A DNA stretch of 64,000 nt from Asterias rubens (lineage: Eukaryota): NCBI RefSeq assembly GCF_902459465.1, contig NC_047062.1, forward strand, positions 23,994,001-24,058,000, in the 5' to 3' direction. How positions within the stretch are numbered: the first letter of the stretch is position 1; every line of letters starts with the position of its first letter. Below the pieces are notes generated by a model that saw nothing but the letters and a program-made list of their open reading frames with translations, did not search any database and was not told the origin of the DNA. Position numbers and translations under genes: made by a program. This document shows, piece after piece, positions 1-64,000 of the stretch.

Positions 1-78
1 GAATGCTAACACACCTCCAATCAAATAGTAAACTACACAATTAATAAGACAACTAATGGACACCGGTGTCACTATTGC

Positions 79-298
79 GGTGATCGTGGTCGAGCGTTCA
101 AGTGCGATGGACTCAAGCTCTGGTGTTTCTGGTCAGCCGGGTGTGGGTACAAGTCCTAATCATGACATTTGTATCTTTAAGTAAGACACTTAACCAGTAT
201 TGATTCTTCCTTCGGGATTGGACTTCGAGTCGTTGCTCCCGTGTGTTGTGTAGTAATGCATGCAAAAAGAACCCAGTACACATATCGTTAAGAGAAGG
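79..298 (+). mobile_element. tRNA-derived SINE (degenerate); second copy at ~2343-2561
   Basis: A-box-like tggtcgagcg and decayed B-box gggtacaagtcc, followed by a CORE-like segment (aagtaagacacttaacc) and a body ending aagaacccag...agagaagg. Confidence 0.7.
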
Positions 299-1550
299 TT
301 ATTGGCAATGGTGCCAAGTTTGCCGCAGCAACTTGTAAACTCTTACTAAATGCACTGGACACTATTGGTAATTACTCAAAATGATTGTTAGCATATCTGA
401 TTAATACTCTGATAGTTTTTTTTATTGTTAGCCAAAGTCTGCAGAAAAAAAAGGAAACAAAAGTCCAGTAAAAAAATCAAGGAATGTCTTGAACAAACTT
501 TGTTTGTAAATATTTATGCTAAGAAAAATGAACATATTAAATGTTGCTTGTTTCACAATGAAGTTTCACAATGAAGTTTAAAGGAGCTACACAAATCAGC
601 CTCATAAAATCACAAATCACTTCGGGCCCGGACCCTTAGGCGGGCTCGGACTCTAAGGCAGGCCCAGACCACAGGCCATTAAAGGCTTCGCGTCCCCCTG
701 AAGAGCGGGCTTCATCTTTAGTAGATGTGCCACACCCACCAACCATCCCCCACCCTCCCCTAAAACTTTTTTTCTTGATCCACCCTTGATGAAGCTGGTG
801 ATGATGGGGATAAAATGCCGTCTGAGCATTATAATGCAGAAACAATATGGATATTACGAAGCTACAGTTTTTTTCTTTTTTTAGGTACATTAACCATGAG
901 AGCAAAAATAGGTGCATCAAAGCTCGAAATAGGCATTAAATTCAAACATCTGAGAGGGGGGCACACCACCCCTCAGACTCCCTAGATTACACCTGAGCAT
1001 CTACGGCCTAAACATTTCCTAGGGCATAATGCGGGCCCTGGACCCCTAGCCGTAAATGTTATGTCCCCCCATCTTTCAAGACGAATTGATCTCCTGGCCA
1101 CCCAAAAAAGTTCGCCATTTCTTTTAACAAGCTAACTGCATGTCATGGATGACACGCTTGCTTACGCACGCACATACATGTACAGTAGACAGTTCCATCA
1201 AGTTGATTTCACGTGTACCAACACACACACACGCACACGCACAGCCCCGAAAAAAAAGAACGAAATCTATTAAATTATAACTCACATTTTGTACAACTCA
1301 CAACTATGACACTTTACAGAAGGCAGGAGCATTCTCTCCTCTTGCTATAGTAGATAAACTTCTACTGTGAAAAGTTTCAAATCCTACTTAATACCTACCT
1401 CATACAGCCAGATCTTTCCATACCAGCTTGAACAGTTTCTGATGAATACTCTGATAGTTTTTTTGATTGTTGGCCGAAGTCTGCACGAAAAAAGGAAACA
1501 AAAGCCAAGTAGTCAGGAACTCTTGAACAAACTTTGTTTGTAAATATTTA

Positions 1551-2029
1551 TTCCGGGTCAATTCAAATGACCCGGATTCCGGGTCAATTCAAATGACCCA
1601 GATTCAGGGTAAATTCAAATCACCCGGATTCCGGGTCAATGCAAATGACCCAGATTCCGGGTCAATTCAAATGACCCGGATTCCGGGTCAATTGAAATGA
1701 CCCGGATTCCGGGTCAATTGAAATGACCCGGATTCCGGGTCAATGCAAATGACCCGGATTCCGGGTCAATGCAAATGACCTGGATTCCGGGTCGATTCAA
1801 ATGACCCGGATTCCGGTTCAATGCAAATGACCCGGATTCCGGGTCAATGCAAATGACCCGGATTCCGGGTCATTGCAAATGACCCGGATTCCGGGTCAAT
1901 GCAAATGACCCGGATTCCGGGTCAATGCAAATGACCCGGATTCCGGGTCAATTGCAAATGACCCGGATTCCGGGTCAATGCAAATGACCCGGATTCCGGG
2001 TCAATGCAAATGACCCGGATTCCGGGTCA
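1551..2029. repeat. Minisatellite, ~18 copies of a doubly palindromic 26-bp unit ccgggtca(attcaaa/atgcaaa/attgaaa)tgacccggatt
   Basis: Read directly. Each unit contains ccgggtca..tgacccgg, and adjacent units form tgacccgga-t-tccgggtca. Confidence 0.97.
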
Positions 2030-2235
2030 AAACATTTGAACATTCAAAAGGACCCAGCTTGTACCCAGCTAGATTCTGGGTGAACAAAATATCATGACCA
2101 GGACTTGCCCACACCTTGCTAACCAGAAACACCAGAGCTTGAGTCCGGTGCACTTGACCACTCGGCCACGATCGCCTCAAAAGTGACACTTGCGTCCATT
2201 AGTTGTCTTATTAATTGTGTAAGTTATTTTTTGAT
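2030..2235 (-). mobile_element. Inverted tRNA-SINE head plus flank, fused to the right end of the 26-bp array
   Basis: Reverse complement of ~4125-4330; the minus strand reads tggccgagtggtcaagtgcaccggactcaagctctggtg. Confidence 0.85.
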
Positions 2236-4124
2236 TTTCCTATTTTACTTTCCTACAAAAATCAGAATGCTAACACACCTCCAATCAAATAGTAAACTAC
2301 ACAATTAATAAGACAACTAATGGACACCGGTGTCACTATTGCGGTGATCGTGGTCGAGCGTTCAAGTGCGATGGACTCAAGCTCTGGTGTTTCTGGTCAG
2401 CCGGGTGTGGGTACAAGTCCTAATCATGACATTTGTATCTTTAAGTAAGACACTTAACCAGTATTGATTCTTCCTTCGGGATTGGACTTCGAGTCGTTGC
2501 TCCCGTGTGTTGTGTAGTAATGCATGCAAAAAGAACCCAGTACACATATCGTTAAGAGAAGGTTATTGGCAATGGTGCCAAGTTTGCCGCAGCAACTTGT
2601 AAACTCTTACTAAATGCACTGGACACTATTGGTAATTACTCAAAATGATTGTTAGCATATCTGATTAATACTCTGATAGTTTTTTTTATTGTTAGCCAAA
2701 GTCTTCAGAAAAAAAGGAAACAAAAGTCCAGTAAAAAAATCAAGGAATGTCTTGAACAAACTTTGTTTGTAAATATTTATGCTAAGAAAAATGAACATAT
2801 TAAATGTTGCTTGTTTCACAATGAAGTTTCACAATGAAGTTTAAAGGAGCTACACAAATCAGCCTCATAAAATCACAAATCACTTCGGGCCCGGACCCTT
2901 AGGCGGGCCCGGACTCTAAGGCAGGCCCAGACCACAGGCCATTAAAGGCTTCGCGTCCCCCTGAAGAGCAGGCTTCATCTTTAGTAGATGTGCCACACCC
3001 ACCAACCATCCCCCACCCTCCCCTAAAACTTTTTTTCTTGATCCACCCTTGATGAAGCTGGTGATGATGGGGATAAAATGCCGTCTGAGCATTATAATGC
3101 AGAAACAATATGGATATTACGAAGCTACAGTTTTTTTCTTTTTTTAGGTACATTAACCATGAGAGCAAAAATAGGTGCATCAAAGCTCGAAATAGGCATT
3201 AAATTCAAACATCTGAGAGGGGGGCACACCACCCCTCAGACTCCCTAGATTACACCAGAGCATCTACGGCCTAAACATTTTCCTAGGGCATAATGCGGGC
3301 CCTGGACCCCTAGCCGTAAATGTTATGTCCCCCCATCTTTCAAGACGAATTGATCTCCTGGCCACCCAAAAAAGTTCGCCATTTCTTTTAACAAGCTAAC
3401 TGCATGTCATGGATGACACGCTTGCTTACGCACGCACATACATGTACAGTAGACAGTTCCATCAAGTTGATTTCACGTGTACCAACACACACACACGCAC
3501 ACACACAGCCCCGAAAAAAAAGAACGAAATCTATTAAATTATAACTCACATTTTGTACAACTCACAACTATGACACTTTACAGAAGGCAGGAGCATTCTC
3601 TCCTCTTGCTATAGTAGATAAACTTCTACTGTGAAAAGTTTCAAATCCTACTTAATACCTACCTCATACAGCCAGATCTTTCCATACCAGCTTGAACAGT
3701 TTCTGATGAATACTCTGATAGTTTTTTTGATTGTTGGCCGAAGTCTGCACGAAAAAAGGAAACAAAAGCCAAGTAGTCAAGGAACTCTTGAACAAACTTT
3801 GTTTGTAAATATTTATGCAAGAAAAACGAACATACATGTATTTGAAGGTCAATATTTAACCTGGGCATTAGTAAATGTTAACTGTGATACCAAAAAAGTA
3901 AAAATATCAAACTCTCAAGATCGATAACACTAGGACACAAACCGACTCTCTGCCGATCAGAGACATCAAAATGGTGTCTTTTTACACGGTCGGAGCCTTG
4001 CTATAAAAGAACGTGTCGATTTTATCACACAGCCAGTACGACCCTGCATGTTTCAAAATGAAGTTTAAGACCTCTTCCCCACTCTTTTATTTTCCTAAAA
4101 AATCATTTTGCTGCCACAGCTTCC

Positions 4125-4528
4125 AATCAAATAATTAATTACACAATTAATCAGACAACTAATGGACGCAGGTGTCACTTTTGAGGCGATAGTGGCCGAG
4201 TGGTCAAGTGCACTGGACTCAAGCTATGGTGTTTCTGGTTAGCAAGGTGTGGGTACAAGTCCTGGTCATGACATTTTGTTGACCCGGAATCCAGGTGGGT
4301 ACATGGCAGGTCCTTTTGAATATTCAAATGTTTTGACCCGGATTCGTGTCAAAATGTTCTGACCCAGATTCCGGGTCAAGTAAAATGACCCGGAATCCGG
4401 GTCATTTGAAATGAACCGGATTCCGGGTCAAGTTAAATGACCCGGAATCCGGGTAAATTGAAATGAACCGGATTCCGGGTCAATGCAAATGACCCGGATT
4501 CTGAGTCAATTGAAATGAACCGGATTAA
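4125..4528 (+). repeat. tRNA-SINE head, ~60-bp linker, then degenerate 26-bp palindromic array
   Basis: A-box tggccgagtgg at ~4193 and gggtacaagtcc. The array runs ~4330-4528 and then resumes in the SINE 3' part (aagaacccagtac). Confidence 0.85.
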
Positions 4529-6918
4529 AGAACCCAGTACACATATCGTTAAGAGAAGGTTATTGGCAATGGTGCCAAGTTTGCCGCAGCAACTTGTAAA
4601 CTCTTACTAAATGCACTGGACACTATTGGTAATTACTCAAAATAATTGTTAGCATATCTGATGAATACTCTGATAGTTTTTTTTTATTGTTAGCCGAAGT
4701 CTGCAGAAAAAAGGAAACAAAAGTCCAGTAAAAAAATCAAGGAACGTCTTGAACAAACTTTGTTTGTAAATATTTATGCTAAGAAAAATGAACATATTAA
4801 ATGTTGCTTGTTTCACAATGAAGTTTCACAATGAAGTTTAAAGGAGCTACACAAATCAGCCTCATAAAATCACAAATCACTTCAAACACTTTAAAAATGG
4901 TCTCTCTTTGTTGAAGAACCTTGAGCAACTTTTTGGTTGATAGATAACTCCATAAGACTCTAGTGTTATTGTTATGATTACATTATTTAACCTTATTCTT
5001 AATCAAAACACGGAAAGTTGATGTTGGATTGTCTTACCATCTGGGAATGTTCCGCAAAGTCCTCCTTGTTTTCATCATCAGTGTCATCTAAAGCTTCACA
5101 TTCTCCATCATTCTGACAAGATCCACTGCAACCAAAAAATAAACAACATTGAACTATCAACTACCACAAGTGCATAACAATGACCTTGGTAGGTATATTG
5201 AAATGACCCTTGTTGAGCACCCTGCCTTGGTTGGATACTGTCACTGGACCTCGGGTTGTTCCAATAATAGTTTCCAGCCACAACCCGATGTCGCAGTCTC
5301 CGATGTCCGGCATGCTAAAAGCTCCGGATGACCAAATACAGCAGTATTACGTCATTCCATGACTGCGCACAGCAAGCGAAAGTGGTAGATTTTAGTAGAT
5401 TTTAGCTGTCATGGCGGTGTCAACAAGTAAATCGTATGATGAAAGAGTAGAGCGTCTACAACAGTATTGTTCAAAAGCATGCAACAACATAATCGAGTAT
5501 CAAGCATGAATTACAAAGAAGAAAGCCAAAGAGGGTTGTGCGTTGCCAGGTGAAAAAGGACTCATATCATAAAAAAAAGGATCTCGGATATTATTTGCAG
5601 CGGCAGTATATGAAGCACGGGAGACCAACACCCACAACGACAGGATGCTGAAATGTCCGGTGACGTCATCCGGAACTTTGAGCACAACAGACATCTACCA
5701 TGACACCGGTCATTACCATGCAGTAAAGGCTTGCTCCTTACACTTTTTCTGCCATGACCATGGCCCTTTCCATGGGCGCCAATCAGGGGGTTGGGGGGGG
5801 GGAGACACAGGGGGACATTGTCCCTGTCATCATTTGGAGGGTGGAGGACACAATATCAAATGTCCCCACCCCCCATCTTTTTGACCACCTTTATCATGAA
5901 GCCCAAGTTTTTACTAATGTAAGACCAAACCCTGTGTGCCCACCATGTGCATTAATCCAAGGGACAAAGGATGACACAACTTTTTAAAGGGTGGGGGACA
6001 CTATAGTCAAATGTCCCCCCTCATAATTGGCCCTAGATTGCATCACAGAGCAGCTAAAAAAAATGCAAAATTTCCTGGGCCCTTAATCTGGCCTGCACCC
6101 AGCGCCGTAAATGCTTCTCACACGCATACTCCATCGTTGACACCTCCCCCTTGAAAGAGTGGAAGGGACGTGTACCCCCACCCCATTTTCGAAGGGTGGG
6201 GGATACAATACCAAATGTTCCCCCTGTCTTTTGACCCCCATTATCATGATAGTCAGGTTTTGCACTATATGTAAAAAGGCCAAACCCTGTGCCCAAAACG
6301 CTGTGTCCCGTCAAATTGCCATCAATCCTGGGGGGGGGGGGGACACCACAATGTTCCCCAGTTTTGTTAACCCGTGTGTCGTATAAGAGCACGTAAGTTC
6401 GTGTCATCTCCATACCTTTTAGTTTTCTTGTAGTTACTGTATGTTTACTTTACGGTAACACGCTGTCTCTGTCTGTCATTGCCGTTCTGCGGCCTCTGTG
6501 GCTAGTGTGAGTGATATTGGTATAGTTTTACCCAGATAACTCCGCACGCAAGGCTGTTATTAACTCTGTTCCATTTGACACCACATTCAATTGAAACGTT
6601 TCTGAGTTCATTGTTTTCTTTTCCCGCAAACCTTGCGTACAACATTGCAACAATCCACTACACATTTTTATACCCATCTTTTTTATTTTGTTAATAATGA
6701 AAGTTCAAGTATTTCTAAAATCCAAAACTGGGCCTAAATTCTACTGCTCATGTTTTGAAGGCTTATTGTTCTGATTCTTTGGCATTGGGTCTCTAAATGG
6801 CCTAAGATTGTACCACAGAGCATCTAGAATGCCGTAAAGGCTTCACACTCGCGTGCTCATCACTCTTTGACAGATTTGCACCTGATGCTCAAAAGGTTCC
6901 ATGTAATAATAATAATAT

Positions 6919-7450
6919 GTGTGGGTACAAGTCCTGTTCATGACATTTCGTTGACCCGGAATCCAGGTGGGTACATGGCGGGTCCTTTTGATTGTTCAAA
7001 TTTTTGACCCGGATTCCGGGTCAAAATGTTTTGACCCGGATTCCAGGTCAATTCAAATGACCCGGATTCCGGGTCATTTGAAATGACCCGGATTCCGGGT
7101 CAAGTAAAATGACCCGGAATCCGGGAATCCGGGTCATTTGAAATGACCCGGATCCCGGGTCAAGTAAAATGACCCGGATTCCGGGTCAATTCAAATGACC
7201 CGGATTCCGGGTCAATTCAAATGACCCGGATTCCGGGTCATTTTACTTGACCCGGATTCATGGTCAAAACACTTTGACCCAGAATCTGGTCATTACATTT
7301 CATTGACCCGGAATCCGGGTCAAATCATTTTGACCCAGAATCCGGGTCAAAACATTTGATCATTGAAAAGGACCCAGCTTGTACCCACCTGGATTCTGGG
7401 TCAACGAAATGCCATGACCAGGACTTGTACCCACACCTTGCTTGCCAGCC
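6919..7450. mobile_element. Foldback-like structure: ~120-bp inverted arms (SINE B-box half plus linker) around a 26-bp palindromic array
   Basis: gtgtgggtacaagtcc...ggtccttttga at 6919-6992 is mirrored by aaaaggaccc...ggacttgtacccacac ending at 7436. The array switches orientation internally. Confidence 0.85.
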
Positions 7451-8011
7451 TATATAGACATTACCACATAAGTTCCTGTGGTATTTAATATTCCTGTGGT
7501 ATTTTGTGCGGTAAATCAAGGTACCACAGGAAATATCATTTTACAACAGCCACTGGATGGGGCCCCATCCAGCTAGAGGCAACAGTGATTGCAGCGATAT
7601 TAGTGATAGTGACAACATCAGGGAGGAGGTGGAGAACAAGATCACCCACTCGAAGTTCAACCTGGCTATATCAGTCTCATTATCGGACACGCTAGAGGCG
7701 TGAGTGCAAGACAAGTGTCAAGCGCATAACCAGCCCAGGCACACAACATAAGGGGCCACTTCTGGGACAAGATGCTAGGAAGACATGCACGCTACTGCAG
7801 AAAAAAAACAGATTGAAGCACAAGACTACCAGACGAGTGGTCAGACAATGTTTGTTCAAACTATGCCAAAAAGCAAGCTTTGAAGAGGTCAGTAAAAAAA
7901 AAAATATTATCAATATCTCAGGTACTCAGGGCTCAATTTAAGGACTCATTTAAAAAAGGAAATTAACCAAAATAGTAAAAAATAAATAAATTAAAGTTAT
8001 GTTCAGTTTAA

Positions 8012-8804
8012 AGGGATATATGCACTTTTTCCTAACAAAAAACACAATGTCAACAGATTTACATTAAATTTACACAGATTGAAGATAATGATAGTAGAAA
8101 GCTTCCCTTGAAATTTTACTTACTGAGGTGCTGTAGTTTTTGAGAAATGAGTAAAAGTAATAATTTTCGTCTCAGTTTTAGCATGTAAAAACGTATAAAC
8201 CAGAAATGCTATGGTTTTGGTATAATATCATTTATAACTGGTTAAAGCCATTAATACACTTTCGGTAAACAGTATTGTCCAAGTCCCACACTTCGTGTAT
8301 CACAACTTATATATAAAATAACAATCCTGTGGAAATTTAGGCTCAATCGGACATCGGAGTCGGGAGAAAATAACGGGAAAACCCACTCCTGTTTTCGCGC
8401 GTTTCGCCGTGTCATGACATGTGTTTATAACAAATCCGTAATTCTCGTTAACGAGAATTTATATTGTTTTACCGTTTTCTCAAAAAGTAAAGCATTTCAT
8501 GGACTAATATTTCAAGAGAAGTCTTTCACCATTACCTTCTGTAAACCCTGTAAATTATTTGTAAATCTGTGAACTTTTTTTTTTTTCCTGTACCGAAAGG
8601 GTCCAATGGCTTTAAGGGGATTTTACATGCTAAAATAGTTTTGGTCTCATGAGACCAAAACTATTGTGTGACTTGTTTTACTCATTTCTCAAAAACTACA
8701 CAACCTTAGTTATATTTGAAGGGAAGCTTTCCACTATCATATATCTTCAAACCCTGTAAGTTTAATGTAAATCCGTGGACATTTTGAAAAAGTACCCGAA
8801 TCCT
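8012..8804. mobile_element. Non-autonomous DNA transposon (TTAA target, AGG termini, Kolobok-type) carrying a nested MITE
   Basis: TTAA at 8008-8011 and 8805-8808, with long internal inverted arms. An uninterrupted relative lies at 60300-60725. Confidence 0.85.
8246..8611. mobile_element. Nested TTAA-flanked MITE (agccatt...aatggct); truncated relative at ~13443-13690
   Basis: TTAA is duplicated at 8242-8245 and 8612-8615. The host copy at 60.5 kb has a single TTAA at the same site (60515-60518). Confidence 0.88.
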
Positions 8805-11337
8805 TTAACCAGGCTTGAAAAGTTCAGTTAAAAAAACAAAAAAGTTCAGTTCACATGGCCTGGTCAGGCAAAAAAGTTCATAAATCATTGCCAATTTAAG
8901 CACTAATTTAAAAAAAAAAGGAAATAAAAAAAATAGTAAAAATAAATAAATGAAATGAAGTTCAGTTCAGTTCACATATCCTTGGTTCATATATCAAGAT
9001 TTGAAAAGTTAAGTTATAAAAGTTTAAAATAATTTAAATTTACATTTCCGTGGTTAGGCACTAGAGTTCTAATGCTAAGGTTTTAAGAGTTCAGCTGGTC
9101 AGGCACTACAATATAATAGGCTTATAAAATCTACCCCCCCCCCCAAATTTAAAACAAAAAGAAGTTCAGTTCACATTCCCTTTTTATGCATTCTCGACCA
9201 ATGTTTAACCTTGGAAGTGCCCCCTACATTGATGGCTGCTTGGTCACTGCAGCTCCCATTATAATTGCATATTATAATTATCATAATTGAGTTCAGAGTG
9301 TGGGACTTTCTTTGTGCTTTTTCTGAATTTCTACGAGTGCTGTATCCTGAGGAGATGCAGATAGTATTTGGTCAGCCATGTTTGTTTTCTGATACCATCA
9401 TCAAGTGAGTGAATGACTTCTAAATTCACAACCCTATTGTACAATGTACACTAACATTGATACTGTGCACTGTGGATATCGGTCCCATTGAGACAAGCCA
9501 CAACCCACATAAGGCCCTTGCTACATCTGGGAGGTCTTCTGAAGTATTTAGCCACAGCTAGAGTTAGATTCACATTAAATCTAGTTCTAATCTTGGTAAT
9601 GGTAGGGTTTAAAGTGAAGTCCAGTTCACTAGGCCTGCAATTTTTGAAGTTCAGTTCACACAAATAATAAAAAGAAGTTGTACATTTTCCTTGACAAGGT
9701 ACTAAAGTTCATAGCAGGTTTTAAGATTCATTTATTTAAACAAAAGTTCAGTTCACATATCCTGGTCAGGGACAAAAGTTCCGACATGTATCCGGGCTCA
9801 ATTTAAACACCCACTTAAAAAAAAGGAAATAAAAAAAAAATAAAAAAAAATAAGCAAGTAAAATTAAGTTCAGTTCAGTTCACATATCCTTGGTTCATAT
9901 AATTATTTATAAATTTACATTTCCTTGGTTCTAATGCTAAGGTTTTAAGAGTTCAGCTGGTCAGGCAAGACTTTTGGGCAAAGCTATTGGGCAAGACTAA
10001 AAAAAAAAATTAAACAAAAATAGCACAATGAAGATTTCTAGCTTGAACAATAGAGTATCTTGACAATCGCTTACTAAACAAAATACCTGTGTATTTGAAG
10101 ATTTCTTGCTTGAACATTGCTTTCTTGAACACTTGTCAATTGACATATCGCTCATTAGACAAATTATGAACTTGAAGATTTCTCGATTGAAGTTTAAAAC
10201 TTCCTTCTTGACAGACATATTGCTGATCATCATGAGACAAAATATCACACATATTTCTCCAAAAGATCATGTCTTAAGTATTTGAAGTTCATGTTCATTT
10301 CTAGCTTTCATGGGCCATGATCCAAGAATAAAATCGGCTTGATTTGAAGAAACACTATTCGCCATTGCTGAACGCACGCACGCACCCGGGCCCCTGTAGG
10401 CGCGTGGCTGAATGCATGCCGTGTGGTTGGCTCTCTCTCCCCGTCATGCTCGATCGTGTCGGCCTCCCCGGTCATGTCGTCCGTCCCTGTGCTCCCCTAC
10501 CGTACCTGGCCATGTATTCGAATGGCTCCATTAGCTACACTTTTCATCAGGCCATGACAGGCTAACTCGGTGGAATTCGCACAGACAAGAGTTCCACAAC
10601 GACGATGTAGAACTCTCAAAGCTCAACACAGTTGTCGCCCAACTTAGAACAATAAATTCCTTCCAATAAGTAGAATAACAGATGGCTCGAATACCTCCTG
10701 CGGTTACATAAAACATAGGTCCATCAAATTAGTCCAGCTGTCAGCTATAAAAGTTAATACAAACTCCGTGGAATTCGCACAGCCGTGAGTACGGTTCCAC
10801 ATTGAAGTTGGTCAGTTTTGTCCCTCTCTGGCCTCGTGTAAAACTCTCAAAGCCGGTTTGCCAATTAACACAGAATTTCGCCCAAATAATTATGAGCAAC
10901 AGCATAATTCCATAAAGTATGAACATGTCTCCTGGAAGGGTGGTACAACCATGGTACAACACGTGCGTTTAGAGCACAGCTGTAGCACATCCTCTTGTGT
11001 GGAGGACTTTTCTGAAAAATGGAAACCTCCAAAAAGTGAGCAATTCGACAAACCGCATAATTGCATAACAAAGGGGAATCTCTTCCGATACGCTGTGCAT
11101 AGAGCTATATAGCTCTATGGCTGTATGTCAAATTTCGATCTCAAGTGGAAAATATAAGCCCCGCCCAGCTTCTCACTATTGCTGTCACGTATTATATCTC
11201 ATTCACACAGCAAAACTTTGGCTTGGGGTCAAGTTTTCCTAATTTGCATACCAGAAAAACAAAATGTAAAGAAATGTGCAGGAATGTGCAGGCTTTGCAA
11301 AAGTCGTCCGTGATGTTGAATAGGGATTTGAGATATT

Positions 11338-11640
11338 AAATGGTGGACATCACTTGGTAACGAGTAATGGATAGCTAGTTGTTGATGTATTAAACATTGT
11401 TAGACTCCCTCTAACATAACATAGTTTTCGAGACAGAAGTAATTTTCCACGAATTTGATTTCGAGACTTCAGAATTAGATTTTGAGGTCTCGAATTGAAA
11501 GCAAACAACTTTGTATGACCATGGTGTGATCACAAGGATATTTCCCCATTATTATCTCGCAACGTGTGCATAGCCTCTGTTAGTTGAGATACACCAAGTG
11601 AGAAAACTGGTCTTTGACAATTACCAATAGTGCTACCAGT
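11338..11640. mobile_element. Degenerate copy of the abundant TTAA MITE (family A)
   Basis: Shares the internal core gtaattttccacgaatttgatttcgagac...gaggtctcgaa and the 3' end caattaccaatagtg. Confidence 0.75.
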
Positions 11641-12065
11641 AAAAAAATAAACTATTTGCATACCGGTACCGAATATTATTCATCAGCTCGTGTAATTTCG
11701 GCTGGCCCCAGAAATAAAATCTGATTATTTTATATGTTTTGTTTTTTAAACCCTGCTGATGACACTCGCTCTGCAGTCTGGTTGTAACAATCAATCAACA
11801 GAGGGCGCTATGCATAGTTAGCGGTCTCCAAATTCTTGGAAATTTCGACGATGCAATGGGGGTGTCATCATCGCGCAAATTTGTGTGTGTGTACACCTAT
11901 CCCAGGTCAAAATTCTTGGGTTTAACTGGTTTAACAGGATAGTGACCAAACTCGTCCTTTTTCAATATTAACCAACTGGTTTGGACTAGGTTTAACTGTG
12001 TTCAACTAGGTTTAAATTATAAACCAGTTGGTTTCTGTCCATTTTCGCAACTTCAACGACTAAGT

Positions 12066-13442
12066 TTAATGCATGATACACACGGCACGCGTTGAACATA
12101 GGATAAAAACAATTTTATTCATTCAAAAAAAAGCCCGGACTTATAAAACCTTCAGCTATACTCTTGATTCATTCTGAAACTAAAAATGCTAGGAAGACGG
12201 AGTTTGTACCTGAATCATCCTGGCATGTCCCTGCATACGAATTTCAAAGTTTTAGGGCGGCTTCCAAAGTTCTTGATACCGAAAAAGACAAGTACGCAGC
12301 TCTGCTCAGAGACAAACTCAATAAGCCTTCCTACGGGATTGTTGTGCACAGAGAACATCAAAAGTTAGACGGATAAATTTGACCCAAAATCATTGCTAAA
12401 TCTAATCAAGTTTAGCACCATTAGAAGGACATTTTTAAGGGCTTTTATCTCGTACTGACTTAGTGCTATGGTGATTTTCAAAGCGAGGCTAGATGCAAGG
12501 GAGTTGAACCGACACACCCCCAAATTTTAGGGCATTTAATGCATGATACACACGGCACGCATTGAACATTGGAGAAATACAATTTATTCATTGAAAAAAA
12601 AGCCCGGACTTATAAAAACCTTCAGCTATACTCTTGATTCATTCTGGAACTAAAAATGCTAGGAAGACGGAATTTGTACCTGAATCATCCTGGCATGTCC
12701 CTGAATACGAATTTCAAAGTTTTAGGGCGGCTTCCAGAGTTCTTGATACCGAAAATTAAAAGTAGGCGGCTGTGCTCCGAAACGAACTCAACCAGCCTCC
12801 CTACGGGATTTTTGTGCACAGAGAACATCAAAAGTACAACGGGTCAATTTCACCCAAAATCATTGCCCAATCTAAACAAGTTTAGCACCAATGGATGGAC
12901 AATTTCAAGGGCTTTCCTCTCGTACAAAAATTAGGGCTATGGGGATTTTCAAAGCGACGCTAGAGGCCAGGGAGTAGACCCGACACACCCCCATAAATTT
13001 GGGACATTTAATGCATGAAACACACGGCATGTGGTGATTATTGGAGAAAACAAATATATGCCTTGAAAAAAAAAGCCCGGACTTATAACAACTTTCAGCT
13101 ATGCTTTTGAATCATTCTGGAACTAAAAACGATAGAGAGACGCAGTTTGTACTTGCGTCATCCTGGCATGTCCCTGAATTCAAATTTCAAAGTTTTAGAG
13201 CGGCTTCCAGACTTCTTGATACCGAAAATTAAAAGTAGGCGGCTGTGCTCCGAAACGAACTCAACCAGCCTCCCTACGGGATTTTTGTGCACAGAGAATA
13301 TCAAAAGTACAACGGGTCAATTTCACCCAAAATCATTGCCCAATCTAAACAAGTTTAGCACCAATGGATGGACAATTTCAAGGGCTTTCCTCTCGTACAA
13401 AAATAAGTGCTATGGGGATTTTCAAAGCGACGCTAGAGGCCA
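12066..13442 (+). repeat. Three tandem copies of a ~470-bp unit
   Basis: ttaatgcatga.acacacggca begins units at ~12066, ~12536 and ~13008. The near-identical ORFs at 12186, 12656 and 13147 are copies of one another. Confidence 0.92.
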
Positions 13443-13710
13443 GGGGGAAAATAACAGGAAAACCCACCCTTGTTTCCTCACGTTTCGCCGTGTCATGACA
13501 TGTGTTTAAAATAAATCCGTAATTCTCGCTATCGAGAATTGATAGTGTTTTAATGTTTTCTCAAAAAGTAAAGCATTTCATGGAATAATATTTCAAGATA
13601 AGTCTTTCACCATTACCTTCTGTAAACCCTGTAAATTATTTGTAAATCTGTGAACTTAATTTGTTTTGTCTGTACCGAAAGTGTATAATAAATTAAATAT
13701 AGTTTTGGTT

Positions 13711-14075
13711 AGTGGACACTATTGGTAATTACTCAAAATAATTATTAGCATAAAACCTTTCTTGGTGACAAGTAATGGGGAGAGGTTGGTGGTATAAAAC
13801 ATTGTGAGAAACAGCTCCCTCTGAAGTGCCATAGTTTTGGAGAAAGAAGTAATTTTCCACGAATTTGATTTCGAGACCTCAAGTTTAGAACTTGAGGTCT
13901 CGAAATCAACCATCTAAACGCACACAACTTCGTGTGACAAGGGTGTTTTTTTCTTTCATTATTATCTTGCAACTTTGATGGTCGATTGAGCTCAAATTTT
14001 CACAGGTTTGTTATTTTATGCATAACTTGAGATACACCAATTGTCTTTTACAATTACCAATAGTGTCCACTGCCT
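13711..14075. mobile_element. MITE family A (TIR aggcagtggacactattggtaatt)
   Basis: Both TIRs are present, with TTAA after the right end (14076-14079). Confidence 0.9.
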
Positions 14076-14084
14076 TTAAACAGA

Positions 14085-15525
14085 ACAATGTGGTGAAAAA
14101 TACATTTCCGAATATTTTTACATACAAATGTGCGGTAAGACATGTTGATCATGAATCAAGATGGTGTATAAAATGTTTACCAGACGAAAGTACATTATTT
14201 GGGTCGAAAAACACAATGGCTGCCGTTTTCCCCCAAAACCATTAAAAAAAACCTCCAATTGTCATTACCTACAAAATTAAGGGACCGATTCATCCCAAAT
14301 TTGGCTGAAAGTATTTCGTTTGAACAATTAACTTTTTAAATATTTCAAAATTCAATATAGCCGCCATTTTGCATAAACAATTTTTAAGGCAAATTTGATT
14401 AGGAACAAACTTGGTTAAACAAAATTGTGGTGAAAAATATACACCCAAACATTTTGACATAAAAATGTGCAGTAAGACATGTTGTTCATGAATCAAGATG
14501 CTGTAGTGATTGTCACATTTTTATGTACAACTATTCGGATGTGTATTTTCCACCACGTAGTCTGTTCAACCAAGTTTATTCTTAATTTTTTTCCTTCACA
14601 AATTTGGAAAAAAAAAAGATTTTTCCAAAGATTGTGTTTTTCAAATCTTTTATGCAAAATTGCGGCCATATTGAAAGTTGAAATAATGTAAAATGCTTAA
14701 TATACAAACCTTATACTTTGAGCTGAATCGTTCTCTGATTATGTCTATGGAAGTTGTTTATGGTTTCAGGGGGGAAACGGCGGCCATTTTCTTGTTTGAC
14801 CCCAAAATGCACTTTCGCCGGGTAAAAATTGTATACACCATCTTGACTAATGATCAACATGTCTTACCGCACGTTTTTATGTGTATTTTTCACCACATAT
14901 TCTGTTCATCTAAGTTGGTTCCTTACCAAGTTTGCCTAAAGATTTCCCCAAATTGTGTGTTTTTTCCGAATTTTTTTTTGTAAAATGGCGGCCATATTGA
15001 ATTTTGAAATATTTAAAAGATTAAATGTCCAAACCTAATACTTTCAGCTAGATTTTGGCTGAATCGGACCCATAAATTTGTAGTTAATGACAATATTGGA
15101 GTTTTTAAATAAATTCAGGGGGAAAATGGCGGCCTTTTTGTTTTTGGACCCAAACATGCACTTTCGCCTGGTCAAAATGTTCTACACCATCTTGATTCAT
15201 GTCTTGCCACACATTGTTATGAACAAATATTCGGAAGTGTATTTTTCACCACATTATTCTGTTCAACCAAAACTATATTTAATTTTGATCCTGACCAAAT
15301 TTACCTTTTTGTTAAAATTTTCCCCCAAAATTGTCTTTTTTCAAATTTGTTTAAGCAAAACGGCGGCCATATTGAATTTTTAAATATTAAAATGTAAAAT
15401 GTACAAACCTTTAACTTTCAGCCAGATTTGGGCTGAATCGGTCTCTTAATCTTCTAGTTATGTCAATGGGAGTTTTGTTATATGGTTCCAGGGGGAAAAA
15501 CGGCGGCCATTTTCCAGTTTGACCC
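14085..15525. repeat. ~345-bp satellite-like repeat: ~1.2 forward copies, then ~3 inverted copies (switch near 14500-14520)
   Basis: gtggtgaaaaat at ~14091 and ~14427; the reverse form ttcaccac at ~14545, ~14890 and ~15245. Related pieces lie at ~17995-18070, ~20335-20560 and ~28990-29850. Confidence 0.8.
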
Positions 15526-15609
15526 AAAAATGTTTTAAAGCATTTTTGGCACTGTGGAGCTTAGACTATAAATAAATAAATAAATAAATAAATATAAAGA
15601 GAACATTTA

Positions 15610-15830
15610 TTTTGTTTTTTACCCATACACACCGACGTGTGTTAGCACTGTATACTCAGTACTTTCCCGAGTCCTGTGAAAAAAAAATCACATGCATGTT
15701 ACTCGGGTGGGATTCGAACCCTGGACCCTTGCAATTCTAGAGCAAGGTCTTACCAACTAGACTACCGAGGTTGCCCGGGAGCTTGAGGCAGTTCGAATCC
15801 TATGTTTTGGCAGCGGGTACCGCGATATAT
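15610..15830 (-). mobile_element. tRNA-derived SINE (family B)
   Basis: Minus strand: A-box tagtctagttgg, B-box ggttcgaatcc, A-rich tail. Copies at ~28700-28910(+) and ~54063-54300(+). Confidence 0.8.
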
Positions 15831-16157
15831 TAGAGAAGTTTGAACACAAACAAATAAACAAATAAAGCCATTTATTAAAACAATGTAAATTTAATCTGGT
15901 GGAAAATCATAAAAGGTTACGCTCCGGAAGTGTCAGGCATTCAGGCGCCGGTTCAGTTAATGGCACACACTGGCCCCTCCCCATTGCCATATAGAACCCT
16001 TCAGGACTTGCATCCGACCCAGAGCACATCCCCCCCTGCCTCGAATCCTAGCCACCGCGCGGGCCCTGTCCCTTTAGGGGAGAAAACAAGGCAGATCCCA
16101 ATCACACTGTCCCATCAGGGGCAGCAAAAAGCCTTGAATCTATATTAGAGACAGACG

Positions 16158-16225
16158 GTATTCGAACCCGGACCGGATGATCCGAGTTACTGAGACAGTC
16201 CCAGCACCCTTAACCCACTGCGCTA
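16158..16225 (-). mobile_element. Second tRNA-like Pol III head inside the inverted-repeat arm (mirror at 28296-28363, +)
   Basis: tagcgcagtgggttaag A-box and ggttcgaatac B-box; no complete cloverleaf seen. Confidence 0.6.
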
Positions 16226-17194
16226 ATGTGTTGGTGCTTAAAAACTGGTGTTTTCATGGTCATAATCAGTAGACCGATTGCGCCCCGTGCCTCAGGTGAC
16301 CAATAGTGGGTAAAATGTAAACAAACACGGCGTACTGCATATAAACGTACGTTAAGAAGACATGGTTACTGTTATAAGGTGATTAAGCTGCGGTTGCTTT
16401 GTGTTTTTGTGCTATGGGGTCGGTGCTTAAAAACTGGTGTTTTCTACGTGACCTATAGTGGGTAAAATGTAAACAAACACGGCGTACTGCATATAAAAGT
16501 GCGTTAAGAAGACATGGTTACTGTTATAAGGTGATTAAGCTGCGGTTGCTTTGTGTTTCTGTTTACTACTTACTCTCAATTTTTTGTTCAATAAACCCTC
16601 AATTCTCGAAATCACTTGAGAGTATTCCTGAGTTTGTTAGATGAGACCTTACCCGTGGCTGAACAATGCCAGTAATGGGTAAAACCAACAGTCCACCAAC
16701 TAGGAAATTCCACGAGAATGTTCACAGGATGTCATGTGTTTGGCACGGAAAGTGTGGTTTTACATAGCCCTCATTGCGATGATTTTGTTGCCATATTAAA
16801 AAATAAAACTCCTGAAGAAGTTGCAAATTTATTTTCACCCTCAAATTATTTGATTAGAAGGGGTATAGCTGTCAGCTAGAGTGCGGTCTCCCTTGGCCCA
16901 GCCCGACTTCACTCCGTGCACACAGCGTAAATTCCACGGCGCTTGAGCTCGCTCAAACCTCATTTACGTATTCTAACAATACTCTCAAATTAAACCTTTT
17001 TTTGTAGTACAATACTTAAAATATCAAACAGCAAAATGGGATTTAAATCAATATAACAACATTCAACTTTAGAAAAAGGGCTTCGTTTTTAGTACAAGTT
17101 TTCTCATGTCTTTATTTTGTAGCTATGATTTTCAATACCCACTATATAGCGCAATCGGTCTATCCCACATATTGAGGTGAAGCGCCCAAGTACC

Positions 17195-17640
17195 AAAATA
17201 TCTTCACACATTTCTCCTATTTTACACAATCTCCACTGGTTACCCATTCATTCCAGAATCCAATACAAGATCACCCTTCTGACATTCAAGGCTCTCCATG
17301 GACTATCCCCTACCTACATACAGAACATGATTCGGCCCCATAGTGCCAGGCCGGGTCTGAGGTCATCTGGCAGCATGCTCTATTGTTCCTCTGACCCGTT
17401 TATCCAGCTATGGGGACAGGGCATTCAGTAACATTTCACCACGCCTCTGGAACTCTCTGCCTCAACATCTCATGGACACACATGACATCTCTCGATTCCA
17501 ACATTCTCTTAAAACCCATCTCTTCAGATTAGCCTTTGCAGTTATTGAGTGAAGGTTTCTTCTTTTTCTTTGACCAGCGCCTTTTTAATGTTCCACAGAT
17601 TTAGTGAGCTTTAAAAATGCTGTATTATTATTATTATTAC
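17195..17640 (+). mobile_element. L2/CR1-clade LINE 3' fragment (ORF2 C-terminus, frameshifted)
   Basis: Translates HISPILHNLHWLPIHSRIQYKITLLTFKALHGLSPTYI...YGDRAF...PRLWNSLP...LKTHLF, followed by a cagcgcctt 3' motif and an (att)n tail. Confidence 0.92.
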
Positions 17641-18109
17641 AACATTGGAAACTCGTTTCTTATTTGTGTACAGAATAGTACCTTTCTTGTCTAAAGATGA
17701 AAAAGGGGGCCCTTCATAGTGACACAATGATTCATTTGTCTTAAGGTTCCATGTTGCAGGTAAAGGTATCACTCTCGCAAGACGCGCTTCAATTCTAGAC
17801 GTGGTATTCACTTTGATGCACAAACTTCTCTCTCAAATTAGTTGTAATTTTTTATCAAGATGAGTTTTAATCAACACTTGGAAACGTTGTTTATTTATGT
17901 GGGATTACTTGAGTAATTCTAATTGACATGCCACCACTATCAGTCTAAGATACACAGTGCCAAAAATGCTTCAAAACATTTGTACCTTACACTATTTGCT
18001 CCCCTCAATATTTCTACATGAAAATGTGCGGTTAGTACATGCTGACCATGAATTAGGATGGTGTATACGGCAAATTTTTCCGCCGCTTTTCCACTGAAAC
18101 ATAATTGAC

Positions 18110-18790
18110 ATAACTACGGCAAGGGAGTGGACATGCTACCCCTTCAAAATTGGCGTATACTGCGTGTACAAACACACGCTGCAGTCAATAATAGAACAAA
18201 CAATATATTTATCCAAAAATTGGCCCGGAGAAATAAATCTTTCAGCCAAACTCTCAAATAATCCTGGAACCAAAAATGCTAGAGATATGCAGTTTGTACC
18301 TGAGTCATCCTGGCATGTCCCTGCGTCCGATATCCAAAGGTTTAGGGCGACTTCCACACTTCTTGATAGCGAAAAGGACAAGTAAGCGGGGTTGCTTAGA
18401 AACGATCTCAACATCCTCCCCTAAGGGAGTTTTGTGCACAGAGCTGTCGGACAGAAAAACAAAATGGGTTAATTCGATCCCAGTGTCATGCTCAATTTTA
18501 ACAATTTTACCATCATCGGATTGCCATTTTCAAGGGCTTTCTTCTCGTATAACACTTAGTGCTATGACGATTTTTAAGGCGGGGCCAGCGGCAAGGGAGT
18601 GGACATGCTACCCCCTTCAAAATTGGCGTACACTGCGTGTACAAACACACGGCGCAGTCTACCAGGGCTAGGCGCAGTCAAGAATGGAACAACAAGCATA
18701 TTCATTCAAAAAATTGGCCCGGAGAAATCAATCTTACAGCCAAACTCTGAAATAACTCTGGAACTAAAAAAAAATATAAAAAGCGACAAT
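18110..18790 (+). repeat. Diverged ~1.4 copies of the ~470-bp unit seen at 12.1-13.4 kb
   Basis: Shared core tttgtacctga.tcatcctggcatgtccctg; ggcaagggagtggacatgctaccccc occurs at ~18119 and ~18590. Confidence 0.8.
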
Positions 18791-18817
18791 TGCCATGCCC
18801 TCGTGTATAAAAACATA

Positions 18818-20180
18818 ATGGCGTCGCAGGCCCAATGCAGCACAGCACTTGCGCCCTTCAGCATCTGTGCCCATCCCAGCATCTGCACCAATCCCAGCAT
18901 CTATTGGTGAGACCAGGAAATTGTGTATCTGGTGCGCCAAAGCAAGGACTTGCTCTATGGCCAAAGGAACAGAGAAAACAAGGACTTGTTTTGTGACCAA
19001 AGGAACTGAGAAAGTAGATTTTAAAGGGGCGTTATCCAACAAAATAAGTGTATTAATAGATACTTGTTCGTGATAACTTACCAAAGACCAAGTTTGATAT
19101 TGAAATAAGGACTTTAAATCATTCGGCCATCACTATCCTGTCCTCTTTAGTTGCCTTTCTGTCCGAGATTTTGTCTTTGTTTCCTCGTCACTCAAATGTA
19201 CAGGTTTTACGGGGAATACCATAACAGTCAACCCACGGGCCGGTCCAGGGAGACTACAAACAAACTAGTGTCGGCACTGAAGGCTTTGTCTTAACTGGGA
19301 AGCTACCTCGAGAGCATTCATCCGAAGTACGGTTTAAGATGACCTAGTTCTATTGTAGTAGATTACTTCGCCATTCTCTGTATGACGAACCATGAATGTT
19401 GTTTTGTTAAGAATAGCATTACTGCACAGCCATTTGGTGTTAGAGATGTATGTATACCCCCCCCCCCCACACCCTCCTCATGTGTCTCCATCGTGTTCTG
19501 GGAACTCAGGAATGAACTCTTTCGAGGATTTTAGAGAGTTGGTATTTGTGCACAACATGGAAATAGTTTACAAATACTGACTGCTTCGAGTGCCATGGTT
19601 AAAACGATGACTCCCGAGGTGATCCCCGGAGCGTTCATTTTCCCGAGGCGAAGCCGAGGGAAAATAGAACGCTACGGGGATCACCAAGGGAGTCATAGTT
19701 TTAACCATTGCACGAGTAAAAGCAGTCAATATTTGTTTTATAACACCCCAGACATTTCAGAGTGAAGACGAGCCATCTTCCTAAAAATATGCAGATGTTG
19801 ATAATGCAGAAGAAGAGGTGAGATTAAGGATTATCATTGACAAGATGCTGTCAGAAATGCAAAGGCGTTTTGTTCAGAACAACGATGTTATCCATGCCTG
19901 CGTTGCATGCGACCCAGCTAACCCAGAATCAGATCACTTTCTTCGTCTTGCCGACATGGAACCTATGACTGCACAATTTCCAAACATTATCATATACCCC
20001 ACTAACCTGGAGCATCAGGTAGCTGTGGCACGTCAAATATTTCTAAAAGATGCACCGGGTTCAATGGAGGAATGGAATGGTTGTTTAAATTGAAATCACC
20101 ATTCCCTGACATCCTCCGCTTTCAACTGGTCTGTACCATCCCCGTTTAACACCGACCGACCCATCAATGTGGCCTCGCCG
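18818..20180 (+). pseudogene. Decayed hAT (ZMYM1-like) transposase remnant
   Basis: The 3' part reads EEEVRLRIIIDKMLSEMQRRF...CDP...NLEHQVAVARQ...FPD...LVCTIP, resembling the hAT C-terminal dimerization region. The 5' part has a CxxC (CIWC) followed by FVTKG, like a TTF zinc finger. It has stops and frameshifts and lacks most of the core. Confidence 0.65.
19574..19732. mobile_element. Palindromic element with a central GGCGAAGCC hairpin, inserted in the hAT remnant
   Basis: Arms ccatggttaaaacgatgactccc / gggagtcatagttttaaccattg; GCGAAGC at 19648-19654. Confidence 0.8.
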
Positions 20181-21063
20181 TAGAGCGCGACATGACAAAT
20201 GAACTACTCCAACATCCCAACGAGTTTGGGAGCCATTCAACATTTCCAATGTTTTAAAGTTTCGAATCAGTGGGTGGGTGGGTCAAAAGCCTCTTTTTCA
20301 AAAAATTTATAATCGACATTCACTTAAAAAAAAAAACGGCCGCCGGTGTATCGATTTTGACGCGAAAGTGCAATTTTGGCGAAAGTGCAATTATGGGGCA
20401 AAACAAAAATGGCCGCCGTTTTTGCCCCTGAAACCATAAACAGTCCATTTGACATAAATACAAATCTAAGAGACTGATTCAGCCCAAATTTTTCTACAAA
20501 TTAAGGTTTTTTAAATATTTCAAAATTCAATACGGATGCCACCTTGCATAAAAAATGGGGGGGGGGAGAAACAAATGGAGTTAAGCGGTACGCGGTTACA
20601 ACCCTAAATTTGTTTTCATTGGCAATCCCTCCCCGTCCAAGTTCCAAGTCCACTTGTAACAGGAGTTCGGTCTGGAAAACATTGAGCGAGGAATAGAAAA
20701 ACAAGTCACCATAAAACGACTGTCTCTCCCCATTGTCCACATTCCCAGTAATATGGGGGGGGGGGGCACTATAAGAACAAAAGTCTTGGTTCGCGTCAAA
20801 TGTGAACAGTTGCTATGGTAATCGCCGGTTGCTACACAAAGACCGAATAACACTTCGACAAAGGGATCTTCTATTTTTGGTTGGGAAAATGGACGAACCC
20901 AAAGGCTAATCAACTTCAAGTACCTCGTAAAACGCACTACTGTCATTCGTGGTGACTCGTGTTCAATGAAAGTAGTCTTGAAAATCTTCAATGAAAGTAG
21001 TCTTAAAAATCATACCAACAATTTCAACAAAAATCAACTTTCACAACGCTCCTATCTTTGAAG

Positions 21064-21894
21064 ATGTCATTGCTTGGAATGATGGGGCTTCTTGGGTCGC
21101 TGATTCTAGTATTGTCCGAGAATTGCTCCCCCACCGCCGGATGTTGCCCCCCTATGTGGCAACGATGGGGTAACTCGTGTTATCGTCTCACCCCTGAAGG
21201 AGCACCATGGGAGTCATCCCGATCAACCTGTTGGGATATGGGAGGCAAGATGCTCGCCCCACGCTCGATCCAAGAAAATGATCTCCTTGTACGCATGAGA
21301 CAACATCAGCCTGATTATCGCGGAATTGAACATTTGTGGGTGGCTTGCAATGATATTGAACAGGAAGGGAACTGGAAGTGTGAGGAACGTGGTGATGGTG
21401 AGACGAATGGTGCAGAATACCTCAACATGTATAGCGGAGAGCCGAACGGGGGCACACGTGAGAACTGTCTCGCCATGCGGTACTTTGAAGACGGAGGCAT
21501 AGTGCGTGATGGTGGAATGTGGCATGATGTAGCCTGTTCTGACCCTAAGAAACATTACAAAGCTGTCTGCGTTCTTCGTCCCAAACAACCCCGTACATAC
21601 TGTTCCTCGATCGGCAGCGACCAGCGTCTTAACACCTCATGTCTTGTAGATCACGTCACTGCAGAAGTTATCACTAAGAGCACGATGGAGTGTGCCTTTG
21701 CCTGCAGCAAGGAACCGAGATGTCGCTCCTTCAACATCAAACAGACCGAGAAGGCGGACACGAAGCTGTGTCAATTGAACAACGCAACCCGCTCAGAAGA
21801 CCCCGCAAAGTTCAAGTCAACTGACTCGTTCTGTATCTACTCAGATTTGGCGACTCTTTATGATTTCAATGAGGATTTTCACAGAGAACTGTAA
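21064..21894 (+). CDS. Intronless secreted C-type lectin domain + PAN/Apple domain protein (276 aa)
   Basis: Hydrophobic leader MSLLGMMGLLGSLILVLS. CTLD: CPPMW..WGNSCY, LWVAC, EPN, ENC, WHD, C. PAN domain: C...CAFAC...CRSFN...C.LN...C. The ORF is uninterrupted. Confidence 0.93.
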   Translation: MSLLGMMGLLGSLILVLSENCSPTAGCCPPMWQRWGNSCYRLTPEGAPWESSRSTCWDMGGKMLAPRSIQENDLLVRMRQHQPDYRGIEHLWVACNDIEQEGNWKCEERGDGETNGAEYLNMYSGEPNGGTRENCLAMRYFEDGGIVRDGGMWHDVACSDPKKHYKAVCVLRPKQPRTYCSSIGSDQRLNTSCLVDHVTAEVITKSTMECAFACSKEPRCRSFNIKQTEKADTKLCQLNNATRSEDPAKFKSTDSFCIYSDLATLYDFNEDFHREL

Positions 21895-22204
21895 TCGCAA
21901 CTGCGATGGCACTTATGGAGGGAGTCGGCCTGCATACATGAGCTGTATGGTGTTTGCTTCATAAATTTGTTAACACTTTAAACTGACTTTCAAACTATTT
22001 GTTTTAACTCTTTTGTAACATACAACAACAACAAAATTGTTTGACGCAATGGGACCAACAATCGATCACCTGGGTACCCTGACTTGGTAAGTTCTAAAAT
22101 GTAATAATTATTGTGTTTTTACGAGCACCATTATTTATTTATTTTTGTTTATAAGCAAAGAAAAGCTAGCTCGAAGCAATGCTTGGCTGTACTTGCTATA
22201 TGAA

Positions 22205-22735
22205 CATTAGGTAGGCATTTGCCCCCTCGGGTGTACAAAACACTATGATCCCCATCACAACATGCAACAATATCGTTTGTTATACCTCGGTAGCAAACTG
22301 TGAAGTTTGGTTGGTCGAGAACCAATCATGTGACGCGCAACAAAAACGCATGTTACATGGCTCGACGGGGGCCGGGTAACATGAAAAGTGATGTACACCG
22401 GTGTTCATCACCTTGATCGTTCCCAGCGTTGGTCGATTTCGCGCTGTGTACAAAACAACCGCGGGTTCGAGGGAATTGTTTCTTGGTCGTCTGCTTATTA
22501 AACAATGAATAGTCCGTCGTAATAATGTTTGAAGATGGAAACAGAACTTCGAGAAGAGGAATAACAATTAAACAAATGTATAACAAAACAATTGTTGCAC
22601 GCTGTGACGGGGTCCATGGGTTTTGTACACCCTCGAGGGAAAATTGCACCCTTTGGCTTCGCCTCGGGTGCCATTTTCCCCCTCGAGTGTACAAAACGCC
22701 ATGGACCCCGTCACAGCATGCAACAATTGTATAAT
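22205..22735. mobile_element. Palindromic element with terminal 140-bp hairpin (22589-22729) centred on GGCTTCGCC
   Basis: Arms caattgttgcacgctgtgacggggtccatgg / ccatggaccccgtcacagcatgcaacaattg. Confidence 0.75.
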
Positions 22736-25110
22736 GATTAGTTGTTAGAACAACCAAAGAGGTAACGTAGAAGAGCAAATTTTACTACTATATTTATATA
22801 ATTCGTGTCTTTATTCGGTACAAAAAGGACATGTATATTAAAGCCTAGGACATTATAATCACAATCACAGAATTCAATAAATAATGAATAGCAATGTATA
22901 CACAAACAAAAAACAACGAAAAACAAACAACACAAACAAACACCCCAACAATCATCAAACAAACAAATATGATTGCTTATTACTTACTTATTTGTTAAGT
23001 TTTTTTAAAATGTATATTGCTTTTTATATGAGATCTATGGAGGTGGGGAATAGAACAAGAAACTCGGTCAAATTCTGTAGAACATAGAAATACATAACTC
23101 TTATTTATACGTCTATATCATTTTGCCATGAATCTGGTGTGTTTGATTATAGTGTTTGGTTTTGTATAGGCAGTAATAAAGGCTAATTCATGTATGGCGT
23201 CATGGCCGCTTTTGATCGGTATAATAGGTGGTGCTTCTTTTCATACCACAATAGCGTTCAATAAAGTCCGTAATTATATCAAGGCTGTGATTTTTCTTTT
23301 AAAGTATTTCAGACGAAAATATCTCTCTGCGGGATTGGTAATGGTAAAACTTCAGATTATTGCCAATTAAAAGTCTTACTGCTAATTTTAGGGCAAGTAG
23401 TCGGCCAGGTTACACGTCGCGTTGTTCTATTTTGTACCCGATATAAACAGTCATTCGATTTCACTTAATGCTCAAGCAATAATTGTTCTTTTGTGCCACA
23501 TGTAATAACAAATAAAATAACACAGCATTAGTTTTTCAAATGATTTTTTTTTCTTTCGAGAAAACATAGAATTACATTACTTTTGGCCTATGTTTTGCTA
23601 GGGATCTATTGGCACTTAAGGATTATAATGGCTTAATTTGGTCGTGCCATTCAAAATAAGCATGCAACGGTGATCTTTAAGGGCCTTCTCTAACCATTTT
23701 TCCTTGTGAAATATTTCCCTAGTGAAGGAAGCCATATATGAGAAAAACTCTAAAAACCTATCTTTAAATTAACCCCAAAACAAAACAGAACGATCAGCTG
23801 ATTTCGGTTGTTACATCCAAAATTACAACCATGTATAAATGCTGCAAAGTGGGTATGTATTTTTCAATATTACTCCTGACTCACAACACTGATTTAGCCA
23901 CAGAAAATGGTTTAATGACACACAGCGTGAACAGTGTGTGCGACTATTTTGTCAGCTCTAAACAATTCTCTAAAATAGGCCTCCCTTTAGTTTGACTACG
24001 TGAATTTGCTGTTTCAAACACAATCAGTTCTTTGTGTTATTATTACGAATGTTAATAAACGAATAGCGAACGTGTATCAATTCTGCAAGTTTGTTGTTTG
24101 TTGTGTCTTTTTTGTTAGTTCGTTTGTTTCTTTGCTTGTTTTTATTTTTATCAATTTAAAAAACAAAAAGTAGTAAATGGCCTGATGTTTCAAACCTAGC
24201 ACTGAGAGTCTTTCTCGAAGGCTAAACAAACAAGACAGATAACTAGTGTGCAACATAAGCAGCTAAGTGGAAAAAAATAGGCCTACACGAATGAGAGGGG
24301 GGGGGGCGGGGGGGGGGGCGTTGGTCTGACCCATTTCCGGGTTAGGATAACCCAAAAATATTTAGACTCGGATTCTGCGTCAGTTTGACCCATTTCTTTG
24401 TCATTTTGACTCGGATACCCGGTCAAACTGACCCAGAATTGGGCCACGCCCCACGTACTCTGAGCGCATATCTTTATTATCTTTGGGAGATATTCAGTTA
24501 GATGAATCAAAACTAGTTTACTTACGCATGACCAGTCGTTCGCAGGTAAATTTTCAATGGTTACCTGGCAGAGAGTTTACAGACTCAATGTCATTGCTCT
24601 ACTTCCAACGAGTTCTGCGCTTTGCGATCAACATGATTCGTTTACAGGGTAAGCGCAGATTGTACGCGCTATATAGCTAGCTGATATACTAGCTGTGTAG
24701 CTGTGTGGTCGAAGGGTGTCTAGTTTTTCATTGTGTGATGGACTGTGTGTTTTTTCCCGCGAGTTGTGTTTTGATAAGAGAATGCAGTTTGCTGAAGGTT
24801 ACCCATCCAACCAAACTGTTGATGTTTGCGCTTCTTTTGATGTTTTTCGAAGCCAGTTTGATCAATATCGTGGGTTGTCATGGCGATGCCTATTTTAGAA
24901 AAAAATAATTAAAAACGTCATCTGTTGAGGCCTGCATACATGTAACCTCGAAAGGCGAGTTGAATTATTATTATGTTGGTATCTCAGTTTCCTTTTTCCC
25001 CCTTAAAATAAAATAAGTCAACTTCAAGCTCGGGTTATGTATCGTTTTTCCTCGACGTTTAATATTGTATTAACTCATAGGAAACGATATAAGTCATCTG
25101 TGAAGTTTAA

Positions 25111-25488
25111 AGGCAGTGGACACTATTGGTAATTCTCAAAGACTAGCCTTCATAGTTGGTGTATCTCAACATATACATAAAATAACAAACCTGTGAAAAT
25201 TTGAGCTCAATCGGTCATCGAACTTATGAGATATGAATGAAAGAAAAAACACCCTTGTCACACGAAGGTGTGTGCGTTTAGATGGTTGATTTCGAGACCT
25301 CAAGTTCTAAATCTGAGGTCTCGAAATCAAATTCGTGGAAAATAACTTCTTTCTCGGAAAGTATGGCACTTCAGAGGGTGCCGTTTCTCACAATGTTTTA
25401 TACCATCAATCTCTCCCTATTACTTGTCACAAAGAAAGGTTTTATGCTAATAATTATTTTGAGTAATTACCAATAGTGTCCACTGCCT
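25111..25488. mobile_element. MITE family A, complete
   Basis: TTAA at 25107-25110 and 25489-25492; perfect terminal aggcagtggacactattggtaatt repeats. Confidence 0.93.
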
Positions 25489-26226
25489 TTAAGCTGATAA
25501 CATCGTCTACTTGTTTTAGAAAACAGCAAATGTCAAGATCACACGAAAATCAAATCCATCCACGTTTAGCGATGTGGCGGCGAGTACACAACGTGTCTAT
25601 GACCGTATCATTCGCGAACGGACATCAGCCTACGAATATCTCAGAAACGATTCATGCATGAACCGTTTCTCATAATTCAAATGTTTTGGGGTAAACATTT
25701 TCAAAACAATTTTACTTAAAAGAGAACCAACACTCAATAATTATACTACACAATACGTCAATGATTATACACCGCTAAAATTGAGGTCGAAGATGGATAA
25801 TTTAGAATAATAACCACACATGCTTTAACTGGCTGATAGTTCTGAAACATGAACTATAATTGCTTGATATTAAGAAAATGCATCGGCGGGCGTTTTTTTT
25901 TTCTTCGTTAGACTGAGTCTGTCACAGTGATAGATTGACTGTGTTTTCCCTGCTATGGGTTGAGTTTTGAGAAAAGAGAAAGCAATTTGCTGACAGTTAA
26001 CCGAAACAATGGTGGCACATACGCACACATGACACATCACTGCAATCAACAGGGAGTTGCAGAGTCTCAGGATAAATGTGGATGCCCTCACCATTAACGG
26101 TGGAATAACATTTATAAAGCAGGTTCATTTGTAACAGTTTTTTTTTAACTTTTGTGGTATTTAAAGGCAACCTTTCTTGAAATCGGTTTCACCTTTAAAA
26201 ATAAAATCTTTTAAAAATCTTTTTAA

Positions 26227-26541
26227 AGGCAGTGGACACTATTGGTCATTACTAATAAATAATTGTCAGCATAAAACTTCACTTGGTAACGAGTAATGAG
26301 GAGATGTTGATAGTATAAAACATTGTGAGAAACGGCTCCCTCTGAAGTGACAAAGTTTTCGAGAAAGAAGTAATTTTACACAAATTTGATTTCGAGACCG
26401 CAAGTTTAGAATTTGAGGTCTCGAAATCAAGCATCTGAAAGCACACAACTCCATGTGACAAGGGCGTTATTTTATGCATGTGTTGAGATACACCAAGTGA
26501 GAAGACTGGATTTTGGCAATTACCAATAATGTCCACTGTCT
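26227..26541. mobile_element. MITE family A
   Basis: TTAA-aggcagtggacactattgg on the left; caattaccaataatgtccactgtct on the right. Confidence 0.88.
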
Positions 26542-26959
26542 TTATAGATATCTTTTCTGGAGAACAAAGTAAGAATCGGGTGTACGATCCCAGCCGAAAA
26601 GAGGAGGATGTAGATTTAGTTTTCTATCCCTTTGTTCAAACCAATCGGTTAAGTTACCTTCATGGTTAGATTAGATACGTTTTCCCCTTGCTACGCAAAC
26701 AAAGCAAAAACGAGAAGTGGTCAATTATGTTGTCCCTTGAAACTGAAACATGACCAAAAAAAGTGCGATATATTGCTGACGAAATGGGGGATTTATCCAT
26801 TGATTTTGAATTGCTTTAACCTAGAAAAGTAAGATTGATTCGTAAAATCTAGAACATGTTTTTGCACAATTTGGAGGAAATGTTTCTATAGCAGTTTTCG
26901 GACTATAGGCCTACTGAGAATTTTAAGCTGTAAGTTTGAGAAATACCCCAAAATGCATG

Positions 26960-27550
26960 TTAAAAATGAACCTGATTTGATAGGTTTTCTCGGTCAATTT
27001 CGGAAAATGAGCAGCTTAATGAAAATGAGCAATTTAATTTTTGTTATCCATTATTTTTCGGGGACCATGGTTAACTGACGAAGACCTGATATTGTATTGT
27101 GTTTGAATGGGTTTAAAAATGTTTTTCTTGGTTTGTTTTGTAAGTATTTTGCCAACCACAATCTGTTTGCGTGTCAGACAGCTTGGCTTATTATGTTCAA
27201 GTGCCAACAAAATGAACCGCATGCCCTTAACATTCGTAAGGAAACAAAAAATAAACCTAGCGTTTTTTAGATTGCACAAATTCCAGAATTGACTGTCCCA
27301 AAATAAAATTGAATGACACGCCTCACAGAAACATCGACGAATTTGAATACAGCTTCATTAAATTGAATGATTATTTTGTTAAATCAAATAACGCAAAAGT
27401 ACATTTTGACTATAGTCTTAAACATAAATCGAATGACCCTTTTCAGTAGCATTCATTTTCGCGCGAAATTGATTAGGCTGGTGGTTAATTTAGCTGCTCA
27501 TTTCCCGAAATTAATCGAGAATAAACAATCAAAATTATTGCTCTGACATG
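26960..27550. mobile_element. Degenerate inverted-repeat element
   Basis: tctcggtcaatttcggaaaatgagcagc (~26987) is mirrored by gctgctcatttcccgaaattaatcgaga (~27492). Confidence 0.55.
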
Positions 27551-27558
27551 GAATTAAA

Positions 27559-28988
27559 CGTAAATGAGGTTTGAGCGAGCTCACGCACCGTGAATTTTAC
27601 GCTGTGTGACAGCTATACCCCTTGTAATCAAATAATTTGAGGGTGAAAATAAATCAAATTTGCAGCTTCTTCAGGAGATTTTTATTGAAAATATTGGCAA
27701 CCATATCATTACAATGAGGGCATTGTAAAACCACACTTTCCGTGCCAAACACATGACATCCTGTGAACATTCTCGTGTAATTTCCTAGTTGGTGGACTGT
27801 TGGTTTTACCCATTACTGGCATTGTTCAGCCACGGGTAAGGTCTCATCTTACAAACTCAGGAATACTCTCAAGTGATTTCGAGAATTGAGGGTTTATTTA
27901 ACAAAAAATTGAGAGTAAATAGTAAACAGAAATACAAAGCAACCGCAGCTTAATCACCTTATAACAGTAACCATGTCTTCTTAACGCACGTTTATATGCA
28001 GTACGCCGTGTTTGTTTACATTTTACCCACTATAGGTCACGTGAGGCACGGGGCGCAATCGGTCTATTGATTATGACCATGAAAACACCAGTTTTTTAAG
28101 CACCAACCCCCATAGCACAAAAACATAAAGCAACCGCAGCTTAATCACCTTTTAACAGTAACCATGTCTACGCACGTTTATATGCAGTACGCCGTGTTTG
28201 TTTACATTTTACCCACTATTGGTCACCTGAGGCACGGGCGCAATCGGTCTATTGATTATGACCATGAAAACACCAGTTTTTAAGCACCAACACATTAGCG
28301 CAGTGCGTTAAGGGTGCTGGGACTGTCTCAGTAACTCGGATCATCCGGTCCGGGTTCGAATACCGTCTGTCTCTAATATAGATTCAAGGCTTTTTGCTGC
28401 CCCTGATGGGACAGTGTGATTGGGATCTGCCTTGTTTTCTCCCCTAAAGGGACAGGGCCCGCGCAGTGGCTAGGGTTCGAGGCAGGGGGGGATGTGCTCT
28501 GGGTCGGATGCAAGTCCTGAAGGGTCCTATATGGCAATGGGGAGGGGCCAGTGTGTGCCATTAACTGAACCGGCGCCTGAATGCCTGACACTTCCGGAGC
28601 GTAACCTTTTATGATTTTCCACCAGATTAAATTTACATTGTTTTAATAAATGGCTTTATTTGTTTATTTGTTTGTGTTCGAACATCTCTAATATATCGCG
28701 GTACCCGCTGCCAAAACATAGGATTCGAACTGCCTCCAGCTATACCGGGCAACCTCGGTAGTCTAGTTGGTAAGACTTTGCTCTAGAATTGCAAGGGTCC
28801 TGGGTTCGAATCCAAACCGAGTAATATGCATGTGATTTTTTTTTCAAAGGACTCGGGAAAGCACTGAGTATACAGTGCTAACACACATCGGTGTATGGGT
28901 TTTAAACAAAATCAATTTTCTCTTTATTTTTATTTATTTATTTATAGTCTAAGCTCCACAGTGTCAAAAAATGCTTTAAAACATTTTT
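27559..28988 (+). repeat. Right arm of the ~1.44-kb inverted repeat
   Basis: Reverse complement of 15526-16968; includes two ~185-bp internal tandem units and two tRNA-like heads. Confidence 0.95.
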
Positions 28989-29352
28989 ACCTTACACTAT
29001 TTGCTCCCCTCAAAATTTTTACATGAAAATGTGCGGTAAGACGTGCTGATCATGAATCAGGGTGGTGTATAAATATTTTGACCCGGCAAAATGCATTTTT
29101 GGGTCAACAAACAAAAAGGCCGCCGAAACTAAATTGCTGGATAAACTTTGTTGAACAGAATATATGGTGAAAATTCACATGCGAATATTCTTACAGAAAA
29201 TGTGCGGTTAGACATGTTGATCATGAATCAAGATGGTGTATACAATTTTGACCCGCCGAAAGTGTTTTTTGGCTCAAAACAAAAAGAAAAAGGGCCACCG
29301 TTTTCGCCCTGAAACCATAAAAAAACTCCCATTGACATAAGAACAAGATTAA

Positions 29353-29691
29353 AGGCGGTGGACACTATTACTAAAAATAATTATTGGCATAAAACCTTTC
29401 TTGGTGACGAGTAATGGGGAGAGGTTAATGGTATAAAACATTAAGAGAAACGGCTCCCTCTCAAGTGCCATAGTTTTTCGAGACCTCAGATTTAGAACTT
29501 GAGGTCTCGAAATCAACCATCTAAATGCACACAACTTCCTGTGACAAGGGTTATTTTTTATTCATTATTATCTCGCAACTTCGATGACCGATTGAGCTCA
29601 AATTTTCACAGGTTTGTCATTTCATGCATATGTTTAGATACACCAACTGTGAAGGCTAGTCTTGGACAATTACCAATAGTGTTCACTGCCT
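29353..29691. mobile_element. MITE family A inserted in the ~345-bp repeat
   Basis: TTAA-aggcggtggacac on the left and gttcactgcct on the right; the satellite sequence resumes after it. Confidence 0.85.
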
Positions 29692-30276
29692 TTTATAAGA
29701 GACCGATTCAGGCCAAATTTGGCTGAAACTTAAAATATTAGGTTTGTACATTTAACATTTAAAATATATTCACAAACTCAAAATGGCCGCCGTTTGCATA
29801 AAAAATAGGGAAAACAATTTGTGGGAAAATGTTCAGGCAAATCTGGTTAGAAACACAAATAAGAATAAACTTTGTGGTTTCATTTACTAAATTATAATGA
29901 TGCAGATTTAGACAAGAACAACAAATTTAGCCCAGGTTTTTAGCGCATTCAGTTTCAGAGTCATATCCAAACGTACACAGCGACACACATTTAAAAAAAG
30001 AATTCATTTTTTCCACCAAATATTGTCTCCCCAGATTAGGCCTTGATTCCAACAAATTATGCACTATATTTTCGAATAGCTATATAGCTATGTAATACTA
30101 GGTACTTTCAATTGTTTTTAATCCACTTTGTTAGAACGCAGTTTGTTGAAGCGCCGAGAGTGCTTCAATTCATTCGCTTTTAGTTCGTATTACGTGGTTT
30201 TTAGTTTTTATGTCTTTAGCTGTTTTAGGGAATCACGTTGTGCTTCGTGGACTGAATGTTATTTTCAGCAATTGGT

Positions 30277-30634
30277 TATTGTCAAAGACAAGTCTTCTCA
30301 CTTGCTGCATTTCAACCTATGCATAAAATAACAAGCCTGTGAAAATTTCAGCTCAATCGGTCATCGAAGTTGCGAGATAATACAGAAAGAAAAAACATCC
30401 TTGTCACACGAAGTTGTGTGCTTTCTAATGCTTGATTTCGAGACCTCAGGTTCTAAACTTGAGGTCTCGAAATCAAATTCGTGGAAAATTACTTCTGTCT
30501 CTAAAACTACGTCACTTCAGAGGGAGCTGTTTCTCACAATGTTTAATACTATCAACCTCTCCCCATTACTCATTACCAAGTAAGGTTTTATGCTAATAAT
30601 TATTTTGAGTAATTACCAATAGTGTCCACTGCCT
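30277..30634. mobile_element. MITE family A, one end truncated
   Basis: Family A core plus right TIR gtgtccactgcct-TTAA. Confidence 0.85.
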
Positions 30635-31211
30635 TTAAGAATAAAAGTGTTAACCCTCTCGTATTTACGAAATTGTTGTCTGCCCATGAGCAACGTTTAT
30701 AAAACCGCACATGGTCACGTTATAATGACTTGCTTGTTTCGGTGTGTAGAGAGAAGATGATGAAGATTGTGTTTTTCTTTATTACCATAGAAACATGGAT
30801 TTAATCATTATCAGTAATAGGCCACGATAACAACGCAGGCCATCAGGTCATCTGTCGAATATCAAGATACCCGTACAATTATAATTATGATAAACGCAGT
30901 GGTAGTCACGTCACTACAAATCACGTCTGTGTCATATTATTTCCCATCGATTCGGACGGTTCACGGGTAGACAGCGGGTGCAGAGCAATTAAATCAGATC
31001 GTCAGTTTATAACAACTCAGGATTGCATCTAAGAACCCACAGTGTCAGTATTGAGTTCCATCTTTTTGTCATACCTCGGTGATGATCAACAATAAATGAT
31101 CCATAAACGCCATTGTAACCTTATGGTGATTATCAACAATAACAATCCATCAGTAACAAGTTCTCAAAGTCATCGGCGGACATCGACAAATTGTCAGTCT
31201 TGGTCTCGAAG

Positions 31212-31963
31212 ATGCTGGGGGTGATAAGCCTTCTTGGTTGTCTGATTGTAGTGTATAGCTCAGATCTTTGCTCCTCAAGTGCCGGATGTTGCCCTCCTTT
31301 GTGGCAATCCTGGGGCAACTCGTGTTATTATCTCACCCAAGCTGCTTCGACCTGGGAAGCATCTCGAACTGCATGTAGAGATTTGGGAGGTGAGATGCTT
31401 GCCCCTCGCTCAATCGAAGAGGCCAATTATATGTGGCAAATCGGTAAGATAGAAAGACTTTCCTACCTTTGGGTAGCTTGTAATGACATGGACATTGAAG
31501 GTAATTGGAGATGTGAAGGGCATGGGGAAAGTGTGATGTTCATAGAATGGGCAACGGGAGAGCCAAATGCTTATGGAAACGAGGACTGCGCCTTTATGGA
31601 AGTGCATAAATCTTCGAGTGTATACGATGGATCTTGTGAAGGTCCAGCAAAGGCCGTCTGTATTCGTGGCCAAGAAGTTTTCCCAGCCCAACAGGGACAA
31701 CCCAGCAGCAAGTCTTGCTTTACTATCGGCACTGACCAGCGTCTTAAAACACCTCATGCCTTGTAGATCACGTCATTGCACAGGTTACCACTAAGAGTAT
31801 GATGGAGTGCGCCTTGGCCTGCAGTAAGGAACCGAGATGTCGCTCCTTCAACATCAAGTAGACCGAGAAAGCTGACAAGAGGCTTTGTCAATTGAACAAA
31901 GCAACTAGCTCAAAAGACCCTGCCAAGTTCAAGTCAACTGACTCGCTCTGTATCTACTTAGAT
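31212..31963 (+). pseudogene. Second C-type lectin + PAN paralog: CTLD intact, PAN domain disrupted (ORF stops at 31766); pseudogene or truncated lectin
   Basis: Leader MLGVISLLGCLIVVYS and CTLD with EPN and EDC. Relative to lectin 1 there is a +2 A insertion (31746-31749) and an in-frame TAG at 31859-31861 in the PAN frame. Confidence 0.88.
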
Positions 31964-32041
31964 TGGTAAAACTCATACATCGACGGCTCCGCTTCATGAC
32001 TTCTTAAAACTATTATAACAATCTTGTAGTTTAGACATTAA

Positions 32042-32421
32042 AGGCAGTGGACACTATTGGTAATTGTCAAAGACTAGCCTTCACAGTTGGTGTATCTCAA
32101 CATATGCATAAACCAACAAACCTGTGAAAATTTGAGCTCAATCGGTCATCGAAGTTAAGAGATAATAATGAAAGAAAAAAAACCAACCTTGTCAAACAAG
32201 TTGTGTGCGTTTAGATGGTTGATTTCGAGACCTCAAGTTCTAAACCTGAGGTCTTGAAATCAAATTCGTGGAAAATTACTTCTTTCTCGAAAACTATAGC
32301 ACTTCAGAGGAAGCCGTTTCTCAAAATGTTTTGTACCATCAACCTATTCCCATTACTCGTCACCAATTAAGGTTTTATGCTAATAATTATTTTGAGTAAT
32401 TACCAATAGTGTCCACTGCCT
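32042..32421. mobile_element. MITE family A, complete, ~80 bp downstream of lectin 2
   Basis: TTAA at 32038-32041 and 32422-32425 with full TIRs. Confidence 0.93.
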
Positions 32422-32891
32422 TTAAGGCATACTTTGTCTCTATTGTAAAAACGTGACAGTGCATATTTTAGAAATCAGACGTGGTAAATTAAGGAAATTA
32501 CGAACAATGGTTGTTCTTGATTATGATTCTCATGGTGTACCCGATGTTGAAAACCGGCGGGAAATTGGAAAGTTGAACACTTGGAGAAAACTTATCAAAG
32601 GGGAAAACTCATCAACAAATTATATGTTGAAATCCGTCCAAAACCTGGCGGAGACTCTATATTAAATAGGGGGGAAGATGTATCAAAGCATTGATCGCTA
32701 CTTTATTTAAAATAAAATAAATTTTGCAATTCTGCCTAAAAGAAGAAACTTAAAGGAGACTAGTCGAAAATGTAAACAAAGAAAAAGCTGAGACCCCTTG
32801 TTTTTGACTTTCACAAAAGTGAGATTGTGAGTGTGGATAATATAATATAATATAATGGGTCATACAATTAAAATAAGGCTTGTACAGTTAA

Positions 32892-33272
32892 AGGCAGTGG
32901 ATACTATTGGTAATTACTCAAAATAATTGTTAGTATAAAAATGTACTAACCAGCAATGGAGAGGTGTTGATAGTATAAAACATTGTGAAACATTGTGAGA
33001 AACGGATCCCTTTGAAGTAACGTAAATTTCGAGAGAGAAGTAATTTCCACAAATTTGGCTTCGAGAACTCTGAATTAGATTCTGAGAGATCCCGAAATCA
33101 AGCATCTGAAAGCACACAACTGTGACAGTGGGTTTTACCCATAATATTTACTCGCAACTTCAACGACCAATTGAGTTCAAGTTTTCGCAGTTTTGTTTTG
33201 TTTTGCATGTAAAGACAGACCAAGTCAGATGATTGGTGGTTCTTAACAATTAATCAAAGGTGTCCAGTGTCG
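32892..33272. mobile_element. MITE family A, diverged
   Basis: TTAA-aggcagtggatactattggtaatt on the left; degenerate right end tgtccagtgtcg-ttaa. Confidence 0.8.
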
Positions 33273-34468
33273 TTAACGTTGAATTTATTTTTATCTATCT
33301 GGTATTGATTGTAAGCAGAGGTCAACCTTAAATTGGGCATCTCTATATATTTCATAAAGCTGTTTAACAGAAATTCTGTAGCTTAGCAAATTTCAAAAAG
33401 GAAGAAATTACCGAGGCACAAGTACCAGCATTGGTAATTGTACGGTGTTCTAGCTGGTAACCATCTTGTTCTCCTTTTTTGGCTAAGCAAGAAGTTCTTG
33501 TGCTTACAGGCTTTATGAAATTTTTCCCATCCGGACTTTGTCTCTCGCGCAACTCCTTTTATAATGTCTAAAAATATTGTAAATATCGATTGCACTAAAC
33601 ATAGATTCTACACTGAGTGGGTGTCATCAACTTGATAGAGGGTCATGGGTCTTATGTTAATTGCAGCTTCTTATAATTATTATATATTTTGTACTGACCG
33701 TGTAAAAAAAGCCTATTATGTATTAGCATGGAGGTAGAAAACTACCTCTATGGTATATTTAAGTGACCGTGATTAAACAAAACTACAGATTTCTGCCTAA
33801 AACAATGACTGAAAATGATTCAAAATGAGAGTCTTTCTCCACTCTTGAAGGCTTCATCGTCGAAATCAGAAGCCGCTTGCTCTAAATCCACGATCACAAC
33901 ATAACCTCATTGGGTCAACGACACACTGAGAATCTTATCTTGTTTACACTATAAATCTACTTTTAGCATAAGATAATTTTGTGTCCTTTGTTAGAAAAAG
34001 GTACCTTTTTACCTTTCAAGGCAGAAGGTCACTCTATAAGTATAATATTGTACCTCAGAAAAGGTACAGGGTCCATGATCTGGGTTGATCCAAAACCACT
34101 AGCACTGCGTAACACATTAACATCATACACCTGATGATGCCCGTGTACAGAAGCAGCCTTAATATCGCACACAAAATATTGTGTCTTTGGTGAGTTGTAT
34201 TCACTTAATAATGTGATTTATTGTAGCCTACTTAATTAAATTATATTTATTTATTGTCCACGCTAAAGCTTGACATCCACTGGCCAAATACATAACTATA
34301 CACAATCAACATCTAAAACTATATAAATTACAAAATAGGAGAAGTTAGAAATACAAAGCAACAAAAGACCCGCACACTAAAAAAAAATGCACTAGCCAAA
34401 ACAACGCCAGCCGGTCACATGGGACATCAAGACAATTATAGTCAGCACGCCCTCTCTTACTGATTTAA

Positions 34469-34860
34469 AGGCAATGTACACATTGTTTGTTTTTTAACCA
34501 GGTCGATTGTTTTACTCATAAATGTAGTTGCATACAGTCAAATTAACCTGTGAAAATATTGTTTCAAAAGGTGATCGTTTTTTGGAGATATCGCCTAAAA
34601 CTCCATAGCGAGTATCTCCACGCAGGAAGAATAATTCATATTTAATACACATTCTGAGAAGCGTTACGCGGTACCGCTTCATATTCATATTTTTGGTGAT
34701 AAACAAAGTGCTGTCTTTTTACATAACCTTAGAACTACTTCGAAGTGAAATAATTCTCAAAATGCATTATACTATCCACTTCATTGAACTGATTTTAAAC
34801 GCAGATTTTCGCTCCAGAACCCCAACCTAAAAAAAAAAAATCAAATTTAATAACGTTTGG
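34469..34860. mobile_element. Further TTAA-type element (family C); related fragment at ~39345-39550
   Basis: ttaaaggcaatgtacac start; shares aggtgatcg.tttt and agcgttacgcggt with the 39.4-kb fragment. Confidence 0.5.
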
Positions 34861-35602
34861 GAGGAAATGCAGTCTTAATCACATGAGAAGGTCGCTTCTT
34901 TGGTCATTGTCATGGTTTCAACGTCGGTCACCTTTTGTGTCGGTAAATAACCTCGTATAATAATTAGTAACACGGGGCCCAACTAATACTAATAGGCAGG
35001 GGGGGGGGGTGAGAAATGATCGATTCACTGTCCGAATCCAATAGGGCGCTGTTCGCGTAGAAAAGTTGATTAGTTCCAAGTTCAATTTGCATTCATCACT
35101 CCGAATCAATTATCTTCGAAATATTCACACAAAGCTGCTGAAGTTTCCCCATGCAATCTCACTGTCAATATGAACGTTCCACGAACTCGACTGGTTTATC
35201 AGTATTATTGCCCAGCATTAGAAGCTGAATTTTGCCCAGAATATTATTAACCCTTTAATTTCTGTGTCATCGTCACGATAAGCATGGGATCCCGGGAGCA
35301 GCTAGCTGTTGATTATTCTAGTTGATTATTGCACACATTTTCTGGTAGCATCTCTGAATTGTAATACCAAACAGAATTTTTGTTTTGTTTTAGGAATGTA
35401 AATAGTTACATGGGAACGAAACAAAACATTGGAAATGCGCATTTAGGAATTAAGATTAGGGCCTAACTTTGACATTTTGGGTTGGGAGAGTATGGAAGCT
35501 TAGGCCCCTTTGGACATTTTGGTTCTGCATACGCCCATCTCCTCTTAATCTTTGTATAACCTCTTTCTCCACAATACTATCATCACCTTTAAAGGTACTA
35601 TT

Positions 35603-38362
35603 ATGCTAGAGGGCGCACTTCCGATACCCGTTGACATGTGGCTGATCATCGTAGCCTCTGCAGCAGTCGTTGCCGCTGTCCTGGTGCTGGTAATCATCGA
35701 ATATACCCACATTGATATCAGAGGGAAATATGTCTGCATCACGGGATGCGACACTGGGTTTGGGAATCTCCTCGCACGTAGTCTGGACAAACACAGAGGC
35801 TGTCACGTGATTGCAGCCTGTCTGACAGAGGAAGGCATGACGAAACTGAAGAGTGTGACGTCATCGAGGCTCACCGCAATACAACTCAATGTCAAGAGCA
35901 GCGAGAGTATCCGAAGAGCACGTGATCAAATACAAGATATTATACCGACTGGTGAAGGTACGAGGTTCACATGAGGTCAATGGCATAATTAAAAGTGAGG
36001 TACACCTTAAAAAAACAAAATCGACATTGGTATACCATTTTATGGTTAACTCATCACAATATTTCGAACAGATGAATATTACAAGTTATCCTTGTTAATC
36101 GGATCGATTGGTACTAAATGAGGTCAGCCACTAATTCATAACAATAGCACCAAAACAATGAGGCTCACCGCCTAATGTATCAAGTGAGGTCAAACACCTC
36201 ACTGCAATAATACGTGAGGCTCATCATGACCTCTCACACTGCATTGTTGAATAAGGGTCAGCTCATCACACACTGCTCACAATTTAAGTGAGGTCGTTTA
36301 ACTGAACTACTGAAAACAAATCAACTTAACATTTTGCAGTTGTCTATGTATGAGTAAATCAAGGTTCATATTGTACACAGTTTTAGCTAATCAAACAAAA
36401 TTCGGCAAATTGTTAATCATTATGACAACTGATCATACGGTTTCAGGGTTATGTGGTTTAGTCAACAACGCTGGAATTATCTGCCCTATGGGACCCTTCC
36501 ATTGGTTGACCAGAGATGATCTCACAAATGTACTCAACGTGAATCTTCTGGGAGCCATTGAGATGACCAACATGCTTTATCCACTACTACGGACAGCCAA
36601 GGGGAGAGTGGTCAACGTGTCCAGTGCAGTCGCCCTCTTCCCAACTGCGGGGACAATCTATTCCGTGTCGAAAGCTGGAATTGAGGCCTTCTCGGACAAT
36701 ATAAGGTTAGACTCAACCTTTACCGTTATACTATTTAAACGTAAACAATTATATCACTGGATGTGGAAAGTTACAATAATTTTCATCTTAGTTCAAGTAA
36801 CATGTATGGTTGAACTTGTCATCGGTTGATCACTGGTCATTGACCGAAACAGTTGGTTTAAAGCCCAGAAAACGTACCCCATGGTGGCACGTGGTAGTTG
36901 GGTGCCTTTTTCTTCCAATGGGTGCGTTCGTTTAGCTGCACAAACACGCCACACACCGGGGTCGACCCAGGGAAGCTAAACGAACGCACCCAGTGCAGTC
37001 TAGTTTAGCGCCTTGAGCGCAAATACGGTGGAGTGTTGTTTGTTTAGTTTTGTTTTATACCAAAAACGGCTTATTGCAAGTTAATAATAATAATATTGAC
37101 TTATGCGTACATCTCATACAAGATCAACAATAGACCTGTATACAGATACATTTATTTAAGGTGTCGATTATTCGAAGAATGTTTGGGATCGGTTACAGTT
37201 ATACACTTCCAAAACATTAAAAAAACATCAAGGCCTAAAAAAATTCATCAGTGTAAAAAAATTACTTCAAGAATGATTTTTCTTTTTCTAGGTGTTCAAT
37301 GAAGGCATCGGGCGTATCAGTACATATCATCGAACCCGGTGCATTCAAGGGTAATTTTTCTGATGTTGATGCAATGAAGAGGAGGATGGATACAGTGTGG
37401 GAGAGACTCCCTCAAGCAGAGAAAGATGATATCGGTGGTGACATTACACTTGAAGCTAGTAAGTACACCACCCAAATCTCATCAAACTCATAATAAGACA
37501 AACAAAATAAAAAATACCTTACCCCTAAGGTAAGGTAAAGTCACATACATTTGTAAATGCATTTGTTTACAAGAATTGGCGCTTGTAAAGATAATATACA
37601 TTCACCAACAGCTAGGCCGGAGATGCCGTCCCCCCAAAACGCGCATCCCTACTAATTACACTTGGGAGGGTTTTTCTGACCGCCATTTTTGTTTTTAGAA
37701 GTGCCTTTTACTCACTGCGGGATGGGGGTGAGGGCAGCCTCGCTACCATGGGCAGCGCGCCGTATCGATACTTCTCGCCACCTCTCGTCACTATGATCGT
37801 TGTGATCGAGCAAGGCATGCTTAGAAAAATGGCGCGGCGAGATCGATCACCCCTGGGAACGAGGTTTGGGTGAGGGGGCTGATGTTGGTGTGGCGCGGAC
37901 GCGTTTGTGCACAAGTTTATGGCGTTTGCAAACCAAAAGTGTTTGTTAAACCAGAGACGTAATCCTATCTCCATGGTTATACCTGGGTGATAATTGTGCA
38001 TTGTTATTGGTTGAGATCCAAGGCATATGAGCATATTGACGCATGCCTGAATATAATTACCATATTTTAGGGAAAGGCTAATTTTTTCCGTTTTCTTTTC
38101 AGTGAAACTTCTCATTTCCGACGCCTTACGCATGTCGTCACCACACTTGACTACAGTAACTAACGCCATGGAACACGCCCTTAGTGCTCGGTTTCCATGG
38201 AGACGCTATCTGCCCGGATTAGACGCAAAGTTCTTCTACAAGCCAATATCTTTACTTCCTGCCTTCATAGCAGACAACGTCTATAATTTAATGTTTACAA
38301 GAATGATAGACAATAAGAAGAAACTTGTAATGAAAGAACGCAAGAAACACAAAACAACGTGA
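35603..38362 (+). CDS. SDR9C-family short-chain dehydrogenase (retinol dehydrogenase / 17-beta-HSD6-like), 346 aa; exons 35603-35957, 36447-36705, 37292-37458, 38103-38362
   Basis: Motifs TGCDTGFG, NNAG, catalytic S (VSSA), YSVSK and IEPG. All introns are GT..AG with compatible phases 1/2/1; the total is 1041 nt. An alternative start is ATG 35636 (MWL...). Confidence 0.92.
36920..36991. mobile_element. Small MITE with GGG..CCC termini (PIF/Harbinger-like) in SDR intron 2
   Basis: gggtgcgttcgtttagct / agctaaacgaacgcaccc perfect TIR. Confidence 0.75.
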
Positions 38363-39536
38363 TTTTGTTACGATTGCTGACTGTAATCAGCTAATTAGAT
38401 TACAGTTACGATTGCTGACTGTACAGACCTCTATTACTGTGACTGTGTGGTCATCTTGATTTTACTCGATTCCAACTCATAGTAACCAAACTGAGGCTAG
38501 ACGAAATGATAGTCTGGTGCCACGCGCAATGAATGTAAGCATTCATTGCTGTTATTGGAAACAGGGAACATGACCAAGATGGTGACAGCATGATAAAGGT
38601 ATATACAAAACCATTACCGGGTCCATCGATGCCATTATAGTCCTTCTTCCTTTATTCTAAATTGATTTTTGATTTAATAATCTTGAAGCCTTCAGCATCC
38701 ATTCAATCAAACAAACTTGTCCAGGCTATATGCTATACTTCCAGACAGAAACACCTGATGTTGTACCCAATGGAGAAGACAGATTTTTTCAGAATGCTCA
38801 GCAGAATGTTCAGTCACATGATTTGATTATCGTGAATTGTGAATTGAAATAGTGTTTGATGAAACTTTCGGTGGGCAACTTTTTTTTATATGGCCTCAAC
38901 ATTATGACATATTTTTGTACATTGTAGAATTGCCTCAAATACCAAACTTTTTGCAATTACAAGTGCAAATAATCAGTGGAGCCTTACGTGTTTCTAAGTT
39001 TTGATCAAGGGAGAGGAGGCTCTTTGCTTGGCAAATAAAACCAAAATGTTTGTATCTAGGGACTGTTTACATTGCGCACAGAGAGGTAAAAGATTTGCCA
39101 CGATTTTAGGGACACCTTGAAAACAGGACCTCCTACGATAATCTTAATTCTTAATTCTTAATCTTAATTCTTAAATCATTTCCAATTTAGCACGAACACA
39201 ATGAGTAATGACGTCATACAAACAATCACTTGATGCAAGCGAGCAATTTAAGAAGAAGCGTTGCCATGGCGTCACCAGTAATTAACCCCCTTCACACATA
39301 ATTGGATGGACTAAACACAAAGAGTGCCCATCGGTAGGTTCTTACGGTTTCAAGGCAGAGTGTACCCTTTGATTTTGGAACCGTTCGATTGTAAATAATG
39401 TTATGTGTAGATATGCCTAATAAAAACTAACATCTGAACATTTTCAGTTTAACAGGTGATCGCGTTTTTGAAAATCCGGAGCGAATAATGTCCACACAAA
39501 AAAAACCTCCCTTATAGGAAACTACACAATCTGAAA

Positions 39537-40980
39537 AGCGTTACGCGGTTACAACCCTAAATTTGTATTAATTGGCAATCCCTCCCCGTCCAAGTTCGAA
39601 GTCCACTTGTAACAGGAGTTCGGTCTGGAAAACATTGAGCGAGGAATAGAAAAACAAGTCACCATAAAACTACTGTCTTTTCCCTTTTGTCCACATTACC
39701 AGTAATATGGGAAGGGGGGGGGGGCAATATAAGAACAAAGTCTTGGTTAGCGTCAAATGTGAACAGTTGCTATGGTAATCGCCGGTTGCTACACAAAGAC
39801 CGAATAACACTTCGACAAAGGGATCTTCTATTTTTGGTTGGGAAAATGGACGAACCCAAAGGCAAATCAACTTCAAGTACCTCGTAAAACGCACTACTGT
39901 CATTCGTGGTGACTCGTGTTCAATGAAAGTAGTCTTGAAAATCATACCAACAATATCAACAAAATCAATTTTCACAACGCTCCTATCTTTGAAGATGACA
40001 TTGCTTGGAATGATGGGGCTTCTTGGGTCACTGATTCTAGTATTGTCCGAGAATTGCTCCCCCACCGCCGGATGTTGCCCCCCTATGTGGCAACCATGGG
40101 GTAACTCGTGTTATCGTCTCACCCCTGAAGGAGCACCATGGAAGTCATCCCGATCAACCTGTTGGGATATGGGAGGCAAGATGCTCGCCCCACGCTCGAT
40201 CCAAGAAAATGATCTCCTTGTACGCATGAGACCAAATCAGCCTGATTATCGCGGAAAGTATGGCACTTGAGAGGGTGCCGTTTCTCACAATGTTTTATAC
40301 CATCAATCTCTCCCTATTACTTGTCACAAAGAAAGGTTTTATGCTAACAACTATTTTGAGTAATTACCAATAGTGTCCACTGCCTTTAAGCTGATAACAT
40401 CGTCTACTTGTTTTAGAAAACAGCAAATGTCAAGATCACACGAAAATCAAATCCATCCACGTTTAGCGATGTGGCGGCGAGTACACAACGTGTCTATGAC
40501 CGTATCATTCGCGAACGGACATCAGCCTACGAATATCTCAGAAACGATTCATGCATGAACCGTTTCTCATAATTCAAATGTTTTTGGGTAAACATTTTCA
40601 AAACAATTTTACTTAAAAGAGAACCAACACTCAATAATTATACTACACAATACGTCAATGATTATACACCGCTAAAATTGAGGTCGAAGATGGATAATTT
40701 AGAATAATAACCACACATGCTTTAACTGGCTGATAGTTCTGAAACATGAACTATAATTGCTTGATATTAAGAAAATGCATCGGCGGGCGTTTTTTTTTTC
40801 TTCGTTAGACTGAGTCTGTCACAGTGATGGATTGACTGTGTTTTCCCTGCTATGGGTTGTGTTTTGAGAAAAGAGAAAGCAATTTGCTGACAGTTAACCG
40901 AAACAATGGTGGCATATACATGTACACCGCTACACAAAAACAGGAAGCACACATGACACATCAATGCGATCAATAGGGAG
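39537..40980 (+). repeat. Segmental duplicate of ~20583-26055 with an internal ~4-kb deletion
   Basis: 39537-40256 matches 20583-21325, and 40252-~40980 matches 25355-~26055. Confidence 0.93.
39923..40270 (+). pseudogene. Truncated third lectin copy (leader plus first half of CTLD) fused to a MITE A fragment
   Basis: Near-identical to lectin 1 up to QPDYRG, then reads KYGT* from MITE sequence; it lacks EPN and the PAN domain. Confidence 0.9.
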
Positions 40981-41148
40981 ACGCACAAAAAAGGATGGAG
41001 GGTAGGGACTGGTTCGACCGCAAAGAAGATGGATACACCAAGTACAGTATCAAAGTTTGGAAGAGGGAGAAGGTAATTAATTAGTGAATGAGGCAGGCTA
41101 AAAGGAAGGGTATCTGTATGGGGAAAAGGAGAAGGCAAAGACAAGGGG

Positions 41149-41576
41149 TTATTAGTCATTTCGTTCTTGGATGTTCTGACACTGGGGTTGAATGGTTTGA
41201 AGGCGCCTTATCCACAGTTTCTCCCTACTCAAACGACTGTCTCTCTAAAACGACTGTCTCTCTAAAACAAAAAATGTATCTTGCATAGATACTTCTAAGA
41301 TGCATTGGAGATAGCCTTTTTTATTTGGATTCTCTGAAATCTTTAACATAACCACTGACGCCACTGTACGCCATTATTAGTCATTTCGTTCTTGGATGTT
41401 CTGACAATAGGGTTGAATGGTCTGAAGGCGCCTTATCCACAGTTTCTCCCTACTCAAACGAACAGTCTCTCTAAAAAATTAATGTATCTTGCATAGATAC
41501 TTCTCAGATGCATTGGAGATTACCTTTTTATTTGGATTCTCTGAAATCTTTAACATAACCACTGACGCCATTGTAC
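41149..41576 (-). mobile_element. Two tandem copies (~225 and ~203 bp) resembling a Penelope-like element 3' end
   Basis: The minus strand of both copies reads RLSREKLWIRRLQTIQPxCQNIQERND*, similar to the RExxWIxxLxTxxPxGLN tail of PLE GIY-YIG endonucleases. Confidence 0.55.
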
Positions 41577-42500
41577 AGCAAGCCCCATGAGAAACAAATT
41601 CAGGCTTTAACGAAAATTAAAGCAATCTTCTCAGATGGGAAAGAGTAACAAACTGCCAACAGAAATAAACCCTTTTCAGATATAAATCGACGTAAAATAT
41701 CGTCACATGTGTTGGGTCGTAAGGGAGGGGAGGCGGGCATCTCAAAAAGCCTTCTGGAGTTCTATCTAAAGGAAATCTTGAATCGATCATATATATCTAC
41801 CTTAACCCTTTACCCAAAAAAACGTTGCATGTCTGAGGAAGAAACATTACACCCCATCAGTCAAGACAAAGAAATGTGTTCAAGAAATATAGAACATCTG
41901 CTGCTAAAACAATGCAGCCAACTCAACCTACATTCTTACACCTGTAACTGCATTGATTGGTAGTAATGAATTTGAAAGTCAGATATACCGTATGTCTGGA
42001 AATATGAAGGGGTTTAAATGTCAGGGGTTTTATTCTTTACTTATGGGAAGGCGAGAAACATTCCAGAACATTACACTTTACAATACAACGACCCACGATA
42101 AATACTTCTCTCATATCAATTGGATGACTCGCTTGGCAACGGGCCTATCCGCATCATATCATACGGACAGAATTCTAGCATTACGACACACCAACACAAA
42201 TCTATCAGACTGTCATAAACAGATAAACTTGAAGAATGTTATCATTTCGCCTCAACTGCGCGGGATAACTTGACGAGAAAAGCAAACACTGCTGGTTGTC
42301 TGACTTGGTGGAGACTTTGGGTGTACAGTCTGGTTGTAAAAGGGCCTACTAGCTGACCCAACCCCACTGTATTTCAATAACAATGTCATGCCGATTGCAC
42401 AGTGAGTGCTAAACGATCTTACCAGTTATCAACTCGGCTAGTCTTGACGACAGTTTTATATTAGTCATCTTTGGAGTACGGAGGGATTTTTTTCTTTAAG

Positions 42501-45500
42501 ATGATGGAAGTGATGCAGCCATCAACTCCTGAGATTTACATTGAGCAGGAGGATAATAAAGGAGATGGCGGCCATCGTATGGAGGTAGATGAAGGCGAAT
42601 ATGAAGAAGTTGGCAGAGCTTTAATCAGGTAATCATAGAATATTATTGTTAATATTGTTAATTTTTGTTTATTCAATTTCTATTCTATTGAAACTCACAT
42701 TTATTTTCAAACTTCATTATTTTTTTAAAAATAATATTGAATAACAAAACAAAAAGTCAAAAAAAAAAATAAGGGGCCTATCCACAAATCCAGATGGTCT
42801 CAAGGCATCCTCTAGAACCGAAGCTTGTGGTTAGATGCCTGATGTACATTCAAACAGACAAGAAACAATACGGGCAGATAGGTTGAACAAAGACAGATTA
42901 ATAATGTAAAACAAGTATGAACTATTTAATTCCGAAACTTACTTAATGTATTTATGAACTGAGGGGCAACATATTCAGAACTTTTAAAGTTTGGATTGAT
43001 ATTTCGTACATAAAAACGTCAATATTCCACTCGACGGTTAACAATCAATGTTAATCAAGTTGTGAAATGTTATGATAACGTGTAAGAAGAAGTAAACATT
43101 TGAAACATCTGGACAAGTCAATTCAATGTTGTTTGAATATTTAACAGATAAGCGTTTGAAAAGTACATTCTCAACTTACATTTCCCCCAATGAAAGTGTG
43201 TTACCTTCACTAAATGAATTAAATACTTTTAGACTGACTGGTTTCTGTAATAAATATCAAGAAACCCTTTTATAGGACTGGATACAACAACTTATTAATG
43301 TTACTCATCTCTTTTATTTAAGGTACAAATGCATTTATTTGAAGAAGAAAAACAAATTGGCGTTAATGGTCGGTGTCTACTGTGTAGAAAAATTACTATT
43401 AAAAATGACAATAGCGTTGCCATGACAATAACAATGAATGGGACAAGAAGGGAGTTCATTAACTGACAAGGAAGGTGTCGTTAAATGAAGGTTGGGGCAA
43501 TGTTTATGAACTAATTGGTAGCTATAAACCATTTTGCTTTAGTTTCGTTTATTTAGGTCATTATTTCATTTACACATGAAGCCATTTCTACAGTTGGTAT
43601 ATGAAATCGAACATTATAAATAAACACTGTGAAATGCCTTGAATGAATTCCAAGACGTTAAGACGCGTATCACTGGTTAGTTATTACAACAATGTGACGA
43701 ATGCGCAGAGAGCGATAGAACAACCCTGTGTGCTCTGCTGCTATGGGCCGTGCACCCTGCACGAGTAATGCCATAACTGGCACAGCCGTAGGGGATCACA
43801 TTCCCACATTAATATTATCATCGTCAACGGCTTGGTATCTCTAAGTTAAGTTGGTATTACGGATTGCATAAATAAAACAATAAGACTTTTTTTTTCTGTC
43901 AGTAAGATAATAAGTGGCAATCGACAACAAGGTATGCATATTAATGAGGGCATTAATTGAATTGGTAAAATATTGCCATTGGTATATATAGGCCTATAGG
44001 TATACACTCATAAGGTATTCGAAACCATGCCATAGAGCTATATAATAAGCTTTTATATAGCTCTATGAACCATGCACATGACCCTTAAAAATAAAGCAGT
44101 CGAATGCTGGTCTCCCTATCAACACGTACGCACATTCCCTACGAGTACTAATGTTGTCTACATTAACTGTTGCCCTGGTATCCCCTAATTCTTAAAATTA
44201 TAACTCACTCTGTGATCTGAATGGTTAACGATGTCAGAATGTTTTATTAATTGTTCTTATTGAGAGGGGGGCGGCACGGGCGGGCGGGTGTTCTTGGGGG
44301 GGGGGGGGGCTTCTGCCCAAACCCTTCTGGTTACGCCACTAGGTAGGACAATTCATCTTCAACTCAAAGTGCATTAATGTTCAGACTGATCCCGGGCTGT
44401 CATGCAAAGATGTCGTTCAGATTAATGCCAGCCCCATAGACATTTGCTATTAGCAATGACCAACGTAGTCAACTAGGTAGTATCACTCAAATGCAACAGC
44501 TGCGATTTATTATTACAATTCGTGACTATGGAAATGTTCTATCTGATAGTCTTATGTTCACATAAGACATTAACTTGTCGCAGAATGATTGTTTCACCGA
44601 AACCCCGCGCCGTCCACTTTTAATTTCTTTAAATAGTTATGACTGTGATGTGGCCGTGGACAAGTGCCGAGCAAAACATAATATGACTGACTGGCATTAT
44701 GAAAGTATTGCCAAGGTACGCCGAGAATAATGTTCATCTAGAAAAAATGGTAGGAGGGACGGGTGGGGACAATGGGGAAACTAGGCTGATTCTCTGTCTT
44801 ATAAATCCGCAAAAATAAAAACAGGCCCTAATATCATTGGCAACAATTATCTCATTTGATAAAATGTTCTGTGACGTAAGCTTTCAATCATTATAGCTGT
44901 GTTCATGGTCAAGGTATTGCACTTTCGATCGTCTGCATGCAACGTATGCACAATGTTGTGTACATCATTGATGTGTTTAAACTGCGACTCTCCCGTGTGA
45001 AATGTATACAAGGTCAAAGGTACATTTGGCAACATCCGGTAAAACTGGTATCTGGCATTATTCGTGAACCTCGAGGTGTGACGTCGGATGCTCAGTAGGC
45101 TATAGGGGCAGTAATGAGGAGAGGGGAAGTGTCAAGGTCGTCAATTCGAAATGAATAAGTTTCTGTTTTCCTTCCTAAAAGGGGCACCTTTAAAACACAA
45201 ACACTCAGTTTAAAACACATCAGACTCCAGTATCCGAACTTCACACTTCCAAAGAGTGTACGAGACTTTGAAGTACGAGACTTTGAAGCAATTAGCGTTC
45301 TCATCGCTCATACTGTGCTCGTAAGCAGCCCCAAAGAATCATTGGTACATGTCTTTAATCATTCACCACCGGGGATGTAAAGTGAACTTGAGTAACTGTC
45401 CACAACCTCCGCTGACCCCTTATAGTACCTCAATAAAAACAGCAGCCAATTACATGACATCAAAGGTGAGTGCTTTAATCAAACTGGCCGGACGAACCCC

Positions 45501-48500
45501 TCTGGAATCTGTTTAACATCTCAAGAAAGCCCACATGTAAAGTGTTTTTATCGGAGGGAGGGTGAGGCTGATCTTACAGACGCATGAAGACAGTTTGATT
45601 ATTTTAGTAAGATCCAAGGCAGGCAGCATTAGTATCAGACTGTACATGAACAGCATGATACGGATAGCCAAGGCGTCTTATTGGTGGGGTTTTACATCCT
45701 TATGACGCCTGAGGCAGTCTTGAGACGTATGGATTCAAGAGTGCTGGAAGTTTAGCTGTTAAGACCAAAGTAGTCACTATGTGAAATTTCTTTTTGGAGT
45801 TGCTGGTATAATTTGAATAAAAACGGAGAAAGTTTTTTGAGAAGAAGATGGCCAGTAATGCTTTGGGTCGTCGGTTTACCATGGATTTTAATTATTTGGA
45901 TATGGTGTGGCCGACTGGAACGAAGATAACAGTACGGGCTGGTGATTGTCAGCCTGTCACTGTGCTGAATTCACAATCTCGACTCTTGGCTCATGAAAAG
46001 AGAGACAAAATTGGGTGAGTTCAGTGTAAGCTTCTATGCAAAATTCGGAGATGAGTTTCATCTTCATCCGCCTTTATAATTATTCTGGAGGCCTCGTTTT
46101 TTTTGCAGTCGAAATTGTATTCAAACATTCGGTTCATTATATGGTCAAAAATAACTCATCAATATTGACAAAGATGTCAATTTGTGTAACACTATAGTCC
46201 GCATAATGGGCAGCAGACGGTCCCCATTTTCAATTTCTCAAAAAAATTAGTCATGATCTTTCGCATTGAGTGATGACATTCGAAGCAGACAAAAATTTTC
46301 TTCATGCCTCATGTTTGAAGTACACAGTGTTGTTCCGTTGTTTCTTTAAAGTGTTATAAACTATACGGACAGTATTCAAACTAATTCCACAGCCGTAAAC
46401 GTCCAGATGGTCCAGGCGGGGCTTCACAATGCACCAAAAGAAGGGAGTGGAAGGAAAGATACGGTGGCAACATAAAGAGTGCACCAAGCCTCACCATCTC
46501 TATCTTGTGCGGATATTATGGCATATTATTACCACAGTGCCAGCACGGCCACCAGATGCTTTACACAAGGACGCGTTATAAGAAACCCGCTCAGGAATCT
46601 CCCAAGAGTTAACGATGAAACCCCGAGTGTTTTCTCTTCATCTAATGATGTCAATGACCTCAGGGGTTTGCCCTCATTATAACAGACGGGATGTTCTGCA
46701 AATATCACATGAGTGTTAACGGACAAGTCACTGGCCTAATTCCCAATGGTTCATGTTATCATGTCAGACGAAGGCAGACAATAATTACTCATTCAAGTGA
46801 TGAACACGATATTGCACAAGACATCAACGAGATGATGTGTTGATATTGAGCTCCTGGTATCATTTGAAGACTTTGGTTTGCAGAGAAACGGATGCAAAAC
46901 GATTATTTCAATCCAAACAGTAATAACGAAGAAAAAGAAGTTAATAGTACAACAAGTTGCTCAACTCGAAATGAAACAGTGGTACGACATAAATTCTTTG
47001 AATAACTTTAATACATCTTGTGGCCTCGACAATCTACCTGGATGGTTGCAGGCTTGACCACAGTTGCTTCTCTGAACACATGTGTATAAAATGGAAAATA
47101 CCAGGGGAGCAGAACAAAAATTTTGAAAGAAATGTTTTGGTTCTGTTGACCAGGGGTAATAAAGGGTTATACAGCGCCCTCATGGGATGGGTGGTATAAA
47201 AGTACTTAATACCCGATGTTAAAAACTATCATTCTATGATTTCTTTCAGTGGTTTGAACCCCGTGGATTCGGTGATCTTAACGGCTGACAGAGGCTACCT
47301 TCTATGGACCAATCCAAGAGGATCCATTGAGGTCAAATTCAAATACGGTCGCTCGGGGGAAGATTTCAAGTAAGAGCACAATGGGGCACACTATACGAAT
47401 ATCGGTTAATTACAAACTAGGCCACAGTTGTTTTATGTTCAATATTTTGTTGATAGGCTAGTTGTAACTATGAGGCGATAATCCGCACATCTCTTTCATC
47501 TTAAACTTAAAGAACATTTCACGGTAGGCCCTATGTGCATGCATACAGGCCTACGACTGACAACTATTGTGGTAATTGGAATATATCTATAACTTTAAAT
47601 TATTCAAAGAAATATTTTACTATTTTTATAACAAATATTTGTTCTATTCTGATGCAAGTGATGTCCGTGAGAGTTTAAACACGACTGTGCCATCTATTAG
47701 TTCTAATAGGTATGCAGTGGTGGTCTACAGACCACCTATTGTGGACGCGTCTTGAGCTATGCCATCCTACTGCTTAGGAATATGTATTGACTGCGAATAA
47801 TATTATGAGGTTATTACAGGACAAGCTCAATTTATAAACTTGACATTGCAAAACTTCACAGATACACAGCGTCAAGAATTTGCATGGAAAGAAGTTTTTT
47901 TCATAAGTGGAAAAAGGGGTTAAGTGCATGCATGGATGGGAAATTTTTGGGACGCTTGGTGGCAGCAGACTTTCCAGGTAAAATCCATTGTTTTGGTAAT
48001 GTACGCATGCTCAGAACTACGTAAACAATGGAAATTTACCTGGTAAGTCTGCTGCCACCTAGCGGTCCAAAGTCTCCCATTGGTTACTTGATGTTTAAAA
48101 CTCGTGTCTATATTCTATAGCACCTGTAACACGACAGGTTTCCGGTTTTAGGTAGTTTGTAGTATAACTGCTAATATTTAGCACACATAAAGGAATACAA
48201 TCACGAGGCACTATTCTTCTCAACTTTCCTCATCATATCAGCCTCGTCAAGGGAAATTTCATAAATTCAGGTGATCCCATTTAATGAAAAACAATTACGG
48301 GAAAAAATTGTCATATTTTGTAAGGGATTTCTTACACGTTAGGACCATGTCCCACGAGGCAATTTACAGGCAACCGGTTCCAGGCAATCTCCAAGAAGAA
48401 GAAGCATTCTCATATGATTTTTCACATAGCTTTCTTGGGGATGGTAAGACACCGTTTGTAAAATCACTCATGTGCTATTAAAGTAATCCCGTATACGCAC

Positions 48501-49669
48501 TGAAGTTGGTTGCCTCCAAGTTGCCTGTAAAAGTTGTCTCGTGTGACAGTGCCCTTAGATCGTGATTTATGTCGATTGAGGCAATCAAATTAAGCGATGG
48601 TAAATATTGTGGCCTTCAATTGCTATTCGACTTCTACATCTTTGGGGCGGACTTTTACTCTGGAGGATTGATAACGATTTTAACTGTATAACCAGTGAGT
48701 TTTCAGGATGAAGCATAACATTGTTTCTACTCATCAATATTTTGTACTTGGTCTGGAAGTACATTTTTACTGCATAACCCCAAACGAAGGACCAAGCCTT
48801 GTGTCTCACGCAATAGCTTCGCGAAATGGCGCAAAGCTATACATTATTTAAATGTTCACGTGCTCCATATGCAAACATAACAAACACATTCGACATATTT
48901 GCTGAAAGGATTATTGTTTCGTAGGACGGCAGTGAAATTCTATTTTTCAATATGAAAATACAAGTGAAATGCCATCATGGTATAATTATGGTAAAAGTGA
49001 ATGAGGTGATTTTAAACATGATTTGCATTTGAGATCGTATAGAAAACAGTCATTTGAAAAGGAGTGTACACCATTGTAAATGATACAAACATTTGCATAT
49101 AAACTTCATTGATGACAACATTTGCATATTAACTTCAATGCTTGAAAAAATGCCATGAAAACAACCATCATGAGAGCTTATTGTTCTGAAAGAAGTTACT
49201 CTTATAAAATAAAATAAAAGGCAGTATGCGATATCCAATTTAATTGTATAGATTTAAGCATTGTAAATGTTTAATTTCTAAAGATTTGTAGATGTTTTTT
49301 AGCATCAATCGATTACAAAAATATATGCCTCTTTTGATAATCCTGTTCAGCAGCAGTTGGACCTGTGCTAATGAATGATTCATTTTTCTTTCTCACTCCT
49401 AACCAATCAGCTGCTTCATCGACCCCCAGCACCAGGGCATCATGATCTATGAAATGCGTGGTAACTACCAGAAGGAGTTAGTTGTTGACGGTCGTCAACC
49501 AATCTCTAAAAATACCAACCCACATCATCTCAAATCAATGGGAGTTCGTCGTGGGGAGAACAACTTTGAATTCCGCTCAAAGAAAAGCGAAGTGAGGCTT
49601 GTGTTGGAGACGGTGCGAGACATGCCAGCGCTCCAGGCGTTCAAGTTCAACTATGTGCTAACATTGTAA
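42501..49669 (+). CDS. Unrecognised 3-exon gene, 168 aa; exons 42501-42628, 47250-47369, 49411-49669
   Basis: Each exon has a pyrimidine-rich acceptor, and the donors are gtaatc and gtaaga. Phases 2/2 join into one stop-free 507-nt frame ending TAA: MMEVMQPSTPEIYIEQEDNKGDGGHRMEVDEGEYEEVGRALISGLNPVDSVILTADRGYLLWTNPRGSIEVKFKYGRSGEDFNCFIDPQHQGIMIYEMRG...FEFRSKKSEVRLVLETVRDMPALQAFKFNYVLTL. Confidence 0.8.
47936..48080. mobile_element. Palindromic MITE in intron 2 of the unrecognised gene
   Basis: Arms gggacgcttggtggcagcagact..ccaggtaaa / tttacctggtaagtctgctgccacctagcggtcc. Confidence 0.8.
48343..48557. mobile_element. MITE with ggcaac motifs; relative at ~53545-53760
   Basis: Shared ggcaacc.gttcc.ggcaatctcc and ggttgcctccaagttg.ctg.aaa; ends tc.cacgagg / ctcgtgtga. 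Confidence 0.65.
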
Positions 49670-51037
49670 CAGAGCCCCACTCTGCAGAATTCCAGATATT
49701 TATTATCAATTAATTTCACTACTGCTTAAAATTATTAATTTAAAATTTTTTAAACAAGCTAAGCTTATCAGTGACTTTAATATAAGTATTTAATTATCAT
49801 TACATTTAATAATATTAAAGGTGTAATATCCAGCTGGTTATGTCGCTTTGTACCTTCCGTGGTTAGAGCATCAACTTCTAACCTTTGACATTATGATCAC
49901 ATGACTGCCATCATGATGATGTTGTTTTAGCGACCTCGCCTGCTCATATAAGAAGCACACTTGGTCTTCGCGGAGCAGTCAAAAGCCGATGCGTTCGTTT
50001 AATTATGTATGGGCATGTTTACTAAATAAGTTTTCGCTACAAACAATGTTTTTGGAAAAAGACTCTTTATTATTCGTTGCACAACAAACTTTGCCGTTCG
50101 ACGACCAAGAGGGCATAGTCTACCAAAACAAAATTTGTATAGACATTATAATAAACAGATAATTCATATAGAAAGATTTGCTAAAAAACATTTGATAATA
50201 AATATTTTAAATCAATAATATGTAATTAAACAAAACATTATTTCAAGACGCAAACTATCAGGACTGAACGAATTCCAAATTTAAAGCAGAAGGGGAGATG
50301 AAGTAGATGTACACCCCTAATGCCAAAAGGAAATACCCAAATAATATATTTAGCTATTTAGCAGCTAAAGGAACAACAGCATACTCTAATCAATTATTCA
50401 TGTAAAGACTTAGCCACTTCTTAAATATATTTAAAAAGAGATAAGGGATATATCCCTTGTTGGTTGTTGTTGTTTGGGTGAATCTCAAGTGTTTGAATGA
50501 AACGATGCCAAATTGTTCTTTGCAAATAAACTTTTGAAGTGTCACTTCAAATTTTCGCAACCTTTTTTGACTTACTACTATAACTACTAAGGATGTATAT
50601 GAATAATCCTTTTTGCACAATTATTTCAGTCGAACCACGCCCAGTTTTCCAGTTGAGAAGTGTTTGAATGAAATATCTGGACAATGCAAATGCCTTAAAA
50701 CACAACTAAAACAAGGTGACTAGTTGAGTATTGCATACTTCACTTTTAGATGTTAATTCTTCAGATTGATTTATATTAAATATATTTATTATAACTATGT
50801 ATAAAGTGTTATGTAGATAGATACATGCAATTTGCAAGAGCAATACACTTGTCCAAGTATCTAATCATGTAGAATGTAGAATGCATTTGCACAATATTAC
50901 ACCGGCTTACATTTGAAGCTCTGATAATGAGCTAATTCTTGCCGCACAGAAAAAAAGCATTAAAACAGTTGCATATTTGTGTTAATAATCCAAAGTAGTT
51001 ACCTGATTGTTGTTAGGAAAACATTTTTATTTAATTT

Positions 51038-51430
51038 TATAACACACCTATTGCTTGTTCTGTATTCTGGTTGGCTGAAACACGGTCACGTGGGGGGAAC
51101 TAATATAGTCTAGTGATCGCGCGCGCTTTTTTTGCGGGAACTAGTACCCGAGCGGGCACTAGTCTTTGAAAATAGTGCCCGGTTACAGCGCCCTCTCTTG
51201 ACTTGAACCGTGAACTACAAAACTTCCTTTCTTTTCCAGATTTCTGATTTATTTGACATTTAAGACCGGAGCTGTGTTATAAAACACCTATTGACTGGCA
51301 TAATTCGGTAACTAGTGTACGTCTATTCCCCCTTAGGCCTGTGAAAGACCAGAAGAGGGGCCTATTTCCCTCGGCCAAAGTCCCTTGGGGGAATAGATGT
51401 ACACTAGTTACCTCATTGCCATTCAATATG
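51038..51430. mobile_element. Element with terminal hairpin (51308-51412), related to the 19.6-kb palindrome
   Basis: Arms ggtaactagtgtacgtctattcccc / ggggaatagatgtacactagttacc; gtgttataaaaca..tattgactg matches the reverse complement of 19722-19747. Confidence 0.7.
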
Positions 51431-52165
51431 TGTATAACAATAAATGCCTTCAATTACAACATATACTGCTAAAATACCAGAACTATACTACAGGTATTCA
51501 TCGAATTTGTAAAATAAACCATAATTTGTTTATCAATGTTCAAAGTTGTTTGAATAATTTCAACATTGATGTGAAGTGACCATGTATCTTGTTCAAACAC
51601 AACAAACAAATTGATAGAATACCTTCTCAAAATATTCTCTAATGAAAAAAGGGAGTAGAGGCATACTTTAACAAACTTAATGAACTTACTAGTTGCCATA
51701 GCATACATTTTGTGTGTGAAATGGTTCAATTGAAGTCTCCTGATTGTTCGAGTATAATACTATGTTCTGGTTAAAATAATTTTATTCTATAAAGTATGAT
51801 AGTTTACATATTATGTAGTTGACCATGTTCTGCCTTTTCCCTACACACCAACATTTTATTACTAGTTTTCAATATTTTGTTTTCTTTTTTTAAGAAAGAA
51901 AAAAACAGCAAAACAAAACGTATCGTAACTTGCAGGCTGATTTATTTGTTCTTACTGTTTTCAAGTAACATCGTACACTACTGAAAATTGTTCTCATACT
52001 CCTCTCTCTATTTCATTTTACATTGAGTCAGTAAATGCAGTCAGACACAATCAGCTTCTCAGGATATTTGTTAACACAACTTGAACCCAAAGCAGCTTCC
52101 AAATAAAAGCTCATACACAAATGAATATTACAATGGTGTACACTACAATTCTAAAACACCTAGTG

Positions 52166-55100
52166 TTAAGATACATCCTTTTTCATCCAATATATTGGAC
52201 TCAATGTTGTGAAAGTGTTGAGTTTTAATGGTGGAGGAGGAGGTGGGGGAGGAACACTTACTAAAGTGTGGGATAAATTAGAAACACTTTGTACTTTATT
52301 ATCCCGTTGAACATCCACACGGTTATCTGAGGTTGCCTCCCTTCCTTCCAAACATCCACCATCTGGCTCAGAGAGCCTAACATCACTCACCCTAGGTTCT
52401 TGGGAGACGCTGGTGCAGCTGTTTGATGAACAAGGAGTCTGGTTCTCACAGGGCGGGCTGGGTGTAGTAGGTGAACAATCACAAGTCTCTAACATCTGTA
52501 CAAAATCAGAAGAACATTGAGATGGCATAATAAATCTTAAATGAATCAACACACAAATTTCTCCAATGGTTTACATGATCAGGAATGTTTCCTTCAAAAG
52601 AGTTATTCAGTATTACCAAACAATTCTTGCATATAACCCTTTTTTAAGGGTGGTTCATGTACATGTGTTATCATTGGTTTTGGGAAAAGTCCATAACAGG
52701 CACTTTGTGTCATTTAGCCTTCACAAAACAAATGATAAATCAAACAAGTGAAATAAAAATTTAAGGGTGTTCAAATACTTTGAGAAAAACTTACATTATG
52801 CTTTTGTGTTTAGAGTGTTGCAGTAACCTTGCAGGTGACATTTGGTTAGTGTAGCTTTCTCAACAATGAGAGCCATTCAAAAGGAAACTTTTCATATATG
52901 GTGACTGTTCTTGTTCAAGCTTTAAATTCATAGTGGAAAATTAATATTTTGAAAACAATCTGATAATGTTGTAAAATTTGTCATAATTGCTTGTCACTCC
53001 TCCAACTTTTCATGAATGAATGCTTATAAAGTTGTCTTTGGACAAGAATAATTGTTCACCTGAGCATTTAAGGTATTGACCGGTGAGCAGAACTCATATC
53101 CAAGATGAGAGTAGAAGCCCTGCTTGTCTTTAGTGTTAAGGAACATAGTGGTATAGCCTTGACTCTTAGCATGTGTTTCAGCCATCTCCATGACCTGTCG
53201 GCCGATACCTTTACCTCTCAGATGTTCTGGGACAACGACTGATAAAAGAAAGGGAAATTAACAAAAGTGATTTATACATATAGAATATAAGAACAGAAAA
53301 ATTGAATGCAAAATTTAACATCGACTTTGAGGAGTTTCCCTTATATGCAACAGCCAGTAAAAGTTTATCAATGCAAGCATCATCTTGCGTCCCCCCCCCC
53401 CCCACCCCCTCAACTAAATTAATTAATGGCAGTGCATTGCGGCCAATTATTTCTCGTCTAGTGTTGCCATACCATGCTGCTTTTGATGGATGAGGGATAG
53501 TTCCGTGCCAAAATGCCTTGGAATGTTGAAATTGTACTGGCCTAAAGGCCTTGTGACATGATGCCATTTTAAGGCAACCAGTTCCTGGCAATCTCCAAAA
53601 AGGAAATTCATTCACATTTCATTTTTTCGTTATTTTCCCGCTGGGAGTAATGAGTTACAACTAGAAGATTGTCTCTATTGCTGCCAAAGTGTTCCTTTTG
53701 CATAGAGTGCACTTGGTTGCCTCCAAGTTGACTGAAAAATTGCCCCTTGTGACAACACCTTTATATATTACATTCAAAGACAATTGAATCTTCAACAGTG
53801 TACTGCATTTTCATTGTCAATGTAATTTTCCTTCTTACCGGATTCAATGAGGACACTGCTTGGCATGCTGATGACTCTGACCAATCTGCAGTAACCAATT
53901 ACAGCTGGACTTGATCTACCCTGTTCATTAGCCACCATCACAAGTGAGTACGGAAGTTCATCACGTGACTTATCCAATGAGTGAAGTCTAAACATGTAAA
54001 AAAGTATAATAGATGTTAAATTTGCATCGGGGATAGAGAACATTAATTTTTTGTTTTTACCTACCCGCTGCCAAAACATAGGATTCGAACTGCCTCTAGC
54101 TACCGGGCAATCTCGGTAGTCTAATTGATAATACACTGCTCTAGAATTGCAAGGGTCGTGTGTTCTAATCCCACCCGAGTAAATGCCTGTGAGTGTGATA
54201 TTTTTTCAAAGGACTTGGGAAAGTCCAGTGCTAGTCCAGTGAGTATACAGTGCTAACACACATCGGTGTATGGGTAAAAACCAAAAGTTAATAAAAAAAA
54301 GTATTATAAACAATTTATTCATCATGTCAATCATGCAGGCCTGATACTTCTGCATCAAAATTATGCAGTCGACAAACATCACAACAACTTTTTGTAGAGA
54401 AACCAATGAAGAATCTTCATTTATAGCTAGACGTGGGAAGAAAACCCCTCGGGAGGGTAAAACCCGCGCAGTCAGGTACCGTAGGTATGAAAAACCCAAT
54501 CCTTATAAGCAAGGCTCCGATCCCAGCTCAAGCTGGGGTCCACAAAGGTGAAAGGCATGGAGAGAAACCACTAAGCCAACCTGACTGACCTCAACGTTGT
54601 TGTTGTATTAGCAAGGTAGTTTTCCTTTGTAAAGGGCACCTTCATAAGGAAACTTAAAGGCAACTAGGCAACTGCTTCCATCATGTCCATTAAGTATCAG
54701 GCCTGCTTCCTGGAGTAACTATATAGAATACACAGCCATAATTCACTCCACACAGCTACCTCTATATATATTCCCCATTGAAAAGAAACCAGAAAACAGG
54801 GCCATAGTGGAGTGGACCTGCTTTCTATGTACCTGTTTCCTTTATAATATTTCCATGAAAAATGTGTCTCAACATTCTTATGAGTGTACACATTTATAAG
54901 CAGAGATTCTATGCATTACTTATAAGCAATACTTGGCTGGAGCACTGGACAAGGTGAATAATACATCCAATACATTTATTTTCAGAATAAGTGGAAGTGA
55001 TATACATTGTACACTGACAAAACTATTAAAATTCAACATCAGTACGGTGGGTTTTATTATTCTCCCATGCTCTAAATCTAATCTTATTTCAAACAAGTAT

Positions 55101-55212
55101 CTTACCTTGCTGCTTTACTGCGAGGCCATTGAGCGTTAAGTAAGTCCGCACAATCATCAATTAAATCTGGTCTTCTGTGCAACGGTTCCATACGAATGTT
55201 TGAGATGTCCAT
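52166..55212 (-). CDS. NAA80: N-alpha-acetyltransferase 80 (actin N-terminal acetyltransferase), 254 aa; exons 55212-55106, 53987-53839, 53238-53060, 52495-52166
   Basis: EPLHRRPDLIDDCADLLNAQWPRS, RLHSL, GNAT motif A VVVPEHLRGKGIG, FYSHLGY, Pro8 tract and C-terminal PIYWMKKD. Phases 2/1/0 are consistent; the total is 765 nt. Confidence 0.93.
54063..54300 (+). mobile_element. SINE family B copy in an NAA80 intron
   Basis: Matches ~28700-28910; both A and B boxes are mutated here. Confidence 0.8.
54435..54590 (-). mobile_element. Degenerate tRNA-derived SINE fragment
   Basis: Minus strand ggttggcttagtggtt head and gggtttt...ggttttcttccc body, reminiscent of V-SINE-like cores. Confidence 0.4.
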
Positions 55213-55651
55213 CTGCAAAGAGCAGAAGAAAAAACTCTTTAGATTTTCTATTTGCAATTTTATTCAAAAAGAAATACTCTTGCTTCTGACACTGCAGCCA
55301 GCCTACCTCAAAGATGTTCCTTGCTCCCTGCTTGCACACGGTTCCACATTTACGAACCAATTATTCAAGCTTATGATAATGTTACAGCGACTTGGAAATA
55401 TTGAGAGGAGAAAAACTACAGGGACAACATTTTGACACGTTCTGCAAAAGTGACAATTTAGCAGACGACCGACTGCATGCTGCAAGTCACGTGTTTGTGT
55501 TGACAAAAATTATTAAGAAAATAGTCAACATCATATTATGTGTTGATGTTCCCTTGAATACGTCTAGGTACTGTACATAATGTGCAGGAATCTCGATTAT
55601 TTGAAATGGTATTTTTTGCGGACTCAAGTATCGATACCATTGTAAACTTAC

Positions 55652-55765
55652 GACATTACTCCCAATGCTTTCGCAAGAATCGATACTATACCAATATGTA
55701 TACGAGTTTACGTAGTGTCGACATTAAAACACCATGACTTGACCAAGAATTAACTGATCATCAAC
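55652..55765. promoter_or_regulatory. Putative bidirectional promoter / 5' UTR region shared by NAA80 and ARMT1
   Basis: The NAA80 ATG directly follows an acceptor, so it needs an upstream exon. A minus-strand donor (gtaagtt) lies at 55651-55645, and the ARMT1 ATG is at 55766. Confidence 0.55.
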
Positions 55766-58700
55766 ATGGCGGCGACAAGCAGTGATGAGAATGATGGACT
55801 TCCACCGAGATTATCAGCTCGTTTCGAAGGGTACAGTTGCGTTTCAAATATCAATACACTGTATATACTTTGGAGGTTTTGTTGGGATTACTTTTTCTCT
55901 TTAACTCAACTCAAGTCTTCAGTAAAAACAACTTCCGGGATGGGCGGGCCCAATTCCAAACAACAACAACAACAACAAGCCATTGCTTTAGTCAGCTCAG
56001 TTGAGTTACACCATAACTAGTAAAATGACTTGGAATTAGATGACATATTTTCAGTAGTACACTTACTATATAAAGCAACCTACTGTCAACCGCTGACTTA
56101 TTTAGTAACATTTTTTAAAGCCACGATCGATGATCATTGTGTAATTGTATGATGCCCTGGGGCCCATGCCCCCCCCCCCCCCCCCGCAAACCCCTCCACC
56201 GTTGCTGGGTCTTCCCTACAGTACTAATGTATCGAGGTCACTGGATACAATTCGCTTGTTGCAACAGTACAGTTTTTTTTAAGATCTCGATTAGACCAAC
56301 CGGGGACCTGTACCATCTCTATTTTAAATTCTGACTTTAAGAATCGGACCTAGGGCGACGATCTGTCATAGTCTTTAATTTCAACGGGAGGCCATCAGCT
56401 GTCAAATCAAAAAGAGGAGTACAGTACAGCATCCCATAGTTCAGTTGCGATAACCTAACCCTCCTCTTGATGGCCGGAAGGCCGGAGCCGGCCGTCGGGA
56501 GGAGAGTTACGTTATCGCAACTAAGCATCCCAGTGCTAGTTACTTGGTCTTAAGCTCTCCACCAGTAATGGTAACAATTCTGTCTTATTGTTGTTTTTCA
56601 CAGGTCGTTTGCATATCTCACAATCAAAGATCGCCTCCCTGTCATCACCACCAAAGTGGTAAACACTGTGTACACCTACCGCATTGAGGCTGCACAGCTA
56701 CATGGGCAGGTAAGAAAGACCCCAGACAGAACTTCTAGGTTTGTTCCGCTATCCTTACTCCACATGGAGGCGATAGTGTAACGAACCTCGCCATTGACTA
56801 TGTTATAGTTCTAGGATACTTCTAGAAACTATATAGTTTCTACAAATAGTTCTAGGAGTACCCAGGTAGTATCGTATGATAGCTGTTGGCTCTGAAATAT
56901 TGTACCAAACCCAAAGGCCAATGGAGGTTTGTCGTAGCATTCCGTCCCATCTACAGTTAGGACCAGTACGAACTTAAGTGTTACAGTTAGGACGGCCGAA
57001 ACTATAGCTTGGATGGCATGATAGAGATAGCGACATGCATGTTGTGATAAGACTTTAAAAAATGACACTCTATTCTGGAGTGATTTGCAATCCTCTTAAG
57101 TTTCTCTCGGCTGACAACGGGGCTCATGTGATAATGAAGAAATTCTAATGGCAATTCTTTTAAAAAAGAATATTGTTTCTAGCTCAAAATATATAGAGAA
57201 CCAGCACGCCTGAAGTTTTTTGGTTGTGAAGGTAACTCTTTTCTTTCATTGCTCTTTAATGTTTCTCAGGATGGAGCCACAGATTGCAAAGACATCGTCG
57301 CTAAACTCTCCAAATTCCGCAACGAGTTACAGACAGACAAGGCCATTCTCCCTCTGCAACCAGATGGAGAGGACGACATTGAGATCTGGGAGCGATGTCT
57401 GGAGGAGGAGACTAAGGCCAATGGGGGTACCCCTGCAAGCTGGTTCACATCTCCCTGGTTGTATGTGGAGTGTTACATGTATCGAAGGATTGTGAATATA
57501 ATAAGACAGAGGTACAACTTAATTTTGATCTTTTGACAATCAGTTAAAGCATATTACTGTGCCGTGCCATTAGATGGTGCGCAAATTGGACGGTTAAAAC
57601 TGAGCATCTTTATTTTTGTGACCTTGACTTGATCTGACTTAATAATAGTTCTGACTCAATAACAGTTTACTTTGTTTTCTTATCTCCTTAAAGCAATCAC
57701 CTGAGGAACTTTGATCCGTTCAGCGAGCAAAAAAAGGCAGCATTGAAGCAGTCACAGGAGGCCTTGGTCACCCTTGCAGAGTACCAAAAGATGACACATG
57801 GGAAGGACATTGACTGTTTTAAAGAATTCATGGAGGTAAGGGAAGAAGCAAAAGGTTGCGGGAAGGAAAGTTCTGACACAAATTATCAGAAGTAGACCAA
57901 TGTGCACCCACAGGTTAAATCTCCCTTAGAATTGTGTGTCAATGATGTCACTTAGTATTAGCTTGTGGGGACAGTGTGTTGTGACTGTAGACATCAAGGT
58001 CGTGTCTCTCATGTTCGGGGCCACATGCCTTTTACTAGAAGATTCTTCTCAGTCTACCTTCATGATGGACCCAACCTCTGGAATAAACTTCCAAATCACA
58101 TCAGGGCAACAACATCCTTCAACATGTTCAAGTCACTTCTGAAAGCCCACTTGTTTCAGGAGGCCTGTCATCAATGACTTATTTATTTCTTCTGTGCCTC
58201 AGCGCCTTTTTTAGCAAACCTTTGATTTGTGCGCTTTATAAGTTGATTATGATTGATTGATTAATTAGTTTGTTCATGTTTTGTTTCCATCCTCTTTCTT
58301 CTAGATTTCTCTTTGGGGAAATAGGTGCGACCTCTCCATCTCAGCCGGTGTAGAAAACTCACAGAAAATTAGCCCACTCGCACACATTGCAAATTTAAGA
58401 AACAAAATATTAGTTAACGACAGCGATAAGCTTTGGCGTGTCTTGCAAAACTCACGGGAGAGCAAAGCTGAGAATGAGGCAGTGAGGATGGACATCGTGT
58501 TAGACAATGCTGGCTTTGAGCTGTTTACTGATCTGTGTTTAGCCGAGTATGTCTTGAGAACCAACTTGGCTGACGTTATTGTTATGCATTACAAAGCAAT
58601 GCCATGGTTTGTATCGGATGTAGGACAGGATGACTTTACATACACATTAAACTACCTTGAACATCAAGAGAATGACAGCCTGAAAAAACTTGGCCGGTGT

Positions 58701-59078
58701 TGGTCGCAGAGAATCAACACAAAATCATGGGTTTTACAGGGTCATCCATTTTGGACAACTCCGCATGATTTCAGCGCAATGCAGTCAGTCGCTCCAGACT
58801 TGTACTCTGAACTTGCCAAATCGGATCTGATTCTCCTAAAGGGAGATTTAAACTACAGGAAGCTGGTTGGAGATCGGCAATGGGAACCAACAATCCCCTA
58901 TGCGGAGGCATTATGTGGATTTCATCCGGCACCTCATTGTGCCTTACGGACATGCAAGGCTGATGTTATAGTAGGGCTTGATGATGGCGTTGCTGAGCAA
59001 ACTGCAGCTGAGGATAGCGACTGGCTCATTGATGGAAAGTTTGCCGTTATACAATTTTCTGGAATGATCCGTACTTAA
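55766..59078 (+). CDS. ARMT1: Damage-control phosphatase ARMT1 (DUF89), 442 aa; exons 55766-55830, 56604-56709, 57270-57511, 57694-57835, 58305-59078
   Basis: GSFAYLTIKDRLP, PWLYVECYMYRRI, SLWGNRCDLS, VLDNAGFE, KGDLNYRKL and RTCK. Phases 2/0/2/0 are consistent; the total is 1329 nt. Confidence 0.96.
57985..58250 (+). mobile_element. L2-like LINE 3' fragment in ARMT1 intron 4
   Basis: GPNLWNKLPNHIRATTSFNMFKSLLKAHLF followed by the cagcgcctt...tgcgctttata tail motif. Confidence 0.85.
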
Positions 59079-60299
59079 ATTGTTTAACAATATTAAAATG
59101 TTAAAGGTTCACAAAAATAAAACACATTATACAGTTTGTTTGTTTGTTTGTTTTTTATTTCCTAATATCACAATAAATAATCATGAAACATACAAGTTGT
59201 GAGAATGCGAGTGCATTTCAAGTGTTGTATTGCACTTTCTTATTTTGAATGCGCCAATTACAATAAATATTCCATAATTATTTTTAAGTTCACCAAAATG
59301 GTACAGAATTATACAGTTGTTGATACTTTTCAAGTGTTTTCAATTATATCACAAAAGCTAAAAATCTGAAGTTTCCTCTTGGTCACTTACTATAAAATGC
59401 TGTTTTCCAATATATTTGTGACTATTTAAAATCATACTGGTGTATACAAGTACATGTAAGTGGAATTAAATTGTAGAGTAAATGTTTTTTGGGTGTGCAA
59501 TATTGTATTCAGTGTACACATTTAAAATCTTATAACAGATTTCTTAGGTAAAGGGAAGGTATACATTTGGTAACCACTCCTAAAATTAATGGCAATAAAA
59601 ACTTCAATGCTTGGTTAGAAGTACAGCGTTTTAAGAAACATTTCACTTCAAAGTATTAAATGGGGTTAAGGAAAAATTCATCTGTTTTTGTCTCCCAGGA
59701 TATGTATGTTTTCTAGTTTAGGATTATTCTTTCTGCGAGGACATAACTGCGATATCTCAAAAACGTGACCACCTTTTGTCAAAATAAAATGTTCACAGAT
59801 TAGTTTTATTGCATCTACATTTATGTTGGATAAAAACAATTAGAACCGTTCAAAAAAACCAAAGGTACACAATGTAAACTTTTCCTTAAAGCAATGTATC
59901 AGACTATTATATCCTTTCAGCATCAGTTTTATTCAACTTAGCCTCTAGTGACTTTGGCTAAAACTATGGCTGTTTCTCAATTTCAATATTGAGGAATCTA
60001 ACTTTCTCAGTCTGCCAGCCAAAGCCGCTAATTCTGACCATCCTTAATAAGCTGTCGTTGCACTTTTTATTTTATAGATACAACATTTTGCATTTGAAAC
60101 ATTAAAAAGATTTGAATGTTTGTTAAAATTGTTTTCAGGTATCCATTCAAATGAAGCACTTTACATGTATTTATAAGTGTCAATAACATTGTATGGCAGG
60201 TACAATAGTAGGCCCTACAAATTTCTGCATTTTTGACAACAGGCCATACTAAATATTAAAACGATGGGTTTTAATAGATAAAAATTGGTTGAGGTTTAA

Positions 60300-60725
60300 A
60301 GGGTCTGATGTACTTTTTCCACACACAAAACACAATGTCCACAGATTTACATTAAACTTAAACAGTTTGAAGATTATGATAGTAGAAAGCTTCCCTTGAA
60401 ATTTTCCCTACTGAGATGCTGTAGTTTTTGAGAAATGAGGAAAACAAATAAATTTAGTCTCAGTTTTAGCATGTAAAACCGTATTATATTATACCATAAT
60501 CATAGCATAACTGGTTAATGGGATTTTACATGCTAAAATAATGTTTGTCTTCCGGAGACGGAAATTATTTTGTGACTTGTTTTACTCATTTCTCAAAAAC
60601 TACAGAACCTCAGTTAGTAATATTATTTGAAGGGTATTTGAAGGGAAGCTTTCCACTATCATTATCTTCAAACCCTGTAAGTTTAATGTAAATCTGTGGA
60701 CATTTTGAAAAAGTACCCAAATCCT
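60300..60725. mobile_element. Uninterrupted TTAA-flanked MITE (same family as 8012-8804)
   Basis: TTAA at 60296-60299 and 60726-60729. Confidence 0.88.
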
Positions 60726-60926
60726 TTAACAAATCATGTTAGACGAAAATGTTCTTTTGCAGGATTTGCAATTGTGTAAACTTTATAACCAGTGACTGTT
60801 CAGATTAAAAACAAATCAACATTTCCCCTATAATCTACCTATCTCGTAATTTGTTAATAAACAAATTTATTATTATTTTCATTTCATGAAATAAATATGG
60901 TTCCTTTATAAGTGCATTGATCTACT

Positions 60927-63262
60927 CTATATATTGTATATTTCAACGTCCTCCTGGTCCTTTTTCAAATTTATCTTCCGCACCAATCTCTCCAATTCAA
61001 ATAAATGTTGATCAGAAGCTTCAGGTAATAAAGTCCTCACAGCTTCAGCCAAATTCAGTAGATATTCTGTATTCGCTCCGCTCTCCCCAATGGAAGAGCA
61101 TATCTGCAGGGCTATATCCTCCATGGAAGCTGGACCAAGGAAGTTCTGGTTGTCAGGAGTTGCTATGTAAATCATAACCTCAAAGGGCTCATAGGTGCTG
61201 GTATCACGGGGTTGAAAGGTCACAGAGGTAAGTGAGTAGCCGCCTCTTTCTCGGAAGTCTAAGTACTCACGCACCTGAGGGACGTCTTCCTCTGCTATTT
61301 CATATGCTATGCCCCATACTCGTTCCTATAGGGTATAAAATAAAAGTTTCATTAGATCAGGAAAGAACGATATAGCATTGATTAAAAGAATGGTTTAACG
61401 TATTTGATTAGAAATGTCACAAATGGGGTTCTCTGGTAACACATTATTTGAACTTCATAAACCCCAGGTTTTTATGCCCTGTGGTGGCAAAGCAATATCT
61501 CAGGTACTTGGTTTATGGATTGTATTTTTTTAGTGGATTGGTCTTGGGATTAAATCTCCTTTCAAAAATGTAATGCAGAAAGACTAGAAATTTGTGTGTG
61601 GGGGTGGGGGGTAGTTGTAACGTGTATGAGTGTTTTTACCCATTGGTTTTTCCAACCTACATGGCACACTATCTGCAGCACAACATTGTACAACACTGGC
61701 TAAGATTATTTGTGAACAAAAAAACTCTGTTCAGTATACACTCTGTTTTTTCTTGTTTTTATCACAATCTCAACATGCAGCACCCACAGTGAGGTCAAAG
61801 GAAGACCTGGTTGTGAGTTGTGGTACATAGAGTTGTATTCAGTGTTGAAGCTAGACTAGGTTTAGTGGTCGGCTCTAAATCCACCAAGGGCAAGATCAAC
61901 ACACTTAGGCCGTGTCCGAATCGGTGGCTACGGCTGCGGCTACGACCGTTGCCAGGGGTGTTGCTAAGGGCGTCCTATACTTCAATGCATGATGATGCGG
62001 CGATCCGGCCGTAGCCGTAGCTGTAGCTGCCAATTCGGATCTGGCCTTATTCATGTTTTGATATTGTACCATCTTCATTACTATCTGGTGGAAATCTGTT
62101 GTGGGCAGCACATTGTTTTTGCTTAGAGTGCTGGGCGAAATGTTTTAGTTCTGGGAGACCTGCCTGGAACCGTCCGCCATACCTCAAAAAAGGCTTATGG
62201 TGGGCGGTGATACGCGCGCGTCACACGCAGCGACTGATGCCACGCTCACCATGTTTGTGGTCATTAGGTTAACGTGTAAGCGCCGCGTCGCCTAAAATGC
62301 GCACTTCACAGAATAACACACGTTCTATTTCTAGTGCTCAATCACACAAATTTACCCAAACCTTATAATAGTGTTGTTATAGCATTGTGTCCGCCATACC
62401 TCAAAAAGGCTTATGGCTACAATGCTGGTTAATGTTAGGCCGTGTCCGAATTGGCGACTTCGACTAGCTACGGCTAGGGCACGCGCGTCTGCTATTCTTC
62501 AACACTGGCAGACGCGCTGATCTAGCCGTAGCTGTAGCCAAAGTCGCCAATTCGGACACGGCCTCAGGCTCTTCAACTCTATGGTGAGGTTATACACACA
62601 CACAATGTATTTGACCTTGGCAAAATTAGCGGTCTAGGTACATGTATGCAGGGGTTAGGTTCTATTGTTTACCTGAGAGTCTGGCAGCAGCGTAACTACA
62701 CGTCCAGGCTGAAAAAGAAACACACACAAAACATTGTAAGCTAAACTTGAAAATTTACTAATAGAAATAGGGTGGTGTTGAGTGTTTGAACTACAACATA
62801 GAAATTGTTTAGTAGCTGAGGTGACATTGAGGGTCAAACTCATCAAAGACAATAGCCATGTTAAGTGTAACCTTCATTATTTTTAACTTGAAAGTTGAAT
62901 TGAATGGCAGGTACATTTAGTATGTAATTCAAAACTGAATGACCATAAAACTAAGTTGTAGACGTAGGTAGTACCTCCATGGGCTGTTGGCATGGTAGGT
63001 TGGTGCTGTATAAAAATGACGAGTCATCCTCATTTCTCTACCGACTGCGATTGGTCATGGATCCGTGGATCCGTATTGGATGGGATTATTTATATTGTAT
63101 AAACGGCAAAGAAACGAGTGAGCTTACCTTCCTTGGGTTTCCCCTGTGATCTGGGCTTCCTTGCCAAAATCGTCTTGCATATCCATCGATGTATCCTGCT
63201 ACTTTTCGTTGGTAAGGAAAGTTCACTTTCCATATCAATGATCCGTAGCCGAAAGCCCACAT
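60927..63262 (-). CDS. CHAC2: Glutathione-specific gamma-glutamylcyclotransferase, CHAC2-like, 189 aa; exons 63262-63128, 62708-62673, 61325-60927
   Basis: [41 protein letters not shown] (catalytic Glu) and SGANTEYL. Exons are 135, 36 and 399 nt, all phase 0. The short N-terminus favours CHAC2 over CHAC1. Confidence 0.93.
61908..62046. mobile_element. Harbinger-like MITE with TTA target duplication
   Basis: tta-ggccgtgtccgaat ... attcggatctggcc-tta. Confidence 0.8.
62438..62563. mobile_element. Harbinger-like MITE, same family
   Basis: ggccgtgtccgaattggcgactt / aagtcgccaattcggacacggcc perfect TIR; flanks tta and tca. Confidence 0.82.
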
Positions 63263-63443
63263 AACCGTGTCCTTTTTGAGAGTTTTCTGAGGTAGAGTGT
63301 TGTACCAGACTGAAGTGAGCACCAAATTTGGGCCCAACACCAAATTTGGTGATGGCAAAAAAATTTGGTGCTAGCACCAAATTTCGATATAACTGTCGAC
63401 GACCGTCATTACCCGTCGAAGACAGTGCGGAAGGATTGTACAC

Positions 63444-64000
63444 GCGTAAGGTATGGGTAGATTCAAAGCCAAGAGTTCTATCTTAATTGGGCAATATTAT
63501 TAATTTTTATTTCATAAATCTATTCCTCATACCCCTGGCTAAATCAGATTAGCGCCCCAGTGTTTGAAGTCTGCTAATTAGCTTAGCCCAATTAATTTAG
63601 TCAATGAAGAATATACGAATTTTTGTACTGTATGCGCTGTATGCGTAAGGTATGGGCAATTACAAAGCCAAGAGTTCCATCTTAATTGGAAAAATTTATT
63701 AATTTTTAGTTCATAAATCTATTCCTCATACCCCTGGCTATATCAGATTAGCGCCCCAACTTGTTAAGTCTGCTAATTAGCTCAGCCCAATTAATTTAAT
63801 AAGGGAAGAACTTGCTAGTTTTTGTACTTTATACGCTGTTTATATGCTATGCAAAGAACAAGCGTATAGGTACGGGCATATACAAAGCCAAGAGTTCCAT
63901 CTTAATTAGCAAAAATTATTAATTTTTATTTCATAAATCTATTCCTCATACGTCTGGCTATATAAGCCCGGCGCCCCAATGTGTTAAGTCTTCTAATTAG
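63444..64000 (+). repeat. ~200-220-bp tandem repeat, at least 2.6 copies, running off the window end
   Basis: Units begin gcgta.ggta.ggg at 63444, 63643 and ~63862, sharing caaagccaagagtt and cataaatctattcctcatac. Confidence 0.93.

What the first reader, a model, noticed from the sequence alone, without database searches (positions are those of the whole stretch)
1551..7450. Palindromic 26-bp minisatellite repeatedly wrapped in tRNA-SINE arms (foldback-like structure)
Seen: three arrays of the same doubly palindromic 26-mer are each joined to the same SINE head and ~60-bp linker. The arm is on the right at 2030-2235, on the left at 4125-4330, and on both sides, inverted, at 6919-7450. At 4.3-4.5 kb the array sits where the SINE core lies in the intact SINE at 79-298. 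Inference: this is either a non-autonomous foldback element built from a Pol III SINE, or a local product of hairpin-driven template switching. Modular foldback elements with tandem repeats are known (sea urchin TU, Drosophila FB), but I do not know one whose arms are SINE heads.
Basis: partly seen in the sequence, partly recalled or inferred. Interest (0 to 1): 0.7.

Follow-up and report, generated by a model that had tools for sequence, protein, structure and literature searches.

The report
SINE-capped hairpin minisatellite in block repeats
A hairpin-forming 26-letter repeat flanked by pieces of one old SINE copy is real in this starfish genome. It has spread as part of larger duplicated DNA blocks, not as a jumping foldback element built from a SINE.

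Summary
Three arrays of a doubly palindromic 26-mer lie at 1550-2030, 4336-4526 and 7005-7360. A fourth lies just upstream of the window. Each array is joined to the same 65-bp linker and tRNA-Leu-like SINE head.

The transposon reading does not hold, for five reasons:
- Every full arm also carries 63 bp or more of non-SINE flank, so all arms are DNA copies of one SINE insertion site.
- Arms group by structural position (left, right, intact) and not by locus.
- Every double-armed copy examined lies in the same flanking sequence, and I found no target-site duplications.
- All 33 full arms have a run of four or more T between the head and the array, which should stop Pol III before the array.
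- The form in which the array replaces the SINE core is a 544-bp deletion derivative.

The conserved unit is a plus/minus/plus arrangement: flank+head, linker, array, inverted linker+head+flank, then flank plus intact SINE. It sits in tandem modules of 0.75-2.3 kb and in a roughly 12-kb composite repeated on at least nine contigs.

The same 26-mer also occurs between unrelated 42-bp-plus inverted caps at three loci. This favours palindrome-driven inverted duplication of whatever flank lies beside an array.

The scan noted two similar SINE-like and hairpin-minisatellite structures elsewhere in this genome; I did not test them. Interest is modest.

The parts
16..78 (+). 'pre': non-SINE flank upstream of the intact SINE. 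It is copied along with the head in every full arm.
   Evidence: Scattered SINE copies match only from query position 84 onward.
79..298 (+). Intact tRNA-Leu(CAA)-like SINE, class I. A second identical copy lies at 2343-2562.
   Evidence: about 2300 first-look candidates; scattered copies 78-81% identical over 84-298. (ARAGORN at relaxed threshold).
299..1549 (+). 'A body': non-coding remainder of the 2264-bp tandem unit. It includes a fragment of a very abundant MITE.
1550..2030 (.). 26-mer array 1, 18.5 units in uniform orientation.
2028..2236 (-). Right (R) arm: linker 2028-2090, head 2093-2176, pre 2177-2236.
   Evidence: (I16).
2241..2279 (+). Spacer between the inverted R arm and the next intact SINE. 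It is homologous to 4085-4121 ('preUp').
2280..2562 (+). Second copy of pre plus intact SINE, at the start of the second 2264-bp unit.
   Evidence: (D4, D6).
3815..4084 (+). 'Lflank': sequence that precedes the left arm at most loci.
4085..4335 (+). Left (L) arm: preUp 4085-4121, pre 4122-4184, head 4185-4270 (A box TGGCCGAGTGG, B box GGGTACAAGTCC), linker 4271-4335 with three T4 runs.
4336..4526 (.). 26-mer array 2, with units alternating in orientation (52-bp period).
4527..4559 (+). SINE 3' end (positions 266-298). The junction at 4526/4527 is a 544-bp deletion relative to the intact module on C1:21.44 Mb.
6919..7005 (+). Short left arm: head positions 63-86 plus linker. It resembles the L class.
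7005..7360 (.). 26-mer array 3. Unit orientation flips near 7240.
7348..7448 (-). Short right arm: linker plus head positions 51-86. It resembles the R class.
1..12063 (+). Composite, apparently non-coding repeat block that carries all of the above. It is collinear with blocks on C18, C10, C6, C57 and C12.

Best explanation
This is a low-copy, non-coding composite repeat built around a hairpin-forming 26-bp minisatellite. It is not a SINE-based transposon.

The 'SINE arms' are DNA-level copies of one genomic segment. That segment is about 100 bp of ordinary flank (preUp plus pre) followed by the first 92 bp of one old tRNA-Leu-like SINE insertion.

The ancestral module reads plus/minus/plus:
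- flank+head (L arm)
- 65-bp linker
- 26-mer array
- inverted linker
- inverted head+flank (R arm)
- flank plus intact SINE (I)

This is the layout left by an inverted triplication.

Shown:
- The module formed once, before it spread.
- It was then propagated only as part of larger DNA. That means tandem modules of about 0.75-1.1, 1.47 and 2.26 kb, and a roughly 12-kb block found on at least nine contigs.
- The window's three configurations differ from the intact module by a tandem duplication and two deletions.

Inferred:
- The quasi-palindromic array folds back on itself. This causes replication slippage (arrays of 1 to 38 units at equivalent positions), deletions that end inside arrays, and fold-back or template-switch copying of the neighbouring flank in inverted orientation.
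- Spread between chromosomes was by segmental duplication or ectopic recombination.
- Any Pol III transcript from an arm head would end in the linker, before the array.
For: Family extent and the non-SINE flank:
- The linker occurs at only 43 scored places in about 11 clusters on 9 contigs.
- True SINE copies match only positions 84-298, so 'pre' is not part of the SINE.

Arm classes:
- 16 L, 17 R and 13 I copies fall into position classes (L-L 95.7%, R-R 91.6%, I-I 94.8%).
- Between classes the figures are L-R 88.2%, L-I 85.0% and R-I 83.6%.
- In the tree the I clade has 100/100 support. The tandem-locus arms form a 98/97 subclade inside R.

Flanks and junctions:
- All six short double-armed copies share both flanks.
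- The L-array-R-spacer-I order recurs at eight or more places.
- Window 4040-4526 plus 4527-4692 equals L012 1295-1781 plus 2326-2491, which is a 544-bp deletion.

Tandem modules and the larger block:
- The tandem modules on C8, C14 and C1:21.19 Mb have one constant unit junction. There is a 1468-bp period on C10 and a 2264-bp period in the window.
- Window 1-12063 is collinear at 92-97% with blocks on C18, C10, C6 and C57.
- No Pfam domain is found in the ten ORFs of 73-120 aa tested in window 5645-13506.

Fold-back and Pol III:
- The 6919-7450 element folds as one hairpin, -243 kcal/mol, z = -37.6.
- All 33 full arms carry a run of four or more T between head and array.

A second, unrelated cap:
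- The same 26-mer lies between unrelated inverted caps of 42 bp or more at C1:19.7 Mb. Only 8 such termini exist, at 3 loci.
Against: - The mechanism (fold-back or template switching) is inferred from anatomy. No intermediate or polymorphic state was seen.
- The origin of the linker and of the 26-mer is unresolved.
- Spread of blocks to nine contigs could itself be due to an unrecognised large mobile element whose ends I did not find.
Several array loci (C12:5.80 and 8.55 Mb, C18:8.11-8.12 Mb, C7:19.87 Mb) were therefore not inspected and could hold copies with different flanks.
- The C2:9.288 Mb copy has an L-type arm in a different left context.
- Head segments are somewhat better conserved between L and R (89-91%) than pre or linker (82-83%). 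This might hint at constraint.
- Repbase and Dfam could not be queried.
Confidence: 0.7

Rival explanations
1. The 26-mer array with its linkers came from a pre-existing foldback or MITE-like element. The type on C1:19.7 Mb has inverted caps of 42 bp or more (about 60 bp counting the G/C and A runs) around 26-mer units. Such an element landed in, or next to, one SINE copy. Everything afterwards (the inverted copy of the head, tandem modules, block spread) was ordinary DNA duplication. This differs from the best explanation only in the origin of the array.
For: - L051 holds a 440-bp element with caps matching 41/42 over the aligned part, extending to CAGGGCCCC when compared with a second copy. 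Its inside is made of 26-mers, and it folds at -184.5 kcal/mol.
- Its unit variants (for example TCAAAACATTTTGA spacers) also occur next to the linkers.
Against: - Only 8 cap termini exist genome-wide, at 3 loci, and on C12 they are in tandem, same-strand order like the SINE-arm modules.
- No target-site duplication is visible.
- The cap sequence is absent from the SINE arms and shows no similarity to them.
- The caps may themselves be inverted copies of a flank rather than transposon ends.
Confidence: 0.18
2. A non-autonomous foldback transposon whose long inverted ends are SINE heads, moved in trans by an unidentified transposase.
For: - Inverted arms around tandem subrepeats, and full-length hairpin potential.
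- Copies on nine contigs.
- The short form has the same truncation points in all six copies.
Against: - All six short copies lie in identical flanks.
- Full arms continue outward into homologous non-SINE flank. The left and right outer ends are not equivalent: L has preUp and R does not.
- The arms at a locus are about 88% alike, while same-side arms across loci are 92-96% alike.
- No target-site duplication was seen.
- No coding partner was found in the block.
Confidence: 0.07
3. A SINE subfamily with an internal variable-number tandem repeat, comparable to SVA, spread by retroposition.
For: Window 4185-4559 reads SINE head, linker, array, SINE 3' end.
Against: - That form is a 544-bp deletion derivative found at only two places, with the same flanks.
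- All arms include upstream non-SINE flank.
- T4 runs in the linker would stop Pol III.
- The linker is not found outside the clusters.
Confidence: 0.03
4. An assembly artefact caused by palindromic reads.
For: Palindromic repeats are prone to chimeric reads and collapses (general knowledge).
Against: - The same junctions recur at many loci with 3-12% divergence.
- Contigs from other public runs, under three organism labels plus an RNA library, bridge the junctions.
Confidence: 0.02

Closest known systems
Foldback transposons that seed satellites (Drosophila FB; Tetris of D. virilis, PMC4079207; sea-urchin TU elements, from my own knowledge)
   Same: - Inverted arms enclose tandem subrepeats.
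- There is no coding capacity.
- Many rearranged forms exist.
- The subrepeats expand into longer arrays and tandem modules.
   Different: - Tetris copies have 8-10 bp target-site duplications and shared terminal domains.
- Here no target-site duplication was found, the outer ends of the two arms are not equivalent, and double-armed copies share their flanks.
- Arms cluster by side and not by copy.
- The arms are a SINE fragment plus host flank, not transposon termini.
SINE-derived satellites (squamate sSats, PMC10702118; limpet PcH-Sat from a Nin-SINE, PMC11121367)
   Same: Part of a SINE is incorporated into a tandemly repeated unit. Copy number is low and the arrays sit at a few chromosomal sites.
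   Different: Here the short repeating unit (the 26-mer) is not detectably SINE-derived. The SINE piece is a cap inside larger 0.75-2.3 kb modules, and it occurs in both orientations.
Inverted triplications (DUP-TRP/INV-DUP) and fold-back inversions made by replication template switching at inverted repeats (human genomic-disorder literature, from my own knowledge)
   Same: Three copies of one segment in plus/minus/plus order, with one junction lying in palindromic sequence.
   Different: Those events are recent and span kilobases to megabases. This one is about 200 bp, old (12-16% divergence between copies) and was later amplified. The mechanism here is inferred only.
SVA / LAVA composite retrotransposons (SINE-VNTR-SINE order, from my own knowledge)
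   Same: The linear order SINE part, VNTR, SINE part is seen at window 4185-4559.
   Different: There are no hallmarks of retroposition, and that order arises here from a deletion.

Membership tests
Foldback (FB-like) DNA transposon | Long inverted terminal repeats that contain tandem subrepeats and let the element fold back on itself | tested here: met
   Inverted arms flank the arrays. Window 6919-7450 folds as one hairpin at -243 kcal/mol, z = -37.6.
Foldback (FB-like) DNA transposon | Copies with the same termini in different, unrelated flanking sequence | tested here: not met
   All six short double-armed copies have the same left and right flanks. The full L-array-R modules always lie between Lflank and the intact SINE.
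Foldback (FB-like) DNA transposon | Target-site duplications at the ends (8-10 bp in Tetris, PMC4079207) | tested here: not met
   No direct repeat is seen at the ends of the short form, at the tandem-unit junctions or at the cap-type element.
Foldback (FB-like) DNA transposon | The two arms of one copy are each other's closest relatives | tested here: not met
   L-R 88.2% against L-L 95.7% and R-R 91.6%. The tree groups arms by side.
Foldback (FB-like) DNA transposon | An autonomous partner with a transposase that shares the termini | tested here: inconclusive
   No Pfam hit in the ten ORFs of 73-120 aa tested in window 5645-13506. The whole genome was not screened for a partner.
tRNA-derived SINE (retroposed copy) | tRNA-like head with Pol III A and B boxes | tested here: met
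   A box TGGCCGAGTGG is exact in 29 of 33 arms. B box GGGTACAAGTCC is exact in 15 of 16 L arms. ARAGORN calls tRNA-Leu(CAA) only at a relaxed threshold. Rfam gives no tRNA hit.
tRNA-derived SINE (retroposed copy) | The copy begins at the tRNA-like 5' end, with flanks differing between copies | tested here: not met
   Every full arm carries the same 60-100 bp of upstream sequence, which scattered SINE copies lack.
tRNA-derived SINE (retroposed copy) | The Pol III transcript can span the whole unit, with no internal terminator | tested here: not met
   A run of four or more T lies between head and array in 33 of 33 full arms. That such runs terminate Pol III is established knowledge.
TE-derived composite tandem repeat / macrosatellite | Head-to-tail units of hundreds to thousands of bp that contain TE fragments, joined at a constant junction | tested here: met
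   2264-bp units in the window. 1468-bp units on C10. 750-1130-bp arm+array units on C8, C14 and C1:21.19 Mb share one junction, array | reverse complement of window 1-30.
TE-derived composite tandem repeat / macrosatellite | The same units at several chromosomal sites, with array-length variation | tested here: met
   About 11 clusters on 9 contigs. Arrays of 1 to 38 cores lie at equivalent positions.

The most novel reading that the evidence does not exclude
Palindromic minisatellites in this starfish genome may repeatedly 'cap themselves'. Fold-back or template-switch synthesis at the array would copy whatever flank lies on one side, inverted, onto the other side. Here that flank is a SINE head plus host DNA. 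At C1:19.7 Mb and on C12 it is an unrelated sequence of 42 bp or more. Two other scan notes describe SINE-like inverted repeats around other hairpin minisatellites. If true, this would be a route by which foldback or MITE-like structures with terminal inverted repeats arise de novo from non-transposon DNA.
Probability: 0.2. Interest if true: 0.6.

Novelty: new variant of a known kind. Interest (0 to 1): 0.3.

Why it matters
The finding gives a worked example, in an echinoderm, of how a hairpin-forming minisatellite and a fragment of a dead SINE can be welded into a module that looks like a foldback transposon but behaves like a small satellite or segmental repeat. This matters for repeat annotation, because such modules would be mis-called as foldback elements, MITEs or SINE subfamilies. 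It also bears on how inverted-repeat structures and TE-derived satellites are born. It does not reveal a new mobile element, gene or regulatory system. Any functional role, such as a TFIIIC-bound barrier or a small-RNA source, is untested.

Tried and rejected
- Rfam at E<=1 on window 1-8000 gave only sub-threshold plant and animal miRNA-hairpin models on the arrays and no tRNA hit. These are structure-only artefacts of the palindromes.
- ARAGORN at default settings finds no tRNA in the heads. A relaxed threshold gives a degenerate tRNA-Leu(CAA). The two 'tRNA-Ser' calls at 15.7 and 28.8 kb are unrelated to the head.
- I tested whether the 26-mer derives from the SINE head. Local alignment is no better than shuffles (306 of 2000 shuffles score as well). 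The linker does contain a 9-bp copy of the B-box motif GTGGGTACA (40 of 2000), which is only suggestive.
- I looked by eye for target-site duplications at the short form, the tandem units and the cap-type element, and found none.
- No paralogue lacks only the 6919-7450 element. Some blocks lack the whole 5.3-8.65 kb segment, which is not informative as an empty site.
- Pfam found nothing in the ten ORFs tested in window 5645-13506.
- RNA evidence: the runs offered are Logan contigs only. A metatranscriptome holds low, even coverage across the region, which cannot be told apart from DNA carry-over. No strand, transcript ends or small RNAs can be read, so this is inconclusive.
- A centromere-repeat idea is not supported. 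The adjacent 470-bp satellite lies in many short arrays at several positions per chromosome.
- No paper in the library holds the core sequence. Searches of the echinoderm and starfish literature turned up no description of these repeats.
- Looking up earlier findings by sequence returned nothing.


Full report
**Context.** The window is G000:C1:23994001-24058000 of a 417.6-Mb, 150-contig animal assembly. Earlier scan notes call it a starfish, and one names Asterias rubens. I did not verify the species.

**1. The observation.**
- Tandem Repeats Finder reports a 26-bp array at 1550-2030 (18.5 copies, 94% matches), with further arrays at 4334-4526 and 7005-7359.
- The 19-nt core TGACCCGGAWTCCGGGTCA (up to 2 mismatches) gives 65 strand matches at about 40 sites, nearly all on both strands. 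All lie in these three arrays, and none is expected from shuffles.
- The unit is a chain of two overlapping palindromes: TGACCCGG-N3-CCGGGTCA and GGGTCATTT-N-AAATGACCC (read).
- The genome holds 695 exact cores against 0 for the reversed control.
- A fourth array with a right arm lies just upstream of the window, starting abruptly from unique DNA.
- Contigs from four other public runs bridge the key junctions, so this is not an assembly artefact.

**2. What the arm is.**
- A search with window 1-440 gives about 2300 first-look candidates. The scattered copies (78-81% identity) match only positions 84-298.
- Every full arm starts 63 bp further upstream ('pre'). The left-type arm shares a further ~39 bp ('preUp') with the intact copy.
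- The arm is therefore not a SINE head as such. It is a DNA copy of one particular SINE insertion together with its host flank.
- The head has an exact A box and a near-consensus B box. ARAGORN calls it tRNA-Leu(CAA)-like only at a relaxed threshold. Rfam gives no tRNA hit.

**3. Distribution.**
- The head-end, linker and first array bases (window 4247-4345) match 43 scored places in about 11 clusters on C1, C2, C6, C8, C10, C12, C14, C18 and C57.
- I fetched about 200 kb around these clusters.
- Window 1-12063 is a composite block, collinear at 92-97% with blocks on C18 (several, in both orientations), C10, C6 and C57. It lies next to a 470-bp satellite at window 12065-13445.
- That satellite is itself widely scattered in short arrays.
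- The ten ORFs of 73-120 aa tested in window 5645-13506 have no Pfam domain.

**4. No sign of independent insertion.**
- The six copies of the short double-armed form, which includes window 6919-7450, have the same truncation points (head 63-86 on one side, head 51-86 on the other). They also share the same flanks on both sides.
- On C8, C14 and C1:21.19 Mb, arm plus array is itself a head-to-tail unit of 750-1130 bp. All units share one junction: array | reverse complement of window 1-30.
- On C10, Lflank plus left arm plus array repeats every 1468 bp. In the window a 2264-bp unit repeats.
- I saw no target-site duplications.

**5. Arms group by position.**
- I found 16 left (L) arms, 17 right (R) arms and 13 intact (I) copies. 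One extra copy first typed as I is a truncated R arm.
- Within classes the copies are 95.7%, 91.6% and 94.8% alike.
- Between classes the figures are L-R 88.2%, L-I 85.0% and R-I 83.6%.
- The maximum-likelihood tree separates I with 100/100 support, resolves L and R largely apart, and places the tandem-locus arms as a 98/97 subclade of R.
- The L/R/I arrangement therefore predates the spread to different chromosomes. The two arms around an array are not each other's closest relatives.

**6. The conserved module and the window's variants.**
- At eight or more places the order is Lflank, preUp-pre-head (L, +), linker, array, linker', head'-pre' (R, -), preUp-pre-intact SINE (I, +).
- C1:21.44 Mb (L012) has the module intact.
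- Window 4040-4526 equals L012 1295-1781 (92%) and window 4527-4692 equals L012 2326-2491 (98.8%). The window therefore lacks 544 bp holding the rest of the array, the R arm, the spacer, pre, head and SINE core.
This form is seen at only two places.
- Likewise the junction at 1549/1550 removes Lflank plus the L arm relative to the second unit.

**7. Pol III.** All 33 full arms have a run of four or more T between head and array. The window's left arm has three. By established knowledge of Pol III termination, head-driven transcripts should stop in the linker, so convergent Pol III transcription through the array is unlikely. The short arms at 6919-7450 lack the A box altogether.

**8. Hairpin potential.** As single-stranded DNA, window 6919-7450 pairs end to end at -243 kcal/mol, against -81 +/- 4 for shuffles (z = -37.6).

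**9. A second context for the 26-mer.**
- At C1:19.706 Mb (L051) an array lies between inverted caps that are unrelated to the SINE arm. The caps match 41/42 over the aligned part and extend to CAGGGCCCC when compared with a second copy. The element folds at -184.5 kcal/mol.
- Only 8 such termini exist, at three loci. On C12 they stand in same-strand tandem order.
- This is either a rare foldback or MITE-like element that donated the array, or a second case of an array acquiring an inverted copy of its flank.

**10. Mechanism.**
- Shown: single origin of the arm-linker junction, the plus/minus/plus module, spread inside larger units, deletions ending in arrays, and array lengths from 1 to 38 cores at equivalent positions.
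- Inferred: the palindromic array promotes slippage, deletion and fold-back or template-switch copying of its flank. Blocks then spread by segmental duplication or ectopic exchange.
- The origin of the linker is open. It contains a 9-bp copy of the B-box motif (p about 0.02). The 26-mer shows no significant similarity to the head.

**11. Comparison and novelty.**
- The module fails the membership tests for a foldback transposon (flanks, target-site duplications, arm relatedness) and for a retroposed SINE.
- It behaves like TE-derived composite satellites (PMC10702118, PMC11121367) and like the foldback-to-satellite case Tetris (PMC4079207). It differs from them because the arms are a SINE fragment plus host flank.
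- No paper in the library holds the core sequence. Repbase and Dfam could not be queried.
- Two earlier scan notes (s1-180009, s1-150290) describe SINE-like inverted repeats around other hairpin minisatellites on other pieces of this genome. I did not test them. If they hold, the pattern is recurrent here.

**12. Limits.**
- RNA data were contigs only and are inconclusive.

**Verdict.** This is a real and unusual-looking structure, but an ordinary kind of repeat biology. Interest 0.3.

Noticed in passing
window 12065-13445: Three monomers of a ~470-bp satellite. The same satellite forms arrays of several kb up to about 18 kb next to the composite blocks on C10 and C18. It also forms many short arrays at several positions on C1, C5, C11, C13, C16, C19 and C143 (255 first-look candidates).
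   Followed up: partly
G000:C18:8880001-8990000 (L031-L041): Large mirror arrangement: satellite(-) then composite(-) at about 9-36 kb, and composite(+) then satellite(+) at about 58-87 kb of the fetched stretch. This is a palindrome-like structure of roughly 80 kb built from the same blocks as the window.
   Followed up: no
L051 1650-2092 and 2380-2925 (G000:C1:19706650-19707925): 26-mer arrays bounded by inverted caps of 42 bp or more (CAGGGCCCC..A-run..TGGCTCAGCATGACTTCATAGATAAAACAGATGACC) that are unrelated to the SINE arm. Only 8 termini exist genome-wide, on C1 and C12.
   Followed up: partly
window 4608-4656 (also 2611-2659 and 345-395); full copy at 13700-14080: Fragment of an extremely abundant ~370-bp MITE-like element with ends CAGTGGACACTATTGGTAATT. 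Contig depth in other runs jumps 100-1000-fold here, and many contigs run off into unrelated sequence at its edges.
   Followed up: no
window 5270-8650: This 3.4-kb segment, which contains the 6919-7450 element, is missing as a whole from the composite copies on C10 and at C18 ~8.942 Mb. The composite therefore has long and short forms.
   Followed up: no
window 15698-15771 (-) and 28752-28824 (+): ARAGORN calls two 'tRNA-Ser(AGA)' genes of 73-74 nt. They do not have the long variable arm expected of tRNA-Ser, and they lie in the 1.44-kb inverted repeats noted by another reader. They may be tRNA-like parts of another repeat.
   Followed up: no
L019 1290-1980 (G000:C2:9288330-9289020): An L-type arm plus a 14-unit array whose left side differs from all other L arms. 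Two 26-mer units and a MITE-like copy lie directly upstream instead of Lflank/preUp. This is the only arm found outside the usual context.
   Followed up: partly

What the first reader, a model, noticed from the sequence alone, without database searches (positions are those of the whole stretch)
42501..49669. Hidden three-exon gene encoding a protein I cannot assign
Seen: two short exons absent from the ORF track (128 and 120 nt) splice in matching phase to the 49.4-kb ORF, giving 168 aa over introns of 4.6 and 2.0 kb. A likely 5' UTR donor (gtgagt) lies at 42402. The protein has an acidic, probably disordered N-terminus, no signal peptide, one Cys and alternating beta-strand patterns. Its end (FEFRSKKSEVRLVLET...FKFNY) recalls the last strands of a CUB fold. 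Inference: a cytosolic CUB-like or novel beta-sandwich protein, possibly lineage-restricted.
Basis: partly seen in the sequence, partly recalled or inferred. Interest (0 to 1): 0.75.

Follow-up and report, generated by a model that had tools for sequence, protein, structure and literature searches.

The report
Starfish gene for leaderless CUB-like protein
The three proposed exons form a real, transcribed and conserved starfish gene that databases already list without a function; it encodes a small protein with no export signal, folded like the normally extracellular CUB domain of the signalling protein meteorin.

Summary
Observation confirmed. Exons 42501-42628, 47250-47369 and 49411-49669 (+) join in frame through GT/AG sites to give 168 aa. 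The first junction is present in RNA contigs and in raw RNA-seq reads. The window is Asterias rubens, and the gene is RefSeq LOC117299334, an "uncharacterized protein".

- The proposed 5'UTR donor at 42402 is not used. Transcripts run unspliced from about 42195 to 42628.
- An alternative first coding exon (45848-46014) lies inside "intron 1". It gives the 181-aa isoform X1, whose N-terminus is conserved across echinoderm classes and a hemichordate.

AlphaFold models of both isoforms match CUB domains. The best match is the solved N-terminal CUB domain of mouse meteorin (Z 12.6, 110 of 118 residues, 17% identity), clearly above other CUBs (Z about 8). There is no Pfam or PDB sequence hit, no signal peptide, and only one conserved cysteine.

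The family is not echinoderm-restricted. It also occurs in Saccoglossus, Lingula, Tubulanus and Argopecten, with the same intron positions. In four lineages an ARMT1-like gene lies within a few kb downstream. The domain is under strong purifying selection (dN/dS 0.04-0.07).

Most likely it is an intracellular binding module with interchangeable N-termini; that function is inferred, not shown. This is a new variant of a known fold in an already annotated, unstudied gene, of moderate interest.

The parts
42195..42628 (+). First exon of the X2 transcript. The 5'UTR runs from about 42195 to 42500 and holds three short uORFs. The coding part, 42501-42628, gives 42 codons plus 2 nt of an acidic N-terminus and ends in GRALI(S), which forms beta-strand 1.
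   Evidence: RNA contigs are collinear from 42195 (X1) and 42343 (X2) to 42628. An in-frame stop lies at 42462, and the uATGs at 42236, 42383 and 42388 give 5-10-codon ORFs. In the model, residues 39-43 form a strand.
42629..47249 (+). Intron 1 of the X2 transcript (4621 nt, GT..AG). It contains the alternative first exon.
   Evidence: The joint is seen in 2 RNA contigs and in 18 raw reads.
45848..46014 (+). Alternative first coding exon of isoform X1 (55 codons plus 2 nt, donor GTGAGT). Its transcription start is somewhere upstream, about 45700, and is not defined.
   Evidence: Joined to exons 2 and 3 it translates exactly to XP_033638749.1 (P0013). Only about 4 raw reads in X22 cover 45700-45900, and RNA runs hardly hold it. 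The peptide is conserved in Acanthaster, Patiria, Antedon, holothurians, sea urchins and Saccoglossus.
47250..47369 (+). Exon 2 (120 nt, phase 2 in and out). It encodes GLNPVD...LTADRGYLLWTNPRG...DF, the first strands of the CUB-like domain.
   Evidence: A 120-nt exon with the same phases is found in Patiria, Acanthaster and S. purpuratus. Exon breaks fall at the same positions in the protein in Saccoglossus, Lingula and Tubulanus.
47370..49410 (+). Intron 2 (2041 nt, GT..AG). It contains a high-copy inverted repeat at about 47945-48075.
   Evidence: The contig pieces end at 47369 and the records continue. The sequence is shown.
49411..49669 (+). Coding part of exon 3 (85 full codons plus stop). 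It encodes the rest of the domain and ends in FKFNYVLTL-COOH.
   Evidence: This piece alone finds the family. RNA runs hold it.
49670..51050 (+). 3'UTR, about 1.4 kb.
   Evidence: The contigs extend 1639 and 1670 nt beyond 47369. ATTAAA lies at 50959.

Best explanation
This is Asterias rubens LOC117299334, a real, expressed gene under purifying selection. It makes two proteins from alternative first exons. Isoform X1 (181 aa) starts from an exon inside intron 1.

Both isoforms share a roughly 130-residue C-terminal beta-sandwich of the CUB type. It is closest to the N-terminal domain of meteorin, but it has no signal peptide, no disulfide pairs and no detectable sequence similarity to CUB families.

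Inferred mechanism: the domain is an intracellular (cytosolic or nuclear) protein- or ligand-binding module. The changeable N-terminal part sets partners or regulation. That part is an acidic disordered tail in X2, a conserved roughly 50-aa extension in X1, and a 140-480-aa Ser/Arg-rich disordered region in the lophotrochozoan homologues.

Shown here: the gene structure, transcription, conservation and the fold class. Inferred: the location and the binding function.
For: Gene and splicing. The window-encoded X1 protein is identical to XP_033638749.1, and the X2 protein differs by 2 aa from the A. amurensis isoform X2.

Conserved structure: the exon structure is the same in three sea stars and a sea urchin, and the intron positions are the same in Saccoglossus, Lingula and Tubulanus.

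Selection: dN/dS for the shared domain is 0.041-0.066. For the X2 exon it is 0.06-0.32, and for the X1 exon 0.09-0.20.

Fold: the X2 model has pLDDT 77 and pTM 0.72, with the domain at 84-94. The X1 model has pLDDT 74.
- Meteorin CUB 7tl6_B scores Z 12.6, rmsd 2.6 A over 110 of 118 residues for X2, and Z 10.7 for X1. The next CUBs score about 8.5.
- Foldseek gives E 7.5e-7 against 7tl6.
- AlphaFold DB returns Meteorin-like proteins and the ESM Atlas returns the Meteorin_N family as best non-self matches.

No leader: the maximum 19-residue hydropathy is at most 1.07 in all 17 full-length members tested, and only one Cys is conserved.

Modular N-termini.
Against: No experiment or annotation gives a function; every homologue is named 'uncharacterized' or 'hypothetical', and no paper mentions the locus ids.

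The intracellular location rests only on the absence of a hydrophobic leader in a simple hydropathy scan. No dedicated predictor was run, and unconventional secretion is not excluded.

Fold similarity among small beta-sandwiches does not prove common descent or shared function. Bacterial collagen-binding, PliG and C-CPE domains also score Z 7-8.

RNA support for isoform X1 in Asterias is only about 4 reads.
Confidence: 0.6

Rival explanations
1. It is a secreted, meteorin-like extracellular ligand that leaves the cell without a classical signal peptide, or from an unannotated start that carries one.
For: The best structural match by a clear margin is meteorin's N-terminal CUB domain. The best non-self AlphaFold DB and Atlas matches are Meteorin-like proteins and the Meteorin_N family. 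CUB domains are otherwise extracellular (general knowledge).
Against: No hydrophobic leader is present in any of 17 full-length members from 4 phyla. In-frame stops lie upstream of both start codons (42462 and 45818), and the X2 transcript has no upstream coding exon. Only one Cys is conserved, so the disulfides typical of secreted CUBs are absent. There is no C-terminal second domain. The lophotrochozoan forms carry long Ser/Arg-rich disordered N-termini, which are typical of intracellular proteins.
Confidence: 0.12
2. The conserved polar residues (DRGY..W.NPRG, C-F-I-D-P-Q, a conserved His, R..ENNF) form a small-molecule or metal site. The domain would then be an enzyme or sensor rather than a protein-binding adaptor, possibly working with the neighbouring ARMT1-like damage-control phosphatase.
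For: An unusually high share of the invariant or near-invariant positions are polar. An ARMT1-like gene lies 1.7-5 kb downstream in Lingula, Saccoglossus, S. purpuratus and Acanthaster, and about 5.5 kb downstream in the window.
Against: No match to any enzyme family by sequence or by fold; the cupin match is only Z 5.7. The spatial clustering of the conserved residues could not be examined. Conserved gene order may be a historical remnant. Tubulanus lacks the ARMT1-like neighbour.
Confidence: 0.12
3. It is a chance concatenation of open frames, or a non-functional or lineage-restricted young gene.
For: The exons are short and no database family matches.
Against: There are spliced RNA reads. 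Orthologues at 56-60% identity occur across echinoderm classes and a hemichordate, and the domain is found in three lophotrochozoan phyla. Intron positions are conserved. dN/dS is about 0.05.
Confidence: 0.01

Closest known systems
Meteorin / Meteorin-like N-terminal CUB domain (PDB 7TL6; Pfam Meteorin_N PF27640 as named by the Atlas search)
   Same: It has the same beta-sandwich topology over nearly the whole domain: 110 of 118 residues, rmsd 2.6 A, Z 12.6. This match stands well above all other structures. It is also the best non-self match in AlphaFold DB and the ESM Atlas.
   Different: Identity is only 16-20%, and HMMER finds no sequence or profile hit. There is no signal peptide and no second, C-terminal domain; here the CUB-like domain is itself at the extreme C-terminus. 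One conserved Cys replaces the disulfide pairs. Meteorins are secreted factors (PMC12316458 mentions the signal-peptide exon; PMC13359822 and PMC11301845 call Metrnl secreted).
Canonical CUB domains (PF00431: spermadhesins, C1r/C1s/MASP, neuropilin, Kremen, cubilin, TSG-6)
   Same: The fold and size are the same (Z 7.5-8.8, 95-101 aligned residues).
   Different: There is no Pfam CUB hit at E up to 10. The four-cysteine pattern, the secretory leader and any extracellular mosaic context are all absent.
Bacterial jelly-roll binding domains (ColG/ColH collagen-binding domain, C-terminal domain of C. perfringens enterotoxin, PliG lysozyme inhibitor)
   Same: They have a similar small beta-sandwich (Z 6.6-8.1) and all are binding modules.
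   Different: Scores are lower, identity is 5-10%, and they come from unrelated taxa and contexts. They are probably only fold analogues.

Membership tests
CUB domain (Pfam PF00431) | Beta-sandwich of about 110 residues with CUB topology | tested here: met
   AF2 models of both isoforms align to many solved CUB domains at Z 7.5-12.6, rmsd 2.4-3.2 A, over 95-110 residues. Foldseek gives E 1e-3 to 7.5e-7. These are predicted models, not an experimental structure.
CUB domain (Pfam PF00431) | Sequence match to the family profile | tested here: not met
   hmmscan against Pfam-A found no CUB hit at E up to 10. This holds for the exon pieces, 7 full-length homologues and all 15 members of alignment A1.
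CUB domain (Pfam PF00431) | Four conserved cysteines forming two disulfides | tested here: not met
   Only one Cys is conserved in the domain (in DFxCFIDPQ). The window's X2 protein has a single Cys in total.
CUB domain (Pfam PF00431) | Extracellular or secretory context (signal peptide or membrane anchor) | tested here: not met
   A hydropathy scan of 17 full-length members gives a maximum 19-residue Kyte-Doolittle mean of at most 1.07 and shows no N-terminal hydrophobic core. In-frame stops lie upstream of both starts. No dedicated signal-peptide predictor was available.
CUB domain (Pfam PF00431) | Ca2+-binding acidic triad of ligand-binding CUBs (a subset only) | not tested
   This needs a residue-level structural superposition, and the model coordinates could not be inspected.
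Meteorin_N (PF27640) / meteorin family | Structural match to the solved meteorin N-terminal domain | tested here: met
   7tl6_B scores Z 12.6 (X2 model) and 10.7 (X1 model). It is the top hit in all four PDB searches.
Meteorin_N (PF27640) / meteorin family | Sequence or profile similarity to meteorins | tested here: inconclusive
   No Pfam hit was found, and 7TL6 was not found by the profile search of PDB sequences at E up to 10. It is not known whether the Pfam copy used holds PF27640. No meteorin sequences were available for a profile-profile comparison.
Meteorin_N (PF27640) / meteorin family | Signal peptide plus a C-terminal second (netrin-like) domain | tested here: not met
   There is no leader, and the CUB-like domain ends at the protein's C-terminus in every member.

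The most novel reading that the evidence does not exclude
The family is a previously unrecognised, ancient bilaterian, intracellular branch of the meteorin/CUB superfamily. It would be a leaderless, disulfide-free CUB domain used inside the cell. It has been kept next to the ARMT1-like damage-control phosphatase gene since before the protostome-deuterostome split, and was not found outside these five phyla. It would be among the very few CUB-type domains working in the cytosol or nucleus, and could point to the origin of meteorin's N-terminal domain.
Probability: 0.2. Interest if true: 0.6.

Novelty: new variant of a known kind. Interest (0 to 1): 0.4.

Why it matters
CUB domains are textbook extracellular modules. 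A conserved, leaderless, cysteine-poor CUB-type domain that most resembles meteorin's would widen the known contexts of the fold. It would also give a handle on the origin of the meteorin N-terminal domain.

The family is small, with one gene per genome. It is strongly constrained and present in several marine invertebrate phyla, and nothing has been published on it. It can be studied in sea urchin and sea star embryos.

The gene has an alternative first exon and no 5'UTR intron, and it is already in RefSeq.

Tried and rejected
- Pfam scans of the exon pieces, of 7 homologues and of all 15 alignment members gave nothing relevant.
- PDB sequence searches with exon 3 and with the family profile gave only chance hits, such as a His-tag region and SoxA.
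- The search for homologous proteins with exon 3 alone found nothing, because full-length kin are longer than its length window allows.
- ESM Atlas feature searches gave only weak, unrelated clusters: SET at 0.67 and prokaryotic hypotheticals at 0.58. I rejected these as noise.
I used P0001 (2 substitutions) and P0013 (exact X1) instead.
- I looked for an X2-type upstream exon in the S. purpuratus and Saccoglossus loci by tblastn and a motif-plus-donor scan. Nothing convincing turned up.
- The idea that the two alternative first exons are duplicates rests only on a shared xR-hydrophobic-hydrophobic..G ending. The X2 and crinoid X2 endings (GRALIS|G, GRLSVS|G) match the lophotrochozoan GRWVG(N/S)|G in spacing and intron position. 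I leave this as an idea.
- The coelacanth 'diacylglycerol kinase' AlphaFold DB hit was not followed up. Its rmsd is 9.8 A, and it is probably a gene-model fusion or a beta-sandwich analogue.
- A paper search for the locus ids found nothing.
- A paper search for the meteorin structure paper found nothing in the library.
Full report
**1. The observation**

Exon 42501-42628 is 128 nt and is preceded by ...tttctttaag. Exon 47250-47369 is 120 nt and exon 49411-49669 is 259 nt including TAA. The donors are GTAATC and GTAAGA, and all acceptors are AG. The joined ORF is 507 nt and encodes 168 aa. The introns are 4621 and 2041 nt.

**2. Transcription**

RNA-type runs of two closely related organisms hold exon 3 and its downstream sequence. 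I used the single read-laying run on 42000-47999 because the 5' part was the least certain.

- The joint 42628>47250 (GT..AG, skips 4621) is present in one assembled RNA contig each of X1 and X2. It is also in raw RNA-seq reads: 14 reads from 12 start points in X22 and 4 reads in X23.
- The contigs are collinear with the genome from 42195 (X1) or 42343 (X2) to 42628. The first exon is about 434 nt with a 306-nt leader.
- That leader has an in-frame stop at 42462 and three uATGs opening 5-10-codon ORFs. No coding exon lies upstream.
- Both contigs stop on the laid stretch exactly at 47369 and run on for 1639 and 1670 nt. This fits exon 3 plus a roughly 1.4-kb 3'UTR. It supports the second junction indirectly but does not show it.

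**3. Identity of the gene**

An exhaustive phmmer search with exon 3 and two word-indexed searches identify the gene.

- P0001 is a 168-aa 'uncharacterized protein isoform X2' of Asterias amurensis. It differs from the window's protein at two residues, K20E and L123I.
- P0013 is XP_033638749.1, 'LOC117299334 isoform X1 [Asterias rubens]', 181 aa. It shares exons 2 and 3 but starts with a different peptide.
- That peptide is the ORF at 45848... With a GTGAGT donor after 46014, the joined CDS translates to P0013 exactly.

The window is therefore A. rubens, and the gene is annotated but unnamed. In the RNA sampled here that exon is barely used: about 4 reads in X22 and almost no words in RNA runs.

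**4. Conservation**

Orthologues are present in:
- Acanthaster and Patiria, each with X1 and X2 isoforms;
- the crinoid Antedon, with X1 and a short X2;
- two holothurians and two sea urchins;
- the hemichordate Saccoglossus.

Identity to the A. rubens protein is 49-81%.

The same roughly 125-aa domain, always at the extreme C-terminus, ends longer proteins of Tubulanus (268 aa), Argopecten (442 aa) and Lingula (611 aa). Their N-terminal parts are Ser/Arg-rich and match no Pfam family.

Exon mapping on fetched loci shows a conserved structure. Patiria, Acanthaster and S. purpuratus have the same 120-nt middle exon, a 259- or 265-nt last exon, and the same phases. The two intron positions recur in Saccoglossus, Lingula and Tubulanus.

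Nei-Gojobori estimates give the following dN/dS values:

| Region | dN/dS | Note |
|---|---|---|
| Shared domain | 0.041-0.066 | Patiria vs Acanthaster: dS 0.65, unsaturated |
| X2 exon | 0.06-0.32 | |
| X1 exon | 0.09-0.20 | |

Comparisons with A. rubens are near synonymous saturation, so the 0.041 estimate (dS 2.29) is rough.

An ARMT1-like gene lies 1.7-5 kb downstream in Lingula, Saccoglossus, S. purpuratus and Acanthaster. In A. rubens a GNAT gene lies at about 53.0-55.2 kb (-) and ARMT1-like exons at about 56.6 kb (+). This linkage predates the protostome-deuterostome split.

Nothing was found in vertebrates, arthropods or cnidarians. The searches have limited reach, so this is absence of evidence only.

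**5. Fold**

No Pfam or PDB sequence match exists.

The AlphaFold2 model of X1, built on a 15-sequence alignment, has pLDDT 74, with the domain at 80-90. The model of X2, built on 21 sequences, has pLDDT 77 and pTM 0.72. Its residues 1-34 are below 50 and its domain is at 84-94.

All structure searches agree:
- Foldseek against PDB puts the murine meteorin N-terminal CUB domain (7TL6) first, at E 1.8e-5 for X1 and 7.5e-7 for X2. Spermadhesins, collagen-binding domains, neuropilin, C1r and Kremen CUBs follow.
- The Foldseek-independent aligner gives 7tl6_B Z 10.7 for X1. For X2 it gives Z 12.6 over 110 of 118 residues, rmsd 2.6 A, 17% identity. The next entries score 8.5-8.8, which is the noise ceiling stated by the tool.
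- In AlphaFold DB clusters and Swiss-Prot models, Meteorin and Meteorin-like proteins are the best or near-best non-self matches. The ESM Atlas gives a Meteorin_N cluster first.

In the X2 model the end of exon 1 (RALIS) forms the first strand. The lophotrochozoan proteins have GRWVG(N/S) at the same place, immediately before the same intron.

**6. What it is not**

It is not a canonical CUB. It has no profile match, one conserved Cys instead of four, and no leader or membrane segment in any of 17 full-length members. It is not a meteorin either, because it lacks both the signal peptide and a second domain.

Whether it shares ancestry with meteorin's N-domain could not be tested.

**7. Most likely mechanism (inferred)**

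I read it as a soluble intracellular binding module. Its conserved, largely polar motifs are DRGYLLWxNPRG, CFIDPQ, a loop His, RxENNFEF and the C-terminal FKxNYxL(A/T)L. These would form a partner or ligand site.

Alternative promoters supply different N-termini: an acidic disordered tail, or a conserved roughly 50-aa extension. The lophotrochozoan versions hang the same module on long disordered regions.

The rivals are unconventional secretion as a meteorin-like factor, a small-molecule or metal site linked functionally to ARMT1, and a chance ORF. I give them 0.12, 0.12 and 0.01.

**8. Novelty and verdict**

The gene is already in RefSeq, so it is not hidden from databases. Nothing is published on it, and no family or fold is assigned to it in the libraries searched. 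A leaderless, disulfide-free, meteorin-like CUB domain conserved across several phyla is a new variant of a known kind. Interest is moderate, at 0.4.

Noticed in passing
window 47945-48075 (intron 2): A near-perfect inverted repeat of about 45-nt arms (gggacgcttggtggcagcagactttccaggtaaa... and its complement) around a roughly 40-nt loop. RNA contig depth over 47945-47992 is enormous: a bin mean (47800-47999) of up to about 79,000 and summed per-site depth up to about 448,000. There are many 'opposite strands' joints and hundreds of differing loose ends. It is therefore a very high-copy, transcribed foldback or MITE-like repeat. ARAGORN finds no tRNA.
   Followed up: partly
window 53051-55200 (-) and 56571-56718 (+); loci L002, L003, L004, L005: A GNAT acetyltransferase gene and an ARMT1-like (PF01937) gene lie just downstream. 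ARMT1-like is the near neighbour of this gene in Lingula, Saccoglossus, S. purpuratus, Acanthaster and A. rubens, but not in Tubulanus. This is microsynteny conserved between protostomes and deuterostomes.
   Followed up: partly
window 42558: The reference has A (Lys20, AAA). All four RNA data sets, including both runs of the organism that best matches the window, read G (Glu20), as in the A. amurensis protein. The reference allele is probably a polymorphism of the sequenced individual.
   Followed up: partly
window 44800-45199 (intron 1): Low-depth RNA contigs (depth 2-5) in X1 and X2 show a 56-58-nt skip with non-canonical AC..TG ends. This is probably a dispersed repeat variant rather than an exon.
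   Followed up: no
window 42236, 42383, 42388: There are three upstream ATGs in the 306-nt 5'UTR of the X2 transcript. They open 10-, 9- and 5-codon uORFs, so translational control is possible.
   Followed up: no
L003 10001-10221 (S. purpuratus first exon): The sea urchin's single annotated first exon starts with an acidic stretch (MKMPEEAEQEEQPEMEAC) and continues into the X1-type conserved region. It thus combines features that sea stars split between two alternative exons. No separate X2-type exon was found in the urchin or Saccoglossus loci.
   Followed up: partly
window 39923-40270 (+): An ORF carries a C-type-lectin-like start (CCPPMWQPWGNSCYRL), in line with the lectin gene cluster noted upstream in this window. 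In Patiria and Acanthaster the upstream neighbour is instead a NUP155-like nucleoporin gene, which is absent from the window.
   Followed up: no
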